This document shows, in pieces, positions 1 through 64,000 of a stretch of 64,000 nucleotides of DNA (position 1 is the stretch's first letter; every line of letters begins with the position of its first letter). The notes beneath the pieces were generated by a model. It was not told where the DNA came from. It did no database searches and worked only from the letters and a program-made list of their open reading frames with translations. Made by a program: the position numbers and the translations under genes. Where the stretch lies: sequence record NC_061418.1. The stretch is one strand, 5' to 3'.

Positions 1-24
1 AAAAAAAAACAAAGTAAACATAGA

Positions 25-52
25 CCTAGGAGAACCTTCGGGTTCTCCTAGG
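25..52 (-). terminator. Intrinsic terminator after HigA-like gene
   Basis: 12-bp stem cctaggagaacc/ggttctcctagg, followed on minus strand by tctatgtttactttgttttttttt. Confidence 0.8.
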
Positions 53-77
53 CTACATTTGCGCCAAAAAAGCGGAA

Positions 78-803
78 TTATTTAAACGCCGGGTGCAGTT
101 TGATCGCTTTCACTTCGGCGGCCAGCTCTTTATCAGCTTTGGCTTCAGCGAGGTCAACCGCCTGCTGGAGATTAACCCAGAATTCGACGGTGGTTTTGGT
201 AGCCTTTGCCAGGCGGTGCGCGGTGCGGATCGTCAGTTTGGTTTTGCCGTTGATCAGACGAGACAGCGTTGCCGTCGCCAGACCGATATGCGCAGCGAAA
301 TCAGTCGGAGAAATTTCTTTCGGTTCCAGGTATTCTTTCAAAAGAATTTCGCCCGGCGTAGAAGGTTTGCGTGCTTTTGCCATTTTCGGTTTTTCCTTTG
401 GTTTTTCAGGAGGTTGTGTACCATTACTGTTATTGCATAATACTACTTCTTGACGTGAAAGATTACCGAGGAACAGAATCGAGCCAACAGTGAAAATCGA
501 CTGCTTTACGCCGTCTGGTGTATTACGGAAAAGGGAGACCTGATTTTTATTTTTCTGCAGAAGATCAATGAGCAAATTAACGTGATAATCTGGCGGGTTA
601 TTCAGATCGCGGAAGAGCAGTGCTTCAGCTTCTGTAAAGCTGATCTTCTTCTCCTGTACCATCGCCATCTGAAGAGGGAATTTTAACTTATGGACTAAGA
701 TCCGATACGGTAATGAAACTACCGTTTTCAAATTACCCTCTTTATCGAGAATGAATCGGTTGAGCTCTTCGTCTGTAATGTCATTGTTAACGTAATGAAT
801 CAT
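78..803 (-). CDS. Unknown N-terminal domain fused to C-terminal HigA/VapI-family XRE helix-turn-helix (orphan antitoxin-like)
   Basis: C-terminal 101 aa: PGEILLKEYLEP...LSRLINGKTKLT...AHRLAKATKTTVEFWVNLQ, typical of HigA; possible internal start at 383 with AGGA upstream. Confidence 0.8.
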   Translation of the reverse strand: MIHYVNNDITDEELNRFILDKEGNLKTVVSLPYRILVHKLKFPLQMAMVQEKKISFTEAEALLFRDLNNPPDYHVNLLIDLLQKNKNQVSLFRNTPDGVKQSIFTVGSILFLGNLSRQEVVLCNNSNGTQPPEKPKEKPKMAKARKPSTPGEILLKEYLEPKEISPTDFAAHIGLATATLSRLINGKTKLTIRTAHRLAKATKTTVEFWVNLQQAVDLAEAKADKELAAEVKAIKLHPAFK

Positions 804-818
804 TTTTATTCCCTCGTC

Positions 819-1184
819 TTATGGCATCGCAACCCAATAAGGATTGTCGAGATTATCGGCACACCAGCGCGCAACTTTTAGAAATTCTTCAAAGTCAGAA
901 AAACCAATGTTATTGCGTTGTGTTTCTGTCATTGGCCAGCGGGTCAGTAATTGAAGTTTCTCCAGGAAAAATTCATCTATTTTACCGTAGAGAATCCCCT
1001 CTTTTTCTTGTCCACTGAAAACAATATTGAGATAATTGTTAGTGAAATTGACCACCGAATGATAATTGGAGTGGGTAATGAATAACGAGTTATCCAGAGG
1101 ACAAGTACTGGGAACCTGTGCGAAAGGTTTATTACCGTCCTCGCTGTCTTCTTTGAGTTCGCCGAATTGGAATAAGATCGCCAT
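819..1184 (-). CDS. Hypothetical protein
   Basis: Tiles with neighbours; AAGGA upstream of ATG. Confidence 0.75.
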   Translation of the reverse strand: MAILFQFGELKEDSEDGNKPFAQVPSTCPLDNSLFITHSNYHSVVNFTNNYLNIVFSGQEKEGILYGKIDEFFLEKLQLLTRWPMTETQRNNIGFSDFEEFLKVARWCADNLDNPYWVAMP

Positions 1185-1207
1185 TTATTTTATCCTTTAT
1201 AGCGTAG

Positions 1208-1234
1208 GTCCTGGGAGATAGTCTCTCCCAGGAC
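1208..1234 (-). other. Strong intergenic hairpin without U-tract (stability/processing stem or weak terminator)
   Basis: 11-bp stem gtcctgggaga/tctcccaggac. Confidence 0.55.
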
Positions 1235-1297
1235 GATGAGGCCATTAAACGTTTTTATTTTTCTCTTGGGTTGTTATTGCTTCCCATCTAAGAGAAA

Positions 1298-2104
1298 TTA
1301 AATTCTCTCTACCACAGCTTTTAACCAGGCTTTAACGATGTCCTGATTCAGTAAAGAAAGTTCATTGCTACCAAACCCCGGTTCAACAATGTGTAACCGA
1401 TAATTCTGGTCGAGATTATCCACTCCTACGGCAGGGGAAATCGTATAAACTCGGTTTGAATTAAAACCAAACGAAGGCCCGTTTTCTGAGTTAAAACTAA
1501 CACCCGCCTTTAACATTACCCTCGTTTTAATTCCGGCAAAAAGCGCGTAGAAGACGACAGAGATTTTTGGTTTCAGGACTACCCCATCTTCGAATCTTCT
1601 TCCATCAAAAATAGGAACATTTATTTTACGTTCGTGACAGAATTCTGCAATTACGTCGAAGAATGGGTTTAAAGTAACAACCTTAACCGGTAACTGATTA
1701 TAAACGTCGATAACCTTATCATTCTTGAAACCAATGCCATGACGGTTTACAAGAAAATAATAAATATATTCGCCGAACCAATTCATAACCCGCCCAAGTT
1801 GAGAGACGAACTTCTCTTCTTGACCTTCAATATTTGAGTAAAGCCTATAGGGCTTCTGATTGATAAAACGAATAATTAAGTTATTGTCATCCACGCGTTC
1901 CGCAATCGATAACCAACGCATATCGGTTGTTTTGTCATGGGTAATCACCGGGATAATTTTATAATTCTCATTATCTCGTTCCGGCATAATATAATTTTTA
2001 AGCCCAGGACGTTCTTCGCCGAGCCTAATACGGAACTCTGGGGTATAAGGGTGCACCAGAGCAGTATCATTGGTGTTTTGGACTTCATTTGGTAAAATAA
2101 TCAT
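1298..2104 (-). CDS. Hypothetical protein, first gene behind an early promoter
   Basis: 268-aa ORF, AAGGA RBS. Confidence 0.8.
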   Translation of the reverse strand: MIILPNEVQNTNDTALVHPYTPEFRIRLGEERPGLKNYIMPERDNENYKIIPVITHDKTTDMRWLSIAERVDDNNLIIRFINQKPYRLYSNIEGQEEKFVSQLGRVMNWFGEYIYYFLVNRHGIGFKNDKVIDVYNQLPVKVVTLNPFFDVIAEFCHERKINVPIFDGRRFEDGVVLKPKISVVFYALFAGIKTRVMLKAGVSFNSENGPSFGFNSNRVYTISPAVGVDNLDQNYRLHIVEPGFGSNELSLLNQDIVKAWLKAVVERI

Positions 2105-2198
2105 CGTACAGTTTCCTTCTTCGTGACCAGTTAGTGGCCCGTTACGTTAGATAAGAGAATTTTAGATTCTCAGATATAAAGTGTAGAGATGTTGTCTC

Positions 2199-2225
2199 TA
2201 CACTAGAGTGATATAGACGTTAACC
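2199..2225 (-). promoter_or_regulatory. Phage early promoter (phiKZ-type) 1
   Basis: Minus strand GGTTAACGTC-TATATCAC-TCTA-GTGTA; fits 8-copy consensus. Confidence 0.7.
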
Positions 2226-2771
2226 AGATTGGGTTTCGGTATCCTTTACGTAAATACCCGTTTCTACATCTAGTGTAAAACCCACGACCTCCAGATTAAC
2301 CCGCTCATTACCTTCGGCTGTAATCTTGAAACGTGCATTACAAGTCTCAATGTTAACTTCCCCGTCGACGCAGATAAATGCATCATCGATCAGCCCCGGT
2401 ATATCGATTTCAGTCCCGTTGACTAAATCGAATACTCGGAAGTTATACGTCGTATTCTGAGTGGGGCGAAAACGCGGGTACTGAACAACGACGTGACCTG
2501 AACTTTCGAGTTCACCATCTTCGTTAAATTTAGTGTAACGGATGAGCACTTTGTCCACCGCAAAATTTGACAGTGTACGTATTTGCATATCGGTGAATGT
2601 TAACTCCCCGCTAGCAGCCGCCAAACCAACCAAATTAAACCCGACGTCAGAGTTTGCTTTAAAGAACACTTGTCCTTCTGCCTCAGGAATTCCGGTAACA
2701 AAATACTCTTGGTTTTCTTTGATGATCTTAAACTGCATTTTCTTAATATCGGTAAACATAGCTTTGTCCAC
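2220..2771 (-). CDS. Hypothetical protein
   Basis: 183-aa ORF tiling with neighbours. Confidence 0.75.
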   Translation of the reverse strand: MDKAMFTDIKKMQFKIIKENQEYFVTGIPEAEGQVFFKANSDVGFNLVGLAAASGELTFTDMQIRTLSNFAVDKVLIRYTKFNEDGELESSGHVVVQYPRFRPTQNTTYNFRVFDLVNGTEIDIPGLIDDAFICVDGEVNIETCNARFKITAEGNERVNLEVVGFTLDVETGIYVKDTETQSG

Positions 2772-2779
2772 TTAATATC

Positions 2780-3211
2780 CTATTCGATGTTGCTGTATTG
2801 ATCACCCACCCATACTACGGGCGTTAATAGTCCTCGACCGATTTCCTGCTCGCGGTCTTTTTGTTTGTCTTCGTCGGAAAAACCGTCGATGCGCATGAGT
2901 TGATGAGGTCGAAAGGCAGCATTAAAATAAGTACCCCCTGAATCTAAGAAAGATTCTGCTAATCCCTTAAAGCATCCACCAACTAACCCCCAATGAAATT
3001 CCACATAGGACCGAACTTTACCATTAACCATCCAAACTTCCCGTCCCGAGATAACTTCTGCAACATTCTCTAATCCATTTTCGTTAACGGTGACTTGAAG
3101 CATATTTCCTGGCGAAATACTAACGCCAAGAATGACTTCTTTCCCGACATTTTCTGGATTTTTAGAGTCTCGGATGACTATTGCCCGACAACCGGGTTCT
3201 AAAGGTTTCAT
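2780..3211 (-). CDS. Conserved phage hypothetical protein
   Basis: N-terminal PGCRAIVI...ENVGKEV and C-terminal HQLMRID pattern recalled from enterobacterial phage small proteins. Confidence 0.7.
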   Translation of the reverse strand: MKPLEPGCRAIVIRDSKNPENVGKEVILGVSISPGNMLQVTVNENGLENVAEVISGREVWMVNGKVRSYVEFHWGLVGGCFKGLAESFLDSGGTYFNAAFRPHQLMRIDGFSDEDKQKDREQEIGRGLLTPVVWVGDQYSNIE

Positions 3212-3588
3212 TTATCTTTCCCCTGCACAAGGAAATATTCACGTATTCCCTCAGCTAATGGACCAAAGTCAGAAACCAACTGTAATAGGGATAATTGGTC
3301 ATCAGTCTGTCGCAGCCTTTCGAGCCCTATATGAGGAGGCTTCAGACCGACAGTAGAGAGCTCTAGTTTACCGAGGTATATCTTTGTCTGCCCTCGATCG
3401 AGGAACGCATGAAATGACAATTCCGGTCCAGTGGCAAGGATCATCCCGTCGAAGGGATTCTTTCCGTTATAAACACTCCCCCTTTGAAAGTGGAAAGCTG
3501 CTGCTACTTTCTCTCCCTCTCCTAATTCTTTTTGGCAATGTTTCAACCAACGTTCAGTGAGTTCCGCTTCTTTGAATTTGAATTCCAT
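3208..3588 (-). CDS. Hypothetical protein
   Basis: ATGA overlap with next gene; GGAG RBS. Confidence 0.8.
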   Translation of the reverse strand: MEFKFKEAELTERWLKHCQKELGEGEKVAAAFHFQRGSVYNGKNPFDGMILATGPELSFHAFLDRGQTKIYLGKLELSTVGLKPPHIGLERLRQTDDQLSLLQLVSDFGPLAEGIREYFLVQGKDK

Positions 3589-3615
3589 TTTGTACTCCTA
3601 TAATCAAAATAAAAA

Positions 3616-3639
3616 GTATAGGGGATTTCTCCCCTATAC
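3616..3639 (-). terminator. Intrinsic terminator
   Basis: 10-bp stem gtatagggga/tcccctatac, GAAA loop and tttttatttt tail on minus strand. Confidence 0.85.
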
Positions 3640-3658
3640 CGGCCTTATGTTCCCAAAC

Positions 3659-5386
3659 TTAGAAGTGGCGCGTCAGGGAATAGCGAACCATTACCCCGTC
3701 TTCATTTTCCGCCAGCAGTTGGAATTCACCCGTACTGCGGTAGATCTCCACACCGGTGTTTCCCGGAATCTGCAGACCGGCTACAACCTGCCCTTCGACC
3801 TGCTCCAGTGGATTCGCCTGAGAGAATGCTTCGACAACCCGACGAACGTCACGAAGTTCGTGATTGAGGTCTTCAGCAAACAATGCGGATTGTTTCGCTA
3901 CGTTATCTTTCCAGCCCTCAAGTACCAGGAGCATCCCGCGATCTGGTGTCTGATAGCTGAAGGTTTCTTTCCCGCCCCATACTGCTGGCGTGAGCGAAAT
4001 ACCCACTACCTTGACACGTTGACCCGCTGTCTCCGACCACTGACCGATCGGGCTTCCGTTCTGATAGCTGTAGCTCGCTACGCTGTTACGTTTCTCTTCG
4101 CTGTCCCAACGATAGATCGGTTTTGCATCCGGGTCGGCCTGCGCGGTGAATTGCGCAAAGTTATAACGGCCGTAGTGCCCGCCTCTTAACTCAACGAACA
4201 GCGCTTTCGCCTTCGGTAACACCTCCGCGATAAATTGCATCAGTGAAATATCCCCGCCACTTACTACCGAGCGCTGAGGCTCTGTTTTATTCTCTTTGGT
4301 TTTCAGGCCATCGAAAATACTTCCCTTAGCTTCAGTAGCCGCTTCTGTTTCTTTCGGTTGCCAGAACCATTCCTGAATATCAGCCAGCGTAGCGAAACGG
4401 CGACGGAACGCCGACTCAATCCCTAATTCAGCGACGAGCTTTTTCGCTTTTTCCAGCTGTTCTTCAGTCGGGGCTTCGGTTGCCCGCATGTAGTTGACGC
4501 CTTCGGTACGGATGCGGAATTGGTTAATCCCGTAACGCAGATTACCGTCTTTAATATCGTCGAGCAACACCCCAACCGCCGTAGTGTGGAAATGGATGAT
4601 ATCTTTGTTATCAAAGTCCATCGCTTCCCAAACCAGGTTGGTTTTGATATTGTTGTTTTTCGTTTCATGGAAGGCGGTGTAGAGTTTGTGCCACTTCATG
4701 AATTGGTTTTTGAACTTGGTGAGGTGCTTCAGTTCACCGTATTCAAACAGTTCATAAGCGGCGCGAACGGTATTCGATTCCCAGCGCAACAGACCGCTTT
4801 GAAGAATACGCACCAACTCACGCGCCTCTGCTTCTTTACCCAGACGCTCTTCGTCGTTCTGATAAACGAAGATCAATTCTTTCGACGCGCAGTTCAGGGT
4901 ACCGTTGAAATGGCGGAATTTACCGGAATGCGGGAAAGAATAGTCAGCGACGTTTTCAACCACGATGTTTGCCACCGGGCATTTTGAGATCACTTTGTTT
5001 AACGCAGCCACGAATGCGTAGACGTTGTTCGTCGGTTCGCCTTCTGCTTCCACGTCAACGTTGAACGCCATCGACTTCACTAACCCGTCGACAATCGTTA
5101 CGTATTGACCGTATTTGTTCAACCAACGCTCACAGGTTTTGCAGCGATACTGCTGACGTTCTTCTTCCGGGAAAAGTTCCAGGTAGTGCTGATATAAACT
5201 TTTCCCCGTGCTGTGTTCAACATCGACACGATAAATGTCATCGTTGATATCGTGCAGAGAAAGATTGTGTTCAATAACGTCTACTAAGGTTTCGTAGAAA
5301 CGATCAGAAGCTTCGGTGACGGTATTAACAGCAACAATTTGATCAGTCATTCTTTTATCCTTTACAGTGAAATAGGTTCTATTCAA
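3659..5386 (-). CDS. Conserved large-phage protein of unknown function with CxxC motif
   Basis: 575 aa; YRCKTCERW, IIHFHTTAVG, YMRATEAPT, FRRRFATLADI segments recalled from a widespread myophage family; own terminator. Confidence 0.75.
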   Translation of the reverse strand: MNRTYFTVKDKRMTDQIVAVNTVTEASDRFYETLVDVIEHNLSLHDINDDIYRVDVEHSTGKSLYQHYLELFPEEERQQYRCKTCERWLNKYGQYVTIVDGLVKSMAFNVDVEAEGEPTNNVYAFVAALNKVISKCPVANIVVENVADYSFPHSGKFRHFNGTLNCASKELIFVYQNDEERLGKEAEARELVRILQSGLLRWESNTVRAAYELFEYGELKHLTKFKNQFMKWHKLYTAFHETKNNNIKTNLVWEAMDFDNKDIIHFHTTAVGVLLDDIKDGNLRYGINQFRIRTEGVNYMRATEAPTEEQLEKAKKLVAELGIESAFRRRFATLADIQEWFWQPKETEAATEAKGSIFDGLKTKENKTEPQRSVVSGGDISLMQFIAEVLPKAKALFVELRGGHYGRYNFAQFTAQADPDAKPIYRWDSEEKRNSVASYSYQNGSPIGQWSETAGQRVKVVGISLTPAVWGGKETFSYQTPDRGMLLVLEGWKDNVAKQSALFAEDLNHELRDVRRVVEAFSQANPLEQVEGQVVAGLQIPGNTGVEIYRSTGEFQLLAENEDGVMVRYSLTRHF

Positions 5387-5402
5387 ACAAATGAGAAGAG
5401 GT

Positions 5403-5915
5403 TTATTTTCGGAACAGCGAGAAGAAACGTTTAAAAAGACTCGGTTTCTTCTCTTCTGGAATAATGTTTTTCTCTACCTCAACCGCTTCAGTACTTTCTT
5501 CTGTGGCCCCTACATTCTTAAACCGTTTTTCGGTCATTGACCGGGTCAGGTACTCATTGCCGAGATAAACGTTTTTATTGCGAATAAAGTCACGGAAACT
5601 TTCTTGTGCTTCTACTGCTCGTCCTTTACTGTCGTAATAAACCCTATAGTTTCTGACACTGTTGTTATCGACGCCTTGTAATTGGATCGTGTAACCCTCA
5701 CCCGCTTCATTGATTTCGTCGGTAACCAGGTTTAAACACCTGGACGGAATAACAAACGTCGCGCTGTCCCCTAAGATTTCCAGTCCTTGGCCGTTATCAA
5801 CAATCACCCAATAGCGGGCACTAAATGTTTTCAGCATTTTGTCAAACGGGAGCGGAAGGAGACCCTCAACAGAACCCGTCTCGTTGGGAGTATCACTTTT
5901 AAACTCAGTTTTCAT
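5403..5915 (-). CDS. Hypothetical protein
   Basis: Tiling ORF; amphipathic basic C-terminus KKPSLFKRFFSLFRK. Confidence 0.75.
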   Translation of the reverse strand: MKTEFKSDTPNETGSVEGLLPLPFDKMLKTFSARYWVIVDNGQGLEILGDSATFVIPSRCLNLVTDEINEAGEGYTIQLQGVDNNSVRNYRVYYDSKGRAVEAQESFRDFIRNKNVYLGNEYLTRSMTEKRFKNVGATEESTEAVEVEKNIIPEEKKPSLFKRFFSLFRK

Positions 5916-6273
5916 GCGGCAGCTCCGGTGTCAGGTCACCCACTTTCAGTACCGTGACAGCGTGATTCTCTCTATCGTACGGTACAAAAACAATACAAAA
6001 ATAACGTTCTTCTTGCATCAGCTGAACAATTTTCCCTTCTGCTTTGATGTCTTTCCCTTCCCACACAACGGCAGTGAAAACCGTATCAAAATCAAACACC
6101 GAATCGCCGGTTGATTTTTTACATTCTGCTTCGGTTTCACTGGTAACGACGATCTTCGTGTCACCTACGTAATAAAAACGTTTACCGTCACGAATATAGA
6201 AAGTGGCGTCGGCATCGCGCATAGGCTGAAAATCCACAAAATCCATTTCTTCTAAGATCATTGTTCTGGCCAT
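5905..6273 (-). CDS. Hypothetical protein
   Basis: Tiling ORF with GAGGA RBS. Confidence 0.75.
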   Translation of the reverse strand: MARTMILEEMDFVDFQPMRDADATFYIRDGKRFYYVGDTKIVVTSETEAECKKSTGDSVFDFDTVFTAVVWEGKDIKAEGKIVQLMQEERYFCIVFVPYDRENHAVTVLKVGDLTPELPHEN

Positions 6274-6275
6274 TT

Positions 6276-6581
6276 TTAATCCTCGTAATCGATAACTTCG
6301 TTAGTAAACGGAAAACGGTTCGCTAACATTTCCATACAGGTTCCAACCGAATCCCCGATGAAATAATAATCGTAAAGCATTCCGTTTTCATGGCGATGTT
6401 TGACGTGCAGGATCAGTCCTTTTCGATCAGCTGCGTAGAAGTCATTAAACCACGCAGAGGTGTTATACTCACCTGCGCCGAATACAGCACGCAGATAATC
6501 CTTCACGGTCATCTGGCTGTTTTCTGGGAAGAAACCAAACGACTTGATTTCAAATAGCTCAAAACGATGTTCTAACTGCAT
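6276..6581 (-). CDS. Hypothetical protein
   Basis: Tiling ORF with AAGGAG RBS. Confidence 0.8.
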   Translation of the reverse strand: MQLEHRFELFEIKSFGFFPENSQMTVKDYLRAVFGAGEYNTSAWFNDFYAADRKGLILHVKHRHENGMLYDYYFIGDSVGTCMEMLANRFPFTNEVIDYED

Positions 6582-6613
6582 ACCATATCTCCTTATTAAA
6601 AGTACATAGAAGC

Positions 6614-6639
6614 TCTCCTGAGGCTTTCGCCTCAGGAGA
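6614..6639 (-). terminator. Intrinsic terminator
   Basis: 11-bp stem tctcctgaggc/gcctcaggaga, GAAA loop on minus strand. Confidence 0.75.
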
Positions 6640-6644
6640 CAATA

Positions 6645-7265
6645 CTATTTACGCTTTTTCTTTTTGGATTGCCCAGAAGCGTGTTTAGAGACCCGTTTCG
6701 GACGTGCCGGTGGCGCAGTAAAGAGATTGCGTTTTCCGCCCATACTGAAACCCCCGTTGAAAGAGAAACTGGTTTGGAATTCAGCCGGTAACGCTTCTTT
6801 GAATTTGGTTTTCCACGCCAACCGCAACGCTGACTGAATCACCTGGAAACTACCCGGAACAAACCAGTCACCGGGGTTACGTTCGATCAGCGTTTTCCCG
6901 CCGTAGCTCGCAGTAACACTCTTTTCTTCTTGGTTAACAACGACGCTGACAACGGGATGTTCGATCGCCGGTTTCTCATCACTGAGCTGAGACATACTGT
7001 CTATTTCGATAGTGTCTCCAGACTGCGAATGATTTTGAGCTTTACGCACATCGGGGATAAAAGCTGGCTCGTCTAAGTAAATAAGACGACTTTTTTCTAT
7101 CGGGGTTTCTGCTGTTATTAACTGCATTTTTTCTTCGGGAATAAAGGCAGGATCATCTACCGGAGTAGTGAATCGCGTCTGACCGCGACCGAGAACTTCA
7201 CGGCTCTCCGCGTGAGTTTCAGCAGTGATAGCACTTTCTACACCTTCAATTTTTTTACTTTCCAT
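6645..7265 (-). CDS. Hypothetical protein with RVSKHA motif and basic C-terminal tail
   Basis: Ends RPKRVSKHASGQSKKKKRK. Confidence 0.8.
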   Translation of the reverse strand: MESKKIEGVESAITAETHAESREVLGRGQTRFTTPVDDPAFIPEEKMQLITAETPIEKSRLIYLDEPAFIPDVRKAQNHSQSGDTIEIDSMSQLSDEKPAIEHPVVSVVVNQEEKSVTASYGGKTLIERNPGDWFVPGSFQVIQSALRLAWKTKFKEALPAEFQTSFSFNGGFSMGGKRNLFTAPPARPKRVSKHASGQSKKKKRK

Positions 7266-7292
7266 TTTACTTTCCTTCTTTTATAAAAATGA

Positions 7293-7625
7293 TTAACGAC
7301 GGCGTTTAATTTTAATCGGTTTACTGCGCACTTTCTTCTTTGTCACCATCCGACCTTTAGCGTGTTTAGAAACACGGATTGCTTCCAGTCGTTCGATCTC
7401 ATGATCAATCGTTTTCCCATTCTCATCCAGAATACGATTAAGTACAGTGATTTCGATATTCTTTGCTTTTACTTTTAATAACGGAAAGTGTTTCTTAAAA
7501 ATGTCTGCAAGGATATCGAAATTGATAGTGGATGTCTTTGGATCTACGGCATCACGGAACATGGTGTGATGAAGAGCATGTCCCTGAACGCGCGCAGAGA
7601 GTGTATTCTTTACCCGTTCTTTCAC
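7293..7625 (-). CDS. Hypothetical protein with RVSKHA motif and basic C-terminal tail
   Basis: GTG start; ends IRVSKHAKGRMVTKKKVRSKPIKIKRRR. Confidence 0.75.
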   Translation of the reverse strand: MKERVKNTLSARVQGHALHHTMFRDAVDPKTSTINFDILADIFKKHFPLLKVKAKNIEITVLNRILDENGKTIDHEIERLEAIRVSKHAKGRMVTKKKVRSKPIKIKRRR

Positions 7626-7690
7626 GGTGGCGTTCTCCAGAGGCGTTAGAGGATTCTGTTCACAGATACGTCACGCGCCTAAAAAATAAT

Positions 7691-7711
7691 GAGAGGGGAC
7701 GAACCCCTCTC
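7691..7711 (-). terminator. Intrinsic terminator
   Basis: 8-bp stem gagagggg/cccctctc with attatttttt tail on minus strand. Confidence 0.75.
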
Positions 7712-7720
7712 TCTTCAATG

Positions 7721-8194
7721 TCAATTAACGAAATAGATGATCACATCTTCTGACAATGTAAAGTTGGTCAGTAACGCGTCGTAGAACTTTTCTTTGCGAA
7801 CGCGCGTAAAGTAGAAATACGCTTCGTCAATGTAGACGTGCGTAATCGGCGCTTCGCGGTAAAACTGAGTGTAACCGCGCTCATACGGTTTCCCAGCAAT
7901 AGCCCTGACCTTTTCCGTCGGTGGATTAGCGTCACCGTAGAGACGCGCCTCAAAGTCATCCAGAAGCGTTTCTGTCGGGAGAAAGACCATCGAGTACTTA
8001 GGGTTTTTCTTCACTCGATCGAGTACCCATTTCGTCTTACCGGTTTGACGCGGTATTTTAAACCCGATTGTCCGACATTCGCGGAGAATGGTACCACGTC
8101 GCCAATCAATTCGTTTCGCCATTTCCGAGGTCTCAGAAATCAACGTTTTCTCTAGTGTCTGCGCTATCAATTCGAAATCAACTTTCTTAGCCAT
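7721..8194 (-). CDS. Small stand-alone P-loop NTPase (terminase/SF2-like ATPase motifs)
   Basis: Walker A-like IPRQTGKT and Walker B-like VYIDEA in 157 aa. Confidence 0.65.
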   Translation of the reverse strand: MAKKVDFELIAQTLEKTLISETSEMAKRIDWRRGTILRECRTIGFKIPRQTGKTKWVLDRVKKNPKYSMVFLPTETLLDDFEARLYGDANPPTEKVRAIAGKPYERGYTQFYREAPITHVYIDEAYFYFTRVRKEKFYDALLTNFTLSEDVIIYFVN

Positions 8195-8224
8195 GACGTC
8201 TTTAACCTTTTAACGTTTTAACGT

Positions 8225-8575
8225 TTACAAAGAATGGAACCATCCGTTTTCGTCTGGTTTCTCGGGGAATTTAAACGCGACAGTTTTATTGCGTTTAGCG
8301 AACTCTTGGTAGACCTTAGTACCGACCCAAAACCCACGCCGGATAATTTCAACATCGTCCCCGTTCAAACGGAAAGAGAACCGATGCTTCCCCGGGTCAA
8401 ACGCGATGTCCAGGAAATGACCATCTTCTAATTCGTCTACTGCGGACGTAAAGCGAAAATAGCCGCTTTTGTAAAGACACCCTGCCCGACTGGTTTGTCT
8501 GGAATTACCTACATTTTTAGGGACAGAAAGAAAACGCAAATTATCCAAATCAAGTTTCATGTTAATACCTGTCAA
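8225..8575 (-). CDS. Hypothetical protein, paralog family with 25373..25792 and 26953..27366
   Basis: LDIAFDPGKHRFSFRLNG and C-terminal NGWFHSL match the paralogs. Confidence 0.7.
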   Translation of the reverse strand: MTGINMKLDLDNLRFLSVPKNVGNSRQTSRAGCLYKSGYFRFTSAVDELEDGHFLDIAFDPGKHRFSFRLNGDDVEIIRRGFWVGTKVYQEFAKRNKTVAFKFPEKPDENGWFHSL

Positions 8576-8898
8576 TCGGTAAAGGTAATCGAAAAAGTTC
8601 CTTCGTTGCGATGCCAGTTAACCAGGAAGGGTAACCCTATTTCTTTTAAGATCTCGTTCAGAGCACTTGCAGGAGTTTCTTGTTGACTTCTCCCGAAAAA
8701 GGGATTAGCGATGGTATTTTGTAGCTCCCAGAAACGGTTACCGTTTTTCCGCTTCTTAGAGAAGCGTTTTCGAGACGTGACGGGTTGTTTCAGATAGAGA
8801 TGCAAAGGGCCTTTGTTACTCTGAACCACCACTAAACGTACAAACTGTTCGCTGTAACGTAACTCACCAAACAAAATGTCTTTGATTTTCTTTAGCAT
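8572..8898 (-). CDS. Hypothetical protein
   Basis: Short overlaps with both neighbours. Confidence 0.7.
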   Translation of the reverse strand: MLKKIKDILFGELRYSEQFVRLVVVQSNKGPLHLYLKQPVTSRKRFSKKRKNGNRFWELQNTIANPFFGRSQQETPASALNEILKEIGLPFLVNWHRNEGTFSITFTD

Positions 8899-9125
8899 TC
8901 GTTTAAATCTCCAGTAATCATCGTGGTTAGATTCCTGACTTTATTCAGGGTCGCAATGTCTTTTTCGACCGAGGCCACCGGGATGTTGTAAAAGAAAGCG
9001 ATCTCTTCTACTCGCATACCATGATTGGCAGCGTTCTCCATCGTTCGGGCGATCTGCGGATTTTCGAGTTGTGACATCAGTTCGTCAAACTCGGCCAGGT
9101 AAGCCAGATATTTGTCACGTTGCAT
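8892..9125 (-). CDS. Small helix-turn-helix protein
   Basis: GMRVEEIAFFYNIPVASVEKDI fits an HTH; paralog of 9158..9457. Confidence 0.65.
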   Translation of the reverse strand: MQRDKYLAYLAEFDELMSQLENPQIARTMENAANHGMRVEEIAFFYNIPVASVEKDIATLNKVRNLTTMITGDLNEC

Positions 9126-9157
9126 CCTTAGGTACCTTTTTACTGTGGCGGGTCAAA

Positions 9158-9457
9158 CTACTCATCGTACCCTTCTAATAGCGGGCTATGTCCGTTTTTA
9201 GAGATCCAAGCCTCCGCTAACTTATCAGATTTTTTCATAATCTCGGTGGCCTCGGTATAAATTTTAATATCATGATCGACATCATCTACCGGAACAGAAA
9301 AAGCGGCGGCAATGGTCTCGTCGTCTAAACCGTTTTCTCGGAACTGAATAAAGTAATGAGGTAAGTCAGTCCCGTGGTGTCTCGCGGTAAAAAGTTGATC
9401 GTATCCTTTCATCCAAAGTTGATGGATTTCCATTTCTTCCTGTTTTTCTTTTGTCAT
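9158..9457 (-). CDS. Small helix-turn-helix protein
   Basis: GLDDETIAAAFSVPVDDVDHDI fits an HTH; GAGGTG RBS. Confidence 0.65.
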   Translation of the reverse strand: MTKEKQEEMEIHQLWMKGYDQLFTARHHGTDLPHYFIQFRENGLDDETIAAAFSVPVDDVDHDIKIYTEATEIMKKSDKLAEAWISKNGHSPLLEGYDE

Positions 9458-9485
9458 ATTTTCACCTCTTTCTGAATTTTATACA

Positions 9486-10460
9486 TCAGTCTTCCTTACT
9501 GCTCCCGGAAACTACGCTAGTACGAATCCACTTTATTTTCAGTTGGCGATTAGGGCTATTACGAGCACCGGTCCAATAGCCGTGCCAGTGTGCCCGTCTG
9601 ATATGCGCTGCTCGCCCGGTCGTCTTCTGTCCTTTCTTTCGCTTCTCGATTTCTTCGAGGTAATCGACCCCTACCGGAAACTTACGGTGTGCGTTCAGGA
9701 ACCGTAGGCTATAGTGTTTACCCGACCGTTTCATCTGGGTAAGTCGAAAGGTATTACGGAAGTCAGCGCGGTCTTGCAACTCGTATTCCTGCGCAACAAA
9801 CAATGCCACGTTGAGTAGCTTAGTGTACGTTTCACGGTACCCGTCACGCATTAGAATATCGACAGCTTTAACCGTATCGATATTGTATTCTTTTGCAGCC
9901 CGTACAATAGTAGGGTCAGAAGCAATGACCTCCTCCAGTGTCAAACCTTCATCAAACGGGAAGAATAACGTTTGCGGGAAGCCGTTATCATTATACGGGT
10001 AAACGATCGTTAGACCCTCTTTCCCGCTCCAGTGTGTAACCGTAGAAAGGAAAATCCCTTCGATAGTCGGTTCCTCCGGGAGAGGGTGTTTGATAGGGCA
10101 CGCTGAAAGGTCGACGTACCCGGTCCAATGAGGGATAGTTTTCAAAACACTGAGCGGCAATTTACCGTTGAATTCAGAGTCCAATACATCGGGTAATAAT
10201 TCAGTAGGGATCTGATATTCAGGTTTAGTAATTTGCCAGCAATACGCCATGCTCATATGCCAAAAGATTTCACGATAATACGGGTTAGTTAAATCGATCT
10301 TATTGTTCCAGTTACGATTCTCTCCCCATATTTCGATAGGGTAGAAATACGGTGGAACCTCCCCTTTCTTTTCCGTGAGGATACGATTGAAGAAATCCTT
10401 CGCGTCCCATGCCCGTAAACGGGGTAAGAGCGTTTTCTCCACTGTCTCCAGTATTTTCAT
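9486..10460 (-). CDS. AcrVA2/FinQ-family protein (anti-defence candidate)
   Basis: 324 aa; WQITKPEY, LPLSVLKTIPHWTGYVDLS and C-terminal AHIRRAHWHGYWTG...IKW..VVSG parallel recalled Moraxella AcrVA2 motifs (WRNTLGIY, IFLNLPDWCVYVDIS, PHIRRGHWHGYWQG...VRW..FVNSG). Confidence 0.75.
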   Translation of the reverse strand: MKILETVEKTLLPRLRAWDAKDFFNRILTEKKGEVPPYFYPIEIWGENRNWNNKIDLTNPYYREIFWHMSMAYCWQITKPEYQIPTELLPDVLDSEFNGKLPLSVLKTIPHWTGYVDLSACPIKHPLPEEPTIEGIFLSTVTHWSGKEGLTIVYPYNDNGFPQTLFFPFDEGLTLEEVIASDPTIVRAAKEYNIDTVKAVDILMRDGYRETYTKLLNVALFVAQEYELQDRADFRNTFRLTQMKRSGKHYSLRFLNAHRKFPVGVDYLEEIEKRKKGQKTTGRAAHIRRAHWHGYWTGARNSPNRQLKIKWIRTSVVSGSSKED

Positions 10461-10763
10461 TTAGCTCTCCTCAGACTCGCGTGTTCCCAGGTTCCCGTTT
10501 CCGTTAAAGACGATTTGATAGTCTAACGTACCTTTACTGTTCAGCTCCTCTAAATGCTCAGAGACGGCCTCGTTATAGGGTTTGAGTAAGTGGTTCTTAC
10601 CCAGCGCCTCTAACGTCATGAAAATGATCAGGGTACTTTGATCAATCGGCGTAATGTTCTTATTCGTCAAGATCTCAATGACACGCGGAATATTCGCCTT
10701 GAGTTTCTCTAGGTCTTCATTCACCCGTAATCCCCTTATAAAACAATTCCATCCCTTTCTCAA
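10461..10763 (-). CDS. Hypothetical protein
   Basis: Abuts AcrVA2-like start and supplies its GAGGAG RBS; true start may be downstream of 10763. Confidence 0.65.
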   Translation of the reverse strand: MRKGWNCFIRGLRVNEDLEKLKANIPRVIEILTNKNITPIDQSTLIIFMTLEALGKNHLLKPYNEAVSEHLEELNSKGTLDYQIVFNGNGNLGTRESEES

Positions 10764-11322
10764 CGTTACTGCAAAAGACAGAGAAAAGCGCCTCTCGTAG
10801 CGATTGCGGCCGGAAGGGGTTATTGGCCTGCACGTGAACGTCGTAAACCGCTTTGTTTGCTAAACGTGCAGTGAACGTTTGTTTTGTCAATTTAAGCGTC
10901 TTGACGTCATGGCCGTAGGATTTACAGACCTTCCGTCCCTCGGTAAAGACCAACCCCATCGCACCGTGACCAACCAAAAGTTTGTCAGTCGGTACGAGTA
11001 GCGGGTGCTCTTTAGTACGGGGGCTAACAACCGTCCACCACATGTTCACAGGGATGAACCAATATGCATCTTTCGGGTTAAGATGCGTCCAGTCGCGGAT
11101 GCAGTTGTACATCTCTTCCTGCGTGGTCGGGCGGAAGTCGACCTGAACCCCGTTCATATTTTCACTGCGGTCATATTCGTAGATTTTACGACCCATCTTA
11201 ACCGAATAGACAAAAGCAATAATCGAATTATCTTGACGTAAAAGATTTTCTCTTGCCCATTTCCCGTATTCGATCTCTAACGCAATGACTTTTTCTGCAA
11301 TGCTGTTTTCCATCTCGTTCAC
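10717..11322 (-). CDS. Hypothetical protein
   Basis: 201-aa tiling ORF. Confidence 0.75.
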   Translation of the reverse strand: MNEMENSIAEKVIALEIEYGKWARENLLRQDNSIIAFVYSVKMGRKIYEYDRSENMNGVQVDFRPTTQEEMYNCIRDWTHLNPKDAYWFIPVNMWWTVVSPRTKEHPLLVPTDKLLVGHGAMGLVFTEGRKVCKSYGHDVKTLKLTKQTFTARLANKAVYDVHVQANNPFRPQSLREALFSVFCSNVEKGMELFYKGITGE

Positions 11323-11325
11323 CGA

Positions 11326-11700
11326 TTAATTAACTAATTTTTTCAGACTGACTTTCTCTAAGCCAGAGAACATTTCTGAGATTGAATTACCAAAACCTTC
11401 CCCTTTCAACTCTTTTTCAAGCGCGTGGTAAAGTTCGTCGAGCGTTTCATACTCTATTTTCGTTAATGAAGTTGAATAAGCCTTGGCCCGCGCCAAAATT
11501 TCTTCCTTGTAAACGTAAGCGAAAGCTTCGATTTTAGATAAATCGCGCACAGCAGCAACCGTAAGGGCACTGTGCAATTTCTGAGATGCTTTTGGGTTCT
11601 GTAGCGTCGCCGAGATATTCCCAACAAGAAACCCAATAACGTAGTCTGATTGTTTAAAGGCAGAGAATAATTTTTCATCGACGTTTTTCAGCGTGTTCAT
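11326..11700 (-). CDS. Hypothetical protein
   Basis: Tiling ORF, AAGGT RBS. Confidence 0.75.
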   Translation of the reverse strand: MNTLKNVDEKLFSAFKQSDYVIGFLVGNISATLQNPKASQKLHSALTVAAVRDLSKIEAFAYVYKEEILARAKAYSTSLTKIEYETLDELYHALEKELKGEGFGNSISEMFSGLEKVSLKKLVN

Positions 11701-11733
11701 TTTGTTTACCTTTTGTGTTTTAAGAAAAAATAA

Positions 11734-11922
11734 TTAAATATCTAAAGTGGGGTTCCACCAAGTAGCCAGACCGTCCAGCTCTTTGACAACTTTCGCCGCC
11801 TGTCGTGCAGGAATACGATACTTTCTTGCGACTCGGCGTTTTGCGCTTTTTACCGTGGTCATACAGGTAGACAGATCGTAGGTGACCAAATTATCAATTT
11901 TCTTACGCAGTGATTCTTTCAT
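11734..11922 (-). CDS. Small basic hypothetical protein
   Basis: 62 aa, K/R-rich, fills the gap between neighbours. Confidence 0.65.
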   Translation of the reverse strand: MKESLRKKIDNLVTYDLSTCMTTVKSAKRRVARKYRIPARQAAKVVKELDGLATWWNPTLDI

Positions 11923-11936
11923 TGTTTGGTTCTCTG

Positions 11937-12203
11937 TTATTGGATAATGATGGTGTTGTCGCTTTTCTTGAGGATCTGTTCACGGGTGTAGAGTTGACTA
12001 TCAAAACCCGTAGATGAGATAAAAACGCCGTTACCGAAATTGATGTAGCAGCCATCGCTATAAATGACTTCCACTTGTGAATAAAGCCGTTTCGTTAGTT
12101 TACACTGCTCTAAATCGTATTCTTTCTTTTTAGAAAGAAAATAAGGCGTTGCCAACAGCATTAGAATAACCAAACCAAGAAGAACATATGTCAATTTTTT
12201 CAT
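11937..12203 (-). CDS. Small membrane-anchored or secreted protein
   Basis: MKK followed by hydrophobic LTYVLLGLVILMLLATPYF. Confidence 0.7.
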   Translation of the reverse strand: MKKLTYVLLGLVILMLLATPYFLSKKKEYDLEQCKLTKRLYSQVEVIYSDGCYINFGNGVFISSTGFDSQLYTREQILKKSDNTIIIQ

Positions 12204-12460
12204 GCGAGTTTCTCTCTGAGTGCCATGTAAAGTAAACCGACTTGATCGGCGATGATTTTTCCTCGGCTGATGACAATCGGTTTCTGCGCTCCGTAGAACT
12301 CAATCGTTAACTTGATAAAAGGGACATCGCCAAGTATCCCTTTTATTTTACGACATTCTTCTTCCTTGCGGACGTTTCTGACATCACGAAGAAAGAAAAT
12401 GTAATTCTTATCGTTATCGTCAACAATGACTTTATTACCTACGATACTAAACTTAGGCAT
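12200..12460 (-). CDS. Hypothetical protein
   Basis: ATGA overlap with next gene. Confidence 0.7.
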   Translation of the reverse strand: MPKFSIVGNKVIVDDNDKNYIFFLRDVRNVRKEEECRKIKGILGDVPFIKLTIEFYGAQKPIVISRGKIIADQVGLLYMALREKLA

Positions 12461-12806
12461 GTTTTCTTACCTTAACTAAGGGAACATTAATCGATTTAAC
12501 GTTGTTGATTTTATAGCGCTGATTAGAAACCCCAAAGGAGCGTACTCGGATTCCAGTCTCTCCGACAAAACGTAGGTGAGAAAGATCAGAGAGCAAAGTA
12601 ACAAAGTCTCTTTTGGTTATTCGGCTCCATCCCAGAATAGCAACGGCGTTTTCCCCGACCAAACTCTCGATACAGATTTGAACAGGGTGGGTGTTAGGGG
12701 CGGCCAGAGACCGCCCCTCAATGACTGATTCTAACCAATTGCTAAGAGGAGTAGATTCCTCTAACGTGGGGATACGGTATTCTTTAACTGCCATAGCTGT
12801 TCTCAA
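12453..12806 (-). CDS. Hypothetical protein
   Basis: Tiling ORF. Confidence 0.7.
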   Translation of the reverse strand: MRTAMAVKEYRIPTLEESTPLSNWLESVIEGRSLAAPNTHPVQICIESLVGENAVAILGWSRITKRDFVTLLSDLSHLRFVGETGIRVRSFGVSNQRYKINNVKSINVPLVKVRKHA

Positions 12807-13284
12807 AGCGGAAGAAAGAACCCTCGATGGAGACCATCACCTTGCTTTCCGCAGGGTACAATTCGTCTAAGGCATCTGCCATCACTTTCTCAATATCGAT
12901 GTCGCCCCTCACACACGGACAAATACCGCCAGTGATTTCTTTAGTGGCGGTCGAGTCAAGCGTGAGCTTCATGACAAGGTCACAGTCAGCATCGACACAC
13001 GCCATGACACTGACGTTGTCTCTTTCATAGTCCAACTGGAAGCGGTAGTTATCATTGCCTGAATTATGGATACGGAATTCCTCAGGGATTTCCCCCGTCT
13101 TGTTACATTTCTCAAGAAGCGAAAGGACAAGATTGACGTGTTCTTTGACTAAATGAACAACGTTGTTTTTCATTTTCTCTACGGCTTCTTTTTGTCCTTT
13201 AACATGGGACATAATCGCTTTGAAAGCGACGTCAGAAGAAACAAAGGTTTTTAAAACTGCAGCAGAACGAAATTCAGTGGACAT
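12784..13284 (-). CDS. Hypothetical protein, first gene behind early promoter 2
   Basis: GGAG RBS, 166 aa. Confidence 0.8.
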   Translation of the reverse strand: MSTEFRSAAVLKTFVSSDVAFKAIMSHVKGQKEAVEKMKNNVVHLVKEHVNLVLSLLEKCNKTGEIPEEFRIHNSGNDNYRFQLDYERDNVSVMACVDADCDLVMKLTLDSTATKEITGGICPCVRGDIDIEKVMADALDELYPAESKVMVSIEGSFFRFENSYGS

Positions 13285-13339
13285 TTTTTATCTCCGTGTT
13301 AAGTACAAACTATTTAAAGACCAAGTAATTTTTGTTACC

Positions 13340-13366
13340 TTCACTCAAGTGATATAGGCTTTAAAA
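13340..13366 (-). promoter_or_regulatory. Phage early promoter 2
   Basis: TTTTAAAGCC-TATATCAC-TTGA-GTGAA. Confidence 0.85.
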
Positions 13367-13382
13367 CGAATCGAAACAAAAA

Positions 13383-13414
13383 AAAAGAAAGAGGGAATGA
13401 CCCCTCTTTCTTTT
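13383..13414 (-). terminator. Intrinsic terminator after AAA ATPase
   Basis: aaaagaaagaggg/ccctctttctttt stem with long T run on minus strand. Confidence 0.85.
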
Positions 13415-13421
13415 ATTAGCC

Positions 13422-14738
13422 TTAGTTCAGAGAACGCCCTGTTTGAACGACGACTTCGCCTTCTTTCAGGTAGATTTTCTTGCGTGGCTTACGCAGCGCC
13501 GTTGCCAGCGGGATATCGCTTTTAGGAACGACATCAAACTTCGGTAAACCCGCAGCAGCGCGGGCTTCAACAGCCTCCATCGGAGTCAGCATACGGAAGT
13601 GTAACGGCTCGCCAAGATAGTGACGGCCATCGCGCATCAGTGCTGGTTCGATTTTTGATTTGTCGGTCAGGTTAGTGGTAATAATGATTTTACGCGTGGT
13701 GGCGCTCCCTACACCATCAGTTTCGTTCAGCAATTCTGACATCATCGTGTTACCGTCAGCACGCGGACGTAAGAGGATATCCCCATCTTCCACAATCACG
13801 ATTGGGAAGGTAGGCTCTTTACGGGTTTTCGCATCGTGGCTGTTTGGCAGCGTCAGCATATTACGGGTATTTTCAAAATGCGAACGGTCTTTGAAAAGTT
13901 CATAACGCGCATTTTCACCACTGGAGATTTCAACCCTTTCCATTTTGTCGTCGCTGAACGCGAAGATCTTAGAGATGAATTCTGGGTTTTCGAGGACCTC
14001 AGTTTTCTTCGCGTAGATCGGGAAAAGGTTCAGCGCCACGCAGGCAGCGGAAATGGCGGTCGATTTCCCGGTGCCCGGTTCGCCCATGAGAATCAGAACC
14101 GATTCATCAGACTGAATAAAGTCTTCGATGAGCGCTTCCACACCGCCGTTCAGGAACGGATAGAACTCCTTCTTCGTTTCGCCGCTATGACGCATGACTC
14201 TAGGTTCAAGGTGAGTCATTTCACCCATTGGCGTTTTCCGAATAACGACTTCAGAATAATAAAATTCCTCTTTCGTTTCGTCAGTACGGTGATCGATTTT
14301 GATATTTTCTTGGATCTGAATCAACAGATCGTCGTAGATATCTTTCGCCATCATACCTTCGATAGAGAGGTTAGACCTAATGTCGCTTTGAACGCGGATA
14401 CAGGCGATCGGACGATTGTATTTATCCAGTCCGATGAACTGGTCATCGTCGTGCTGGAAGAAGCGATGTTTTTCCAGGAACGCAGTTAACCACTGCGTGG
14501 ATTCGAAGTAGTATTTATTCTGATCGAACATTCGATCGGTATCGATGTTGAAGATAGGGAGTCGATTTGCAGTCAGGAAATGACGTACCATTTTATTGAC
14601 ACGAATTTCTTCCTCGTTATTGCCTACGAAACGTGCGTAGCTCCCGTAAGCTTCGCCGAACGATTCGAAGATATCATTCAGTGATTTAATAGGTGCGTTA
14701 TCAGAGAGAGATCCAGAGAAAAAAGCGTGCTTGTCCAT
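13422..14738 (-). CDS. AAA+ ATPase (classical AAA clade), monocistronic early gene
   Basis: Walker A GEPGTGKST, Walker B IVIVEDGD, LLNETDG, sensor TTN, arginine finger ALMRDGR. Confidence 0.9.
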   Translation of the reverse strand: MDKHAFFSGSLSDNAPIKSLNDIFESFGEAYGSYARFVGNNEEEIRVNKMVRHFLTANRLPIFNIDTDRMFDQNKYYFESTQWLTAFLEKHRFFQHDDDQFIGLDKYNRPIACIRVQSDIRSNLSIEGMMAKDIYDDLLIQIQENIKIDHRTDETKEEFYYSEVVIRKTPMGEMTHLEPRVMRHSGETKKEFYPFLNGGVEALIEDFIQSDESVLILMGEPGTGKSTAISAACVALNLFPIYAKKTEVLENPEFISKIFAFSDDKMERVEISSGENARYELFKDRSHFENTRNMLTLPNSHDAKTRKEPTFPIVIVEDGDILLRPRADGNTMMSELLNETDGVGSATTRKIIITTNLTDKSKIEPALMRDGRHYLGEPLHFRMLTPMEAVEARAAAGLPKFDVVPKSDIPLATALRKPRKKIYLKEGEVVVQTGRSLN

Positions 14739-14778
14739 TTAAAGTTCCTTAACGTTGTTTGTATCAGGGTGGGTTTAT

Positions 14779-14805
14779 TTCAATAACGTGATATAGATCT
14801 TAAAA
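14779..14805 (-). promoter_or_regulatory. Phage early promoter 3
   Basis: TTTTAAGATC-TATATCAC-GTTA-TTGAA. Confidence 0.85.
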
Positions 14806-14821
14806 CTTTTAGAAAACAGGA

Positions 14822-14845
14822 GAGAGGAGGCGTTTGCCTCCTCTC
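14822..14845 (-). terminator. Intrinsic terminator
   Basis: 10-bp stem gagaggaggc/gcctcctctc. Confidence 0.75.
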
Positions 14846-14847
14846 GA

Positions 14848-15201
14848 TTAATGAAACCAGTCGTAGCTGATCAGTCCGAGATGAACAGAGCACCAAACGA
14901 TAAAATAAAAGGTCAATAACACCGCCGCTACTAATACCTCCGGTTCCTTCTTAAATTGATAACGCTTAAAAAGGTAACCCGGATAGAATATTAGCCACCA
15001 GTAACTGGGCGATTGATCATTTTTCCCGGTACTTAATTGGAATTTATCCAGGAAGATCGAGAAGAACAACCAGACGATATAAAGGAAACTGATTACCCAA
15101 AGGTTATCAAACGGGAACGAATGATTTTCTGACTGGGAAAAGCAAATCGAGTAATAGCCGAAGGTAAGTAGATAACCGATTAACCACCACGCTATTTTCA
15201 T
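14848..15201 (-). CDS. Multi-pass membrane protein, paralog of 31393..31797
   Basis: Hydrophobic segments; YWWLIFYPGYLFKR motif. Confidence 0.75.
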   Translation of the reverse strand: MKIAWWLIGYLLTFGYYSICFSQSENHSFPFDNLWVISFLYIVWLFFSIFLDKFQLSTGKNDQSPSYWWLIFYPGYLFKRYQFKKEPEVLVAAVLLTFYFIVWCSVHLGLISYDWFH

Positions 15202-15665
15202 TGTAGCATATCCGTACTGTAGGTTGAGATTAGAGCCTTGAGCTGTTTAAGGTTATATTTTCCTTTTAATTCCTCCCATGGGCCGTCTTTAAAAAACTGC
15301 ATTTCAATGCTACGACAGTCAACATAACTAGAATAACCTTCTACTTTAATAACTAGTCGTAAACCGACCAACCGGCTAGGGGGTACTTTGGGTAACTTCA
15401 GCGGGATATGAATACTGAAATTATTCTTTCGCATAATCCCTTGGTTATTGGAATCGGGAATACGGTAGACTTTAGCCGAACTCCACGGATCGACGTAATT
15501 GGCTTTGGTAATATCGTTAACGTCGAAAAGAGAATACGCGGTGCGCTCTAGCGCCTGCAAGTAAAGATCAGTCCTTAGCCAAGGAAGATCTAAATCGTAG
15601 ATGTCTTTTAAAGACCGACTAAGCGGAGTGTTGAGTTTAAATTCCATTGCGTTTTCTTTTACCAT
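15198..15665 (-). CDS. Hypothetical protein
   Basis: Stop/start overlaps on both sides. Confidence 0.75.
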   Translation of the reverse strand: MVKENAMEFKLNTPLSRSLKDIYDLDLPWLRTDLYLQALERTAYSLFDVNDITKANYVDPWSSAKVYRIPDSNNQGIMRKNNFSIHIPLKLPKVPPSRLVGLRLVIKVEGYSSYVDCRSIEMQFFKDGPWEELKGKYNLKQLKALISTYSTDMLQ

Positions 15666-15970
15666 TAAAAGATGAGTCTGATTTCAAAACGCACAGGTAT
15701 TTTCAAGTGCTTCAATTTTGCTCTTGCTTTTCCTGAACAGGCGACTTCAAGCACCAGTTTCTCTGGTAAGTGGTAATCGAACTTGTTCAGATACTCGATA
15801 CGTTTCTTGATAGACTCGATTGCAGTATTAATCAAGAACGGCGACCCTGTCGGTTTCCCGTCTAACGTGAAATAACCTTTAAGCGGGAGAATACCGAACA
15901 AGGAATTAATAGAGGCTGCCCATTCGGGCAGCCCTTCTATCGCGCGATAATACGGAAGTTGTTTCATCAC
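15665..15970 (-). CDS. Hypothetical protein
   Basis: Stop/start overlaps on both sides. Confidence 0.75.
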   Translation of the reverse strand: MMKQLPYYRAIEGLPEWAASINSLFGILPLKGYFTLDGKPTGSPFLINTAIESIKKRIEYLNKFDYHLPEKLVLEVACSGKARAKLKHLKIPVRFEIRLIF

Positions 15971-17295
15971 TTACCTTTCATCACCAATGTGCACGATTGC
16001 CAGATACCGCGTTCCCAAGCCGCAATCTGGGCGTTCTGTAAAAGTACGACCTGATCAGAAAGGTCGCCGTTTTTAGGAACGACTTCATTAGCAGGAATAG
16101 TCATACGCAGCTCTTCCCCTTCGAAGTAGACCTCTGTAATAGCATCCGCACTGAGATTCTCTTCGACGTTGAGCATAATCCATTGATCTGCTTTACGTAC
16201 TTCATTCTCAGCCATGATATCCGCGTATTGAGTAATCAGTTTACGATTACGCACTGTCTCCTCAGAACTCGATACACGCCCGCTGTGGATGGTCCAGAAT
16301 TCTCCACCAAAATGCGCATAGCCGCTCTTCTTAACGTCCCCGTCTTTAAGCCCAGCAGAGCCAAATAAACGGATAGCCGGAGAGGCCATCAGGCCACGCC
16401 AACGTAACGCGTCGCGTACTAACTCGTTGTGCTCATCGATGGTATTAGCGCCATTAGTGAAAGTCTCTTTAAAACCGAGGTTTTTAATTTCATCGGTGCT
16501 CGGGGTTTTTAGTGTAACTGATGCCCCGGATGCGGGTAACTCAATATTTACTTTTTTCGCTAATTCACCGCGGATAAAAGCCTGAAGTTCATCAGACGTT
16601 TCAGTGACGGGGATAGCGAAACGATCGTTGACGTCAGGGACTGGTTTCAGGTTAAAACCGAGCAGGTTGTTCCGGCCATTACGGAAGGTGATCAACACGG
16701 TACTGTTGTCGTTCTGGACGCGGACGTCATTGATAGGGCCGTTATAATCGGAACCGCTTAGAGTTTCATACAGCGCCCGGATTTCCGTTTCAACATCTTC
16801 GCTAAACTGCGCTTTCGGGTAAGGTTTAGTCATCCCCGGTTCCTGAAGTCCAAAATCCCATTCGATTATCTCGTGAATCTCTCGCCTTGGTTTGTTGGGT
16901 TCAATAACCGATTGACGACGAAGCTCAGTCAGCTCTTGCGCCATACGGCGGACTTCGTACATGAATACCGTACAGCCGTCAGGTTGAGTAGGAAGAGTTT
17001 GATAATATTCGATACGATTCAGCGGGATGCGATCTTGCTTGTCCATTTCAACCTCGGTCAGTTTGTCTAATAAAGTGATTTCGTTGTAAGCGCCAAATAC
17101 GGTATCTAAGCCATATTTGTACTCATGAATTTGTTCGATGGGTAATTTACCGTAAAAGATATAATCGATACCGTTACACGGTTCGCAAATAACCCCGCCG
17201 AGTGCTTCAATACGCTTAGTATACTGTTCACGGCTGAACCGACTAAACTCACCCACTAATGCAATGTGCATTTTATCCAGAGTATCACCTGACAT
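15967..17295 (-). CDS. Mosaic protein with N-terminal BRCT-like domain
   Basis: HIALVGEFSRFSREQYTKRIEALGGVIC...IDYIFYG resembles the BRCT domain of NAD-dependent DNA ligases. Confidence 0.65.
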   Translation of the reverse strand: MSGDTLDKMHIALVGEFSRFSREQYTKRIEALGGVICEPCNGIDYIFYGKLPIEQIHEYKYGLDTVFGAYNEITLLDKLTEVEMDKQDRIPLNRIEYYQTLPTQPDGCTVFMYEVRRMAQELTELRRQSVIEPNKPRREIHEIIEWDFGLQEPGMTKPYPKAQFSEDVETEIRALYETLSGSDYNGPINDVRVQNDNSTVLITFRNGRNNLLGFNLKPVPDVNDRFAIPVTETSDELQAFIRGELAKKVNIELPASGASVTLKTPSTDEIKNLGFKETFTNGANTIDEHNELVRDALRWRGLMASPAIRLFGSAGLKDGDVKKSGYAHFGGEFWTIHSGRVSSSEETVRNRKLITQYADIMAENEVRKADQWIMLNVEENLSADAITEVYFEGEELRMTIPANEVVPKNGDLSDQVVLLQNAQIAAWERGIWQSCTLVMKGK

Positions 17296-17314
17296 TCGTT
17301 ACCTCTTTAATTAG

Positions 17315-17878
17315 TTAAAACCAATCTTCAATAGCGCGTTCTAAGTCGTTTACACTACTGCTCAACCACTGACTCTCGTCTGTCCACTCTACCCAAGGGT
17401 GAACGACGTCAAGTAGACTACAGTCTTTCCTGACTTTGATAACACTGAGATCATGGTTGGCGACGATTTCGTGTTGGGGTAGGGAGAAATAGATCAGCCC
17501 GGTTTGTGACGACTCGTCCCAGTATGTCCCCGTACTACACGGAAGTTTACAACCTTCCTCATTCAGTCCAGAAATCCCATTCTCCCAGAAGGTTTTCACC
17601 CAAGGACCGCTTTCATCTAAGTCCCGCATTGCCCTATCGGCAAAATCATCAAAAGAAAATTGCCAGCGGTCTAAGCAACGTCCTACTTTCTCGAGAAATA
17701 CTTTACGGGTAAGGGGTTCTTCGGCAAAGGTAGGGCTATTGAAAAGCGGTTCGTCTTTCCGATTCATCTGTTCACGGATTGTCCCGGTGAGATCCCAACG
17801 TTCTGTGCTGTCAGACAACACTGTCAAGATCTCGTCTACGAGTTCACGAGTCAATACAACAACTTTATCATTCGGCAT
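17315..17878 (-). CDS. Hypothetical protein
   Basis: Tiling ORF, AGGAAG upstream. Confidence 0.75.
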   Translation of the reverse strand: MPNDKVVVLTRELVDEILTVLSDSTERWDLTGTIREQMNRKDEPLFNSPTFAEEPLTRKVFLEKVGRCLDRWQFSFDDFADRAMRDLDESGPWVKTFWENGISGLNEEGCKLPCSTGTYWDESSQTGLIYFSLPQHEIVANHDLSVIKVRKDCSLLDVVHPWVEWTDESQWLSSSVNDLERAIEDWF

Positions 17879-18404
17879 TTCGCAATTTCCTTCCTATCAA
17901 TTCTATTTCATCCAACAAGGGTTTCAACGTATAAAGACCCTCGATCGCTTCTAGTGGGTTATCCGCCCGTAATCGAGACACGGTTTCGCGGTGACGTTCA
18001 AACCACTCAGCGTCGGTCTCAGGAACTTCTAGTATCTCCCACCACCTCGCTTCCGATTTCTTTTTCTTCCCGAAACGTTTTCCTTCGTGAAGTTGAACCT
18101 CTTGAACAACAAACCGGCCTCTTCCGGTGGTGATCTCTTCAGGTTCACCAATAGGGGAATACTCTTCAGTAATACTCCCTACCCATTTCTCTTTGAAGTT
18201 TATTTCCCAACGGCATTTACTCCCCCAGGCAAAATAAATCCCCGTGGTTTCGATCAGTAAGACTTTACCGTTTTCGGATGCGAATGAGGCCGCCGGAGAA
18301 ATTCCACGACGGTAAAGCGTTCGATTACCAACAATTAACATTTTACCGTGTTCGCTAGAGACGAAAGAGGCCAGAATCATTATTTCATTTTCCTCAGGTT
18401 CCAT
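17868..18404 (-). CDS. Hypothetical protein
   Basis: Tiling ORF. Confidence 0.7.
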   Translation of the reverse strand: MEPEENEIMILASFVSSEHGKMLIVGNRTLYRRGISPAASFASENGKVLLIETTGIYFAWGSKCRWEINFKEKWVGSITEEYSPIGEPEEITTGRGRFVVQEVQLHEGKRFGKKKKSEARWWEILEVPETDAEWFERHRETVSRLRADNPLEAIEGLYTLKPLLDEIELIGRKLRNAE

Positions 18405-18625
18405 TGCACGATAATTTCTTCGTATTTCTCAATGGCCGTTTCTTGGTCATGAAATACCAACCAACCCATCTTGCTTGGGTTAGACGTATAGAGCAGCCCA
18501 ATTGAAGGTTTAGCGCCGCCCCAGTTTGTATTGAGTTTTGAAATAGGCGGAGTAACATGTACCAATTCGCCAAAGTCAATGACATGATCGTTGATAATAA
18601 CACTTTTAATTTCTTCGTCGGTCAC
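18380..18625 (-). CDS. Hypothetical protein, first gene behind early promoter 4
   Basis: GTG start with AAGGAG RBS. Confidence 0.75.
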   Translation of the reverse strand: MTDEEIKSVIINDHVIDFGELVHVTPPISKLNTNWGGAKPSIGLLYTSNPSKMGWLVFHDQETAIEKYEEIIVQWNLRKMK

Positions 18626-18662
18626 GGTAGGAACTCCTTATAAACGATTTTGTTTACGTTCT

Positions 18663-18689
18663 TTCACTAGGGTGATATAGGTGTGAAAC
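18663..18689 (-). promoter_or_regulatory. Phage early promoter 4
   Basis: GTTTCACACC-TATATCAC-CCTA-GTGAA. Confidence 0.8.
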
Positions 18690-18709
18690 AGGGTCGAGTT
18701 GACCCTGTT
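18687..18709 (-). terminator. Terminator overlapping promoter 4 upstream element
   Basis: 9-bp stem aacagggtc/gaccctgtt. Confidence 0.65.
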
Positions 18710-18721
18710 CCCATAGTACGT

Positions 18722-20101
18722 TTAACTTACAGCTTTTAAGACGTTATAACTTACTGCTTCGACAGGTTTAGTGACGTCGTACGTCCGTAGCGCGTTTTCA
18801 TAGGCTACCGGGTCATGTTTGTTCAGCATGAAAAGCGCTTGAACAGATGCACCTGGTAAAGGAGAGAAAGGAAGGTTATTACTAGGTTCCGTATCAGGGA
18901 ATGCCATTTTGAAGAACTGACGAATTTCTTTATCGCCTAATACTTCTACTTCAGCCCTGACGTCTATTCTCCCGTCCCGCAGCAGCGCATCGTCAAGTTT
19001 CTCAGGGCGGTTAGTCGTCAGGAAAACGATAACATCATTCAACCGCAAGACGCCGTCTAACGCGTTGAGGAAATCTGACAAGCTACCGTTTAGGTACTCG
19101 TCCATTGCTTTATCGTCAGAACTTTGTTCTTCAACGACGAAAGGGGTATTTTTGAGTTCTTCTGGGTTTTCCGGTTTGTTTCCCTCTTTTAAGTCAATGA
19201 TAACCTTTTCTTTACTCCGCGCTTTCGTGAACGAATACGTATCAATATCCTCGATAATCACAACCCCGCCAGCTGCTCGTTGGAAAAGCGCTTGGTATTG
19301 TAATCCACCGGCGGGTTTGAGGATATGAATATCGCGCCCTAACGCGGCCGCTAATGCCGAAATCAAACTGCTCTTTCCGGTGCCTGGTAAACCGTATAAC
19401 AACACTGTGAACTTATAAGCCAGTCCTCGTGATTCGTACCAGTCTTTACTCTTATTAAAATCGAAGATAGGGTCGATTAACTCGCGCTGGACTTTATCCG
19501 TAACGACTATGGTTTTAAGGTCTCTTTTCTTCAGTCGGCACAAATAATTCCAACTGTCGGTAGTATTGACAAATGTCCGTATGTTGTCTTTACCCGTGTC
19601 TTTCAGCATAAACTCATCCATCAGGTTTAAGATAGGTTTATGGCTGCGACCGAATTTACTAATGCTAAGACGGTATTTCGAATTACTCGCAGCGTTAGCA
19701 TCAATTTCCGTGATAGAGAAAACAAACACAGTGCCCTTATGAAGAAAGAAATGTGACCCCACACCAGGCCCCACTGCGGCGGACTCTCCATTCACGTCGC
19801 CATCAATAGTTATCGTCCTACTCCAATGGAACCAGCTATTCTTAGCAAACCATTTCAGGAACGCCCCGTATTGTTCGGAGTTATAATTACTCCAGTTGGT
19901 TCCTGAGGTGTTAAAGACCAAACTGGTAACAAATTGACGTTTGACCCATTGTACTACCGCCTTGGGCGTTTTGATTAACCCCCAACCAATCGCCCCTGAT
20001 ACCGCGATAGAGCTCGCGGCGACAATCGCGTTCTGTGCCATGGGGTAGTCTTTAAAGTTAGAAAGAATATGGTCGTAAAATGACATTAGTTGTTCGAGCA
20101 T
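18722..20101 (-). CDS. BCS1-like membrane-anchored AAA+ ATPase
   Basis: N-terminal hydrophobic helix, Walker A YGLPGTGKSS, Walker B VIIEDID, LNALDG, TTN, ALLRDGRID. Confidence 0.9.
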   Translation of the reverse strand: MLEQLMSFYDHILSNFKDYPMAQNAIVAASSIAVSGAIGWGLIKTPKAVVQWVKRQFVTSLVFNTSGTNWSNYNSEQYGAFLKWFAKNSWFHWSRTITIDGDVNGESAAVGPGVGSHFFLHKGTVFVFSITEIDANAASNSKYRLSISKFGRSHKPILNLMDEFMLKDTGKDNIRTFVNTTDSWNYLCRLKKRDLKTIVVTDKVQRELIDPIFDFNKSKDWYESRGLAYKFTVLLYGLPGTGKSSLISALAAALGRDIHILKPAGGLQYQALFQRAAGGVVIIEDIDTYSFTKARSKEKVIIDLKEGNKPENPEELKNTPFVVEEQSSDDKAMDEYLNGSLSDFLNALDGVLRLNDVIVFLTTNRPEKLDDALLRDGRIDVRAEVEVLGDKEIRQFFKMAFPDTEPSNNLPFSPLPGASVQALFMLNKHDPVAYENALRTYDVTKPVEAVSYNVLKAVS

Positions 20102-20170
20102 TATTATTCCCCGTTATGGTAATTATAGTCGCACCATATTCTTACTCTCTGCCGTAAAAAGCAAAAAAAA

Positions 20171-20194
20171 AAGAGGAGGGAAACCCCTCCTCTT
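20171..20194 (-). terminator. Intrinsic terminator
   Basis: aagaggaggg/ccctcctctt stem followed by a T run on minus strand. Confidence 0.85.
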
Positions 20195-20199
20195 TTAGC

Positions 20200-20364
20200 T
20201 TAGTCTAAATCGTTGAGTTCCTGACGTACGATCTTTTTACTGATACGACGTTCAGCGCGGTGAGTCAAGAGTTTAGAGTATGGACCGGGGATTGTTGGAT
20301 TACCTGGCCGGGCGCTCCAGAATTCTTGACTTTGAGCCTTAGAACCGCGTTTGGTTCTTGCCAT
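20200..20364 (-). CDS. 54-aa basic peptide (not in ORF track)
   Basis: Hand translation MARTKRGSKAQSQEFWSARPGNPTIPGPYSKLLTHRAERRISKKIVRQELNDLD; GAGGA RBS; terminator right after stop. Confidence 0.8.
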   Translation of the reverse strand: MARTKRGSKAQSQEFWSARPGNPTIPGPYSKLLTHRAERRISKKIVRQELNDLD

Positions 20365-20371
20365 GATTTGA

Positions 20372-20401
20372 GTCCTCGAGTTAAATTAGGTAATCGAGGA
20401 C
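20372..20401 (-). promoter_or_regulatory. RBS-sequestering hairpin of the 54-aa gene
   Basis: mRNA GUCCUCGA-N14-UCGAGGAC; right arm contains the GAGGA Shine-Dalgarno. Confidence 0.55.
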
Positions 20402-20422
20402 GGACTTGAAAATAATGCATTT

Positions 20423-20806
20423 TTATCCCGCAGTAAAAATAAACCAGTCTTTATCAAAATCAAATGATTTATTTTTAAGAATTAAAAAGAGTTTTAATCC
20501 TTCGTAATCGTTCCATCGATCGTCGGTTTGCTCGTTATTACGCGCAGTAATCTCAGAGACGATTAATGGGATATCATTCTTAGTAATAACCCACGGCCCC
20601 AAGTCATCGTTAGAGCAGAGGTTCGCAGCAGCCATAATTTCGGCTAATGTATGCTGATTCTTCCAGGATGCTATTCTCTTTGGTGAGACAGCATCATTGT
20701 TAAAAACTTCATCGTATTCAAATGTTTTCCCTACACCACCTTCACCTGTAACCGGTTCCAATACCGTGTCTTTATCGACCGAATAAAACGTGAGAAAAAA
20801 TCCCAT
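20423..20806 (-). CDS. Conserved phage hypothetical protein
   Basis: MGFFLTFY...ASWKNQH...ITKNDIP...DFDKDWFIF resembles a recalled MGLDxY/WRK phage family. Confidence 0.65.
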   Translation of the reverse strand: MGFFLTFYSVDKDTVLEPVTGEGGVGKTFEYDEVFNNDAVSPKRIASWKNQHTLAEIMAAANLCSNDDLGPWVITKNDIPLIVSEITARNNEQTDDRWNDYEGLKLFLILKNKSFDFDKDWFIFTAG

Positions 20807-21172
20807 CTATTCCCCTCCCCAAAAATAAGTTAAGATTGAATCGAAGTCAGCGATGCACCAGAAGGTATCTAACTCAATCCAAGAATCAATAATGTCGGAA
20901 GAACCCTCTACTATCCAAGTATCCAACAGTTCCCTGATCTCATCACCCGTTAAAACAAAATGAATTCCGGGTCGAGGGAAATTATACTTGGCCTGTACCA
21001 GTTTATGGAAAGACTCCGCGCTTTTTCCGCTGATTCCACGCACCGCTAACACCGGTCCAAGGTTATGTCCGTAGGTTAAGTATTGCCGTGTTTTCCCTGC
21101 TTCTGTTTCGTAGTTGTCTATCTTTTCGGGTATCACACAGTCACGCTGAAATTCCCTCAGTTCAACAAACAT
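20807..21172 (-). CDS. Hypothetical protein, possible distant paralog of 20423..20806
   Basis: LTGDEIRELLD...DFDSILTYFWG. Confidence 0.65.
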   Translation of the reverse strand: MFVELREFQRDCVIPEKIDNYETEAGKTRQYLTYGHNLGPVLAVRGISGKSAESFHKLVQAKYNFPRPGIHFVLTGDEIRELLDTWIVEGSSDIIDSWIELDTFWCIADFDSILTYFWGGE

Positions 21173-21175
21173 AGT

Positions 21176-21649
21176 TTAACCCTCGAACCGATAAACAATG
21201 ATTTCAAGATTGGTATCCTTAAAAGCCCGCTCAATGTTTTGGCGGACCATTTCCCAATCACCACCGGCCAGCCCGCATCCGATTAAAGGAAAACCAACTT
21301 TTAACGGCTTCTCTTCCTTTTTGAGAATCGATGCCATTATCTTCATTGCCAGATACTGTGCGCTATAATGCGTTTTATATCCCGGATCTGAATGGTCGTG
21401 GTGAAATTGGCCACAAAGATTGAAACCCCACTGCTCATCCTTTTTGGCGGCCGTTAATTTCCCCAATCTGTTTTTGACAGGGCGTTTGTCAGCAAAGTAA
21501 GGCTCAGCTATCCAGGGAAAAGCTTCGAAGATCTTAACAGCGATGCCACTCTTTGCGATCCCAAAGCAGTTTACTTGGTGGGCAATGACGTCGACTTCCT
21601 TATTAAAGAAAGCCTCAATCAAATCCCCTTTAATTTCGGTATAGGTCAT
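21176..21649 (-). CDS. Macrodomain protein (ADP-ribose binding/hydrolase, T4 Tk.4-like)
   Basis: IKGDL, IAHQVNC..GIA, FPLIGCGLAGGDW. Confidence 0.9.
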   Translation of the reverse strand: MTYTEIKGDLIEAFFNKEVDVIAHQVNCFGIAKSGIAVKIFEAFPWIAEPYFADKRPVKNRLGKLTAAKKDEQWGFNLCGQFHHDHSDPGYKTHYSAQYLAMKIMASILKKEEKPLKVGFPLIGCGLAGGDWEMVRQNIERAFKDTNLEIIVYRFEG

Positions 21650-21667
21650 TGCCCAAACTCTCCGTAT

Positions 21668-22282
21668 TTAATTGATGATAAACTTACAATCTTCGAGATG
21701 GTATTCTCGCCCGCCAAAACAAAGTTTCTTAACGTAGTTAGGACGAGGAAGATTAACGTTGTCCATGTAGGCATTATGGGAAACTAATGACTTGTTAATT
21801 ATTTTCCCTTTGTTGTATTCGACGAGTTTCCCTGGGTGTTCTTGGGAAAAGCCAAACCCTGAGAATTTCAACTTTACATGAGAATGAAAAGAGAGATTTC
21901 GCCAGCCTGGGAATTTCAACCCTTTAACGTGCGCGGCGATAAAACGAATCAGAGCGGTATAAATTTTACCCAGTTCGCTCACTGTCAGTCGTTCTTCTTC
22001 ATCGCCAAAACGGAAAATAATCTTGACGTCATGACCGTCCAGATTACGATGCCAGTCGATGATAAAACGAGAATAATAACCGTACAGTCCATTCTCGGCG
22101 ACAGTGCGGTTGCGATAGGTTTGTGCCGTCTCAGAGTCGTAACGATAGGCGCCTGGCTCCAAAGGCTGCCCGCGTCTGAAACCAATAAACTGTGCGAGCT
22201 GTACCGCTTGGATTAAAGTCAGGTGCACGGCGGTACCGAACTTGTTAGTGATAATAAAAATGGGACTTGAAGACGTATGCAT
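21668..22282 (-). CDS. Hypothetical protein
   Basis: TAATG-type overlap with upstream gene. Confidence 0.75.
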   Translation of the reverse strand: MHTSSSPIFIITNKFGTAVHLTLIQAVQLAQFIGFRRGQPLEPGAYRYDSETAQTYRNRTVAENGLYGYYSRFIIDWHRNLDGHDVKIIFRFGDEEERLTVSELGKIYTALIRFIAAHVKGLKFPGWRNLSFHSHVKLKFSGFGFSQEHPGKLVEYNKGKIINKSLVSHNAYMDNVNLPRPNYVKKLCFGGREYHLEDCKFIIN

Positions 22283-22887
22283 TAATTTGACTCCTGTAGT
22301 AGTTTGGCTATTTCAGTAACGAATTCGGAATGATCCTCTAATTTATCGCTACCGATCTCTGAACGTCTTATTTGATCATCGACATATTTAGAGATTAAGG
22401 CGTTGATTTTACCAGCTGGGCTGGAGAGAAATTCTTTTGATTCGGCGTAGTCATTATTCCAATGACGAATATAATACTCTGGAGAAAATCTTTCCGGCGT
22501 GTTGAAGTTTTGTAATTCTCCCTTTGCGAGTAACTTGAGGCTCTCTGAAAACAAAACATCAATACTGCGACCTGGGTAGTCATCCCTATAGCTAAATTGG
22601 ACGGAAATCGAAAATGTATTAATAACAGGGTGATCGCCACATCGTTCGATGACTTCCTTTTTCCAATTGGCTAAAGGCCCATTTTGTAAAGCGAATGTTA
22701 ATACATCCTCGGAAATAATCTCGTCACCATAGTGCTCTCGGTTGAAATTTTCGATTTTATCTGTTAATGACTTGAATAAATATGTTTGATTTGAACGAAT
22801 AAAAACCGGGTAATAATCATTAGTGATTAAGTCCCTTTCTTCCTGATTTAACGGCTCTTTAAGAAAACCGAGTTTTGTTCTTGACAT
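22282..22887 (-). CDS. Hypothetical protein
   Basis: Tiling ORF. Confidence 0.75.
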   Translation of the reverse strand: MSRTKLGFLKEPLNQEERDLITNDYYPVFIRSNQTYLFKSLTDKIENFNREHYGDEIISEDVLTFALQNGPLANWKKEVIERCGDHPVINTFSISVQFSYRDDYPGRSIDVLFSESLKLLAKGELQNFNTPERFSPEYYIRHWNNDYAESKEFLSSPAGKINALISKYVDDQIRRSEIGSDKLEDHSEFVTEIAKLLQESN

Positions 22888-22897
22888 ACCCTATCCC

Positions 22898-23302
22898 CTA
22901 ATTGAAATTAAACACTAAACGCTCAACACCTTTTGATTTAAGAATATTTAATTTCTCAAACCACTCTTCTCCAAGATGTTCTCGCCAAGTCGCTGTTGTC
23001 CCTTGTCCCTCAGGTAGAGTATCGTGACCGTCTCGGCGATCCTCCACTAACTGATCGTAATCAAACTCGAACAGATATTTTGTTTCCAGTGTGTAATTAT
23101 AGTCGCAGTCGTAATTAATTGGCTCTCCTGCCTTTTCCCACTTGTAAGGTAACGGAGGGACTCCGGCGTGGTTCCGGACATCAGCAAACCAACCGTAAAT
23201 GAAATAAGATTGGAAATCAAACCAATCTACACCGCCAGAGATTCCTTCCCACTTCCCATTTTTATTTTTCTTTTCAAACCGCCCGTAAATGTAAGCGCCC
23301 AT
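22898..23302 (-). CDS. Conserved phage hypothetical protein
   Basis: MGAYIY...KWE...QSYFIYGWFADVRNH resembles the recalled MGCDIH...RNY.LFA.LAGVRN phage family. Confidence 0.7.
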   Translation of the reverse strand: MGAYIYGRFEKKNKNGKWEGISGGVDWFDFQSYFIYGWFADVRNHAGVPPLPYKWEKAGEPINYDCDYNYTLETKYLFEFDYDQLVEDRRDGHDTLPEGQGTTATWREHLGEEWFEKLNILKSKGVERLVFNFN

Positions 23303-23303
23303 T

Positions 23304-23651
23304 CTATTTTTCCTCTACCTTGTAGTAAAGAGTAAGACCGTATTCGAAAGGATGTATCAAAGAGAGACTATGCCAGCAATTATCGTTTACAGGGAGCCCT
23401 TCTTCTGAGGCAGTGACTCCTTGTAGACGTTTGAGAAGACTGAAGAGAGTGTCGTTGTCGGTCTCATTCATCCACTCTTTAAGTTGAGACATCAGATTGG
23501 CGACACCGATAGTTAGCCTATAGTTAATAGTTGTAACATCCCGATCTTCTGGTGTTACTGTAACCGCCGCGACTTTTCTGTCCAGTAAGTCCATTCGAGT
23601 GTAAATAACTGCTAAATAAATTTTCATTAGTATCCCCCTTATTAAACACAA
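23304..23651 (-). CDS. Hypothetical protein (true start probably MKIY at 23627)
   Basis: GGGGG RBS precedes the internal ATG. Confidence 0.7.
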   Translation of the reverse strand: MCLIRGILMKIYLAVIYTRMDLLDRKVAAVTVTPEDRDVTTINYRLTIGVANLMSQLKEWMNETDNDTLFSLLKRLQGVTASEEGLPVNDNCWHSLSLIHPFEYGLTLYYKVEEK

Positions 23652-23676
23652 GGTGAGAGGAAAGACCCCTCACCTT
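23650..23676 (-). terminator. Intrinsic terminator
   Basis: aaggtgag/ctcacctt stem with inner G-C pairs. Confidence 0.6.
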
Positions 23677-23682
23677 TTTACC

Positions 23683-23997
23683 TTATTTTTGCCTGATACG
23701 GAGTTCGAGTTTAATCGATAAATCGTCACCGTCAGTTTCATCAAATGAGAGACTCCGCCAGATTCCTATTTCTCCGCCGTACGCGTAGAAATAAATCTCC
23801 CTTTCGAAAATAACGAAGAGCTTCTCAATAATCGCTGTTTCTTCATTCGTAAAAGCAAATGACGGAGAAAGCGATTCCGAACGATGTTTAGGTAGTCCCT
23901 GTAACAATTCTACGGAATCATTAAACTCCGTCGAAGTAACACCGGAGTGACGAGCGTGACCAACTACCAGACACGTTTCTAAAACGCACGTTGTCAT
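23683..23997 (-). CDS. Hypothetical protein
   Basis: ATGA overlap with thyA stop. Confidence 0.75.
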   Translation of the reverse strand: MTTCVLETCLVVGHARHSGVTSTEFNDSVELLQGLPKHRSESLSPSFAFTNEETAIIEKLFVIFEREIYFYAYGGEIGIWRSLSFDETDGDDLSIKLELRIRQK

Positions 23998-25373
23998 ACC
24001 GACACCTGTAATTTAATGGCTGGGTGATGCTTGTACTCAGTGAAGACGAAATCTTCATAGGTGAGTTCAAACAACCCTTTCTTCGGCATCTCTGAGTTAT
24101 AGTAGTGCTCAGAGCGAACGTAACACTCAACCGGTTTGTAAGGCTCGCGAGTTAACTGTAACTTCGCTTCCTCTAACTGATTATTGTAGATATGGACGTT
24201 AGTCAGATTACCAACCAGCTTATTGGGCGCCATACCGAGCTCATGAGCAAATGACAGCAACATGAAGGCGTAGAAAGCCTGGTTAAAGGGCTCACCGGTC
24301 ATTGTGTCACAGCTCCGCATACTGTATTTCAAACTCAGCCACTGCGTCGGTACGTGGTTCTCCGTCAACCATTCCGCTTTACGCTCAGGGGACATTTTCG
24401 GCTGGTCACAATGTTCTTCGCTGTAGCAGTCCGACATATGGTCTTCCCAAAGATCCTGGAAGTACGGGTTAGCATTGTTCCTGCACCATTTTAACCGCTC
24501 GCTCAATGTCATCTCTTCTACGTAGAACTCTACCAGGAAATGACACGGGGTAAGGCATGGTTTACCCTCCACAATATTTTCCTGCGGCGTAACCTTAACG
24601 GTCTTAGTGCGTGGTACACCATGACTTGCTAAGAACTCTTCGCAGTTATCGGTCTTGCCATGATATTCCAGGCGCGGCCAGAAAATAGCATAAAGGTCCG
24701 GACTGTGAGTTTTTAAATGTTCCCACATCTCGTCACTACTGAGAGTAACTTCTTTCGTTTCTTCCGGCATCCAAAGCGGGTTCCACGCCGAGATCAGGAT
24801 ACGACGCGATTCCGGATTGTTCCGTAGGAGATCGAGCGCATACGCGATTTGGTCAACGCCCTTCTTCTCTAATGGATTCTCGGAGAAGTTTCGCCATGCT
24901 GACCCGTAAGGGGCATTAAGGTCACCCGCTTTGTTCACGGTGACCTGGCGAGTACGCGGTACACCTTTTTCATCTAGCCAACGATGGCCGTCTTCAACAG
25001 GCTGAATGGAGATCCCTTTGCTGTAAAACTCGATGTGAGCTTCTTTGTTGTTCTCTTCAAGCCACTTCAGGCGCTCGTAGTTTTCCAGAGGAACTTCTTT
25101 CACCACGTCAGCTTCTAAACGCCACGGGTCCCAGAACTTGACATTATTCTCCACCATGGTATCGAGGTGGAGTTCCCCGTTTAACATTGCCTTGTACTCA
25201 AACCACGCAGATTTACGCGGAACGAACTTCGTGGTGAGCAGAGGGAATTCCCCGGTCGAAAGGTCGTACTTCAGTTTCGCATCAAAAATAGAAATCGTCC
25301 CCGTTCCCGTCCTGTCTCCTCGCTGACGACCGGTTTCGATAATTTCACGTAGTAGATCGAGATACTGTTTCAC
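23994..25373 (-). CDS. thyA: Thymidylate synthase with three repeated insertions
   Basis: DRTGTGT, FPLLTTK, NPESRRILISAWNP, PCH catalytic Cys, MRSCD, PFNQAFY, HIY. Confidence 0.95.
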   Translation of the reverse strand: MKQYLDLLREIIETGRQRGDRTGTGTISIFDAKLKYDLSTGEFPLLTTKFVPRKSAWFEYKAMLNGELHLDTMVENNVKFWDPWRLEADVVKEVPLENYERLKWLEENNKEAHIEFYSKGISIQPVEDGHRWLDEKGVPRTRQVTVNKAGDLNAPYGSAWRNFSENPLEKKGVDQIAYALDLLRNNPESRRILISAWNPLWMPEETKEVTLSSDEMWEHLKTHSPDLYAIFWPRLEYHGKTDNCEEFLASHGVPRTKTVKVTPQENIVEGKPCLTPCHFLVEFYVEEMTLSERLKWCRNNANPYFQDLWEDHMSDCYSEEHCDQPKMSPERKAEWLTENHVPTQWLSLKYSMRSCDTMTGEPFNQAFYAFMLLSFAHELGMAPNKLVGNLTNVHIYNNQLEEAKLQLTREPYKPVECYVRSEHYYNSEMPKKGLFELTYEDFVFTEYKHHPAIKLQVSV

Positions 25374-25792
25374 TATTCTTTTTCCTCTTTAGCGATTTTA
25401 TAGTGTTTAGGGGCTTTATTCACACTTACGAATTCCCCGGTAAACCAACCTTCCGATTGCTCAATGATACGGTAATAGAACATCCGGTTATACCTCGTTC
25501 CGCTCCGGGAAGTAATCAGCCGGGTTAATTCGGCCGGAAGCGAAAACGCACCAGAGAGCACTTTATACAGGTAATCTTTCCCTACCCGAAAACGAAACTC
25601 TAACGTGATAGGGTCGTATTCGAATTCGAGCGACGAATAAGGTTCAGGCTGTAAGTCCCTGAACCCTGCGGAGAGGTAACAACTCCCGCCTGGTGCAATA
25701 CGGAGATAGACCGGTTTTAGGTTAGGAAGTTTATTGGTCTTCGGAACAAACTTTTCAAAGGCCATTTTGTTCTCTCTTATTAATTTAATCAA
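25373..25792 (-). CDS. Hypothetical protein, paralog family with 8225..8575 and 26953..27366
   Basis: LEFEYDPITLEFRFRVG, EGWFTGEF; likely start MAFEKF. Confidence 0.75.
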   Translation of the reverse strand: MIKLIRENKMAFEKFVPKTNKLPNLKPVYLRIAPGGSCYLSAGFRDLQPEPYSSLEFEYDPITLEFRFRVGKDYLYKVLSGAFSLPAELTRLITSRSGTRYNRMFYYRIIEQSEGWFTGEFVSVNKAPKHYKIAKEEKE

Positions 25793-25812
25793 ATAAAATC
25801 AAGACGGAATAA

Positions 25813-25840
25813 AAAGAGAGAGGGGAGTACCCTCTCTCTT
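25813..25840 (-). terminator. Intrinsic terminator
   Basis: aagagagaggg/ccctctctctt stem. Confidence 0.8.
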
Positions 25841-25843
25841 CAT

Positions 25844-26440
25844 TTATCTACCTGTACGCTTATTTGTCCAAGAAGACAATCGTTTCAAATTATCTCGATG
25901 AACCAATAAATCACCCCAATTTTTCTCGGGAGAGTTATCACCAGATGTAGCTCTCTGGTAGGCATACATAATTTGCTCGTAAGAAACCTCTACAGGCATC
26001 CCGCCTGTCGCTGTGCAGAATAACGGCATAACGACGTTTTTTATCGCCCGATCTGGAGAAATACGGTTGAAATATTTTATCTGGCAAAAAGCAGCCAGCG
26101 CCGCGTGATATGCAATATCTTTACTTTTTGTCGGGCTAGGGAATCGCATCGTCGGTGCATAGCACAATTGAACTGCTTCACTCAGTGAAACGGTGATAGC
26201 CTGCCCCACTGGCATTTCTTTACCCCAGAATTGTTTGATGACCGTTTGGACAGTTTCTTGGGAGCGAGGAAACTTGTCCCTTACTACTTTGTCAAAACCA
26301 CCGTCCATAATACCAAACGAGTTACCAGGTGTAATAATGCAGTCGTAATCCTTACCCGGGACCATCGTTCTGAAATCCCGTTTTTCAAAATTTGGCCAGC
26401 TATCAAAGCCAGATAAATCAATTATCTTTAGATTAAACAT
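25844..26440 (-). CDS. Macrodomain protein (Appr-1-p processing family)
   Basis: IITPGNSFGIMDGGFD, YAPTMRFP, VVMPLFCTATGG. Confidence 0.9.
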   Translation of the reverse strand: MFNLKIIDLSGFDSWPNFEKRDFRTMVPGKDYDCIITPGNSFGIMDGGFDKVVRDKFPRSQETVQTVIKQFWGKEMPVGQAITVSLSEAVQLCYAPTMRFPSPTKSKDIAYHAALAAFCQIKYFNRISPDRAIKNVVMPLFCTATGGMPVEVSYEQIMYAYQRATSGDNSPEKNWGDLLVHRDNLKRLSSWTNKRTGR

Positions 26441-26454
26441 TTTTGGTTACCTCT

Positions 26455-26934
26455 TTAATTAAAAAAGAAATTAGGGAATGGAAGCATTGACTTTTTCTTG
26501 TAGTCGCGATAGACGATTTCAATCGTTAACTTAGCCCCTGCTTTTGAGGTGAGAAGAAGCACGTCAGAAATGTAATGCGTATTCGTTATCTTCTTTTTCC
26601 GGTAAAGGCCAAGAACTTTTTCGGACTTCTCATTAATTACGTAGTCGCTTTCCAGCCTTACTCGGATTTCTCCTTCGGAATTAGTTCGAATGGCCAGTTG
26701 GAAGTTGATAGAAAGTAGTGGCGTAGTAACCTTAACTTCCCCTTTCTCTCCGATACCCTTCTTCAGTTTTTCTTGGAAAGTGGTACTTTCTGCGTTACTT
26801 CGTAAATACTCAGTAACCTCATCGATTACTTTTGAGATTACTACAATCAAATCCCCTTCCGAAAAAACCTTTTCTTCTTGTTTCGGTTCTTCAAGTGCCT
26901 GAAATAGTTTAGCGAGCGGGTCACTGGATGCCAT
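26455..26934 (-). CDS. Hypothetical protein
   Basis: Tiling ORF. Confidence 0.75.
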   Translation of the reverse strand: MASSDPLAKLFQALEEPKQEEKVFSEGDLIVVISKVIDEVTEYLRSNAESTTFQEKLKKGIGEKGEVKVTTPLLSINFQLAIRTNSEGEIRVRLESDYVINEKSEKVLGLYRKKKITNTHYISDVLLLTSKAGAKLTIEIVYRDYKKKSMLPFPNFFFN

Positions 26935-26952
26935 ATAATTTCCCCTAGTTAC

Positions 26953-27366
26953 CTATTTAACCCAAGTGTCAACCGGGCGAATAAAACTTTTGAATTCGCC
27001 GTACCACCACCCGTCTTCTTTTAACACGGGTTTAAAGTACGCCGATCGTCTGGCAAAACCTTTTGTGTGTTGGCCGTCTGCCAAGAGTTGTTTATTCCAG
27101 ATTGTACGTAATACTGTTGTCGGGAGAAGAAACGTACCACTCCCTGACAGCGGACGATCGAAATAAGGGCCAACCTGAAAACGAAAATGACCTGTTTCAG
27201 TATCGTATTCAAAATCAATCGTATCGTCGCCAATGTCAAATTGATTCAAAAATGTTTTCGATAAAGAACAATCGGAATCCCGAGAGAGGCGTACGTACTC
27301 TACGTGATAACTGCGTTCCCGGTGAATATCTTTCACTTGTGAATAAGGGACTTTGATAAAGGGCAT
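26953..27366 (-). CDS. Hypothetical protein, paralog family with 8225..8575 and 25373..25792
   Basis: IDFEYDTETGHFRFQVG, DGWWYGEF; AAGGAG RBS. Confidence 0.8.
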   Translation of the reverse strand: MPFIKVPYSQVKDIHRERSYHVEYVRLSRDSDCSLSKTFLNQFDIGDDTIDFEYDTETGHFRFQVGPYFDRPLSGSGTFLLPTTVLRTIWNKQLLADGQHTKGFARRSAYFKPVLKEDGWWYGEFKSFIRPVDTWVK

Positions 27367-27390
27367 TCACTACTCCTTGAAAAATAAAAA

Positions 27391-27411
27391 GACGGAGGAA
27401 TAACCCCCGCC
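27391..27411 (-). terminator. Intrinsic terminator
   Basis: Minus strand ggcggggg/cctccgtc (G-U pairs) then tttttattttt. Confidence 0.7.
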
Positions 27412-27418
27412 TGATAAA

Positions 27419-27796
27419 TTAACAAATGACCGCGTCTACAAACAGCGCCGACATCGAACGGACTGGCGTAAGCGACTCTTTTAACGTAGGGAAGAATTTA
27501 CCTTCCGAACTGATGAATAAACACGCGCAGTCTACTTGACCCCGATTTATCCGCTGCGCCATTGCTAAGGTATTCGGTAACGGAATGACCTTGATCGAAG
27601 CGATCAATTTCGGTCCGAGGTAATCAGTAATGACCTCTTTGAATTTCGCGCGAGTCCGCGGGTCACCGTATACCTTTACGGTCTTACCCTTCATCAGGTT
27701 ATTCGCAATGAAAGCGGAATAATGCAACATCGCAGATTCGTTGAAGGTGCCTAACACTTTAATGGACTGGATTCGTTTCATTTTGTAAAAACCCAA
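27419..27796 (-). CDS. Hypothetical protein
   Basis: Tiling ORF. Confidence 0.7.
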   Translation of the reverse strand: MGFYKMKRIQSIKVLGTFNESAMLHYSAFIANNLMKGKTVKVYGDPRTRAKFKEVITDYLGPKLIASIKVIPLPNTLAMAQRINRGQVDCACLFISSEGKFFPTLKESLTPVRSMSALFVDAVIC

Positions 27797-28323
27797 TAAA
27801 CGTCGTAAAATGGAATAGCATGGATTCCCGAGGGGAGGTTGTCGATCTCTTCGATATCTTTCATATCGAGTAAATTGACAACTAACCCGGTGGATAATAA
27901 TCGCTTGAGGCTATACGCCACCGCACCAAGCGGAATTTCGAAGGTAATCGCCTTTTGACATTTGAAATGACTGACCAGTTTGCGCGGATTATCCGCTAAC
28001 CGTTCGAGATAATCTTTATACGTTTCCCCGTCGTGACCACGCAGCGGCCACTGCCAGATAATTCCGTCTGCGGCTACTATCGCCTCCCCTCGAAAACGAT
28101 AAGGATTTTGATATTGCTCCCATTTGAGATACCCCGGTTGGTACATAGAGCCGTGATCAAGGATCTCCAATTCTTTCCCTGCTATGGCTTCACGAATCAT
28201 TTCTGCAAGGGCCGGTATGAGAACAGTTTCCCCTGCGGCATTTTTACCAAGAGCGACCTTCTCTCCTTCCACTAAACCGTAGACGTCAGCCGCGTAAGCG
28301 CCCCGTTCAAACTTAAATTTCAT
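27778..28323 (-). CDS. Hypothetical protein
   Basis: ATGA overlap with kptA stop; GAGGAG upstream. Confidence 0.75.
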   Translation of the reverse strand: MKFKFERGAYAADVYGLVEGEKVALGKNAAGETVLIPALAEMIREAIAGKELEILDHGSMYQPGYLKWEQYQNPYRFRGEAIVAADGIIWQWPLRGHDGETYKDYLERLADNPRKLVSHFKCQKAITFEIPLGAVAYSLKRLLSTGLVVNLLDMKDIEEIDNLPSGIHAIPFYDVYWVFTK

Positions 28324-28883
28324 TCTTTTTTCTCCTCTACTTTAAAACACCCAACTGGAACATGTTCGACCAGCCAAACCCCGTTCAACGCTTTGTAGAA
28401 CACGTAGCCGCGTTCCAATAGTTTCTGGGTATCAATACTCAAGACTACGAGCGACCCTTTCTTAGCGTACCGTAATCCCACTAACCGCGCGGTCTCGATG
28501 TGATCGGTTAAATGGACAAACTGGCGGGATTGCGGATTGAGTCCATTCTCAAAAATACTCTCTAAATTCCCCGATGCAGTGCCGTGGTAAAGTACCTCAG
28601 GCGGTACCTCTTCATTGAAGGCCATTTCATTTACCGGGAATGAATGCCCCTGTACAGCACGGATAGAAGAAAGATCATCGGATAACCCAAATCGTTTCTT
28701 ATCGTCCGTCTCTACAACGTGCATAATTTCCTGTAACGTAACTACCTTATTCTGTTCAGAGAATGCTGCAATCAGGTCGTCGAGTCTGACATAGCCAAGT
28801 TCATCAGGCGTTAATTTCAAAGCCTGAGGCCGATGGCGTAAAATGAAACACAGTGTTTTTGATAACTTAATTGGATCGTTCAA
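28320..28883 (-). CDS. kptA: RNA 2'-phosphotransferase (Tpt1/KptA)
   Basis: SKTLCFILRH, DDKKRF, IRAVQGHS, LYHGT, RQFVHLT, NGVWLVEHVP. Confidence 0.92.
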   Translation of the reverse strand: MNDPIKLSKTLCFILRHRPQALKLTPDELGYVRLDDLIAAFSEQNKVVTLQEIMHVVETDDKKRFGLSDDLSSIRAVQGHSFPVNEMAFNEEVPPEVLYHGTASGNLESIFENGLNPQSRQFVHLTDHIETARLVGLRYAKKGSLVVLSIDTQKLLERGYVFYKALNGVWLVEHVPVGCFKVEEKKE

Positions 28884-28887
28884 ATTA

Positions 28888-29415
28888 TTACCCTTGGAGC
28901 GTATAACCTGCGCCGTAAACTTCGATCAATTGATCCCAAATAGGATCTACCCAAACGGGTACTTTGAACCCAAGATGTTCTTCTTCACGGTATAACCAGC
29001 CTTTCTTCTCGGTGAAAGAGAAGAAGTTATCTCTGCTCTTTTTAAGGTTATCGTAATAGGCAAACATTTTGTGGTCGGTCGCTTCTGCTTTATATTTCGC
29101 ATAAAGCCATTTACGGTATTGCGCTTCGATTTCAGTATATTCCACTGGCTCATACCCAGAAAGAATCGTCACACCACCCGTTGAATTCTCCGGGTAGCGC
29201 TGGAGTCCATCCCAAATAGCGGGTAGGGGGATAAAATCCCCTAATTCCCAAATATCGAACATGGGTGTCAGAACAGAGCGGGGTTCGTCCGGGCAAACAC
29301 TGAACGTTGCATTGCGGAACGCAGCTTCTTTATTTTCAGCGGCGATTAATAACACTGTCGCTTCTTTAGATTCAGGGAGATCGTAAAACTTCTCACTCGC
29401 CAGAAACAGTTTCAT
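28888..29415 (-). CDS. Hypothetical protein
   Basis: Tiling ORF. Confidence 0.7.
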   Translation of the reverse strand: MKLFLASEKFYDLPESKEATVLLIAAENKEAAFRNATFSVCPDEPRSVLTPMFDIWELGDFIPLPAIWDGLQRYPENSTGGVTILSGYEPVEYTEIEAQYRKWLYAKYKAEATDHKMFAYYDNLKKSRDNFFSFTEKKGWLYREEEHLGFKVPVWVDPIWDQLIEVYGAGYTLQG

Positions 29416-30121
29416 TGTTATTCCCCTGTGCAGTTAGGCCAAAATAATGACAACTACCTTGCGCAACAACTCGGTATTTTTTCGCGTGTGCCGCGCCTAA
29501 CGCAGTGTAAAACTTGAGATTGCTGATGTAGTCAATGTTTCTTTTCGTAAACTCTTCTCGTGACTGACCGAAGCGAATACCGATCTCTTGGTAAAGTCCG
29601 TTGAAGATGTCTTCATCGAGATAAGACATCGCGTAGAGTTGATCGGCGTCCCGGATAATGCCGAATAAATAACGCATACCGGTACCGCCGGGATACTGCG
29701 GAAAAGGGTCGTCGAAGTTATAATGCGTGAATCCGACTAATAAAGTGATCATCGCTTTGTTAGCCGTAGGAAACTCACGCCAGAAACCTAATTGCTCAAG
29801 TTGCTGTAAAGTGTACTCAATATTCTTCCAGTCATCTTTCTCTCCTAAGTGACAGAAATCGTGAACTAGTCCTGCGATGACGGCTGATTCAAAATCCTTC
29901 TCAGAGAGCCCGTAATTTGATGGCTCAAGATTGGAAAGAAGATAACCTGTCAGTACACCTACGCCAATTAAATGGCGTGTGGAGTGGTACGGTCGCCCTG
30001 CGTTGTGTTCTTCTACCCAGCGAATGATCCCATTGTAGTCATTGAAGAAACAACGTCCCCAGATCGGGTTCATTTCCTTCAGTCCGTAATTATCCCAGAA
30101 GACTGAGAACTCACTGTGCAT
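29393..30121 (-). CDS. HD-domain phosphohydrolase
   Basis: PYHSTRH, GLVHDFCH, IIRDAD. Confidence 0.85.
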   Translation of the reverse strand: MHSEFSVFWDNYGLKEMNPIWGRCFFNDYNGIIRWVEEHNAGRPYHSTRHLIGVGVLTGYLLSNLEPSNYGLSEKDFESAVIAGLVHDFCHLGEKDDWKNIEYTLQQLEQLGFWREFPTANKAMITLLVGFTHYNFDDPFPQYPGGTGMRYLFGIIRDADQLYAMSYLDEDIFNGLYQEIGIRFGQSREEFTKRNIDYISNLKFYTALGAAHAKKYRVVAQGSCHYFGLTAQGNNNETVSGE

Positions 30122-30827
30122 TTTTAACCTCGTTATACGCGTTGTTTACTGCCACCAACGTTTTGCTCACCGCCTCATTGTCTGGGAGAGTAAGCGGCCA
30201 GCTGGGGTGCATGTTGATGTAATATTCGTTCTCGCCAGGAGCGAAGACGATAAAGAATGTATGGTCAGCGTTCACTTCCGCAGAGAGCCGATTAATGGCG
30301 ATATTGTAATAGACCCGACACCCTGCTTTCTCTCCGACTGCCTTTAGTTTGTCTGGGTTGATTAATGGGTTGTTTAAGAAGGACTCAACTGTCCCTTTAA
30401 ACGGGAGAATATTCATTTCGCCGTTAGAGGAATCCGTCGGGCCGCGATACAGTTTAACGGCATCCTGACAATACTCTTCTACCCGATCGCAATACGTCGC
30501 AATCAACGCTTCAGGTACTGCCGAGAGTTTGTCGGTGAGTTTATCAATCAGTACCGCGGTATCGGCTTCATCTGACCGGACCATGATCATCGGAAACCAT
30601 TTATTCAGCAGACAGAAGAAACGGGGGTCTACGCCGTGATTAACGAGGTAAGAAACGAATTCACTGGTAGCGATCCCTGCCACCCAGCCGTAGGGCTTAA
30701 AGGTACCCGGAGGAGCCCAATCTTCATCAGACCAAAATTTACGGAGATAAAATTCGTCCCGTTTAAGACGTTGGATGAAGAAAGTGAACTCTGGTTTATG
30801 ATTCAGAAAACGTTCGATGAAATCCAT
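30111..30827 (-). CDS. Hypothetical protein
   Basis: Stop/start overlaps. Confidence 0.75.
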   Translation of the reverse strand: MDFIERFLNHKPEFTFFIQRLKRDEFYLRKFWSDEDWAPPGTFKPYGWVAGIATSEFVSYLVNHGVDPRFFCLLNKWFPMIMVRSDEADTAVLIDKLTDKLSAVPEALIATYCDRVEEYCQDAVKLYRGPTDSSNGEMNILPFKGTVESFLNNPLINPDKLKAVGEKAGCRVYYNIAINRLSAEVNADHTFFIVFAPGENEYYINMHPSWPLTLPDNEAVSKTLVAVNNAYNEVKNAQ

Positions 30828-31276
30828 TATTTATCCTCGAGGTGAAAACGAATTTTAAAGACGGGATAATCAGTGATCTCGTCTTCATTGAGTAAAAGGA
30901 TGCGAATAGCTTTGATATTAAAGCCGAAAATCAATTTGAAATCTATAGCCTGCTCTTCACAATACGTAGTGCGACAGACATTATTCGAAATGAGATCGTT
31001 ATCGGGATTAACAAACAAACAATTCTCCGGCAATTGACAGTCTACCCCACGATAGCAAATCGATAGAATCTCTAGACGGGTTATTTTTCTGTCGACAGGA
31101 AGTTGGTCTCTAAGCTTGTAAATCTTGTCTTTATCAACGATGAGATCAGCGTAGTCGAGTTTAGGTCCGAATAGGTTAAGGGTTATTTCTTCATTCAACA
31201 GTCTATTGATCTCGAAAACTTTTACTTTATCAGAAATATCCCTTTTCAAGATTTCTTTAATTTTTTCGATGGACAT
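30827..31276 (-). CDS. Hypothetical protein, first gene behind early promoter 5
   Basis: AAGGAG RBS. Confidence 0.8.
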   Translation of the reverse strand: MSIEKIKEILKRDISDKVKVFEINRLLNEEITLNLFGPKLDYADLIVDKDKIYKLRDQLPVDRKITRLEILSICYRGVDCQLPENCLFVNPDNDLISNNVCRTTYCEEQAIDFKLIFGFNIKAIRILLLNEDEITDYPVFKIRFHLEDK

Positions 31277-31300
31277 TTATTTCTCCTTTTATTTTTCCTC

Positions 31301-31327
31301 TACATCTAAGTGATATAGACTTGAAAA
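31301..31327 (-). promoter_or_regulatory. Phage early promoter 5
   Basis: TTTTCAAGTC-TATATCAC-TTAG-ATGTA. Confidence 0.85.
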
Positions 31328-31357
31328 CAAATCCAAAAGAAAAAGAGAACATAGAAC

Positions 31358-31385
31358 CTTCCTCTCTCCCGAAGGAGAGAGGAAG
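31358..31385 (-). terminator. Intrinsic terminator with cUUCGg loop
   Basis: 12-bp stem cttcctctctcc/ggagagaggaag. Confidence 0.85.
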
Positions 31386-31392
31386 CGTCAAA

Positions 31393-31797
31393 CTATAGTT
31401 GCTGACCCATGGCCGCCGCTACAATCACTGCAACGAAGATCGAAACAATGCCGGAGAGAATGTACCAGACAAACCACAGGCGGGAGTTACCGTTGCGATT
31501 CTGGCGCTTATAGACATAAACCGGAGAGAGCAGCCACCACCAACCCGATGGGACAAAGGCCCCTTCTTTCTTCAGCATTTCACGGTCGGTGATGAACCAA
31601 CCCGTAAACAGTATCAGTGAGATCAGCCAGCCGATGGTTGGTAAGGCGACCTGAATCGCAGTGAAGATCGGCTGTGAGAAAATGATGAAAAGCATGAAGA
31701 ACGGCGTCATCAGCTGAGGCTTAGTGCCTTTCTTGAAGAAAGTGTAACCGTTCGCGTTTTGGTATTGGATTTCTGTTTCAATAGTGTTCTGGGACAT
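31393..31797 (-). CDS. Multi-pass membrane protein, monocistronic early gene
   Basis: Three hydrophobic segments; GWWWLLSPVYVYKR motif shared with 14848..15201. Confidence 0.8.
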   Translation of the reverse strand: MSQNTIETEIQYQNANGYTFFKKGTKPQLMTPFFMLFIIFSQPIFTAIQVALPTIGWLISLILFTGWFITDREMLKKEGAFVPSGWWWLLSPVYVYKRQNRNGNSRLWFVWYILSGIVSIFVAVIVAAAMGQQL

Positions 31798-31860
31798 TTT
31801 ATTACTCGCTTAGTTAAAGGTTGTTGTTAAATGATTTTAAAGTGACTTATCTGTCGTATA

Positions 31861-31887
31861 TGCAATCAAGTGATATAGATGTTAAAT
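31861..31887 (-). promoter_or_regulatory. Phage early promoter 6
   Basis: ATTTAACATC-TATATCAC-TTGA-TTGCA. Confidence 0.8.
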
Positions 31888-32433
31888 GATTTCGATATTG
31901 AAGGCGGGTTCGGGGATGCCTTTAAAAGCGCATTCGTTACTGACGAGTTCACTCAGACCACCGCCGATATAAACATCTTTAAGTCCGCGTTTGCTATAAG
32001 TACGTTTGCCGATGGGACTTTCTGCGGAGCAATCGTTCCGGAAAAGAAGATAAATTCTTTGCCCATCAAAATCGGTGTAGATTGAATAATCAGTAACGTC
32101 TTCTTGTTCGCCAGGTTCAGCAAAACAAAAATCAATAACGTTCGCGGAGAGTAGCCAGAAAAACCGAAGGTATTCCCGTAACAGATCGATATGAATAACA
32201 GAGAACTCGCCGCCTTTGTTAATTTTTTCTATCAGCTCTTTAACCGGAACTTCAGAAGAGGGCGAACCAACACCGTGAAGATCTCCCAGAATTTCCCACG
32301 CTGGATCGTTATCCCGTTGAACAAAAAGAAACTCTCCACTTTTCTCGTCATACATCACTGATGCCAACTCGGATTCGAGAAGTTTTAACCCTGCACGGTA
32401 ATTCTCAATTAAAGAAGTTTCTGTGTTTTCCAT
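31882..32433 (-). CDS. Hypothetical protein
   Basis: Abuts upstream gene; GAGGT RBS. Confidence 0.8.
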   Translation of the reverse strand: MENTETSLIENYRAGLKLLESELASVMYDEKSGEFLFVQRDNDPAWEILGDLHGVGSPSSEVPVKELIEKINKGGEFSVIHIDLLREYLRFFWLLSANVIDFCFAEPGEQEDVTDYSIYTDFDGQRIYLLFRNDCSAESPIGKRTYSKRGLKDVYIGGGLSELVSNECAFKGIPEPAFNIEII

Positions 32434-32862
32434 TTAAAATACCTCTATTTGCAAAAAGTTTTGATGTGGATTGACTTCTAGTTCAAACTGAACATCGTCA
32501 TCTGAGATGTAACTCCCAAGATCAATTTTCTCAAAGAAAAATCGATAGATCGTTGGCCACCCGCAATAAACATCGATATGCTGAGAGAACTTCTCAAAGA
32601 CCTCGTATAACCTATCTGGGTTGTCAGTAGGCGGGGGATCCTCAGCGCTGTCTGGGTAACAGGGCTCGATAAATTGGTGGTAGGCTTGCTCTGAAAACGC
32701 CTGATGTAAAATTTTCCCAGCATACTTTGAATCTGCGTTTTCAGCGGTAAGAATGACCGCCCAGAAAAGGGCTGTCATGACGTAAATGCGGTCATCAGGA
32801 TCCTTGATCTTCCGCAAACCCATCGAGAGTCTCTCCGGAATCCCCAAAATGAACGTTCCCAT
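32434..32862 (-). CDS. Hypothetical protein
   Basis: AAAGGA RBS; overlaps 3' end of upstream gene by 68 nt. Confidence 0.7.
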   Translation of the reverse strand: MGTFILGIPERLSMGLRKIKDPDDRIYVMTALFWAVILTAENADSKYAGKILHQAFSEQAYHQFIEPCYPDSAEDPPPTDNPDRLYEVFEKFSQHIDVYCGWPTIYRFFFEKIDLGSYISDDDVQFELEVNPHQNFLQIEVF

Positions 32863-34000
32863 CTTTTTCCTTTATCCTCATGATAAACGAGTAGCAATAA
32901 CTGATCTTTCTGCCAAATCTCCGGAGATGATCACGGTCGAAAGAGTCAGTCACGTTAGGAATCAAACCCATAGACAAAAAGCTTTCGTCAAAGATTTCTA
33001 CGTCTTTACCGTAGTCAGAAAAGAAACCACGGAGATTGACTTCGAGACGCTCGATCAAACGAGTTATGTCTAGTTCAACTTCTGGTATCGTTAATCTAAG
33101 GTTAAGAACAAAGTCATTTTTGTCCAGCGTTAAAGAAGCTTCTAGTACAAAAGATTGATCCATTGTTAAATCGATAATCGATTGACCTTTTAACTCCATA
33201 ACGGAAATGTTCTGTAACGTTGTCTCGGAAATGTAGTCCGAGATTTTCCGTGAGAAAAAGCCGATGCTATCGATGTACTCTTTTTCCAACTTCCTCTTCA
33301 TTTCGTTGGTGAATGACAAAAGCTGATGATAAACCTCTACCGGTTTTCCTTTTACCGAGAATTTATTTACGTCAGCATCAGGTAAACAAAAGACGATTTC
33401 CTCGGACTTTTCGTCTCTGCTGGAAAAAATGTCCCAGGGGGAATTAAGGGTAACATACCCAAGATCATTAGATAACGTATCCATTATCCACTTTTTCCAA
33501 TGCCATTCAATGACAGAGCTATTCTGATCGTTAATAGACGATCGAATAATGGTTCGGATATCCGAACCATTCAGACCCGGGAAAGACTGAGTAAGTTGAA
33601 ACCTAATCGCATCTTCCCATTCCCATCCAAACGTAGGGATTTCTACCGTAATACGCCACAGACCCATGAAATCCCGCGTCAATGAAAACTTTACACTGTT
33701 TTCTGGGAATATTGAGTCCGCTTTATTTCTCAGTAAGATTCCTTCCTCCGTCGTTTGAACAAGCATATTTTGATTACTCGATAACAACTTACGTAACAAA
33801 GTTAAAGACTCTTCGCCGGGATAAAGTTGTTTTGCCATTTCTTCTTGGATTTCGTTTACTTTCTCCTTGACCAAATTGTCATCAATCACCGAGTAAGAAA
33901 GAGAAGACTTTCCTTTATTTTTTACTAAAACAAAATAGATCGAAGTCACGCCGGCACCAATTAATGCCAAGAGCCCTAACGCAAAAAGAATTTCAGCCAT
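32795..34000 (-). CDS. Membrane-anchored hypothetical protein
   Basis: N-terminal TM ILFALGLLALIGAGVTSIYFVLV, 401 aa. Confidence 0.8.
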   Translation of the reverse strand: MAEILFALGLLALIGAGVTSIYFVLVKNKGKSSLSYSVIDDNLVKEKVNEIQEEMAKQLYPGEESLTLLRKLLSSNQNMLVQTTEEGILLRNKADSIFPENSVKFSLTRDFMGLWRITVEIPTFGWEWEDAIRFQLTQSFPGLNGSDIRTIIRSSINDQNSSVIEWHWKKWIMDTLSNDLGYVTLNSPWDIFSSRDEKSEEIVFCLPDADVNKFSVKGKPVEVYHQLLSFTNEMKRKLEKEYIDSIGFFSRKISDYISETTLQNISVMELKGQSIIDLTMDQSFVLEASLTLDKNDFVLNLRLTIPEVELDITRLIERLEVNLRGFFSDYGKDVEIFDESFLSMGLIPNVTDSFDRDHLRRFGRKISYCYSFIMRIKEKDGNVHFGDSGETLDGFAEDQGS

Positions 34001-34184
34001 TTACTTTACCCTTTGAGAATTCAACGAATTCACCTGCGAACTGAATCAGCTCAGCACCGTTCGGTTGAGTATCGGTATTTAACATACCGGCTGCGACGAG
34101 GACATCGTATAATGCCTCGGCTAATAACTGACGCTGATGAAAAACATCAGCAGGATCATTATCGGGCAGATAGACTTTAGACAT
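33993..34184 (-). CDS. Small hypothetical protein
   Basis: GAGGA RBS, fills gap. Confidence 0.7.
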   Translation of the reverse strand: MSKVYLPDNDPADVFHQRQLLAEALYDVLVAAGMLNTDTQPNGAELIQFAGEFVEFSKGKVNG

Positions 34185-34185
34185 G

Positions 34186-34674
34186 TTAAATTTCCTCTAT
34201 GATTGTGTTTTCATCCAATGTTGATGACAGAAGAACCAGTAAATGCCCTGCTGCCATTGATACATCATTACCTAAGGCTTTTATCACTACTAAGTTTATA
34301 AATTCCAAATTAACTCTGGGTAAGCCACCCCTGAGTTGTTTTACGACTTGATCCTTTACGTCTTGGGAAGTTAAGATCAATCTTTTGCGTTCTATCTTTA
34401 CCCTTACTTTCCCATAAGGATCTTTCTCAATACGAGTATTATTCTTCCTCATTGTGACGTTATTAACTGCTCCGGTTTTGACCGCTTTTATCGCGATTAA
34501 AATGGAAAATGTTTGATTAGAAGCTTCTTCGACAATTGCATTAGTTAACGTGGTAATATATTCTTCGGATATATTGCGTTTTGTAGAGGATGTACGTTTT
34601 CGATAAATAAGCAATCCTTTTGAGATAACAATAATTGCTAGTAATACTACCATTGTTATTCCAATAAAGTCCAC
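34186..34674 (-). CDS. Membrane-anchored hypothetical protein
   Basis: GTG start with GGAGGGG RBS; N-terminal TM. Confidence 0.75.
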   Translation of the reverse strand: MDFIGITMVVLLAIIVISKGLLIYRKRTSSTKRNISEEYITTLTNAIVEEASNQTFSILIAIKAVKTGAVNNVTMRKNNTRIEKDPYGKVRVKIERKRLILTSQDVKDQVVKQLRGGLPRVNLEFINLVVIKALGNDVSMAAGHLLVLLSSTLDENTIIEEI

Positions 34675-34691
34675 TTTCGTCCCCTCCGGAA

Positions 34692-35111
34692 TTAGTGCTT
34701 GTCTTTTACTACCACCGAGGCTTTCTCGGGGTCTGTGTCGTGCGCCAAAGAAATGTTTCCCAGATCTTCGCGGAAAGCGTAGTGCAGAACTGTCGTTGTT
34801 GCGTCATTTTGGGTGATATCTACAACGCCACTTTTCTCGTTCTGACTTTGGATCGTTAAATCAATACTTTCCCATTCAACGGTATCCAATTCACGATTAG
34901 ACGACAAGAACCAAACGTTATCGCCTACAGCCTCTTCATTGTCCATGAAAACGGCCAGATAACGTTCACCGGGAACTAAATGAGTGAAGCGATCACTGGC
35001 GATCCAGAAGGGGATGAGTTCATTACCAAATTTTAAGACGAGATTGGCTTGCTCGCCTTTGTCATTGAGAGGGACTTCGTTAGGATTCAATTCCATTTTA
35101 TTCTCCTCCAA
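34692..35111 (-). CDS. Hypothetical protein (likely start MELN at 35096)
   Basis: GGAGGAG RBS before the internal ATG. Confidence 0.75.
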   Translation of the reverse strand: MEENKMELNPNEVPLNDKGEQANLVLKFGNELIPFWIASDRFTHLVPGERYLAVFMDNEEAVGDNVWFLSSNRELDTVEWESIDLTIQSQNEKSGVVDITQNDATTTVLHYAFREDLGNISLAHDTDPEKASVVVKDKH

Positions 35112-36015
35112 AAGATTGTTGTATGGCAGTACGAATATCGATGGTTGGGGGAGGAATGATTACATCCCAATCTAAATCGGGTCGTACTGCAATAAATGCA
35201 CTACGGCGTTTCTGTAGCTCTACTTTTAAAAGGTCGTCATCTTTAAAAAGGTATCCCTTCTCTAAGAGATCAAACACTTCTATTTCACCTACGCCGAATT
35301 CATCAACCAAAGCCCAGAATACTTCATAGCCTTTTACAGATAACCACCCGCCCGCTGACCCGCCATGTTCCTCCCAATCTAAATTACCGAGCTGATAAGC
35401 CACCCAAAAATAAACCGGCTGAGGTAATCTCGCCCAGATCTCCCCTCGTTTTTCATAAAGGTCTGTTGTATCCGTTTTAGTAGGGGAGACAGCACGTTTA
35501 CGCAAGGCGAGATGAGTCATGAATTTGAATAAGAACCACTTACTATTACGTTTAGCGGCGTCTGGGATACTGAGAGTCGGGGTGAAATCCCCGGGGACTT
35601 CGTCGTCGCCGTCCGGACAGATCTCAATATATTTTTCGACAAAAAGTATCGTGAGTTTACCCAAATTTGTTAAGTTCCCTTCGGGGGTAATAATACCCTG
35701 ACGAATCGCTGTTTCCGTGAAAAACTCCACGCCACCAGGGTACCCCATGTAATCCATTTTTGTCCCTGACACAACAGCATTAATCTGAGCTAACCAAAAT
35801 ACCTGTGCCTCGAAAGGCATACCGCAGCCGCAAAAACCGAGAACGTCGTAAAGGAAGTACTGCTTAGCATCGTCTAAAACTGTTTCCACTCCGTTAAGAA
35901 TAATGGGGGAATTATCTCCCCAATCCTCTTTTAGTTCGAAAGTTGGCGTTTCCAGCAATGGAATAATTGGATTTTTGCCACGGATATTGCCATATTTAAT
36001 TTCAATACTTTCCAT
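35098..36015 (-). CDS. Hypothetical protein with FCGCG motif
   Basis: 305-aa ORF; DVLGFCGCGMP. Confidence 0.75.
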   Translation of the reverse strand: MESIEIKYGNIRGKNPIIPLLETPTFELKEDWGDNSPIILNGVETVLDDAKQYFLYDVLGFCGCGMPFEAQVFWLAQINAVVSGTKMDYMGYPGGVEFFTETAIRQGIITPEGNLTNLGKLTILFVEKYIEICPDGDDEVPGDFTPTLSIPDAAKRNSKWFLFKFMTHLALRKRAVSPTKTDTTDLYEKRGEIWARLPQPVYFWVAYQLGNLDWEEHGGSAGGWLSVKGYEVFWALVDEFGVGEIEVFDLLEKGYLFKDDDLLKVELQKRRSAFIAVRPDLDWDVIIPPPTIDIRTAIQQSFGGE

Positions 36016-36025
36016 CTTTTTTTCC

Positions 36026-36382
36026 TCAGTGCAGTTTTCTTTTATCTTCTTCGGTCAACCTATACCGCATCTTGATAGGTGGGTCATTATTGAATAAGGC
36101 GTCTAGCGTCACCGTTGTTTCGTCTTTATCCGTGACCCGAACCCATGTGAAAATATATTCCGAATCAGACTCGTTGATATATTTTAACACTCGCGCCATA
36201 AAGGGCATTTCAAGGTCTTCGTCACAAAACATCGGATTGATGTAAACTCCTATCGAAAGAGGGTCCTTTAAACGGGATAACAGGTAAACTTTCCCTATTT
36301 CCATTCCGGACGGACCGCCTTCCACGGGGTAAAAGTTGACATCGCCAACGTTGGATTTTAACACCATAATTGCTTCGCGCAT
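36026..36382 (-). CDS. Hypothetical protein
   Basis: AGGAGGG RBS. Confidence 0.8.
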   Translation of the reverse strand: MREAIMVLKSNVGDVNFYPVEGGPSGMEIGKVYLLSRLKDPLSIGVYINPMFCDEDLEMPFMARVLKYINESDSEYIFTWVRVTDKDETTVTLDALFNNDPPIKMRYRLTEEDKRKLH

Positions 36383-36429
36383 AAATTAAACCCTCCTTTC
36401 ATTCAGAGCAATTGACGAGAAAATAAAAA

Positions 36430-36451
36430 AGGAGAGGCAAAAGCCTCTCCT
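36430..36451 (-). terminator. Intrinsic terminator ending nadR-pnuC unit
   Basis: aggagaggc/gcctctcct stem, ttttttattttt tail on minus strand. Confidence 0.85.
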
Positions 36452-36456
36452 CTCAT

Positions 36457-36744
36457 TTAATGTCTTTTTTGCCGTATCCAAAGATTCTTAGTTGGAATCC
36501 AGATAGCAACAATTTCCCCATGAACATGTTTAACGCGCGCCCCTTCTGGCCATCTGGGAATTACTTTTGTAATCTCTTCAACTTCATGATACCAAAGACG
36601 ATCAGGCAAAGTAAAAGCCAAAACACGCAAGTAACCGTACTTCATGGAACTTTCTTTACCGTCTATGACCATTTCGATCCACTTCCCGGAATGTTCATAA
36701 CTTTCAAGAATTCCTATTTTTTCTACGGAATCAGAATCGCTCAT
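36457..36744 (-). CDS. Hypothetical protein
   Basis: GAGGTG RBS. Confidence 0.75.
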   Translation of the reverse strand: MSDSDSVEKIGILESYEHSGKWIEMVIDGKESSMKYGYLRVLAFTLPDRLWYHEVEEITKVIPRWPEGARVKHVHGEIVAIWIPTKNLWIRQKRH

Positions 36745-36756
36745 TTACACCTCTGG

Positions 36757-37197
36757 CTATTTTTCAGGCGGTAGGCCGTTATTAAAACGGTTCGCTTCCA
36801 TCACCGGGAGATTCGCTTCTGTCGGGACGTAGATCACTTGGTTCTTAGTTTGCTGTAAGCTATCTACCCAAAGGTAACGGAGATACGCTTCGTTGTTCTT
36901 CAAGCTGTCACCAATGATCTTGTTCGCCTTGGCGACACCGCCTGCACGAATAACCTCTGCCTCCGCCAAACTTTTAGCGGACTCTTTCTTAGCCTCTGCT
37001 TCCTGTACGGCGATCTGACGATCCTGCGTGGCTTTCATCAGAGCGGCTTTCCCCGCCATCCCCTGCTGCCAAACATTGTAGTACGGGCACCCCGCCATCA
37101 GCAGCACTATAAACGCAACAATGCCGATGGCCGCCCATTTACCCACCTTCTTTAATAACGACTTTACGTCGAAATCATTATCAGCGTAACGATTCAT
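36757..37197 (-). CDS. Membrane-anchored coiled-coil protein of a widespread phage family (resembles SPFH/band-7 C-terminus)
   Basis: TM then AEAKKESA...AEVIRAGGVAKANKIIGDSL...YLRYLW...IYVPTEANLP. Confidence 0.75.
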   Translation of the reverse strand: MNRYADNDFDVKSLLKKVGKWAAIGIVAFIVLLMAGCPYYNVWQQGMAGKAALMKATQDRQIAVQEAEAKKESAKSLAEAEVIRAGGVAKANKIIGDSLKNNEAYLRYLWVDSLQQTKNQVIYVPTEANLPVMEANRFNNGLPPEK

Positions 37198-37227
37198 TTC
37201 TATTTCCTATTTTTTAAACCAGTAAAC

Positions 37228-37917
37228 TTATTTGTTGGTTTTGGTGATATACCACTTCCAAAGGCCGTAGAAAGCATTCATCAAGAATACTGCCCACTGT
37301 GCCACCTGCGCCCATGAACCCGGTTGATTAAGCGCCGGGATCACCCACAGATAAATCGTGACGCAGTTGATAATGATCCAGAGAATCCATTGTTCTGGCT
37401 GCTGCTTGATCATCATCCACATGGCGATGAGCGATGCGACTAAGCAGAACGCGTCTAATGCAGGAAACGGATCCTGCGTAGTTTTCAGGTATTCGGTCAG
37501 GCCATACCAGAAGATAACCCCAACAACCAGATAAGTTATCACGTCACGTAAAGTGATCGTTTTAACCGCTACGTCAGCTTTGGCTGGAGTTTTGCCCAGG
37601 TCTTTCGTCCAGTAATAAATACCGATAAACTGCATGGGAAGGTAAATAGCGTTCAACGCCGCATTGGCATAAAGGCCGGTATTGTACGAAACAATACCGT
37701 AGGTAATTACGCCAATCGTCCCCCAGTAATAATTAGAGACGCGACCCTTCGCCACCAGAATCACGCAGACGACGTTAGTCAGCGCTGCCGTGAATTCTAA
37801 CGGACTGGCTTGCCAGCTCCCTAATCCGACGACGATTAACGCTACGATCAGCCAAAAGTATTCGACTTTCTTCCAGTGCGCAAAGTCAGTGAAAGTTTTC
37901 ATTACCAATGAGTTCAT
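37228..37917 (-). CDS. pnuC: Nicotinamide riboside transporter PnuC
   Basis: Multi-TM; CVILVAKGRVSNYYWG, YLPMQFIGIYYW, DPFPALDAF, EQWILWIIIN. Confidence 0.92.
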   Translation of the reverse strand: MNSLVMKTFTDFAHWKKVEYFWLIVALIVVGLGSWQASPLEFTAALTNVVCVILVAKGRVSNYYWGTIGVITYGIVSYNTGLYANAALNAIYLPMQFIGIYYWTKDLGKTPAKADVAVKTITLRDVITYLVVGVIFWYGLTEYLKTTQDPFPALDAFCLVASLIAMWMMIKQQPEQWILWIIINCVTIYLWVIPALNQPGSWAQVAQWAVFLMNAFYGLWKWYITKTNK

Positions 37918-38057
37918 CTATTAAATCCTTCGAGAAAAGTTGAGATGTAACTTGCGGATCTCAGATTAAGTTTGTCGCCAAATACAGCGTGGTAAAAGCG
38001 ATAGTTATCGCCTAACATCCGCTTTATTTTGCGTTGCGTACGCCGTTGTTGAGTCAT
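37914..38057 (-). CDS. 47-aa basic peptide between nadR and pnuC (not in ORF track)
   Basis: Hand translation MTQQRRTQRKIKRMLGDNYRFYHAVFGDKLNLRSASYISTFLEGFNR; starts 4 nt after nadR stop, stop overlaps pnuC ATG (ATGA). Confidence 0.65.
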   Translation of the reverse strand: MTQQRRTQRKIKRMLGDNYRFYHAVFGDKLNLRSASYISTFLEGFNR

Positions 38058-38061
38058 GAAA

Positions 38062-39273
38062 TCATCCACCCCAATCAGCGGGGTTCTGATGAGAACCAGC
38101 CTCGATGCTTTCTACCATACTCCAATCTTTATCAAAGTTACCACCGCTGGCAGCAGGAGGGAACTTATTTGGAATTTCTGGAGCGCTCTGGCCGGCAGTG
38201 CCGTTACCGGATAACAAGTTATCAACCGCTTCACGTGATTGATCTAAACGACCTTTGTAAGAGTCCCCTTTAATGAATACAGTGCGCCCCCATGGTGTTT
38301 GGTTTTTAAATTCCCAAAGCATTTGTTGGAAGAGACTCTCTGTTTTCTCGCGGTCAGGATTCAGCCGCAGACCATCATCGACCCATGGTACTTCCGGCGA
38401 AAGAATCAACACGAGATCGTAATGCTCTTCAGCCGCGATAGCAGAAACAATAGGGTTAGGTTTACCCTCGTACAGCCGATGGTAATATTCCGTAATGAAG
38501 GCGTTCGTATCGATGAAACAGAGTCGATTAGAAGTACGTAATGCTTCCTCCTCCAGCTCTTTGTGACGATACGCAATCAACGGGTAGTCAGAACTACGGA
38601 GAGTCGCTTCCGAACCCGCTAAGACCGTTTCACAGTACGTACGGCCGTACTCTTCAACCCAGCTGGTATTGTAGAGTTTGGCGAGGTTCTTGACGAGGGA
38701 ACTTTTCCCAGAACTCTCAACGCCTAATACGACCACCCGCAAACAATAATCTTTACGGACAATGCTCGGGAGATATTCCCAATGGTCGTAAAGGTTTTCA
38801 CGGATCATCGTGGCGGAGATGGGGACGCGGGTACGGTTACTGTCAACGATAACGTGTTCTACAAAACCGAGGTGCGTTTTGTATTTTTCATCGTAATCCA
38901 GCTCGCTACTGAAAATAGCAATGCTCTGCGCCTGACTGTGATTAGCTGCCAGTCTACCTGCCTCGTTGAAAATCTTAGCGCCGAGCAGAGCAGCGTATTC
39001 TTTCCAGCCGTTCGGGTATTCCGGTACAGAAGCCTCATCAATGAAATCGATCGTGACGTGCTCTGTATCCGCGTAAGTCTGTTGCAGCCAGCGCAGACGA
39101 TTCTTGAAATTGAGTACCTTTTGGTCTCGTGGCGATTGTTTATCCAGCCAACGTTGGTCGTGGGAAAGAATGACGAGGACATGCTTAGACTGCACAGCAG
39201 CCTCTGTGATTAAGTTGATGTGCCCCAACGTAAGGGGTGCGAATTTACCGATTACTACGCCTAAGTCAAACAT
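38062..39273 (-). CDS. nadR: Bifunctional NMN adenylyltransferase / ribosylnicotinamide kinase NadR (no N-terminal HTH)
   Basis: GKFAPLTLGH, Walker A GVESSGKS, EYGR, FIDTN, PWVDDGLR. Confidence 0.93.
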   Translation of the reverse strand: MFDLGVVIGKFAPLTLGHINLITEAAVQSKHVLVILSHDQRWLDKQSPRDQKVLNFKNRLRWLQQTYADTEHVTIDFIDEASVPEYPNGWKEYAALLGAKIFNEAGRLAANHSQAQSIAIFSSELDYDEKYKTHLGFVEHVIVDSNRTRVPISATMIRENLYDHWEYLPSIVRKDYCLRVVVLGVESSGKSSLVKNLAKLYNTSWVEEYGRTYCETVLAGSEATLRSSDYPLIAYRHKELEEEALRTSNRLCFIDTNAFITEYYHRLYEGKPNPIVSAIAAEEHYDLVLILSPEVPWVDDGLRLNPDREKTESLFQQMLWEFKNQTPWGRTVFIKGDSYKGRLDQSREAVDNLLSGNGTAGQSAPEIPNKFPPAASGGNFDKDWSMVESIEAGSHQNPADWGG

Positions 39274-39291
39274 CTGATATACCCTTCCTTA

Positions 39292-39606
39292 TTAGCCTAC
39301 GAAATGGTGATAAAGACGATGCAAGTCCCAGCCCTTATGATTCATCGCATTGAATCCCTGCTCATTCTTGACTACCACCTTGACGGCGTAGTCTTCCATC
39401 AGAAGGAAATCCCGCCCTGACTTAGAATGAATATCGCCATCGTAGACCGGACCATCTACAATCAGCTGGTTCATCGTGCCGATAACATGGCCAACGTCAT
39501 TCCGCTCGAGTAACATCGTCACGGTTTTCTCTAACTCGGCAGCGTACGCCATATCTACTTCTTCATCGGCATCTAGACCACAAATCTCAATAATCTGATT
39601 CAACAT
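39292..39606 (-). CDS. Hypothetical protein
   Basis: AAGGA RBS, tiling. Confidence 0.75.
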   Translation of the reverse strand: MLNQIIEICGLDADEEVDMAYAAELEKTVTMLLERNDVGHVIGTMNQLIVDGPVYDGDIHSKSGRDFLLMEDYAVKVVVKNEQGFNAMNHKGWDLHRLYHHFVG

Positions 39607-39619
39607 GTTTTAGTTTCCT

Positions 39620-40012
39620 TTATTCGGTCCAGGGACGGAAAGTCCATGTACGAACTTTGTATTTACGATTATCAAAACGACGGCTACGGATATAGACCTC
39701 TACAGTTAAACTCGTTGCCGTTGGGGTGAGAAAAACAACCAGGTGTGCGGGTTCGTACTGGTACACCTCCGCTAAAGAAACAAACGCCGAGAACGGCAGA
39801 CTTTTCTTTTCAGCGGAACGGAGATTCCGATAGAGCAGTTTCACTGCGCGTTTAGCGAACACCTGGTCGTGGTAACTGGCGTGACGGAGACTTTTCCGAT
39901 TAGCGTTTAACTTCATCAGAAACAAACGCTTCTCCGCCCATGGGAGGTAATAGCTCAAACTGATCCCTGCCCCAGAAAACAATATTGCTGATAGTGTTTT
40001 CATTAACGCCAT
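39620..40012 (-). CDS. Membrane-anchored hypothetical protein
   Basis: N-terminal hydrophobic segment, basic soluble part; AGGAG RBS. Confidence 0.75.
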   Translation of the reverse strand: MALMKTLSAILFSGAGISLSYYLPWAEKRLFLMKLNANRKSLRHASYHDQVFAKRAVKLLYRNLRSAEKKSLPFSAFVSLAEVYQYEPAHLVVFLTPTATSLTVEVYIRSRRFDNRKYKVRTWTFRPWTE

Positions 40013-40025
40013 TAATTTTCTTCTC

Positions 40026-40268
40026 CTATCGTATATCGTTGTTGTCTTTCTTGAACGGGTTATAGATGTTCAAGTACCAAACCAACCCGACGAATATTCC
40101 GATGCAGATAAAAGGCCATGCAATACCAATTGTCAAAACCTTCCAGATCTCCATACGGAGGACGACGCGGCGATACTTGGGGTTAACAATTGGTTTCCAA
40201 ACAATCATCAGAAACACAACCGCCCAGAGCGCCCCGCCGGCAGATATCAACATTCCCGCTGTACTCAT
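40026..40268 (-). CDS. Small two-TM membrane protein
   Basis: Two hydrophobic helices, IAWPF motif. Confidence 0.75.
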   Translation of the reverse strand: MSTAGMLISAGGALWAVVFLMIVWKPIVNPKYRRVVLRMEIWKVLTIGIAWPFICIGIFVGLVWYLNIYNPFKKDNNDIR

Positions 40269-40579
40269 GACTTCACACCTACCGTTAAAAGGAGGGTTCG
40301 CAGGTAATCCGCATCCGGGTTGAGTACAACACTGAACCGACTGTTGTCGTGAATCAGAATCAAATCACCAGGATAAAGAACTGCGGTGTGATTTCCGTCG
40401 TACACGAAATTCAAGGTCGCGTAATCTAACGCGTCTTGTTCAGGAAACCGTGGCGTGACGGGTGGTTCATTCAGGATATCGGCGGCGGGGTCGCCTGCCA
40501 GGATACGTAAGAACCCGTTGTACTCAGTCGGAACAATAGGGAGTTCCACATATTTCAGTTCAATCACGTGCGTTAACAT
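40265..40579 (-). CDS. Hypothetical protein
   Basis: GAGGTG RBS; YPGDLIL motif. Confidence 0.75.
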   Translation of the reverse strand: MLTHVIELKYVELPIVPTEYNGFLRILAGDPAADILNEPPVTPRFPEQDALDYATLNFVYDGNHTAVLYPGDLILIHDNSRFSVVLNPDADYLRTLLLTVGVKS

Positions 40580-40596
40580 GATTCACCTCTTTATCG

Positions 40597-41091
40597 TTAG
40601 TTATTAAAGGATCGAAAGAATTCGTTGCCGTGTTTAACCCCGTCGAGAATGTCGTTACAGAGCTTTGGTATTTGTCTGATAACTAGGATATCCATAATCT
40701 TGAAATCGGCACAGTGGATAGCCCGGAGTTTTTCATAAGCGAGATCACCTTTAAGTGAACGCGTAATGCCGAGGAGATCACAGGTGTTTGTAACAGGGCA
40801 AAGAGAAAACCAACCTTGCTTTGCGTAGGTGTCAAAGTCCATGATTAGTTTTCTTAGACCGACTTCTTTAAACGGGTCATTACCCGCTGAGGGCCAGTTG
40901 ATAGCCCTGGTTAACGGGTGAAGCGAATTTAACCAGAGAACGAAAGGGTCCGACTCTTCATAGGTCGCGTTTTCAGGAGCAAGATTACTCAGCGCTGTTC
41001 CGTTACCAATGCCGCTAAATTGTTTCTGATTTTCCATCGTTACCTTATCCACACCCGTCGCAAAGACTTTACCAAAAAATTTAATAAGCAT
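40597..41091 (-). CDS. Hypothetical protein
   Basis: Tiling ORF; AYEKLRAIHCADF. Confidence 0.75.
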   Translation of the reverse strand: MLIKFFGKVFATGVDKVTMENQKQFSGIGNGTALSNLAPENATYEESDPFVLWLNSLHPLTRAINWPSAGNDPFKEVGLRKLIMDFDTYAKQGWFSLCPVTNTCDLLGITRSLKGDLAYEKLRAIHCADFKIMDILVIRQIPKLCNDILDGVKHGNEFFRSFNN

Positions 41092-41351
41092 TAGAGCCCC
41101 TCGGTTGAGAACATTTTTAACCCGTGTCGATAGTGAACGCGGTTTTTCAATAGATGACCCATCTCAGCACATTTTTTCAGCCTGGTCGCAAGTAACGTTT
41201 TCCCCATCCGGCGTGGCGCTGAAATTGTGAGATTACTGTCTAAATCATCAAAATAGGGTTTGGATACTTTAATGAGGAAAATATGGTTGGCGGTGACGGA
41301 ACTTCTTTTCAGTTTCCCTCTCTGTATTTTCAAACATTTTTTCAAGGCCAT
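41091..41351 (-). CDS. Small basic protein with isolated Walker A-like motif
   Basis: ISAPRRMGKT, no Walker B; AAGGAG RBS. Confidence 0.6.
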   Translation of the reverse strand: MALKKCLKIQRGKLKRSSVTANHIFLIKVSKPYFDDLDSNLTISAPRRMGKTLLATRLKKCAEMGHLLKNRVHYRHGLKMFSTEGL

Positions 41352-41360
41352 AGCGTCTCC

Positions 41361-41486
41361 TTATTCTAGTGAATCATAGAGCTTCTTACCAATAGCAAAC
41401 AGTATCTTAAGTATCGCACCGGAGATGTACCAAGCACCACCGTAACAGAAGATTACGAAGATAACGATTTTCCATTCTACTGGCAT
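41361..41486 (-). CDS. 41-aa membrane peptide (not in ORF track)
   Basis: Hand translation MPVEWKIVIFVIFCYGGAWYISGAILKILFAIGKKLYDSLE; GGAGGT RBS. Confidence 0.8.
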   Translation of the reverse strand: MPVEWKIVIFVIFCYGGAWYISGAILKILFAIGKKLYDSLE

Positions 41487-41516
41487 AGTACACCTCCGGT
41501 ATTTAAGAAATAATAA

Positions 41517-41544
41517 CTGAGAGAGGGCATTATCCCTCTCTCAG
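41517..41544 (-). terminator. Intrinsic terminator
   Basis: ctgagagaggg/ccctctctcag stem, ttattattt tail. Confidence 0.75.
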
Positions 41545-41548
41545 TCGG

Positions 41549-42175
41549 TCAATATAAGTTTTCGGAATAAAGTTCGTTGTTAATAATGATAACGTTGGGA
41601 CGTGTGGCGTTAATTTGTCCGGCGTGTTTCGCAATGACAAACGCGTCTTCTCGATTCCAATAACGATCCCATTGATCGATAAACCCTTGTCCGCTACCGT
41701 GCGGGAAATTGACAGGTTCTTCACCTGCCTTTGCTCGGAGGCGTTTGATCTCATCGCCGAGGATATGCTGTAGAAGCGAACCGTGGCGCGAAGAAGGAAT
41801 GACCAAAGGCTCTTCTTCTTTTAACCCCAGTGCTTCTCCGAGTCTTTCATTCGGTTTCACTGTTCCCCAGATATTTGCCGCTGAAACGATACGGACCTGA
41901 ACAAAGATACCTGGTGACGGCTCGTGTACGCAAATAGCCGGGAGGGTTGCTCTTTGTTCTTCAGTGAGTACTTCGTCATCAGCGTAGCCTTCCTCTTTAC
42001 GGAAATGAGATTCGGCTAATTGACACGACGCGAGGATATCCATGGCCAATTTGCGAGCAGAGTCGATATCAAACTCGTACTGCCCGCTCTTTAACTGAAT
42101 AACCTTATCATCGCGAATGTCGTAATCGCGGATATCTACTCGACTGTAGTCACCTTCATGAATCATTTTAGTCAT
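41549..42175 (-). CDS. Phage protein with conserved C-terminal domain of unknown function
   Basis: RH...QGFIDQWDRYWNREDAFVIAKHAGQI...LYSENLY pattern recalled from many phages. Confidence 0.75.
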   Translation of the reverse strand: MTKMIHEGDYSRVDIRDYDIRDDKVIQLKSGQYEFDIDSARKLAMDILASCQLAESHFRKEEGYADDEVLTEEQRATLPAICVHEPSPGIFVQVRIVSAANIWGTVKPNERLGEALGLKEEEPLVIPSSRHGSLLQHILGDEIKRLRAKAGEEPVNFPHGSGQGFIDQWDRYWNREDAFVIAKHAGQINATRPNVIIINNELYSENLY

Positions 42176-42458
42176 TAAGATTCTTCCTCAAGGAAAGTTT
42201 CTGTCCCAGTTTGAGGGTGCGGATCGGAAGTTCGATTGACCCACACGCATTGGCGATAATGGTTCCTGTCGGTGTTCCGACCACCGCAGTGAATTCATCG
42301 GGATGTTTCTCAATCAACCCGATGCTGGCGGAGAACAGATCTTCATCGCGCGCGAGTAGATGTAAATCAGTTTCACTTACGATGTCGCCGATGTAAGGGT
42401 AATTTGGATTGCGGTCATAGGCGACAGTTGGAGACTGCTTGACTTTCTTTGCCGACAT
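42168..42458 (-). CDS. Hypothetical protein
   Basis: TAATG overlap with sspB stop. Confidence 0.75.
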   Translation of the reverse strand: MSAKKVKQSPTVAYDRNPNYPYIGDIVSETDLHLLARDEDLFSASIGLIEKHPDEFTAVVGTPTGTIIANACGSIELPIRTLKLGQKLSLRKNLND

Positions 42459-42886
42459 TATTCCTTCCCTCCGGAGATAACCGAAAATGGGTTTGGTTTC
42501 TTAGTTTCTTTTACCGGTTCAGCGGGTTCGTCAGAACGCCCGTCAGCAGTGATGAGTTTTTGCGGGAGTTGAATCATCTGTTCCGGGTTATCAGGGTTAA
42601 ACATCTGAATGACGGACCCCCACGGGAAAGTGTCTGAGGCGAGTTTACCCCCGAAACGCCCTTCGAAGAACAACCCTTCGTCCAGTGAAGAAAGCTGACA
42701 GGAATGCGGAGAAACATTCAGTGTCAATACGTGATAACCCTGCATGTTAGGTACCGGTTTGACATATTGACGAAGAATGGGATTCACGGTGATTTCGGTA
42801 CCAAAGACCGTGATGTAAATACGACTGCCATTATCGATAAGCCAGCTATAACCTGCATCAAACAACGCTTTATTTAAAGAAGACAT
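42458..42886 (-). CDS. sspB: SspB-like ClpXP protease adaptor
   Basis: YSWLIDNG, LTLNVSP, FEGRFGG, FPWGSVIQMF parallel E. coli SspB (YEWLLDN, IVLNIAP, FNARFGG, VPLAAVLAIY); tail PNPFSVISGGKE. Confidence 0.85.
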   Translation of the reverse strand: MSSLNKALFDAGYSWLIDNGSRIYITVFGTEITVNPILRQYVKPVPNMQGYHVLTLNVSPHSCQLSSLDEGLFFEGRFGGKLASDTFPWGSVIQMFNPDNPEQMIQLPQKLITADGRSDEPAEPVKETKKPNPFSVISGGKE

Positions 42887-42915
42887 GTGTTACTCCCGAT
42901 TGTTATTTAATTACC

Positions 42916-42942
42916 TTCACTCAGGTGATATAGATTTTAAAA
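42916..42942 (-). promoter_or_regulatory. Phage early promoter 7 (inside 3' end of NADAR-like gene)
   Basis: TTTTAAAATC-TATATCAC-CTGA-GTGAA. Confidence 0.85.
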
Positions 42943-43411
42943 GCCGTCGAGTTTCTTCCCAAAACTCCACTAACCATTCTCCGCTTTTAGGCGTAACAAC
43001 TTTAACGTCGTCTTCCCAGACACGCGCCCCTTTCTCCATTCGCCAATTACCGAAAACGTAGTAATGGGTAAAAGGTAGGGTTGAATTGACCAGCGCTTGG
43101 TATTGGTGTTTGTAAGTATTCAATTTCGCCAGATTAGCAGCTTTGATAATCGAGAGGAAATCGGGATGATGAACCACTTCCAGTTTCTTCCCAAATGCTT
43201 TCGCCTCGTTACCGTACAAGCCTCTGAGGTATTGGTGTTTAAAACCGGTTTTTGCGTAATACCAAAACCCTTCCATACTTTCAAAGTTTCCGTACTCAGG
43301 GTGAATGAAAGGTGTCTTTGGAAAGTGAGAGAGAAAGAACCCGAGACGGTTCTTGGACTTAGAGTAAATGTTGATGTGGTCAATACCGTCATTGTTTGGG
43401 TTCAAAGTCAT
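42917..43411 (-). CDS. NADAR-superfamily protein (T4 gp30.3-like)
   Basis: LSHFPKTPF...FESMEGFWYYAK, GLYGNEAKAFGK, ALVNS..FTHY parallel recalled T4 gp30.3 LSNFAQWPF...LEGFLQGCK, GLSGLAAQQAGR. Confidence 0.7.
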   Translation of the reverse strand: MTLNPNNDGIDHINIYSKSKNRLGFFLSHFPKTPFIHPEYGNFESMEGFWYYAKTGFKHQYLRGLYGNEAKAFGKKLEVVHHPDFLSIIKAANLAKLNTYKHQYQALVNSTLPFTHYYVFGNWRMEKGARVWEDDVKVVTPKSGEWLVEFWEETRRLLKSISPE

Positions 43412-43667
43412 CAGGTGCTACCTTCCTGTACGCGTAAGTTTTTCGGAGAATATGTTTTTTCATCGGGCCCCAATAATTATTTTTGATACGATAGATTAAA
43501 TGAAGTTGTTTAATCGTATAGTTGAACCGTCTTTCCGCTGTATCGAGGAATAATAACACAGGGGTCATCAATTTACGGGCTTTAACGATTTTTCTTTTAT
43601 TTGTCCATATGACTTTAATCAGAACTTGATTCAACAAGTTATTCAAATCGCTGTTATCTATCGCCAT
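43389..43667 (-). CDS. Small basic hypothetical protein
   Basis: Tiling ORF. Confidence 0.65.
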   Translation of the reverse strand: MAIDNSDLNNLLNQVLIKVIWTNKRKIVKARKLMTPVLLFLDTAERRFNYTIKQLHLIYRIKNNYWGPMKKHILRKTYAYRKVAPDDFEPKQ

Positions 43668-43668
43668 T

Positions 43669-43971
43669 TTAGAACCCCGGTGTAGTTATCCAAAACCAAA
43701 CTTCTTCGTAGATACGAAAAAATGTCGGCCACAGCAGTAGAGTCGTTCCCAAAACAAATGCGAAATTGTTTATTTTTTTCTTTAGGGGTAATCTTCGAAA
43801 TAGATCAAGAATAAAAGACAGTATCATAAGGGCAAATAGTAAAGCAGCAAAAAGCAACATCCACTCCCCGACAACAGTGGTTGAGTAAAGGTTCATTTTC
43901 TTACTCCCTAGCACCAGTAAAAGATAGACCCCAATACCACCAACGCAGCAATAATGAAGGTTAATACCCAT
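43669..43971 (-). CDS. Small membrane protein (true start probably MNLYS)
   Basis: Hydrophobic helices; GGGAG precedes internal ATG. Confidence 0.65.
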   Translation of the reverse strand: MGINLHYCCVGGIGVYLLLVLGSKKMNLYSTTVVGEWMLLFAALLFALMILSFILDLFRRLPLKKKINNFAFVLGTTLLLWPTFFRIYEEVWFWITTPGF

Positions 43972-44312
43972 TTATCGTGTAGAAAACTTCCTTTTGTTTT
44001 TCCCGCTGAAAAGGCTGGCTTCCCATCATTGAGTCGCCTTACGATCGTCTCTACTTCGTAATAGTAATTTTCATACCGGTCAGAAATACCCTTCTCGTCG
44101 TAAAGTGAACCGTCCATTTTATATCTTAACGGTAGAAGGTTACGTGATAGAATATAACCGTCACTGTTTTTTATCACTGCCCATTTCGGTTCAATGGAAG
44201 GACTAGTACGCGGAAACAGTTTAATATCGGGACTTCGTTTTGCTTCGAGAACAAAAAACTTAGGTTCCTTACTCTCTTCTATCTTTATATCCCCACCTAT
44301 TATTTCCACCAT
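43908..44312 (-). CDS. C-terminally anchored membrane protein, tandem paralog of 44300..44728
   Basis: WAVIKNSDGYILSRNLLPLRY, RRLND, C-terminal TM. Confidence 0.75.
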   Translation of the reverse strand: MVEIIGGDIKIEESKEPKFFVLEAKRSPDIKLFPRTSPSIEPKWAVIKNSDGYILSRNLLPLRYKMDGSLYDEKGISDRYENYYYEVETIVRRLNDGKPAFSAGKTKGSFLHDKWVLTFIIAALVVLGSIFYWC

Positions 44313-44728
44313 ACCGTTATCCCCTGTTGAATGAGAAAACCGACAGAAAAAAGAAACCCTGCTAATAACATTCCCGCCGCCATTTGTAATAATGGACTTT
44401 GATTGAAAACGGCTTTAAACCGGTTCCATCGGGTATTATAGAAGTCTATTTCAAATCCTGCGATGACACGATCATTTAAACGCCCTGCTTCTTTTTCTGC
44501 ACCTTCTTTAAAACGATAAGCGAATAATTCCTGACAACCTAATGCATCGGCTAGGTTTCCGTTCGGCCCTGGGTAACACAACGGAAGTTCATTAGAAGAA
44601 ATGACTGCGCCGTTGATATTCACGACAACCCAACTCCCCTTTGCGTCAGGGTGTTCAATCGCTCGAAAGAATTTTCTTTCGATGTAATAAAATTGAGGGC
44701 CCGAAGGCCCTCTTTTATTTTTTTCCAA
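44300..44728 (-). CDS. C-terminally anchored membrane protein, tandem paralog of 43908..44312
   Basis: WVVVNINGAVISSNELPLCY, GRLND, C-terminal TM. Confidence 0.75.
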   Translation of the reverse strand: MEKNKRGPSGPQFYYIERKFFRAIEHPDAKGSWVVVNINGAVISSNELPLCYPGPNGNLADALGCQELFAYRFKEGAEKEAGRLNDRVIAGFEIDFYNTRWNRFKAVFNQSPLLQMAAGMLLAGFLFSVGFLIQQGITVWWK

Positions 44729-44749
44729 AAGGAACGTCCTCTTTAGAAC

Positions 44750-45337
44750 TTATTTAACGCCTGATGAACCAAAGCCGTTAGTTCCGCGTTCTGACGATGC
44801 GCTGAACGCGGTCACCTCTTTCAAGTCCAGGTGCCAGATCGGTACCACGATCAGTTGCGCGATACGGTCACCGGGGTTGATAGTGAACGGAACGTCAGAA
44901 CGGTTCCAGGCGGGGATACCGATGATATTTTGGTAGTCGCTGTCGATAATGCCTGTCAGGTTACCCAAAACAATTCCGTTCTTGTACCCTAACCCGGAGC
45001 GCGGATGGGTATTCAACATGAAGTTCGGGTTATTCAGGTGAATAGCAACACCGGAGGAAATCATCTTGCATTCTCCCGGATTCAGTACAACAGGTTCATC
45101 GATTGCCGCCCGCAGATCGACCGCAGCAGAACCAGGGGTCGCGTAGTCCAGTTTACCCCATTCGCTCTCATAACGCGAGTCATGGTAGATAATTTCTGCT
45201 GGGATGAACTGACGCGGATCCGGGTCCGCGATACGAAAACGCTGAACGGTATCAACGGTAGATCCCAGCTGGGAGTGGTGTACGATAGTCCCTGTTTCGG
45301 TCTTAAAATAATTCAGGATTTCTTTTGGCTCAGACAT
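44750..45337 (-). CDS. dut: Trimeric dUTPase
   Basis: AAVDLRA, PRSGLG, GIIDSDY, GDRIAQL, RGTNGFGSSG. Confidence 0.97.
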   Translation of the reverse strand: MSEPKEILNYFKTETGTIVHHSQLGSTVDTVQRFRIADPDPRQFIPAEIIYHDSRYESEWGKLDYATPGSAAVDLRAAIDEPVVLNPGECKMISSGVAIHLNNPNFMLNTHPRSGLGYKNGIVLGNLTGIIDSDYQNIIGIPAWNRSDVPFTINPGDRIAQLIVVPIWHLDLKEVTAFSASSERGTNGFGSSGVK

Positions 45338-45406
45338 TTTTAAACTCTCTTAGGTTATTACGGTGATTAATCAAACAAAGTCGGTGTGCCGTTGAAAAAT
45401 ATAGCC

Positions 45407-45430
45407 GGGAGAGAGCCGTAGCTCTCTCCC
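45407..45430 (-). terminator. Intrinsic terminator after tail genes
   Basis: 10-bp stem gggagagagc/gctctctccc. Confidence 0.75.
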
Positions 45431-45437
45431 TAAACTA

Positions 45438-47507
45438 TTAAGCGGTTTCGTAATCAGTAATCTGACGACTGGTGTAAATGAACCGGTAAGGGTTAGGTTT
45501 GCTGTACTGTGCTACCGCACCGATCGGCGTATTGTAGAGATGAATCTCGCCGCTTCCATACGTTTGGAAGCTTGACTTCACGCCGTTGTCGTAACTACAG
45601 CTGTAGAAGTAAGATGCCCCTCTACCATAAACGTTAGAACCTACCGTATCTTTCCCGACGACGTACAACGCACCTTTAATACTGTCGGTGCTTTGGTTGC
45701 CGCTGGCGATCGTTTCGAGGTGAGCCACGAAGGTATTCAACCCGTACTCTTCGATAGGGTAACCGTCTACATTTCGGTAAGTCGATTTGAATCGAATCCC
45801 GGTTACACCCGGCCCCACTAATGACCCACGTTTTTGTCCATTACCCGAACCGAAGTGATTCTCAGATACGCAACTGACTTCGAGGAACGTACCTTGTACT
45901 CCCAACGGAATTGTCTGACGGTCACTGCCGTGATAGGTACCGTAAGTCCCGCCGTTACTGAAATGGCAATCTTGAGAGAAGACCTCAGCCCCGTAGTTGT
46001 TCAGACACGCCGTTGAACAGGTTCCGGTAACCTCCACGCCCTTCAACCATAAAGACGGTTTCGCGTTGATCGCCACAGACTCAGCGCCCAAACCAATGTC
46101 GGTGTCAGAGACTTTCACATTGGAAACGTAAATTGTGCTGTTCCCAGTGAAATTCAGTCCCGTGTTCTTCACGACAACTTTAACGTTACTGTCAGGCTTA
46201 CGGCTGTTCGACGTCTGGACAATGATCGCAGTGGACGTCACGCAGTAGCTTCCTACTGTGGCCACTACCGCAGCAGGACCGTCTACTTCCACTAAGCGTT
46301 TAGGTAACCCGTTACTGTCTAACGTGCCGTAGTCAAAGACACCGGCGATATTTAGACCTGTTGCTAAATATTGATAGACAACGTTAGAGTCGGAGTAAAG
46401 CGACCAGTTAGTGATCCCCAGATCGCCCGTAAAGGTCGGTACGGTGCCACCGGTGCCATAGATACCGATCTTACGGTCATTCACTGTACGTTGAACGAAG
46501 AACGGTTTAGAGCCCTTCACGACGATACTGGTGGCAATAGGCGATTTATCAATTGCAGCGTTAAGAGTTTTCAGTGGGTTAGCTTCACTTCCATCATTCC
46601 CGTCTGCACCGAGATCAGAGTCAACGTAGTAGACCATCCCGTAGGGGAAGTACCATTCGCTCAGATCAAAGTCGGTTGAGAATCGCATCAGTCCCTGGGC
46701 CAACGCTCCCTCGTAAGGGAAGACCGCAGCGAGTGGATCAAAAACCGCAGGGAGTTTAGGAACTACCGGCAAACAGTTATTTGCACTGTCGTAACTGGTC
46801 TCGTAAGAAGGACCGGTCAGTTCCAGTAATTGCCCAGCGCGGAAACGCGCCACTGTATTACCCGATTGTAGCGAACTTTGAGTCATTGACAACGATCCGT
46901 CATTCCCTAAAATAATCCCAGTATTCGCGGCAGTCGGTAAGAAACTCCCTTGTTTCCCAACCACAAAGTTTTCGCCGTTAATTCGGCTCTTCCCAGAGAG
47001 CGTAAAGGTTTTACCGTCTGACTGATAAAGTTGATACGGGGTGCGGAGCCAATCGCGAATCGTGGTTTCTTGACCGAAATAAACTTCGAGTGTCCCGATG
47101 TACATCAATGAAGTAGCAACGGTTTTCAGTGTAAAGACACCGATTGTGGTCGTCAACGCAGTGGGAATGAAGACTTCCTGTTTGATATCGGTCATGTCCA
47201 GCTGTAGGCCGTACAACGTATTCAAACGGGTAACGATATCTTCGGCCGTGAATATTCCGGCAGTAGACATGAACACCACGGGCTCGGTCAGGACTCTATT
47301 GAGATTGACCCGGTTGTAATCAAAGACTGCTGAATCACGGTAGTCACCTGCATCGGTCGCTACCGCGGTGATACGCGTGTTAAAATTCCCGGTCGTCAGG
47401 GCAGTGAGGTTGATGAAATCCAAATCGCTTTCTTTAAAAAAGGCACCGTACTGCGTGTTCAGCTGACGAACCAGAAGCGCTTTACTTTTTAACGAGAAAT
47501 CTGTCAT
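45438..47507 (-). CDS. Virion structural protein / tail fibre with C-terminal beta-helix
   Basis: N-terminal jumbo-phage virion repeat domain (YNRVNL...LNTLYGLQLDMTDI); YVDSDLGADGNDGSEANPLKTLNAAI beta-helix cap; full-length paralog of 47524 gene. Confidence 0.75.
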   Translation of the reverse strand: MTDFSLKSKALLVRQLNTQYGAFFKESDLDFINLTALTTGNFNTRITAVATDAGDYRDSAVFDYNRVNLNRVLTEPVVFMSTAGIFTAEDIVTRLNTLYGLQLDMTDIKQEVFIPTALTTTIGVFTLKTVATSLMYIGTLEVYFGQETTIRDWLRTPYQLYQSDGKTFTLSGKSRINGENFVVGKQGSFLPTAANTGIILGNDGSLSMTQSSLQSGNTVARFRAGQLLELTGPSYETSYDSANNCLPVVPKLPAVFDPLAAVFPYEGALAQGLMRFSTDFDLSEWYFPYGMVYYVDSDLGADGNDGSEANPLKTLNAAIDKSPIATSIVVKGSKPFFVQRTVNDRKIGIYGTGGTVPTFTGDLGITNWSLYSDSNVVYQYLATGLNIAGVFDYGTLDSNGLPKRLVEVDGPAAVVATVGSYCVTSTAIIVQTSNSRKPDSNVKVVVKNTGLNFTGNSTIYVSNVKVSDTDIGLGAESVAINAKPSLWLKGVEVTGTCSTACLNNYGAEVFSQDCHFSNGGTYGTYHGSDRQTIPLGVQGTFLEVSCVSENHFGSGNGQKRGSLVGPGVTGIRFKSTYRNVDGYPIEEYGLNTFVAHLETIASGNQSTDSIKGALYVVGKDTVGSNVYGRGASYFYSCSYDNGVKSSFQTYGSGEIHLYNTPIGAVAQYSKPNPYRFIYTSRQITDYETA

Positions 47508-47523
47508 TTTAAATTCGCCCCAG

Positions 47524-49566
47524 TTAAGCGGTATAAATGAATTGATACGGGGTCAGAAGCTGTGTGGCCGGTTTAGTGCCAATGTCGGTATCGAACAGGG
47601 CGATTTTCCCTACTCCGTTTGGAATGAACGAGAACGCCGAGTTATCCCCTTTACAACTCCAGTACTGAGCCGATGCAGCGGTCGTCGCATTCGCACCGGT
47701 GGTAAAGTGCGCCAGATTACTCAACGTGTTCGTCACGCTATTGGACTGGCAAGCGATATTCACCGAGAACGTTCCTTCACCGGAGTCTTTGACGTGAGAA
47801 CCGTCACAATGGCTGTATACGGAGTTCAGACGCAGGATTGTCCCGTACGCAGAGAGACCGGAGGCCGCAGAGGTATGGTTACTATCAAAACCGCAGTAGC
47901 TGACTGTTGCTCTATTCTCCACGATCCAATACTTACTGTTCATCGCAGGTAATACACGGTCACTGTTGTAACTGAATCCGCCACTGAAACCAAATTGTGC
48001 AACACAGTCTTGGTGTGCAACGTTATAACCGTAGCTTCCGAAGGATGGGCCCTTGAACGTCCACCCGAACCGACAGGCGTTCATGTACAGATACCCGTAG
48101 GTTCTCGGTGTGGTCATGTCTGCGATAAAGCCATTGTAGGAGAGATCAAAATTACATTTCTCCATGAACACGTTACCCGCATCGGCGACTGACCCTGAGA
48201 GCGTTTTTGCAATCAGGTAAACATTACTGTCTGGCTTGCGGCTATCGGTTAATCGAACGTAGACCCGATTATTGGTGTTGTCGATGTAATACGAGTGCGG
48301 AGTGTTCGCACAGTCAGCAATCGAGGTCTTAGCAGTCATTCTCCCGTACCCGGCATCGCTGTATACCGTTTTGTCTACCACGGCAGCAATGTCACTGATT
48401 TTACTGTACCAGGTGTTGGCATCGTACCCTGACCAATCAGTACTTTGACGGGTGGAGGTAAAGGTAGGGTTAACGTCACCGTAACCAATAATATCGACCG
48501 TACGTTGGCGAATAGTTTGTGTCCAGCCAGAGTCGGCATCGTAGTAAAGATCCGCGTAACCTTTTACGCGAATAACTCTGGCAGCAGGCAGTCGGTTTAT
48601 CGCACGACGGAAGGTTTTGAACGCAGTCGCTGCGGTCGAACCGTCATTGGTGTCGGAACCGTCTTTGACATCAACGAAGACCACTGTACCTGTACCGGCA
48701 CGTTTACTGGTGACGTCGAAACCCAGAGAGTAGGTCAATGTCCCCGCATTCAACGACGCTGTTAACCCTAACGTTTCAGGGATCACTGCAAGCTGAGACG
48801 GTAACATCGGCACTTTAGGAAGCAAGTTACCCGTGGCGTCGTAAGACGTTTCACCGTTGACTCCTAAGGTCTCCAGTAGACGACCATTGCGGAAGCGTCC
48901 TATCAACGTGTTCTTGCTGTTTGGGTGATAGTCGATTGCCGGGATAATATTCCCAGTAGGAGAAAGATAAAGCGCAGTTAACCCGGAACGTTGCGAAATA
49001 GTACGGCTGACGTCAACGATGTCTTTCCCAGCCAGTTTCCAGTGACCGCCTAAAAAGCTGAGGGTGTTATAGTCACTTCCCACGGTAAACTGTAGCGCAT
49101 TGAAATATTGGTAAACCGCCTCTTGTTTGCCGAGATAGATAGTTACGCTACCGGTGTACACGAGGTGATTATCTGCCACGCTGACTGTGATCTTTCTGAC
49201 GCCAGTGGCAATGTCATCTGGGCGATACGGGCCGTCTACGAGATCAGTGGTAGTTAGGGCGAGTTGGTATTTCTCGTTCAGGTACGGAATTAAATCAACG
49301 ATACGAGAAAGGGTATAGTCTTCCAGTTGACAGTAGGGTCGGGCCAATAGCGTTTTAAAGCTCAGGCGATTATACTGTAATGTTACACCGAGCGATTGCA
49401 GGGACGAGCCGTTAGTGACGTTAATCGTCGTATTCAAACCGTTAACAACGGTAGTGTTAACAGCGGGTGTACCTAACGAGATTGACGAAGTCGTGTACAT
49501 TGTCCCGTTTGCTTCGTTAATCAGGTCAACGGCAATCTGTTTTGGGGTCTGTTTTAAATCAACCAT
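47524..49566 (-). CDS. Virion structural protein / tail fibre with C-terminal beta-helix
   Basis: Start reassigned to MVDLKQ (GAGGG RBS); YNRLSF...LNEKYQLALTTTDL; FVDVKDGSDTNDGSTAATAFKTFRRAI. Confidence 0.75.
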   Translation of the reverse strand: MVDLKQTPKQIAVDLINEANGTMYTTSSISLGTPAVNTTVVNGLNTTINVTNGSSLQSLGVTLQYNRLSFKTLLARPYCQLEDYTLSRIVDLIPYLNEKYQLALTTTDLVDGPYRPDDIATGVRKITVSVADNHLVYTGSVTIYLGKQEAVYQYFNALQFTVGSDYNTLSFLGGHWKLAGKDIVDVSRTISQRSGLTALYLSPTGNIIPAIDYHPNSKNTLIGRFRNGRLLETLGVNGETSYDATGNLLPKVPMLPSQLAVIPETLGLTASLNAGTLTYSLGFDVTSKRAGTGTVVFVDVKDGSDTNDGSTAATAFKTFRRAINRLPAARVIRVKGYADLYYDADSGWTQTIRQRTVDIIGYGDVNPTFTSTRQSTDWSGYDANTWYSKISDIAAVVDKTVYSDAGYGRMTAKTSIADCANTPHSYYIDNTNNRVYVRLTDSRKPDSNVYLIAKTLSGSVADAGNVFMEKCNFDLSYNGFIADMTTPRTYGYLYMNACRFGWTFKGPSFGSYGYNVAHQDCVAQFGFSGGFSYNSDRVLPAMNSKYWIVENRATVSYCGFDSNHTSAASGLSAYGTILRLNSVYSHCDGSHVKDSGEGTFSVNIACQSNSVTNTLSNLAHFTTGANATTAASAQYWSCKGDNSAFSFIPNGVGKIALFDTDIGTKPATQLLTPYQFIYTA

Positions 49567-49607
49567 TTTCAATTCATCCCTCATTATACGGGGCGGTTAA
49601 AGTACGA

Positions 49608-49617
49608 GTCATAGAAA
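49608..49617 (-). promoter_or_regulatory. Candidate late promoter TTTCTATGAC
   Basis: Between terminator and structural gene; TATG core as in phiKZ late promoters. Confidence 0.55.
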
Positions 49618-49656
49618 GGTTTTGGGACAAAAAAGAAAAGCGCGAGAAGGAGACAA

Positions 49657-49688
49657 CAGGAGAAGAGAGCAGACGCTCTCTTCTCCTG
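49657..49688 (-). terminator. Intrinsic terminator
   Basis: 14-bp stem caggagaagagagc/gctctcttctcctg. Confidence 0.8.
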
Positions 49689-49692
49689 GGAA

Positions 49693-50100
49693 TTATTCAT
49701 CGTCTTCGAAGTCTTCCGGTACAGATTGGTAATCGTCATCGTCGTAGTCGTCCCAATCCTCTTCCTCGCTGTCGTCAAGTTCATCGATGATCTTGTTGTC
49801 AGCTTCTTCCATGAACCAGCCTTTCTCAGCCAGTGTAGCAGCAAAGACGTTGTTCCCTTCTTCGATCAGCGTTTCGGTCACCGCCCCTGAGTCATTCTCA
49901 GTAACGGCAACCACCGTGAGTTCTTCGCCGTCAGCGGTCTTATCGTTGACATCCGTTTTATAGAGTTCAAACCCTAACTGTTCGTTGACACTTTCTAATG
50001 TTTCAGAAAGGTCGAGTGGGTCAACCGGACGGCCGTCGTTGTCGATGACTTCGAAAGTCTCTTCGTCGGTACTGAATTTCAGGATAGTGCGATTTGTCAT
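49693..50100 (-). CDS. Highly acidic protein
   Basis: About one third D/E by hand count; tail DELDDSEEEDWDDYDDDDYQSVPEDFEDDE. Confidence 0.85.
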   Translation of the reverse strand: MTNRTILKFSTDEETFEVIDNDGRPVDPLDLSETLESVNEQLGFELYKTDVNDKTADGEELTVVAVTENDSGAVTETLIEEGNNVFAATLAEKGWFMEEADNKIIDELDDSEEEDWDDYDDDDYQSVPEDFEDDE

Positions 50101-50426
50101 TTCCAGTCCTCCTGGGTGCGTTTAATAAAGAGTGCGTCAACGACAGTCAGATCGACAGGGATCAGCTCAGTCGCCGCATGGGGTTGTATAAAGTAAAGCG
50201 TCAGAGTTGTGTCGTTGGTGAGTTTTCCAACCACGTTGTAAAGAACACCGTTGTACATTCCGGATGTGCCGGTTTTCAGATTGAGTGCAACAATGAGTTG
50301 TCGTCCCAGTAAATCGCAGTTGTTACCAGGGTAAGTGTCGCGGAGTTTAAAGAGTACTCGACCCACCTTTTCTTGCCATTCTTTCATTAACACATTGAGA
50401 ATCGTTTCTCTTGTAATAACCTGCAT
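50097..50426 (-). CDS. Hypothetical protein (start reassigned to MQVITR)
   Basis: AAGGA RBS before ATG at 50426; ATGA overlap with acidic gene. Confidence 0.7.
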   Translation of the reverse strand: MQVITRETILNVLMKEWQEKVGRVLFKLRDTYPGNNCDLLGRQLIVALNLKTGTSGMYNGVLYNVVGKLTNDTTLTLYFIQPHAATELIPVDLTVVDALFIKRTQEDWK

Positions 50427-50547
50427 CTTGTCTTCCTTATTGGTCGTTATCATAGAAAGTTTACTTAAAAATAGATTTGGGGTAGTCAAGAAAAACAGGC
50501 GGTATATTGCTATGTTAACACCTAAAATGAACAAGGCATAAGTAGCG

Positions 50548-50760
50548 ATGAACTATTCAATCATTCCCACCACAGCGCAAAAGATTGTTGAGATTACCCG
50601 CAGTAAAATTGACCCGAATGCGGTCACGCTCATTTTCGAAGACGGGGCAAACGAAACATTTCTGGATTGGTTTGTCCAGAAACATAAACCAGCAATCGGT
50701 CGTTTTCTGGCCAAAGACACCGACGGTTTCCTGCACGTAGTAGACACGATCGACGCTTAA
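50548..50760 (+). CDS. Small phage protein, only credible plus-strand gene
   Basis: Occupies a gap free of minus genes; followed by a bidirectional terminator; AQKIVEI...WFVQKHKPAIG...DG motif. Confidence 0.75.
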   Translation: MNYSIIPTTAQKIVEITRSKIDPNAVTLIFEDGANETFLDWFVQKHKPAIGRFLAKDTDGFLHVVDTIDA

Positions 50761-50768
50761 AAGAACAC

Positions 50769-50801
50769 AGAAAGGAAAGGGGTTAGTCCCCTTTCCTTTC
50801 T
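50769..50801. terminator. Bidirectional terminator between convergent genes
   Basis: 14-bp stem agaaaggaaagggg/cccctttcctttct. Confidence 0.8.
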
Positions 50802-51045
50802 AGTCTATATTGTTTTTCAGGATGTCTTCGGCAGGGTAGAAATGATCTTCTACGATTTTACCGAATTGATGGGCGCCAGTGAGTGCGTTTTCTACGGGGG
50901 TGATGTAAGCGGCTTTATTGTCCCACGGCGGGAGAAGCTCTGAGAGCAACAGTGCGGCTTCGTTTAATAAAGCTAGGTTCTCGTCAGGGACGAATGATAT
51001 TGTCTCTTGTAGGCTCTCTAAGAGCGCTATACGGGGAGTAAACAT
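50800..51045 (-). CDS. Hypothetical protein
   Basis: AAGGG RBS; ends at terminator. Confidence 0.7.
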   Translation of the reverse strand: MFTPRIALLESLQETISFVPDENLALLNEAALLLSELLPPWDNKAAYITPVENALTGAHQFGKIVEDHFYPAEDILKNNID

Positions 51046-51062
51046 AGTTGACCCTTAAAGGT

Positions 51063-51182
51063 GAAATAAGACAGGGACCGAAGTCCCTGAACTTATAAAT
51101 TAAAATGAATGTCTCGTTATTAACCGGCACTGTGAGAAACGGTTAAATAGGAGTAATCGGAGGGTGTCTTATTTCCTCTTCA
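51063..51182 (-). ncRNA. Candidate structured small RNA or attenuating leader
   Basis: Early promoter upstream; no ATG inside; 11-bp 5'/3' complementarity, internal 7-bp stem and cUUCGg terminator stem. Confidence 0.45.
51072..51089 (-). terminator. Terminator stem with cUUCGg loop
   Basis: cagggac-ttcg-gtccctg then tcttattt on minus strand. Confidence 0.75.
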
Positions 51183-51205
51183 CACTTGTAATATAGATGT
51201 GAAAA
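51179..51205 (-). promoter_or_regulatory. Phage early promoter 8
   Basis: TTTTCACATC-TATATTAC-AAGT-GTGAA (exact phiKZ TATATTAC core). Confidence 0.85.
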
Positions 51206-51215
51206 AGAATCGAGA

Positions 51216-52943
51216 TTAAGTAATTTTCATCCACCAAATATCATTAATAAAATTCCCATCGATATCGGTGGTGGTAGTATTAGATCCCGACCCTTTCAAA
51301 ACAGTACCTGGCATAGTTTTAATCTTTCTTGCACTTGCAACGGACACTGGTGGTTGAGATGGAATATAACCGATTTTAGGATCGGTAATATTAACATTGG
51401 TGCACGTTCCTGCTAATTGCACGGCGGCAGCGGCGGCTGTAATGTCAGCTGCTGACCATACTTGTGAAAAAGCAACAACGTTAGTTAAAACAGTGGCTGC
51501 TTTACTGTAATTGACCGTGTCTGTTATAGGTTTAAGAATATTTAAACCGTCATTATATCTGGCGTAATAGACCGAGTCCTGAATAACTAATCGAGGAACT
51601 TCACCCTGTAACAACGGGAAATTATTATTACTAGCGAGGTATTTACTGGTTCGAGAAACGGTGTCAATAAAGACGCAGTTCCTGACCACATTGTTGTAAT
51701 TAATGTTACCAGAACGAATGTTGGTGCAATAGTCGTAACCGGAAGAAGGATATGGTAATCGTTGAATACCGTCATTGAAAAAGAACGAAAACTCAACAAC
51801 ATTGTTACCTTGGCCATTCCTTCGATCATAGAACCATTGCGCCTGTGTATAAGTGCCGGAATAGGGGGCGTACGCCGCTCGTGCTCCACCTTGTACACTT
51901 GTAGAAGAATTGCCCATAAATAGAATCGAGGCGCCATTGTTGAAGCCAATGATATTTCTTGCCACCGAATCCCACGTACAGTAATCAAAATCAATGATTT
52001 CATTATCGGTAACCGAAGGGTGCATACCACCGCCGAAAATGTTTTCAATCATGATTCGATTACAACGCCATGTCCAAAACCCCGCATCGGCATATAGCGT
52101 TTCAGTGTTCTCTAACGCGTTATCCCATCGGTATTTTGAATACGTAATATTCCGCATGACTGACTGATATTTGTCCACAACGTAGGCGGAGTTTAAAGAC
52201 TCCACGCCAGCAAACTGACAGCCTCCTTTTGAGATTCCTGTCATCTCAATATTCTCTACTTTGACCCCGCGAGAATAATACGTCCCTTTAGAGTTGTCAG
52301 TAATATCATCTGCTTTCCAATGGTTCCCCACGATGTTAATGGATCTCGCTACATTGAAAAATGAAGAATTTCTGACACCAAAAACATTCGCCCTATTTGT
52401 GGCGGCACCATCTAAACGTATATTGACGGCGGAATCATAGTCTTTATGATTTCCGCTTCTGCCAATCGGATCGCTAATAAATTTACAATTATCAATCCAT
52501 ACGTCGACATCAGTTTCCACAGTTACCGGTGGCAATTCAAACCAAATAAAACAGCTACTGTTATTATCGACCGAAACAAGATTGTTTCGGGCATAAAACT
52601 CTATTCCGCTGACGGTAACGCTTTGTACCTTACGTGCGGTCAAATGCATTGCACGATAGCTATACCCATCGAGCGCAGTGGCAGCTTTAAAATAGTCTGT
52701 GTTAATCCATTTTGGTTTTGGTCCAGTCCCATAACTTGTAATATAAGACATGGTCCCCGTTGTGTTGTACAAAGAGGTTAAGCCAAAATTAACGTTCTCA
52801 TAAATAGTTGTCCCTGCTTTTAGTGCAATAGTACAAGGGTGACTGAAACCTTGTGCAATCAATGCAGAAAACGTTTTAAATGGTGAGTCTTTTGTCCCCG
52901 TACCGTTCACTGATACGGTAGGATCAATGTAATAATAGTTCAT
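51216..52943 (-). CDS. Right-handed beta-helix protein (pectate-lyase-like; putative depolymerase)
   Basis: YYIDPTVSVNGTGTKDSPFKT cap; periodic IDNCKF, VRNSSF, IENIF, VRNCVF rungs. Confidence 0.8.
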   Translation of the reverse strand: MNYYYIDPTVSVNGTGTKDSPFKTFSALIAQGFSHPCTIALKAGTTIYENVNFGLTSLYNTTGTMSYITSYGTGPKPKWINTDYFKAATALDGYSYRAMHLTARKVQSVTVSGIEFYARNNLVSVDNNSSCFIWFELPPVTVETDVDVWIDNCKFISDPIGRSGNHKDYDSAVNIRLDGAATNRANVFGVRNSSFFNVARSINIVGNHWKADDITDNSKGTYYSRGVKVENIEMTGISKGGCQFAGVESLNSAYVVDKYQSVMRNITYSKYRWDNALENTETLYADAGFWTWRCNRIMIENIFGGGMHPSVTDNEIIDFDYCTWDSVARNIIGFNNGASILFMGNSSTSVQGGARAAYAPYSGTYTQAQWFYDRRNGQGNNVVEFSFFFNDGIQRLPYPSSGYDYCTNIRSGNINYNNVVRNCVFIDTVSRTSKYLASNNNFPLLQGEVPRLVIQDSVYYARYNDGLNILKPITDTVNYSKAATVLTNVVAFSQVWSAADITAAAAAVQLAGTCTNVNITDPKIGYIPSQPPVSVASARKIKTMPGTVLKGSGSNTTTTDIDGNFINDIWWMKIT

Positions 52944-52952
52944 CTAAACCTC

Positions 52953-54776
52953 TTAATTTGCGAGTTTTACCAACACGTCTATCCAAACTGCCGGGCCCAG
53001 ATCTACTGGGGAGCTACTCAACGCTTCTGTTACCGTGATCGCGTTAGTTGTTGTATTCAGTGTGGCAGTAGTAAGGACTTGCCTAACGCTAAACGCAAAT
53101 GTATGTGCAGTTGTATCCGTTGCACCAATAACGTATCGATAACTGTTAGCATTATTTGGTATCTGAGGTAGCCTTATCTGCCAAGGCATATCTGTCGCAA
53201 GATCAGCACCTGTGATCGTGAAATTAAGACTCGGTATTGTGCATGTTAATGAATCAACACCACTTTCAAAATTGGTGGCGTAACAAAAAGAAGAAACGAA
53301 TTTCTTAAAGGGAGCGGCATTGATAACCGAATCAGCCGGGTGGTTGTAATGACAACGCAATACAGCATAACCCTCTGGTACGTCAAAACTCGAACCATCA
53401 TTGAGTAACACGCGACGATAGTTTGACCCTGTATAGGCGGTGTTCGCCCAAATAATCCCTGCAGGGGTCGAACCACTGAGCGACGTCAATTGTGACCCGC
53501 CCATGTATTTATTCCAATTCCATGTGATCAAGTTTGCATTTCCGGAGTTCACGCAAGTAGAACTCAAATAAGTGGAATGCGCCGGAGTTCTTAGGTAGAA
53601 ATTCACCGTTCCGGTTGTTGTATCTTGAACCAAACCAATAACCGGTTGGAGGGCGTTTTTTACATCGCTATTATCCAACATCTTACCCGAACCAATCCCT
53701 GTAAAACGAACGTACTTATTAATGTTGTATTGAGTAAACGCGGTAACGACATCTGGTAAATTGACATCGAGAACATATGTCAAAACATTGCTATTTGTCG
53801 CGTTCCCAATATTAATTAAGCAGGAGAAACGTGCGCCGATAAGATTGGATGGGTTTACAATAGTTGCGAAATTAATGAAGTTAGCATTAGCACTGTCTAC
53901 GGTGAAGTAGGTGTCGTAAGAATTGGCCAGACTCCGTCCAATAGAATCAAGCTGAGCTAATTCTCTGACAGCTGTGCCGTTCGCCCAACTCCAACGATAA
54001 CGCCCAGCGTCAGTGAAAGGGACTAACCCTGTTTGGAGCGGAGAAACAGTAAAGATTCTTGGGAGATTTGTGGTTTTATCATAACTCCACATGATCGCTG
54101 GGGAGGTTTCATCATCCGCTTGGCCGTCTACAGGGAATCGCGCAATGACGTCTTGATAAGGACCTCTCCAGTAGCCTGTGCCTTCAGCAAAAGGTACATG
54201 AATGTTTCTTGCAGTTCGGTGTCCGTCAACGGTAGCTGAGGTTTTCAGTCTTCCGCGGTTATCAATGAGAATGGTACCCAGATTTTTCTTTCCGCCGAAG
54301 TTAATGCCAGCTACCGCTTGAATATCTTCAGGGGCCGGGTTGACGTCGTATTGACCTTTTACGCTCATTTGATCTTCAACGGAAATATCGTCAGAAGCAG
54401 AGGGCCCGTTTCCGTCAGTTGTTCCTTTATTATCAATTTCGCCCTTAAATTCCGCTAACAAATTTTCAACGACGCTCAAAGCCTGATCAATTACCCCAAG
54501 ATCTCTCCATGGGCCAACGTTAAAACTTCCTGTTGTCGTTACCAAGTTTAAAGTTCCATCTTGGTTTCTGGTGAAACTTTGCAACGTTCCCGTAGCTGAA
54601 ACTGTTTCGAAACAGTTGTTTGTATTAAAATCAAAAAGCACGTTTACATTGGAAAGGTCGACATTTGTCTCGAGTACCGCTATTTGATTTGTTTCTAATC
54701 CCAGTAGAGTACAAAGGTTACGAAGAATGATCTCTTTTGTTGTACTTCCGTTGGGTTGGACTAAACGATTTAACAT
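52953..54776 (-). CDS. Tail fibre/tailspike with tailspike-type N-terminal head domain
   Basis: QPNGSTT..ILRNLCTLLGLE..IAVLETNVDLS resembles Ackermannviridae-type TSP N-termini. Confidence 0.75.
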   Translation of the reverse strand: MLNRLVQPNGSTTKEIILRNLCTLLGLETNQIAVLETNVDLSNVNVLFDFNTNNCFETVSATGTLQSFTRNQDGTLNLVTTTGSFNVGPWRDLGVIDQALSVVENLLAEFKGEIDNKGTTDGNGPSASDDISVEDQMSVKGQYDVNPAPEDIQAVAGINFGGKKNLGTILIDNRGRLKTSATVDGHRTARNIHVPFAEGTGYWRGPYQDVIARFPVDGQADDETSPAIMWSYDKTTNLPRIFTVSPLQTGLVPFTDAGRYRWSWANGTAVRELAQLDSIGRSLANSYDTYFTVDSANANFINFATIVNPSNLIGARFSCLINIGNATNSNVLTYVLDVNLPDVVTAFTQYNINKYVRFTGIGSGKMLDNSDVKNALQPVIGLVQDTTTGTVNFYLRTPAHSTYLSSTCVNSGNANLITWNWNKYMGGSQLTSLSGSTPAGIIWANTAYTGSNYRRVLLNDGSSFDVPEGYAVLRCHYNHPADSVINAAPFKKFVSSFCYATNFESGVDSLTCTIPSLNFTITGADLATDMPWQIRLPQIPNNANSYRYVIGATDTTAHTFAFSVRQVLTTATLNTTTNAITVTEALSSSPVDLGPAVWIDVLVKLAN

Positions 54777-54822
54777 GATTATTCCTTGTAGAAAGCCAGA
54801 GAGGGATTCCTCTCTGGTGTTA

Positions 54823-57501
54823 TTATACCGTATAACGCCACGTCGAGTTCGTTAGCGTGACTGCGCCGGTGATCGTAATGTTGACCCTTTCTTGGTAATA
54901 CAGCACCAAGTTCAACGGGTAAGTACCCGCGGCTGTATAATTGTACAATATTTGGTCGTTCACTTTGATAACGCATGTACCACCAGAAGGGACAGTCAAA
55001 TCACCGTGGTACTTACCCGCGCGACGATAATTATAGACGTAGTCAACGCCTGTTAATGGTAGTGCGGTTGTCGTCAAATCAACATGGGTAGCGTCCCGCA
55101 TTCCAAAAGATGATTGTGTCCCGTCCCCATATCGAATACGTGAGTAGCTTGTTTGTGCGCTCTGGAAATACGCCAGTTGACTTTGTAGCTTAAGGTAAAT
55201 GACGTAATTAAAATTATTATCGTCCCATTTACAGTTCCGAGTACTAAAGAAGAAATTGGGATTAGGACTGTCTACACGGACGATGTACATCTGATCTTCG
55301 GTGAGGTTAGTCCACCCAGAATGGGTATTATAGAATTCGATATTATCGAGCGTCATTTTCCCGTAAAGAACAGTTGCGTCTACGTAGAACACAGGTTGCG
55401 CTGCGTAACCTCCAGCGTAGTAATCGAGATTGTAGAAGATCCCTTTCGAAATTGTGACAATACCAGTATCATTAGGTTGACCAATGCGTTGTCCGGTATA
55501 TTGTAACTTGGTCGTATCGTTAGTGACGTAGACCACTCTTGACATATACCAGCCCGTAATATCGGCAATGCCAACGTAAGCATTGTAGCCCATGCGAATA
55601 AACTCGCCAGGATAATACGCATTAACAAGGCCGATTGAAACACGGGAGTTACAGATTTCAATACAGTACGCGCCGGGGAGGGTTTGGGCAAGAGTCGGGC
55701 CGCCTTGGACACCAAAGATCTTGTTGATAGTGATCGCTGGAGTATCCCAAATTCTGACGTGAGGACCGCCGCCTGAACCTACTAACAGACTTCCTATCGT
55801 TACTGTTCCGCAAGTATCAATAATCAATCCACCTGTCGCCAGCAGCGGTGGGACAAAGTCTTCGTAATGTTCTAGTCCTACATCGTACATTTCTTTCAGA
55901 ACGGAAGCTTGGGAATTATTCTGCTCCCAAAGGTATTCAACTTTACCTAAGCCTGAACCAGTGTTTCGAAGATAGAACCCGCGACCCACTGTTTTGTTAT
56001 TCATCCTTAATGTACCAAGATTCTGAATGGACGGTAGGACGACGGTAAGATCTGGCCACTTCGCTGTTACATCGGTATAATTAGACTTCCCTAAGGAGTA
56101 AAGTACGGTTCCTGCGTAAGCACCTGCCGATATCTTAATATCCGGGGCGTTAACCATACTTTCCAGTCGTAACGCGTAGTTAGTGTCCACCAAGCCAGCA
56201 ATCTGTGCAGTGGTGTAATTATTGACTTGGAATGTCAGCGAGGTGTTGTCAATCTCAATATCGAACAGCGGACGGTTCGCTTGCACCACAAACCAACCCG
56301 CCCCTTGATCTAACGCATAACGCCCCGTAATACCGAAACGATCGCCGGAATTAGTTGGAAGAATCCACGACAGAGATTCAGGGAATGTTCCACAGCGAAT
56401 ATAATGGCGCTGAGCAAGGTAGACCACGCCTTTATCTAACCCGGTAATAATCGATTGCGGGTAACCGTTAGAGGAGAGTTGTCCGGCTGCTTTCAATGCA
56501 TTTTTAAATGCGGTATCTTGGGGTGCGGTGGTTTGGTCGTAACTCTTAACGCCTGCCCAGGCGAGCTTCACTACGTTCCCATTGATTCGACGTTTCCAAA
56601 GTCTGCCTAATTTATCAACAAGATGAACGCAGTCATCATCTGTTTTACTACCAGCTACGCTTTGTCGATCGAAAATCCCTTCCCCACCATCACCGGCGGT
56701 GCTGTAACCGTAAAGAGACAACGTGCTTGCATAACCCGTATAGTTGCGAAGATCAGCGTAATTCCCTGTACCGACCAGCCCTGCTCCATAGACGCTACTT
56801 AAATCAGCAGTAGCTACCCGCGCGCCTATGGCGGCCTCTACGGTGCCGCCTGCTGCCATTCCGATATTTGCAGCACCTGTCGGCCCGCTAAATAGACTGA
56901 GCAACGCTTCGTTGACTTTCTCAATGTCATCGCTACCAAAACAGATCGCTACTACGGTTTGATTTTCTTTTACTGGTGTAGCGAGTTTAAAGCTCAACAT
57001 ATCGCCAGCAACTAATTCAAAACCTACGTCTTTAAACTGACGCAAACCATCGACGTACACTTCCTGTACTGCGACATTCCCCGCTAAAGGAACCGTGAAG
57101 GTTTGCTCCCCGCCGTTACTTAACCCGCCATTATAAACCCACTGTACAATCGCCCCTTTATTCTTCAGAGCTTTATTCAACAGCGCGTAAGTACCGTAAG
57201 TGATTTGTTCACTATTAGCATTCAATAACGGGGTGGCGCCACCGGCACTGTTAACCCAGCCTTGAACATGCTCTTTAGTATCGTCAGTGTAAACAAAGAA
57301 CACATCGCCAGGAACCGTTGCCGAAACACCCGCCGCAGTACTCGAGTAGGCGTTCTCAAACATGATACTTTCACGTAACGCACGGAGTGTTGTTTTATAC
57401 GTGTCGTTTTCTTCTTTAACTTGAGCAATGGGGATAAACCCATTCTCTGAGGCTACCGACAAAGCCGGTAATTCGGTAATCTTTAAGCTAGACTTATCCA
57501 T
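54823..57501 (-). CDS. Large tailspike, probable anchoring unit of a branched complex
   Basis: KITELP anchor; YSSTAAGVSAT; WVYNGG..GGEQTF..EVYVDGLRQ Ig-like module; DLRNY..DGGEGIF neck; beta-helix C-terminus. Confidence 0.85.
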   Translation of the reverse strand: MDKSSLKITELPALSVASENGFIPIAQVKEENDTYKTTLRALRESIMFENAYSSTAAGVSATVPGDVFFVYTDDTKEHVQGWVNSAGGATPLLNANSEQITYGTYALLNKALKNKGAIVQWVYNGGLSNGGEQTFTVPLAGNVAVQEVYVDGLRQFKDVGFELVAGDMLSFKLATPVKENQTVVAICFGSDDIEKVNEALLSLFSGPTGAANIGMAAGGTVEAAIGARVATADLSSVYGAGLVGTGNYADLRNYTGYASTLSLYGYSTAGDGGEGIFDRQSVAGSKTDDDCVHLVDKLGRLWKRRINGNVVKLAWAGVKSYDQTTAPQDTAFKNALKAAGQLSSNGYPQSIITGLDKGVVYLAQRHYIRCGTFPESLSWILPTNSGDRFGITGRYALDQGAGWFVVQANRPLFDIEIDNTSLTFQVNNYTTAQIAGLVDTNYALRLESMVNAPDIKISAGAYAGTVLYSLGKSNYTDVTAKWPDLTVVLPSIQNLGTLRMNNKTVGRGFYLRNTGSGLGKVEYLWEQNNSQASVLKEMYDVGLEHYEDFVPPLLATGGLIIDTCGTVTIGSLLVGSGGGPHVRIWDTPAITINKIFGVQGGPTLAQTLPGAYCIEICNSRVSIGLVNAYYPGEFIRMGYNAYVGIADITGWYMSRVVYVTNDTTKLQYTGQRIGQPNDTGIVTISKGIFYNLDYYAGGYAAQPVFYVDATVLYGKMTLDNIEFYNTHSGWTNLTEDQMYIVRVDSPNPNFFFSTRNCKWDDNNFNYVIYLKLQSQLAYFQSAQTSYSRIRYGDGTQSSFGMRDATHVDLTTTALPLTGVDYVYNYRRAGKYHGDLTVPSGGTCVIKVNDQILYNYTAAGTYPLNLVLYYQERVNITITGAVTLTNSTWRYTV

Positions 57502-57545
57502 TTCGGTACCTGTATAGTCTGGGTAAATAAGAGGGTATCTAGATC

Positions 57546-57555
57546 GTCATAAAAA
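57546..57555 (-). promoter_or_regulatory. Candidate late promoter TTTTTATGAC
   Basis: Between terminator and tailspike gene. Confidence 0.55.
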
Positions 57556-57559
57556 CACA

Positions 57560-57585
57560 AGAGTAGGGCCGATCGGCCCTACTCT
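57560..57585 (-). terminator. Terminator hairpin (26-bp perfect palindrome)
   Basis: agagtagggccgatcggccctactct. Confidence 0.75.
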
Positions 57586-57600
57586 CTATATTTTCAGCGC

Positions 57601-57810
57601 TTAACTTCCTTCTTCTTCAAAACGATTATAGGTTACCGATCTGGTGTCATCAATCAGTCCAGAGCTCTGAAGTGTCTGGTCAGCCAACATTAGGATAACG
57701 CTATCGTTGGTTTCCTCCGTCTCGAAGGTTGCTACCGCACCTTCTGAATGAGTAGAAGAAACCAAATAATTATTCTCTAATGCGGTTGTCGTAATATAAA
57801 AAGTTTTCAT
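57601..57810 (-). CDS. Small protein co-transcribed with tailspike (assembly chaperone candidate)
   Basis: 69 aa directly after tailspike stop. Confidence 0.65.
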   Translation of the reverse strand: MKTFYITTTALENNYLVSSTHSEGAVATFETEETNDSVILMLADQTLQSSGLIDDTRSVTYNRFEEEGS

Positions 57811-57813
57811 GTC

Positions 57814-59796
57814 TTAACCTATCAAAAGTCGGTCACAAGTAACCGTCGGATTTTTTAATGTTATCGTCCCCACGAAACCGGTAATACGCAACCCGACTCT
57901 AGCAAATTGCATAGGGTTTGTTGTGTTAGTGTACGAGTTGGCCACTACTGCTTGAGTACAAAAACCTTGATAAGCCCCTAATAAATTATTAGCAGTCGCT
58001 AAAGCGCCGACATCAACGGCTGCGCTGTATACGGTTGATGTTGTTTTATCGGCAATCGCGGTGCTGTTCAGTGTTAAAGTGCTATGGACCTCAACACCGC
58101 ACGATACGTTCACGTTACCTGTCAAAGCACTGTCAACGATAATAGAACCTAACGCACGGAATTTATCATAAGGTAATAGATCGAATGGCATAGAGCACAT
58201 GATATAAAAGACACTACTTGTTGATGCAGATGTTACAGAGATACCCTGTAAATTGTCGGTAGGATCAACTGCCGAGTAGGTCCATGCGCCGTTTACATTA
58301 TACCAGCCGTATGAATCCGCAGTATTGATATTTGTCGAATATGCCGACCCAGCCGTCCCAGAAAATCTATTGGTGCTAATAACCCGTTCATCTGTTGCTG
58401 TAGGGTTAAATTTGGCAAGGAAAATACTAGCGGAAGTTAAGACGTCTTCTTTCGACTTTTGCCAGTCGACATCAATAGCATTATTAGCCGGCGCTCCGTT
58501 AATAATCAAAGATTGATATCCGGTTGTAGCCTGTAAAAAGGTCTCGTTACCCATGAATACTCGGGTTTCTTTGTCTATATTTACATAGCTGTTAATAGTA
58601 GAAGAGAAAAACCAAGTTCTATTCCATACCGTTTGTCCGGTACGTAAGTCAATTACGCACCCAGTGAAATTTATCTTTTTCCCTTGTTTTGGGTATAGTG
58701 TTGAGTTAACAACATTAACCAACATTCCTTGGACGCCTTCGATATGACATCTATCAAAAACAATATTAGCATTCCCACTTTTAGTGATTTTCACCATATC
58801 ACCGGTAGGGTAATCTAGCGAACAGTTAGAAAAGAACATTTCGAATGCGTTGTTTTCAATGTAGATTAAATCTGAATCTGAATCTGCGATAGTGGCATTA
58901 TCGAAAGTAAGTTTTTCCCCAGAGTTTGTCTTGCTATCGCCGAGTATAGCAATCGCATAATTATTACGACCTAAATGAAATGTCGAGAACGTATTGATGT
59001 AGTTATCGACGGGGTTAATCTTGATTCCATAAAAGAAACCCAGTGACTGAAAGTTGTTAATTGTGGCGCCACGAACATCGATAAAACCAGAAACTGAATT
59101 TCCGATTGTAATTCCTGCATTACTGGTTCTAGCGGCGCCAGTAGGGTGCGTCAATGTTAACCTGCCACCAACAAAAATAGAACGTTCGGATTCCCATAAT
59201 AAAACTTGTCTTGCCCTAACAGTACTGGTGAAAAGTGTATCTAATAAAGTAGGGAAATGACTGTTATCAATCACAATACCGTCGGTATTAGTGACCCCGT
59301 AGAAATCGAAATAAGTATCCGATTCCATTTTTAAGGTGACGAATGACGGAAGATAAATTGTACCCGACAGAGCGTACCTATTTGCGCCAAATTTTATTGC
59401 GGGGATTTTGATAGTGGTCGTAAAATTAATAATTCCTAATGCAGTGCTATACTTGATAGCGAGGTCGGTAGCAATTTTATTAATGCACGCCGAGAGATCT
59501 GTAAAACCTGGCTTCCCTAATAAGAAAAGTGGGTTGTAACCCTCTGAAAGATCAGCCCTCCAAAACTTTCCAGTGACTGACAAAAAGAGAGAATAGCCAT
59601 CATCTACAGCACTAGAAAGGGTGTCATCGTAATAGAGGACTTCGTTTAATACAGGACCGCCTGTGAATGCACGCTGAAGAATCACACTTTGTCCACTAAC
59701 CCAGGGTTTAAAACTACGTAAATCGTCAAGAGTACTGAGTACAACTCTTGAATATTCGCCGTTACTGCCTCGCGGTTTATTAAAATCAGTTAACAT
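57814..59796 (-). CDS. Tailspike / capsule depolymerase
   Basis: MLTDFNKPRGS N-terminus, DDLRSFKPW neck, beta-helix; paralog of 59875..62145 (NSGEKLTF, CSLDYPTGD). Confidence 0.85.
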   Translation of the reverse strand: MLTDFNKPRGSNGEYSRVVLSTLDDLRSFKPWVSGQSVILQRAFTGGPVLNEVLYYDDTLSSAVDDGYSLFLSVTGKFWRADLSEGYNPLFLLGKPGFTDLSACINKIATDLAIKYSTALGIINFTTTIKIPAIKFGANRYALSGTIYLPSFVTLKMESDTYFDFYGVTNTDGIVIDNSHFPTLLDTLFTSTVRARQVLLWESERSIFVGGRLTLTHPTGAARTSNAGITIGNSVSGFIDVRGATINNFQSLGFFYGIKINPVDNYINTFSTFHLGRNNYAIAILGDSKTNSGEKLTFDNATIADSDSDLIYIENNAFEMFFSNCSLDYPTGDMVKITKSGNANIVFDRCHIEGVQGMLVNVVNSTLYPKQGKKINFTGCVIDLRTGQTVWNRTWFFSSTINSYVNIDKETRVFMGNETFLQATTGYQSLIINGAPANNAIDVDWQKSKEDVLTSASIFLAKFNPTATDERVISTNRFSGTAGSAYSTNINTADSYGWYNVNGAWTYSAVDPTDNLQGISVTSASTSSVFYIMCSMPFDLLPYDKFRALGSIIVDSALTGNVNVSCGVEVHSTLTLNSTAIADKTTSTVYSAAVDVGALATANNLLGAYQGFCTQAVVANSYTNTTNPMQFARVGLRITGFVGTITLKNPTVTCDRLLIG

Positions 59797-59824
59797 TGCC
59801 TATACCTCAGAATTGAAAGACTAA

Positions 59825-59834
59825 GTCATAGAAA
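59825..59834 (-). promoter_or_regulatory. Candidate late promoter TTTCTATGAC
   Basis: Directly after terminator stem, 29 nt before tailspike ATG. Confidence 0.55.
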
Positions 59835-59865
59835 AATCAGAGGAGGTCATGTACCTCCTCTGATT
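59835..59865 (-). terminator. Intrinsic terminator
   Basis: 13-bp stem aatcagaggaggt/acctcctctgatt. Confidence 0.8.
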
Positions 59866-59874
59866 AATTTGTTA

Positions 59875-62145
59875 TTATTCGTTAATGAACCAAAAAACAG
59901 GTAACTTAACGAAAACGGAACCAGTAAAACCGGTTAAGTTAATAGAAAGGCTAAGCTGATCCGCATAACTGGCTTTTCTAACTACCATCGGGAACGCTAT
60001 ATAACCAACATCCGATAAACCGGTGATCGTTTTTTTCTTCGTAAAATGTGTATCTGTCGAAATAGGGGTTCCGTTATCAGTGGCTATAAGTGCCCTACTC
60101 TCTGTCACTGTTGCAACGCTTCCTGAGACAGTCCCCGCATAGGTCGGGTAATCTAAATACTTAATTGTGTTGTAAACGCTCAATCCACTAGTGTAGTCCG
60201 ATCCTTGTTTGATGGAAATAACTGACGCTAAAATAGGATTCAAAAGACCGTTTGAGGTTACTCTTTTCATCAGCTCAAGCGTTGTTATATTACTGGTTGC
60301 AGTACTATTTATTTTTACAGTAACATAGCCGTCGTCATCTAAAGCAGCTAATTTGGTGATAGTGACTCCAGCGCCTGTGAAACTAAATTTAATCTGTGAT
60401 TGGGAATCTGTTTGGTTTATCATATCGGTATCTGTAGCAACCGAATTAAAATAGTGTCGCCATCCCATAATCGACTGTTGATAATCCCCGATCAGAGGAG
60501 TTAATGAACGTAAAACCCCGGACGGGTGAATTGTATTATATCCGCCTTTTACTACGCAGACAAACTGATCTCCGGTCCCATCACCGTAGTCGCCGCCTTT
60601 GTTAGTTTGACCGGTTAAAGAATAATACGGGGACCAATATTCATTAGGTAACTCCCATGCGCATGAATCAAAGGTCACACCTAAATCTTTATCTGGTGCT
60701 GAAATCATTTGGCGAACATAACTCGCTCTGAAAGTACTAGAATAGTAAGCAGATTTAAAATTATTAGGGTAAATAAAAGTCCCGAGGAACTCAAAAATAT
60801 TACGAATATTCCAAGTGCTATTCGTAAACATTTGGGTTTTTTCTGGCTGGTTAATTAATTTCCCCCCGAACCCTTCAATCCAACCCCTTTCCATTCTGAC
60901 CCTAACCCCGGAACTATATTTATTACATTTGAAAACATCGCCATCGGTATAATCAAGGCTACAATCCACGATAGAAATTATCCCGGCCCTGTCAAAGAGG
61001 AAATGAGCCAATGTAGTGTTCCCGATAACTCCATTTTTGAATACTATTTTTTCCCCTGAATTTATCGGAGTGTCGTTACTTTCAAAAAAGACTCCGGCTA
61101 CGCAATCTGCAATGTTAAAATCTGAAAAAGTATTGCAATAAAAGTTAATGTAATTAATTCTGATCCCGTACTTAAAGCCTTTCACGCGGAAGTTCTTGAT
61201 ATTTAAATCGCGAACCGACATTGGTGAAGTACCATATGTCGCTAACCTTATTCCCGCTCCAGTTGTTGTATCTTTACCTGGGCCTAAAATAAAGAAAGAC
61301 CCGCCATTAGCGTTAAAGAAATTCGACCCCTGAGTATCGACGAAATTACTATCCGGCATCTGGCCAGCTGCAACACCAGTGATACCTTCATTCGTGATAA
61401 CGATCGCGTCATCGTTTGTTAGAGAAGTGACTAAATAAATATTCCCATAAGAGACTAAAGAAAAGAACGAGGGGATTTTAACTTGTTTCTCTAGCACGTA
61501 TTTATCAGAAAACTGAGGAAAGAAAATCTGAGTGCTAACACCGAAAGTATTCTTGTTAGCGGAAACTTTGGCGGTAGTAAAATCAACAATTTTTTGGATT
61601 GCGGCTCCTGTACCCGTACCGTCGCTTTTCACTCCGGCCAAACGAATATCTACCCCTTTAGAGACATCAACTTTCCAACGGGCACCTTTGGGAGTCACCA
61701 TAATTGAGAAGTCATTATCAGCGGAAGCAACGTCGCTAGAATCATAATTGGCAATAATATTGATTAGCGGACCGCCTTGTACAGCACGCTCTAAAATAAT
61801 TTTTTGCCCTGCGTACCACGGCTCAAATTTTCTGAGGTCGGCAATCGTCGCGATAGAAACGGTTGTCAACGCTGCGGGAAACGCCGCTCCCTGGAATACC
61901 CCTTTATCAGTCGTTATCGTCGCCACGGTACCGCTGATACTGATCCCTGAAACAACCCCCGTGACGGCACTGACGTTGAAGATTTCTTTTGACGCTGGAT
62001 CAACGCCGAAAGAAAAAATGGTCAGGTCTACATTTTTATCGAGTGTAGCAATACTACTCAACGGGATATTTAATAACTGAGAGAACATTTCTGCGCTTGA
62101 CTGAACAGACGTCGTTCCGGATGGTTGGATGAAATTGGTTTGCAT
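59875..62145 (-). CDS. Tailspike / capsule depolymerase
   Basis: MQTNFIQPSGTTS TSP-type N-terminus, ADLRKFEPW neck, GARW, beta-helix (NSGEKIVF, CSLDYTDGD). Confidence 0.85.
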   Translation of the reverse strand: MQTNFIQPSGTTSVQSSAEMFSQLLNIPLSSIATLDKNVDLTIFSFGVDPASKEIFNVSAVTGVVSGISISGTVATITTDKGVFQGAAFPAALTTVSIATIADLRKFEPWYAGQKIILERAVQGGPLINIIANYDSSDVASADNDFSIMVTPKGARWKVDVSKGVDIRLAGVKSDGTGTGAAIQKIVDFTTAKVSANKNTFGVSTQIFFPQFSDKYVLEKQVKIPSFFSLVSYGNIYLVTSLTNDDAIVITNEGITGVAAGQMPDSNFVDTQGSNFFNANGGSFFILGPGKDTTTGAGIRLATYGTSPMSVRDLNIKNFRVKGFKYGIRINYINFYCNTFSDFNIADCVAGVFFESNDTPINSGEKIVFKNGVIGNTTLAHFLFDRAGIISIVDCSLDYTDGDVFKCNKYSSGVRVRMERGWIEGFGGKLINQPEKTQMFTNSTWNIRNIFEFLGTFIYPNNFKSAYYSSTFRASYVRQMISAPDKDLGVTFDSCAWELPNEYWSPYYSLTGQTNKGGDYGDGTGDQFVCVVKGGYNTIHPSGVLRSLTPLIGDYQQSIMGWRHYFNSVATDTDMINQTDSQSQIKFSFTGAGVTITKLAALDDDGYVTVKINSTATSNITTLELMKRVTSNGLLNPILASVISIKQGSDYTSGLSVYNTIKYLDYPTYAGTVSGSVATVTESRALIATDNGTPISTDTHFTKKKTITGLSDVGYIAFPMVVRKASYADQLSLSINLTGFTGSVFVKLPVFWFINE

Positions 62146-62179
62146 TTAATTGAATTCCTTTAGGCATCAAGAAAGAATA

Positions 62180-62209
62180 AAAGAGGGAAAGGTTTTCCTT
62201 TCCCTCTTT
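62180..62209 (-). terminator. Intrinsic terminator
   Basis: 13-bp stem aaagagggaaagg/cctttccctcttt. Confidence 0.8.
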
Positions 62210-62212
62210 ACG

Positions 62213-62515
62213 TTAACTACCGAGTGTAGCGCCTAACAATAAAGCCAGCTCGCTCTCGGCTTGTTGCAAAATCTTTTCCCCATCCGTCGTCTCAGTCAGG
62301 ATTTTAAAGGTCGTTTCTCCCGGAGAAAATTCATCTGCTTCAATACTGAAATAAACTTCCGCGGTATCTCCGACAAATTTCCCGCCGTAGTTTATGCTCA
62401 GCGCAGTGTATGTTAAAGAAATTGTTCTTGGAATAGGGTTGCTGAACATCCCGAATTCTTCGACAGATTCTTTAACAAAGACCTCTTTCGTTATTGTAAA
62501 ACTCATTGTGAGCAT
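62213..62515 (-). CDS. Small protein co-transcribed with tailspike (assembly chaperone candidate)
   Basis: 100 aa, 3 nt after tailspike stop, before terminator. Confidence 0.7.
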   Translation of the reverse strand: MLTMSFTITKEVFVKESVEEFGMFSNPIPRTISLTYTALSINYGGKFVGDTAEVYFSIEADEFSPGETTFKILTETTDGEKILQQAESELALLLGATLGS

Positions 62516-62518
62516 TCC

Positions 62519-64000
62519 TTAGAGTTGAGTGATTTCAATTTCAATCCCGTAGACATTCCCCGCAACAGCAGTATCGGTGTTTTGGGACGTCCCGCGATAT
62601 AAGGCTGGAGGGATAACAATGTCAAAACACTGTCCATTGTTTGCTGAGAAATATCCCGCTTGCATACCCATGTAGGTTTGTGCATAAATCGTGTTTGTCG
62701 TGAAAGACGAATAAGGAGATAATGTCGTCGTATAAACACTATTTGACAGCGTAGTCTCTGCTTTTAATTTTTCGTGTTCAATGACCGAAGCAACATAACT
62801 TTGACCCTGGGTACTAACAGTATACGTTCTACTGTTGACGTGGTTAGAGCCATTTATTCTGATTTCAACCTTGAAGGTACTGTTCACGGGCAAATTCGTG
62901 ACCCTGATAATTCCGTTATCAGTTGTAGCCGTTGCTGTTGAGGTTAGGCTGGTTCGATAACATATACGGGCTCCCTTGGTCTGGATTGGGGAACGCGCAC
63001 CGTATGGCGAATTGCCGTAGTTACAGCGCCCATATGTATACGTACTCCCATCAGATGTCGGGTACGCAAGATTATCCCAGGCCGGATAACTGTTAACATT
63101 ACCCGCTGTAGGAACAATAAGGACTCCGTCCGTATAGCCGAATTGGTTATCATCATTTTGCCATCTAACATCAACGCAACTGTTCAATGTTTCCGTAACG
63201 AAGGTTCTGACCAACGTACCGAAGTTAGATTGTTTAAGGCCATCAAAACGGGTTTGTACTTCTCCCTGCACAAAACCAGAATAAGCCCTGACGTAGAAAA
63301 TTATTTGGGGATCGTTCGCATAAGTTACCCCTATCCAGCCGCCAACATCGAAATGACTAGAGTACATGAAGGCGCGATCAACGTTATTACCGCCACCTAA
63401 AACAACGGCTTTCGATGCCTTCCCTACCCCAGAACCAAAGTTAAAATAATAACGTTTAACTGTTGTACCGTAGAAACTTTGCCACGCCGATTTCGAATAA
63501 AAGAGGATACCTTGTAAGCAGTGACGAATGTTTAAGTTCTCTGCATAGAAGTTCTCTGTCCAAGAAATCTCGTTACAAACCACGACGGCCGCCGAAAGAA
63601 CATAACCATGTGCATGGAAGTTCTTGAGTTCATTACCCCAACCATCTGCGAACCGGACAAAGTGAAGCGGATTGACCGTATCGGTGCAATAAGCGTAAAT
63701 TCCGGACAGTTTACCTGGGTTCCAACAAGGAGCCCCTGCTACGGTATTGAAGAATTTAATACCGTAGGTTTCCCCACCTGTCTTAAACTTATGATTTAAC
63801 TGGACAGAATCCATCCCCGTCCCATCACCGCCACGAATGTGCAATGGGCATTTGGTGACGTCAACTGCGACGCTGCCATAAAACGTGTACATGGTATTGG
63901 AAGGTGGGATAGTAATCAATGTGATATTTTTCAGGCGACTGAATGCTACGGCAGCGGTAAGTGCGTTCGTAATATCAGAGCCTGCAATCACTCCGTAATT
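62519..64000 (-). CDS. Tailspike / depolymerase, 5' end beyond window
   Basis: Frame open to window edge; DITNALTAAV...ITIPPS...YTF beta-helix entry, repeated rungs. Confidence 0.8.
   Translation of the reverse strand, partial: NYGVIAGSDITNALTAAVAFSRLKNITLITIPPSNTMYTFYGSVAVDVTKCPLHIRGGDGTGMDSVQLNHKFKTGGETYGIKFFNTVAGAPCWNPGKLSGIYAYCTDTVNPLHFVRFADGWGNELKNFHAHGYVLSAAVVVCNEISWTENFYAENLNIRHCLQGILFYSKSAWQSFYGTTVKRYYFNFGSGVGKASKAVVLGGGNNVDRAFMYSSHFDVGGWIGVTYANDPQIIFYVRAYSGFVQGEVQTRFDGLKQSNFGTLVRTFVTETLNSCVDVRWQNDDNQFGYTDGVLIVPTAGNVNSYPAWDNLAYPTSDGSTYTYGRCNYGNSPYGARSPIQTKGARICYRTSLTSTATATTDNGIIRVTNLPVNSTFKVEIRINGSNHVNSRTYTVSTQGQSYVASVIEHEKLKAETTLSNSVYTTTLSPYSSFTTNTIYAQTYMGMQAGYFSANNGQCFDIVIPPALYRGTSQNTDTAVAGNVYGIEIEITQL

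Follow-up and report, generated by a model that had tools for sequence, protein, structure and literature searches.

Introduction

Between the genes gp089 and gp088 of Klebsiella phage KpLz-2_45 lies a 170-nt spacer (51046-51215) that carries, on the minus strand, an early promoter followed by a leader. Is a free-standing small RNA made from this spacer, does the leader switch the genes behind it, or do a promoter and a terminator simply happen to lie next to each other? The window analysed here is bases 1-64000 of the phage genome (NC_061418, Siatvirus, 296.7 kb). Positions are those of the window; record positions are those of the whole genome.

A 479-aa ORF of KpLz-2_45 (record positions 218903-220339) corresponds to the nuclear-shell protein according to the annotation of MJ359 (100% identical) and Centimanus (77%). 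Judged by its genes, KpLz-2_45 is a nucleus-forming, chimallin-encoding jumbo phage. In the sister phage phiKp24, the shell and the tubulin proteins are both encoded (10.1101/2021.03.02.433402).

Genetic setting of the unit

The features are listed in Table 1. gp089 is the final gene of the upstream tail-spike operon and its stop codon (51218-51216) abuts the early promoter. MJ359 and LPKP23 carry different tail-spike genes in place of gp089. DNA homology restarts at ~51226, about 10 nt before the tail-spike stop, which makes the promoter-leader unit the fixed right border of a swappable cassette. The layout is common to MJ359 and LPKP23 (Siatvirus-like) and to FBKp24 and Centimanus (Maaswegvirus): in these four relatives a tail-spike gene and a spacer of ~170 nt come before an 81-aa gene, and a convergent gene for 70 aa, two small genes and tail fibres follow.

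The Shine-Dalgarno sequence of gp088 (AAGGG, 51056-51052) lies ~7 nt past the tail of the terminator T1 and its ATG ~17 nt past that tail. As only these ~17 nt, with no recognisable promoter, separate the tail from the ATG, gp088 can be transcribed only by read-through of T1. Its product belongs to no Pfam or PHROG family and matches only unnamed viral clusters in the Atlas. The protein is 59% identical in FBKp24; it has no similarity to the product of the Moabite gene in the equivalent position.

The motif TTTCTATGA, a candidate middle or late promoter (TATG-type) by its sequence and location, is absent ahead of gp088. It is found three times in the window, always on the minus strand (49609-49617, 50450-50458 and 59826-59834; 0.78 expected), and two of its copies are located 24-37 nt ahead of the start codons of gp084 and gp086. 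Since the terminator T2 follows gp088 and gp086-085 have their own TTTCTATGA-type motif, the promoter at 51195 can serve gp088 only.

Table 1. Coordinates of the early unit and its neighbours in the 64-kb window, with identities between KpLz-2_45 and FBKp24/Centimanus where these were calculated
Feature	Position	Strand	Identity	Basis
gp089, tail-spike-like, 575 aa	51216..52943	-		ORF list, annotation, full-length PHROG match
phiKZ-type early promoter: CTCGA, T-run, TATATTAC (51195-51188), GTGTGAA	51182..51217	-		motif family and published consensus
Early-promoter motif copies in the window	2215, 13356, 14795, 18679, 31317, 31877, 42932, 51195	-		weight-matrix scan
Predicted non-coding early RNA or leader, ~111-119 nt	51063..51181	-		inferred start to terminator U-tail
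P1 hairpin, GAGG/CCUC, 11-nt loop AAAUAAGACAC (51174-51164)	51160..51178	-		RNAalifold
P2 (CUC/GAG) enclosing P3 (UUAACCG/CGGUUAA)	51113..51153	-		fold, RNAalifold
A/U-rich variable linker, including AUAAG (51096-51092)	51090..51107	-		alignments; consensus fold
Intrinsic terminator T1, CAGGGAC-UUCG-GUCCCUG and tail UCUUAUUUC	51063..51089	-		terminator scan
gp088, 81 aa, no known family	50800..51045	-		ORF list, annotation
Strong bidirectional terminator T2, 15-pair stem, U-runs on both strands	50768..50802	.		terminator scan
Promoter and first ~73 transcribed bases	51212-51113		82-90%	50-nt windows
Upstream gene			26-40%	window identities
5' half of gp088			45-55%	window identities
Whole genome			~74%	blastn

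An early promoter of the phiKZ type

The published consensus of phiKZ-type early promoters is TATATTAC with GTG downstream (PMC7058600 Table 2; PMC8244752). In KpLz-2_45, the TATATTAC at 51195-51188 is preceded by TTTTTCACATC and followed by AAGTGTGAAG. Copies of the motif in the window were collected by a regular-expression scan first and by a weight-matrix scan second. The promoter, which the initial annotation had numbered 8, is the eighth of exactly eight copies in the window according to the weight-matrix scan, and all eight are on the minus strand. The whole genome holds 28 copies (20 beyond the window), again all on the minus strand, with the consensus TC-N-AA, T-run, TATATCAC, TAKTGAA. 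Every one of the 28 is located 22-133 nt ahead of an ORF; the copy at record position 220418 precedes the nuclear-shell (chimallin) gene, and the copy at 51195 is the sole one inside the tail-fibre cluster.

The family thus shares with phiKZ-type early promoters the TATATTAC box, a T-run or T-rich element upstream, GTG(AA) downstream, dozens of co-oriented copies ahead of genes and a copy before the chimallin gene. It differs from them by its family consensus, TATATCAC, and by an extra upstream box, TC-N-AA. By analogy, the KpLz early promoters would be used by the virion RNA polymerase, and the transcription start would be at ~51181, that is, a few bases past the box as in published phiKZ-type promoters. 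A reading of the site as a sigma-70 promoter was discarded: a consensus scan found no such site, and in the sister genera the box is TATATCAC, where the terminal T of a -10 hexamer is missing. The heptamer TCGTATG occurs 0 times in the 64-kb window, both strands included, against 7.65 expected.

A leader without an open reading frame

The leader behind the promoter at 51195 is the longest of the 28 (133 nt; median ~55 nt, typical range 22-95 nt). It is also one of only two in which a hairpin and a U-run are located ahead of the first ORF. The ORF-less stretch of ~120 nt described at the outset is real: AUG is absent between ~51181 and 51046. For the 170-nt spacer, the computed folding energy is -43.4 kcal/mol (z = -4.3 relative to shuffles).

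Three candidates for coding sequence were examined and rejected. A 48-aa ORF with a GTG start (50984-51130) stops after 12 codons in its FBKp24 version, a 13-codon ORF on the plus strand loses its ATG, and the remaining reading frames of the leader are broken by a 1-nt indel. This indel and the premature stops in the versions of FBKp24 and Centimanus rule out a conserved ORF on either strand.

A search of Rfam 15 at E values up to 10 gave four matches at chance level in 49000-53000, none of them on the minus strand of 51046-51215, and ARAGORN found neither tRNA nor tmRNA in the leader region. Public runs listed as possible RNA held a few low-depth contigs or were probably DNA. A literature search retrieved neither a transcript study of these phage groups nor a description of this leader RNA. 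From its sequence, the unit probably makes a short early RNA.

Strong hairpins (z < -1.5) open 9 of the 28 predicted early transcripts of the genome, compared with 5 of 60 random controls; such starts include record positions 77136, 220418, 238944, 241447, 259900 and 262831 and window position 2215. The transcript at 241447 carries a 12-bp hairpin and then a U-run at ~+12, possibly a second attenuator or a very short RNA.

Terminators T1 and T2

A cUUCGg terminator stem at 51089-51072 with a U-rich tail had been read from the letters and was recovered by the terminator scan as well. T1 has the features of an intrinsic terminator: 5 of the 7 pairs of its stem are G-C, its loop is UUCG and the stem is followed by the tail UCUUAUUU. 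In FBKp24 the stem is GUGAGGAC/GUCCUCAC and its pairing is kept. Two pairs of the stem are changed on both sides (RNAalifold), and the other changes go via G-U. The homologous hairpins are annotated as terminators in the records of FBKp24 and Moabite; the terminators of Moabitevirus have yet other stems and loops. In the linker, AUAAG (51096-51092) can pair with the tail and lengthen the T1 stem, a pairing also seen in the RNAalifold consensus.

T1 is the first terminator past gp089 and for this reason ends the tail-spike operon. T2, which is located between the convergent genes gp088 and gp087, ends the early unit.

Hairpins P1, P2 and P3

The RNAalifold consensus consists of P1, P2, P3 and T1 extended by the AUAAG-tail pairing. 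P1 is the most conserved box, and its loop core, UAAGACA, is invariant in three genera. Moabitevirus forms the P1 stem from different letters (pair 4 is A-U there instead of G-C), and Maaswegvirus gains an extra U-G pair through changes on both sides. Across the three genera, 72.5% of the P1 cells pair, versus 40-54% in controls with slid partners. P1 is thermodynamically weak in KpLz-2_45 (z ~0) and is accordingly tentative.

P3 is the internal 7-bp stem of the initial annotation and pairs 51146-51140 with 51126-51120, around a loop that contains CACAGUG. A C-to-U change in FBKp24 leaves a U-G pair, tolerated only as RNA of the minus strand, and 6 of the 7 pairs can form in Moabitevirus. No full compensatory change was found in P3 within Siatvirus and Maaswegvirus; in these two genera, two-sided changes are confined to the terminator. 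As only three lineages are available, the covariation for P1-P3 is thin.

Conservation between Siatvirus and Maaswegvirus

The promoter and the first ~73 transcribed bases are conserved between genera (Table 1): these ~73 bases are 82-92% identical, and identity drops to 26-50% in windows that cover the flanks. The 18-nt linker before T1 is almost wholly different between neighbours that are conserved. A 1976-nt contig from wastewater has only a 99-nt core in common with KpLz-2_45 (51108-51206), with 9 substitutions and one deletion, between flanks that cannot be aligned; one of the substitutions changes loop position 3 from A to G. The same wastewater run contains a second relative, a KpLz-like contig covering 50646-51109. 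The substitution pattern points to purifying selection in the first ~73 bases of the transcript, with its centre at the 5' hairpin whose loop is AAAUAAGACAC. Since other early-promoter regions are 88-93% identical, coding sequence included, the leader is a clear island locally, not a unique one genome-wide.

The 20 most conserved specified bases gave 0 matches in a metagenome scan, an IMG/VR search returned only known genomes and one coding false positive, and blastn of the phage collection matched only 13 known records.

Conserved loops and spacers beside a saturated linker in one transcript imply that the RNA, or its DNA, is read sequence-specifically by a partner. In one alternative the RNA has no function: an early promoter and the terminator of the tail-spike operon are adjacent, and the DNA is kept as a recombination anchor, where the swappable cassette ends, or as a protein-binding site. 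Tail-spike genes are exchanged up to ~51226 and homology restarts at the unit, T1 is the first terminator past gp089, and P3 is a perfect DNA palindrome in KpLz-2_45 (TTAACCG-N12-CGGTTAA), all of which suit this alternative. However, a recombination anchor leaves unexplained an identity of 82-92% across genera next to a saturated linker within 120 nt; P3 has U-G pairs in FBKp24 and Moabitevirus, and these changes, like those of the terminator, keep pairing only as minus-strand RNA; and promoters need no 73 conserved bases past the start. A unit with no RNA function is thus highly improbable. In the first 73 nt, loops and spacers are strongly constrained in their sequence, which speaks for a role of the RNA beyond bearing the terminator.

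A third genus: Moabitevirus of Serratia

A covariance model (R1) was built from five sequences and run on five more distant chimallin-encoding phages. Most of its matches there reflect the shared terminator type only. Those in PhiEaH1 and PCH45 were rejected as homologues, being driven by the common GGGGAC-UUCG-GUCCCC terminator. Serratia phage PCH45 also has, in the spacer 109654-109823, a hairpin CCAGGA/UCCGGG with an identical 11-nt loop, AAAUAAGACAC; a hairpin UUUAACC...GGUCAA precedes it and a strong terminator follows it, with neither an adjacent early-type promoter nor clear synteny. By sequence, it could be a rearranged homologue or chance.

The match in Serratia phage Totoro scores 27.8 bits; the Moabitevirus loci score weakly overall (16-28 bits), and R1 does not align P2/P3 at these loci. 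The Totoro match is located in a 195-nt spacer after depolymerase-like genes and before a 68-aa ORF, and a UUCG terminator stands at its end. Totoro has an early-type promoter, TATATACC...GTGAA, and its transcript would begin with GAAUAAGGACAUAAGACACCC, that of KpLz-2_45 with GAAGAGGAAAUAAGACACCC. Moabite and 2050HW carry a Totoro-like unit with small differences and a different terminator loop. In the three phages a tail-spike gene comes first, then an early promoter, ~125 nt that contain the box AGGA-N-AUAAGACAC, a terminator and small ORFs. In Moabite, a tail-fibre gene precedes the unit and several small genes follow it, one of them on the opposite strand; the next tail fibre comes after these. 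The analogous promoter motif of Moabite occurs 17 times in forward and 0 times in reverse orientation, including copies before its unit and before its chimallin gene.

The 15-nt alignment of the 5' box between KpLz-2_45 and Moabite has P ~5e-4 relative to shuffles, and when all early-promoter leaders of the two genomes are compared, the two boxes are each other's best match. The chimallins of the KpLz group and the Moabite group are only ~31-33% identical, and the small proteins encoded downstream are unrelated. Resting on the 15-nt box and on synteny, homology of the Moabitevirus and KpLz units is likely. The second-best leader match is located at 2154-2324 of Moabite, where an early promoter is directly followed by a UUCG-loop hairpin and then by ACUCCUAUUUUAC, which resembles ACUCCUAUUUAAC of the KpLz leader.

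A conserved 5' box may also belong to an early sRNA acting in trans. The 5' loop and box (GGAAAUAAGACACCC) would then be a seed or a protein site directed at a target in the host or the phage; a 3' module of the Hfq type would consist of the A/U-rich linker, the terminator hairpin and the U-tail, and read-through into gp088 would be incidental. In architecture, the unit is like those sRNAs of enterobacteria whose seed lies at the 5' end. Promoter and terminator are its own, its 5' domain is strongly conserved, its linker varies, its terminator covaries, and the box is kept in three genera although the downstream gene of Moabite is non-homologous. Against this, an antisense search in the KpLz-2_45 and FBKp24 genomes gave no extended match to the leader RNA, which is single-copy, and when duplexes with start regions were ranked, the top 40 of one genome and the top 40 of the other had only 2 orthologous pairs in common, roughly as many as chance predicts. 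In addition, a small ORF lies within 17-25 nt of the terminator in all three genera, which fits a leader. A trans-acting role is rather unlikely on balance, without being far-fetched.

The 11-bp end pairing and the proposed switch

The 11-nt complementarity between the two ends of the transcript, from which the idea of a switch arose, is exact: GAAAUAAGACA (51175-51165) is the reverse complement of UGUCUUAUUUC (51073-51063). A perfect 11-bp match of the tail to the 85 nt upstream was obtained in 1 of 5000 dinucleotide shuffles (P ~2e-4). Paired with its own tail, the KpLz 5' box gives a duplex of -13.6 kcal/mol; with the tails of the 113 terminators predicted genome-wide it gives -6.4 +/- 2.0 kcal/mol. 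The helix is part of the minimum-energy fold of the 122-nt RNA in KpLz-2_45, LPKP23 and MJ359. The only other terminator of the genome with an 11-nt tail match is located at record positions ~226280-226330; its partner is a hairpin-flanking A-rich tract, of the ordinary A-tract/U-tract type.

In an attenuator, the end pairing and the alternatives offered by ACCCU would decide between termination and read-through; otherwise the ends would close a protected panhandle. Such a switch is favoured by the rarity of the KpLz complementarity and by the presence of the helix in the folds of all three Siatvirus versions. Conservation argues against it. The helix has 10 bp in MJ359 and ~6 bp in Maaswegvirus: six pairs (AAUAAG/CUUAUU) are invariant, Maaswegvirus has lost 4 and MJ359 one, and 0 are compensated. 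The changes of Maaswegvirus that break 4 of the 11 pairs are the same ones that keep the T1 stem paired. The energy of the duplex with the own tail is ordinary in FBKp24 (-6.7 kcal/mol, a value that 36 of 118 tails reach) and in Moabite (-7.4 kcal/mol, reached by 69 of 231 tails). The purine-rich 5' end always finds some match in the pyrimidine-rich tail, and the tail also has a proximal partner, AUAAG, of a kind common in terminators. Functional pairing of the 5' and 3' ends thus failed the covariation check that had been suggested for it.

The alternative pairing of ACCCU with the AGGGU of the gp088 Shine-Dalgarno region did not hold either. That region differs in FBKp24 and Centimanus (Maaswegvirus) and ACCCU is unchanged there, so that the pairing, lost in FBKp24, is not supported. 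Two mutually exclusive conserved helices, as expected of a riboswitch or attenuator, were not found, the candidate partners of the terminator arms amounting to only 4 bp; the conserved leader domain is constant while the terminator arms covary.

The U-tail of an intrinsic terminator is still within the RNA-DNA hybrid when termination is decided. The 11-bp helix therefore cannot act before release. A switch built on it is very improbable; in the folds, the helix is lineage-specific and may close the released RNA in Siatvirus phages.

Proposed function and known systems

The reading preferred here, to which a probability of about 0.6 is given, is a promoter-to-terminator leader unit of a nucleus-forming jumbo phage that would yield a short RNA and, by read-through, the mRNA of gp088. 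The virion RNA polymerase would start at ~51181 early in infection. Most transcripts would end at the UUCG-loop terminator T1 (~51063-51070), giving a structured non-coding RNA of 111-119 nt; the fraction that reads through T1 would be the only mRNA of gp088 and would end at T2. T1 would also terminate the late upstream tail-spike operon. Of the earlier alternative, a small RNA or an attenuator of the island downstream, what stands is the unit of promoter, leader and terminator, through its conserved core, the covariation of its terminator and its synteny in three genera; the switch does not stand, and the island is reduced to gp088.

Units of this kind are known from giant phages of Pseudomonas. 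In phiKZ, 34 of 42 terminators in 5'UTRs yield mainly a short RNA together with an mRNA made by read-through, as northern blots confirmed for examples (10.1101/2023.10.13.562163); 11 such 5'UTR sRNAs were found in 201phi2-1 (PMC11512511). Short RNAs of giant phages detected by ONT-cappable-seq and northern blot include the 71-nt T102/PHIKZ221 of phiKZ and the 141-nt TU237 (10.1101/2023.10.13.562163; PMC11512511). The KpLz unit has the same layout: in a chimallin-encoding phage, less than 250 nt separate a promoter from an intrinsic terminator, no conserved ORF lies between them, and a gene on the same strand directly follows; from the likely start to the tail the distance is ~118 nt. By this analogy, the KpLz unit would add an example to the 5'UTR short RNAs of phiKZ and 201phi2-1. 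It differs from them by its hosts (Klebsiella and, for the related units, Serratia instead of Pseudomonas), by the early class of its promoter inside a late tail-fibre cluster, and in that the KpLz RNA is a predicted one. R1 found nothing in 178000-200000 of phiKZ (gp174-gp185), and no likeness was seen to the gp181-gp182 region, which holds a conserved sRNA. Unlike sRNA005 of 201phi2-1, located in the 5'UTR of the gp182-family tail gene, the KpLz unit follows a tail-spike gene and precedes an unrelated 81-aa ORF; this comparison was made by location and through the phiKZ region.

Two other types of system are partly similar. Type I sRNAs embedded in 3'UTRs, such as DapZ and MicL, have their own promoter near the end of a gene and share a terminator with the mRNA. 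The KpLz unit is similar to these in that its promoter abuts the gp089 stop, the first operon terminator is shared, and a conserved 5' part is followed by a variable linker; it differs in combining a phage early promoter with a structural (late) operon and in having a gene directly after the terminator. Cis-acting antitermination RNAs of lambdoid phages (nut/boxB of lambda, put of HK022) are likewise conserved and structured, and they too precede early genes and are placed after an early promoter but before the first terminator. Unlike nut and put, to which it has no sequence or Rfam similarity, the KpLz leader is single-copy and would be read by a multisubunit polymerase of the phage.

Biological significance

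The short leader RNAs of phiKZ-like phages are abundant; none has a known function and few were shown to be conserved past the genus level. The comparison of three genera locates the constraint at the 5' hairpin loop and not at the end-to-end helix. One could go further and regard the unit as a regulatory RNA common to at least three genera of nucleus-forming phages of Enterobacterales, in which the near-invariant loop A-N-R-UAAGACA-C docks onto a conserved partner; this extension is speculative and on present grounds doubtful. Candidate partners would be a host mRNA, Hfq, the phage RNA polymerase (put-like, with read-through of T1) or a factor of RNA export or stability.

For annotation, the unit is useful as the fixed right-hand border of an exchangeable tail-spike cassette, and early expression is probable for gp088, a small gene that lies within the late tail-fibre cluster. 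The phages that carry the unit infect clinically relevant Klebsiella and Serratia, in which genetics exists. If the extended proposal is true, a regulatory RNA encoded within a late tail-fibre cluster would be at work during the opening minutes of infection.
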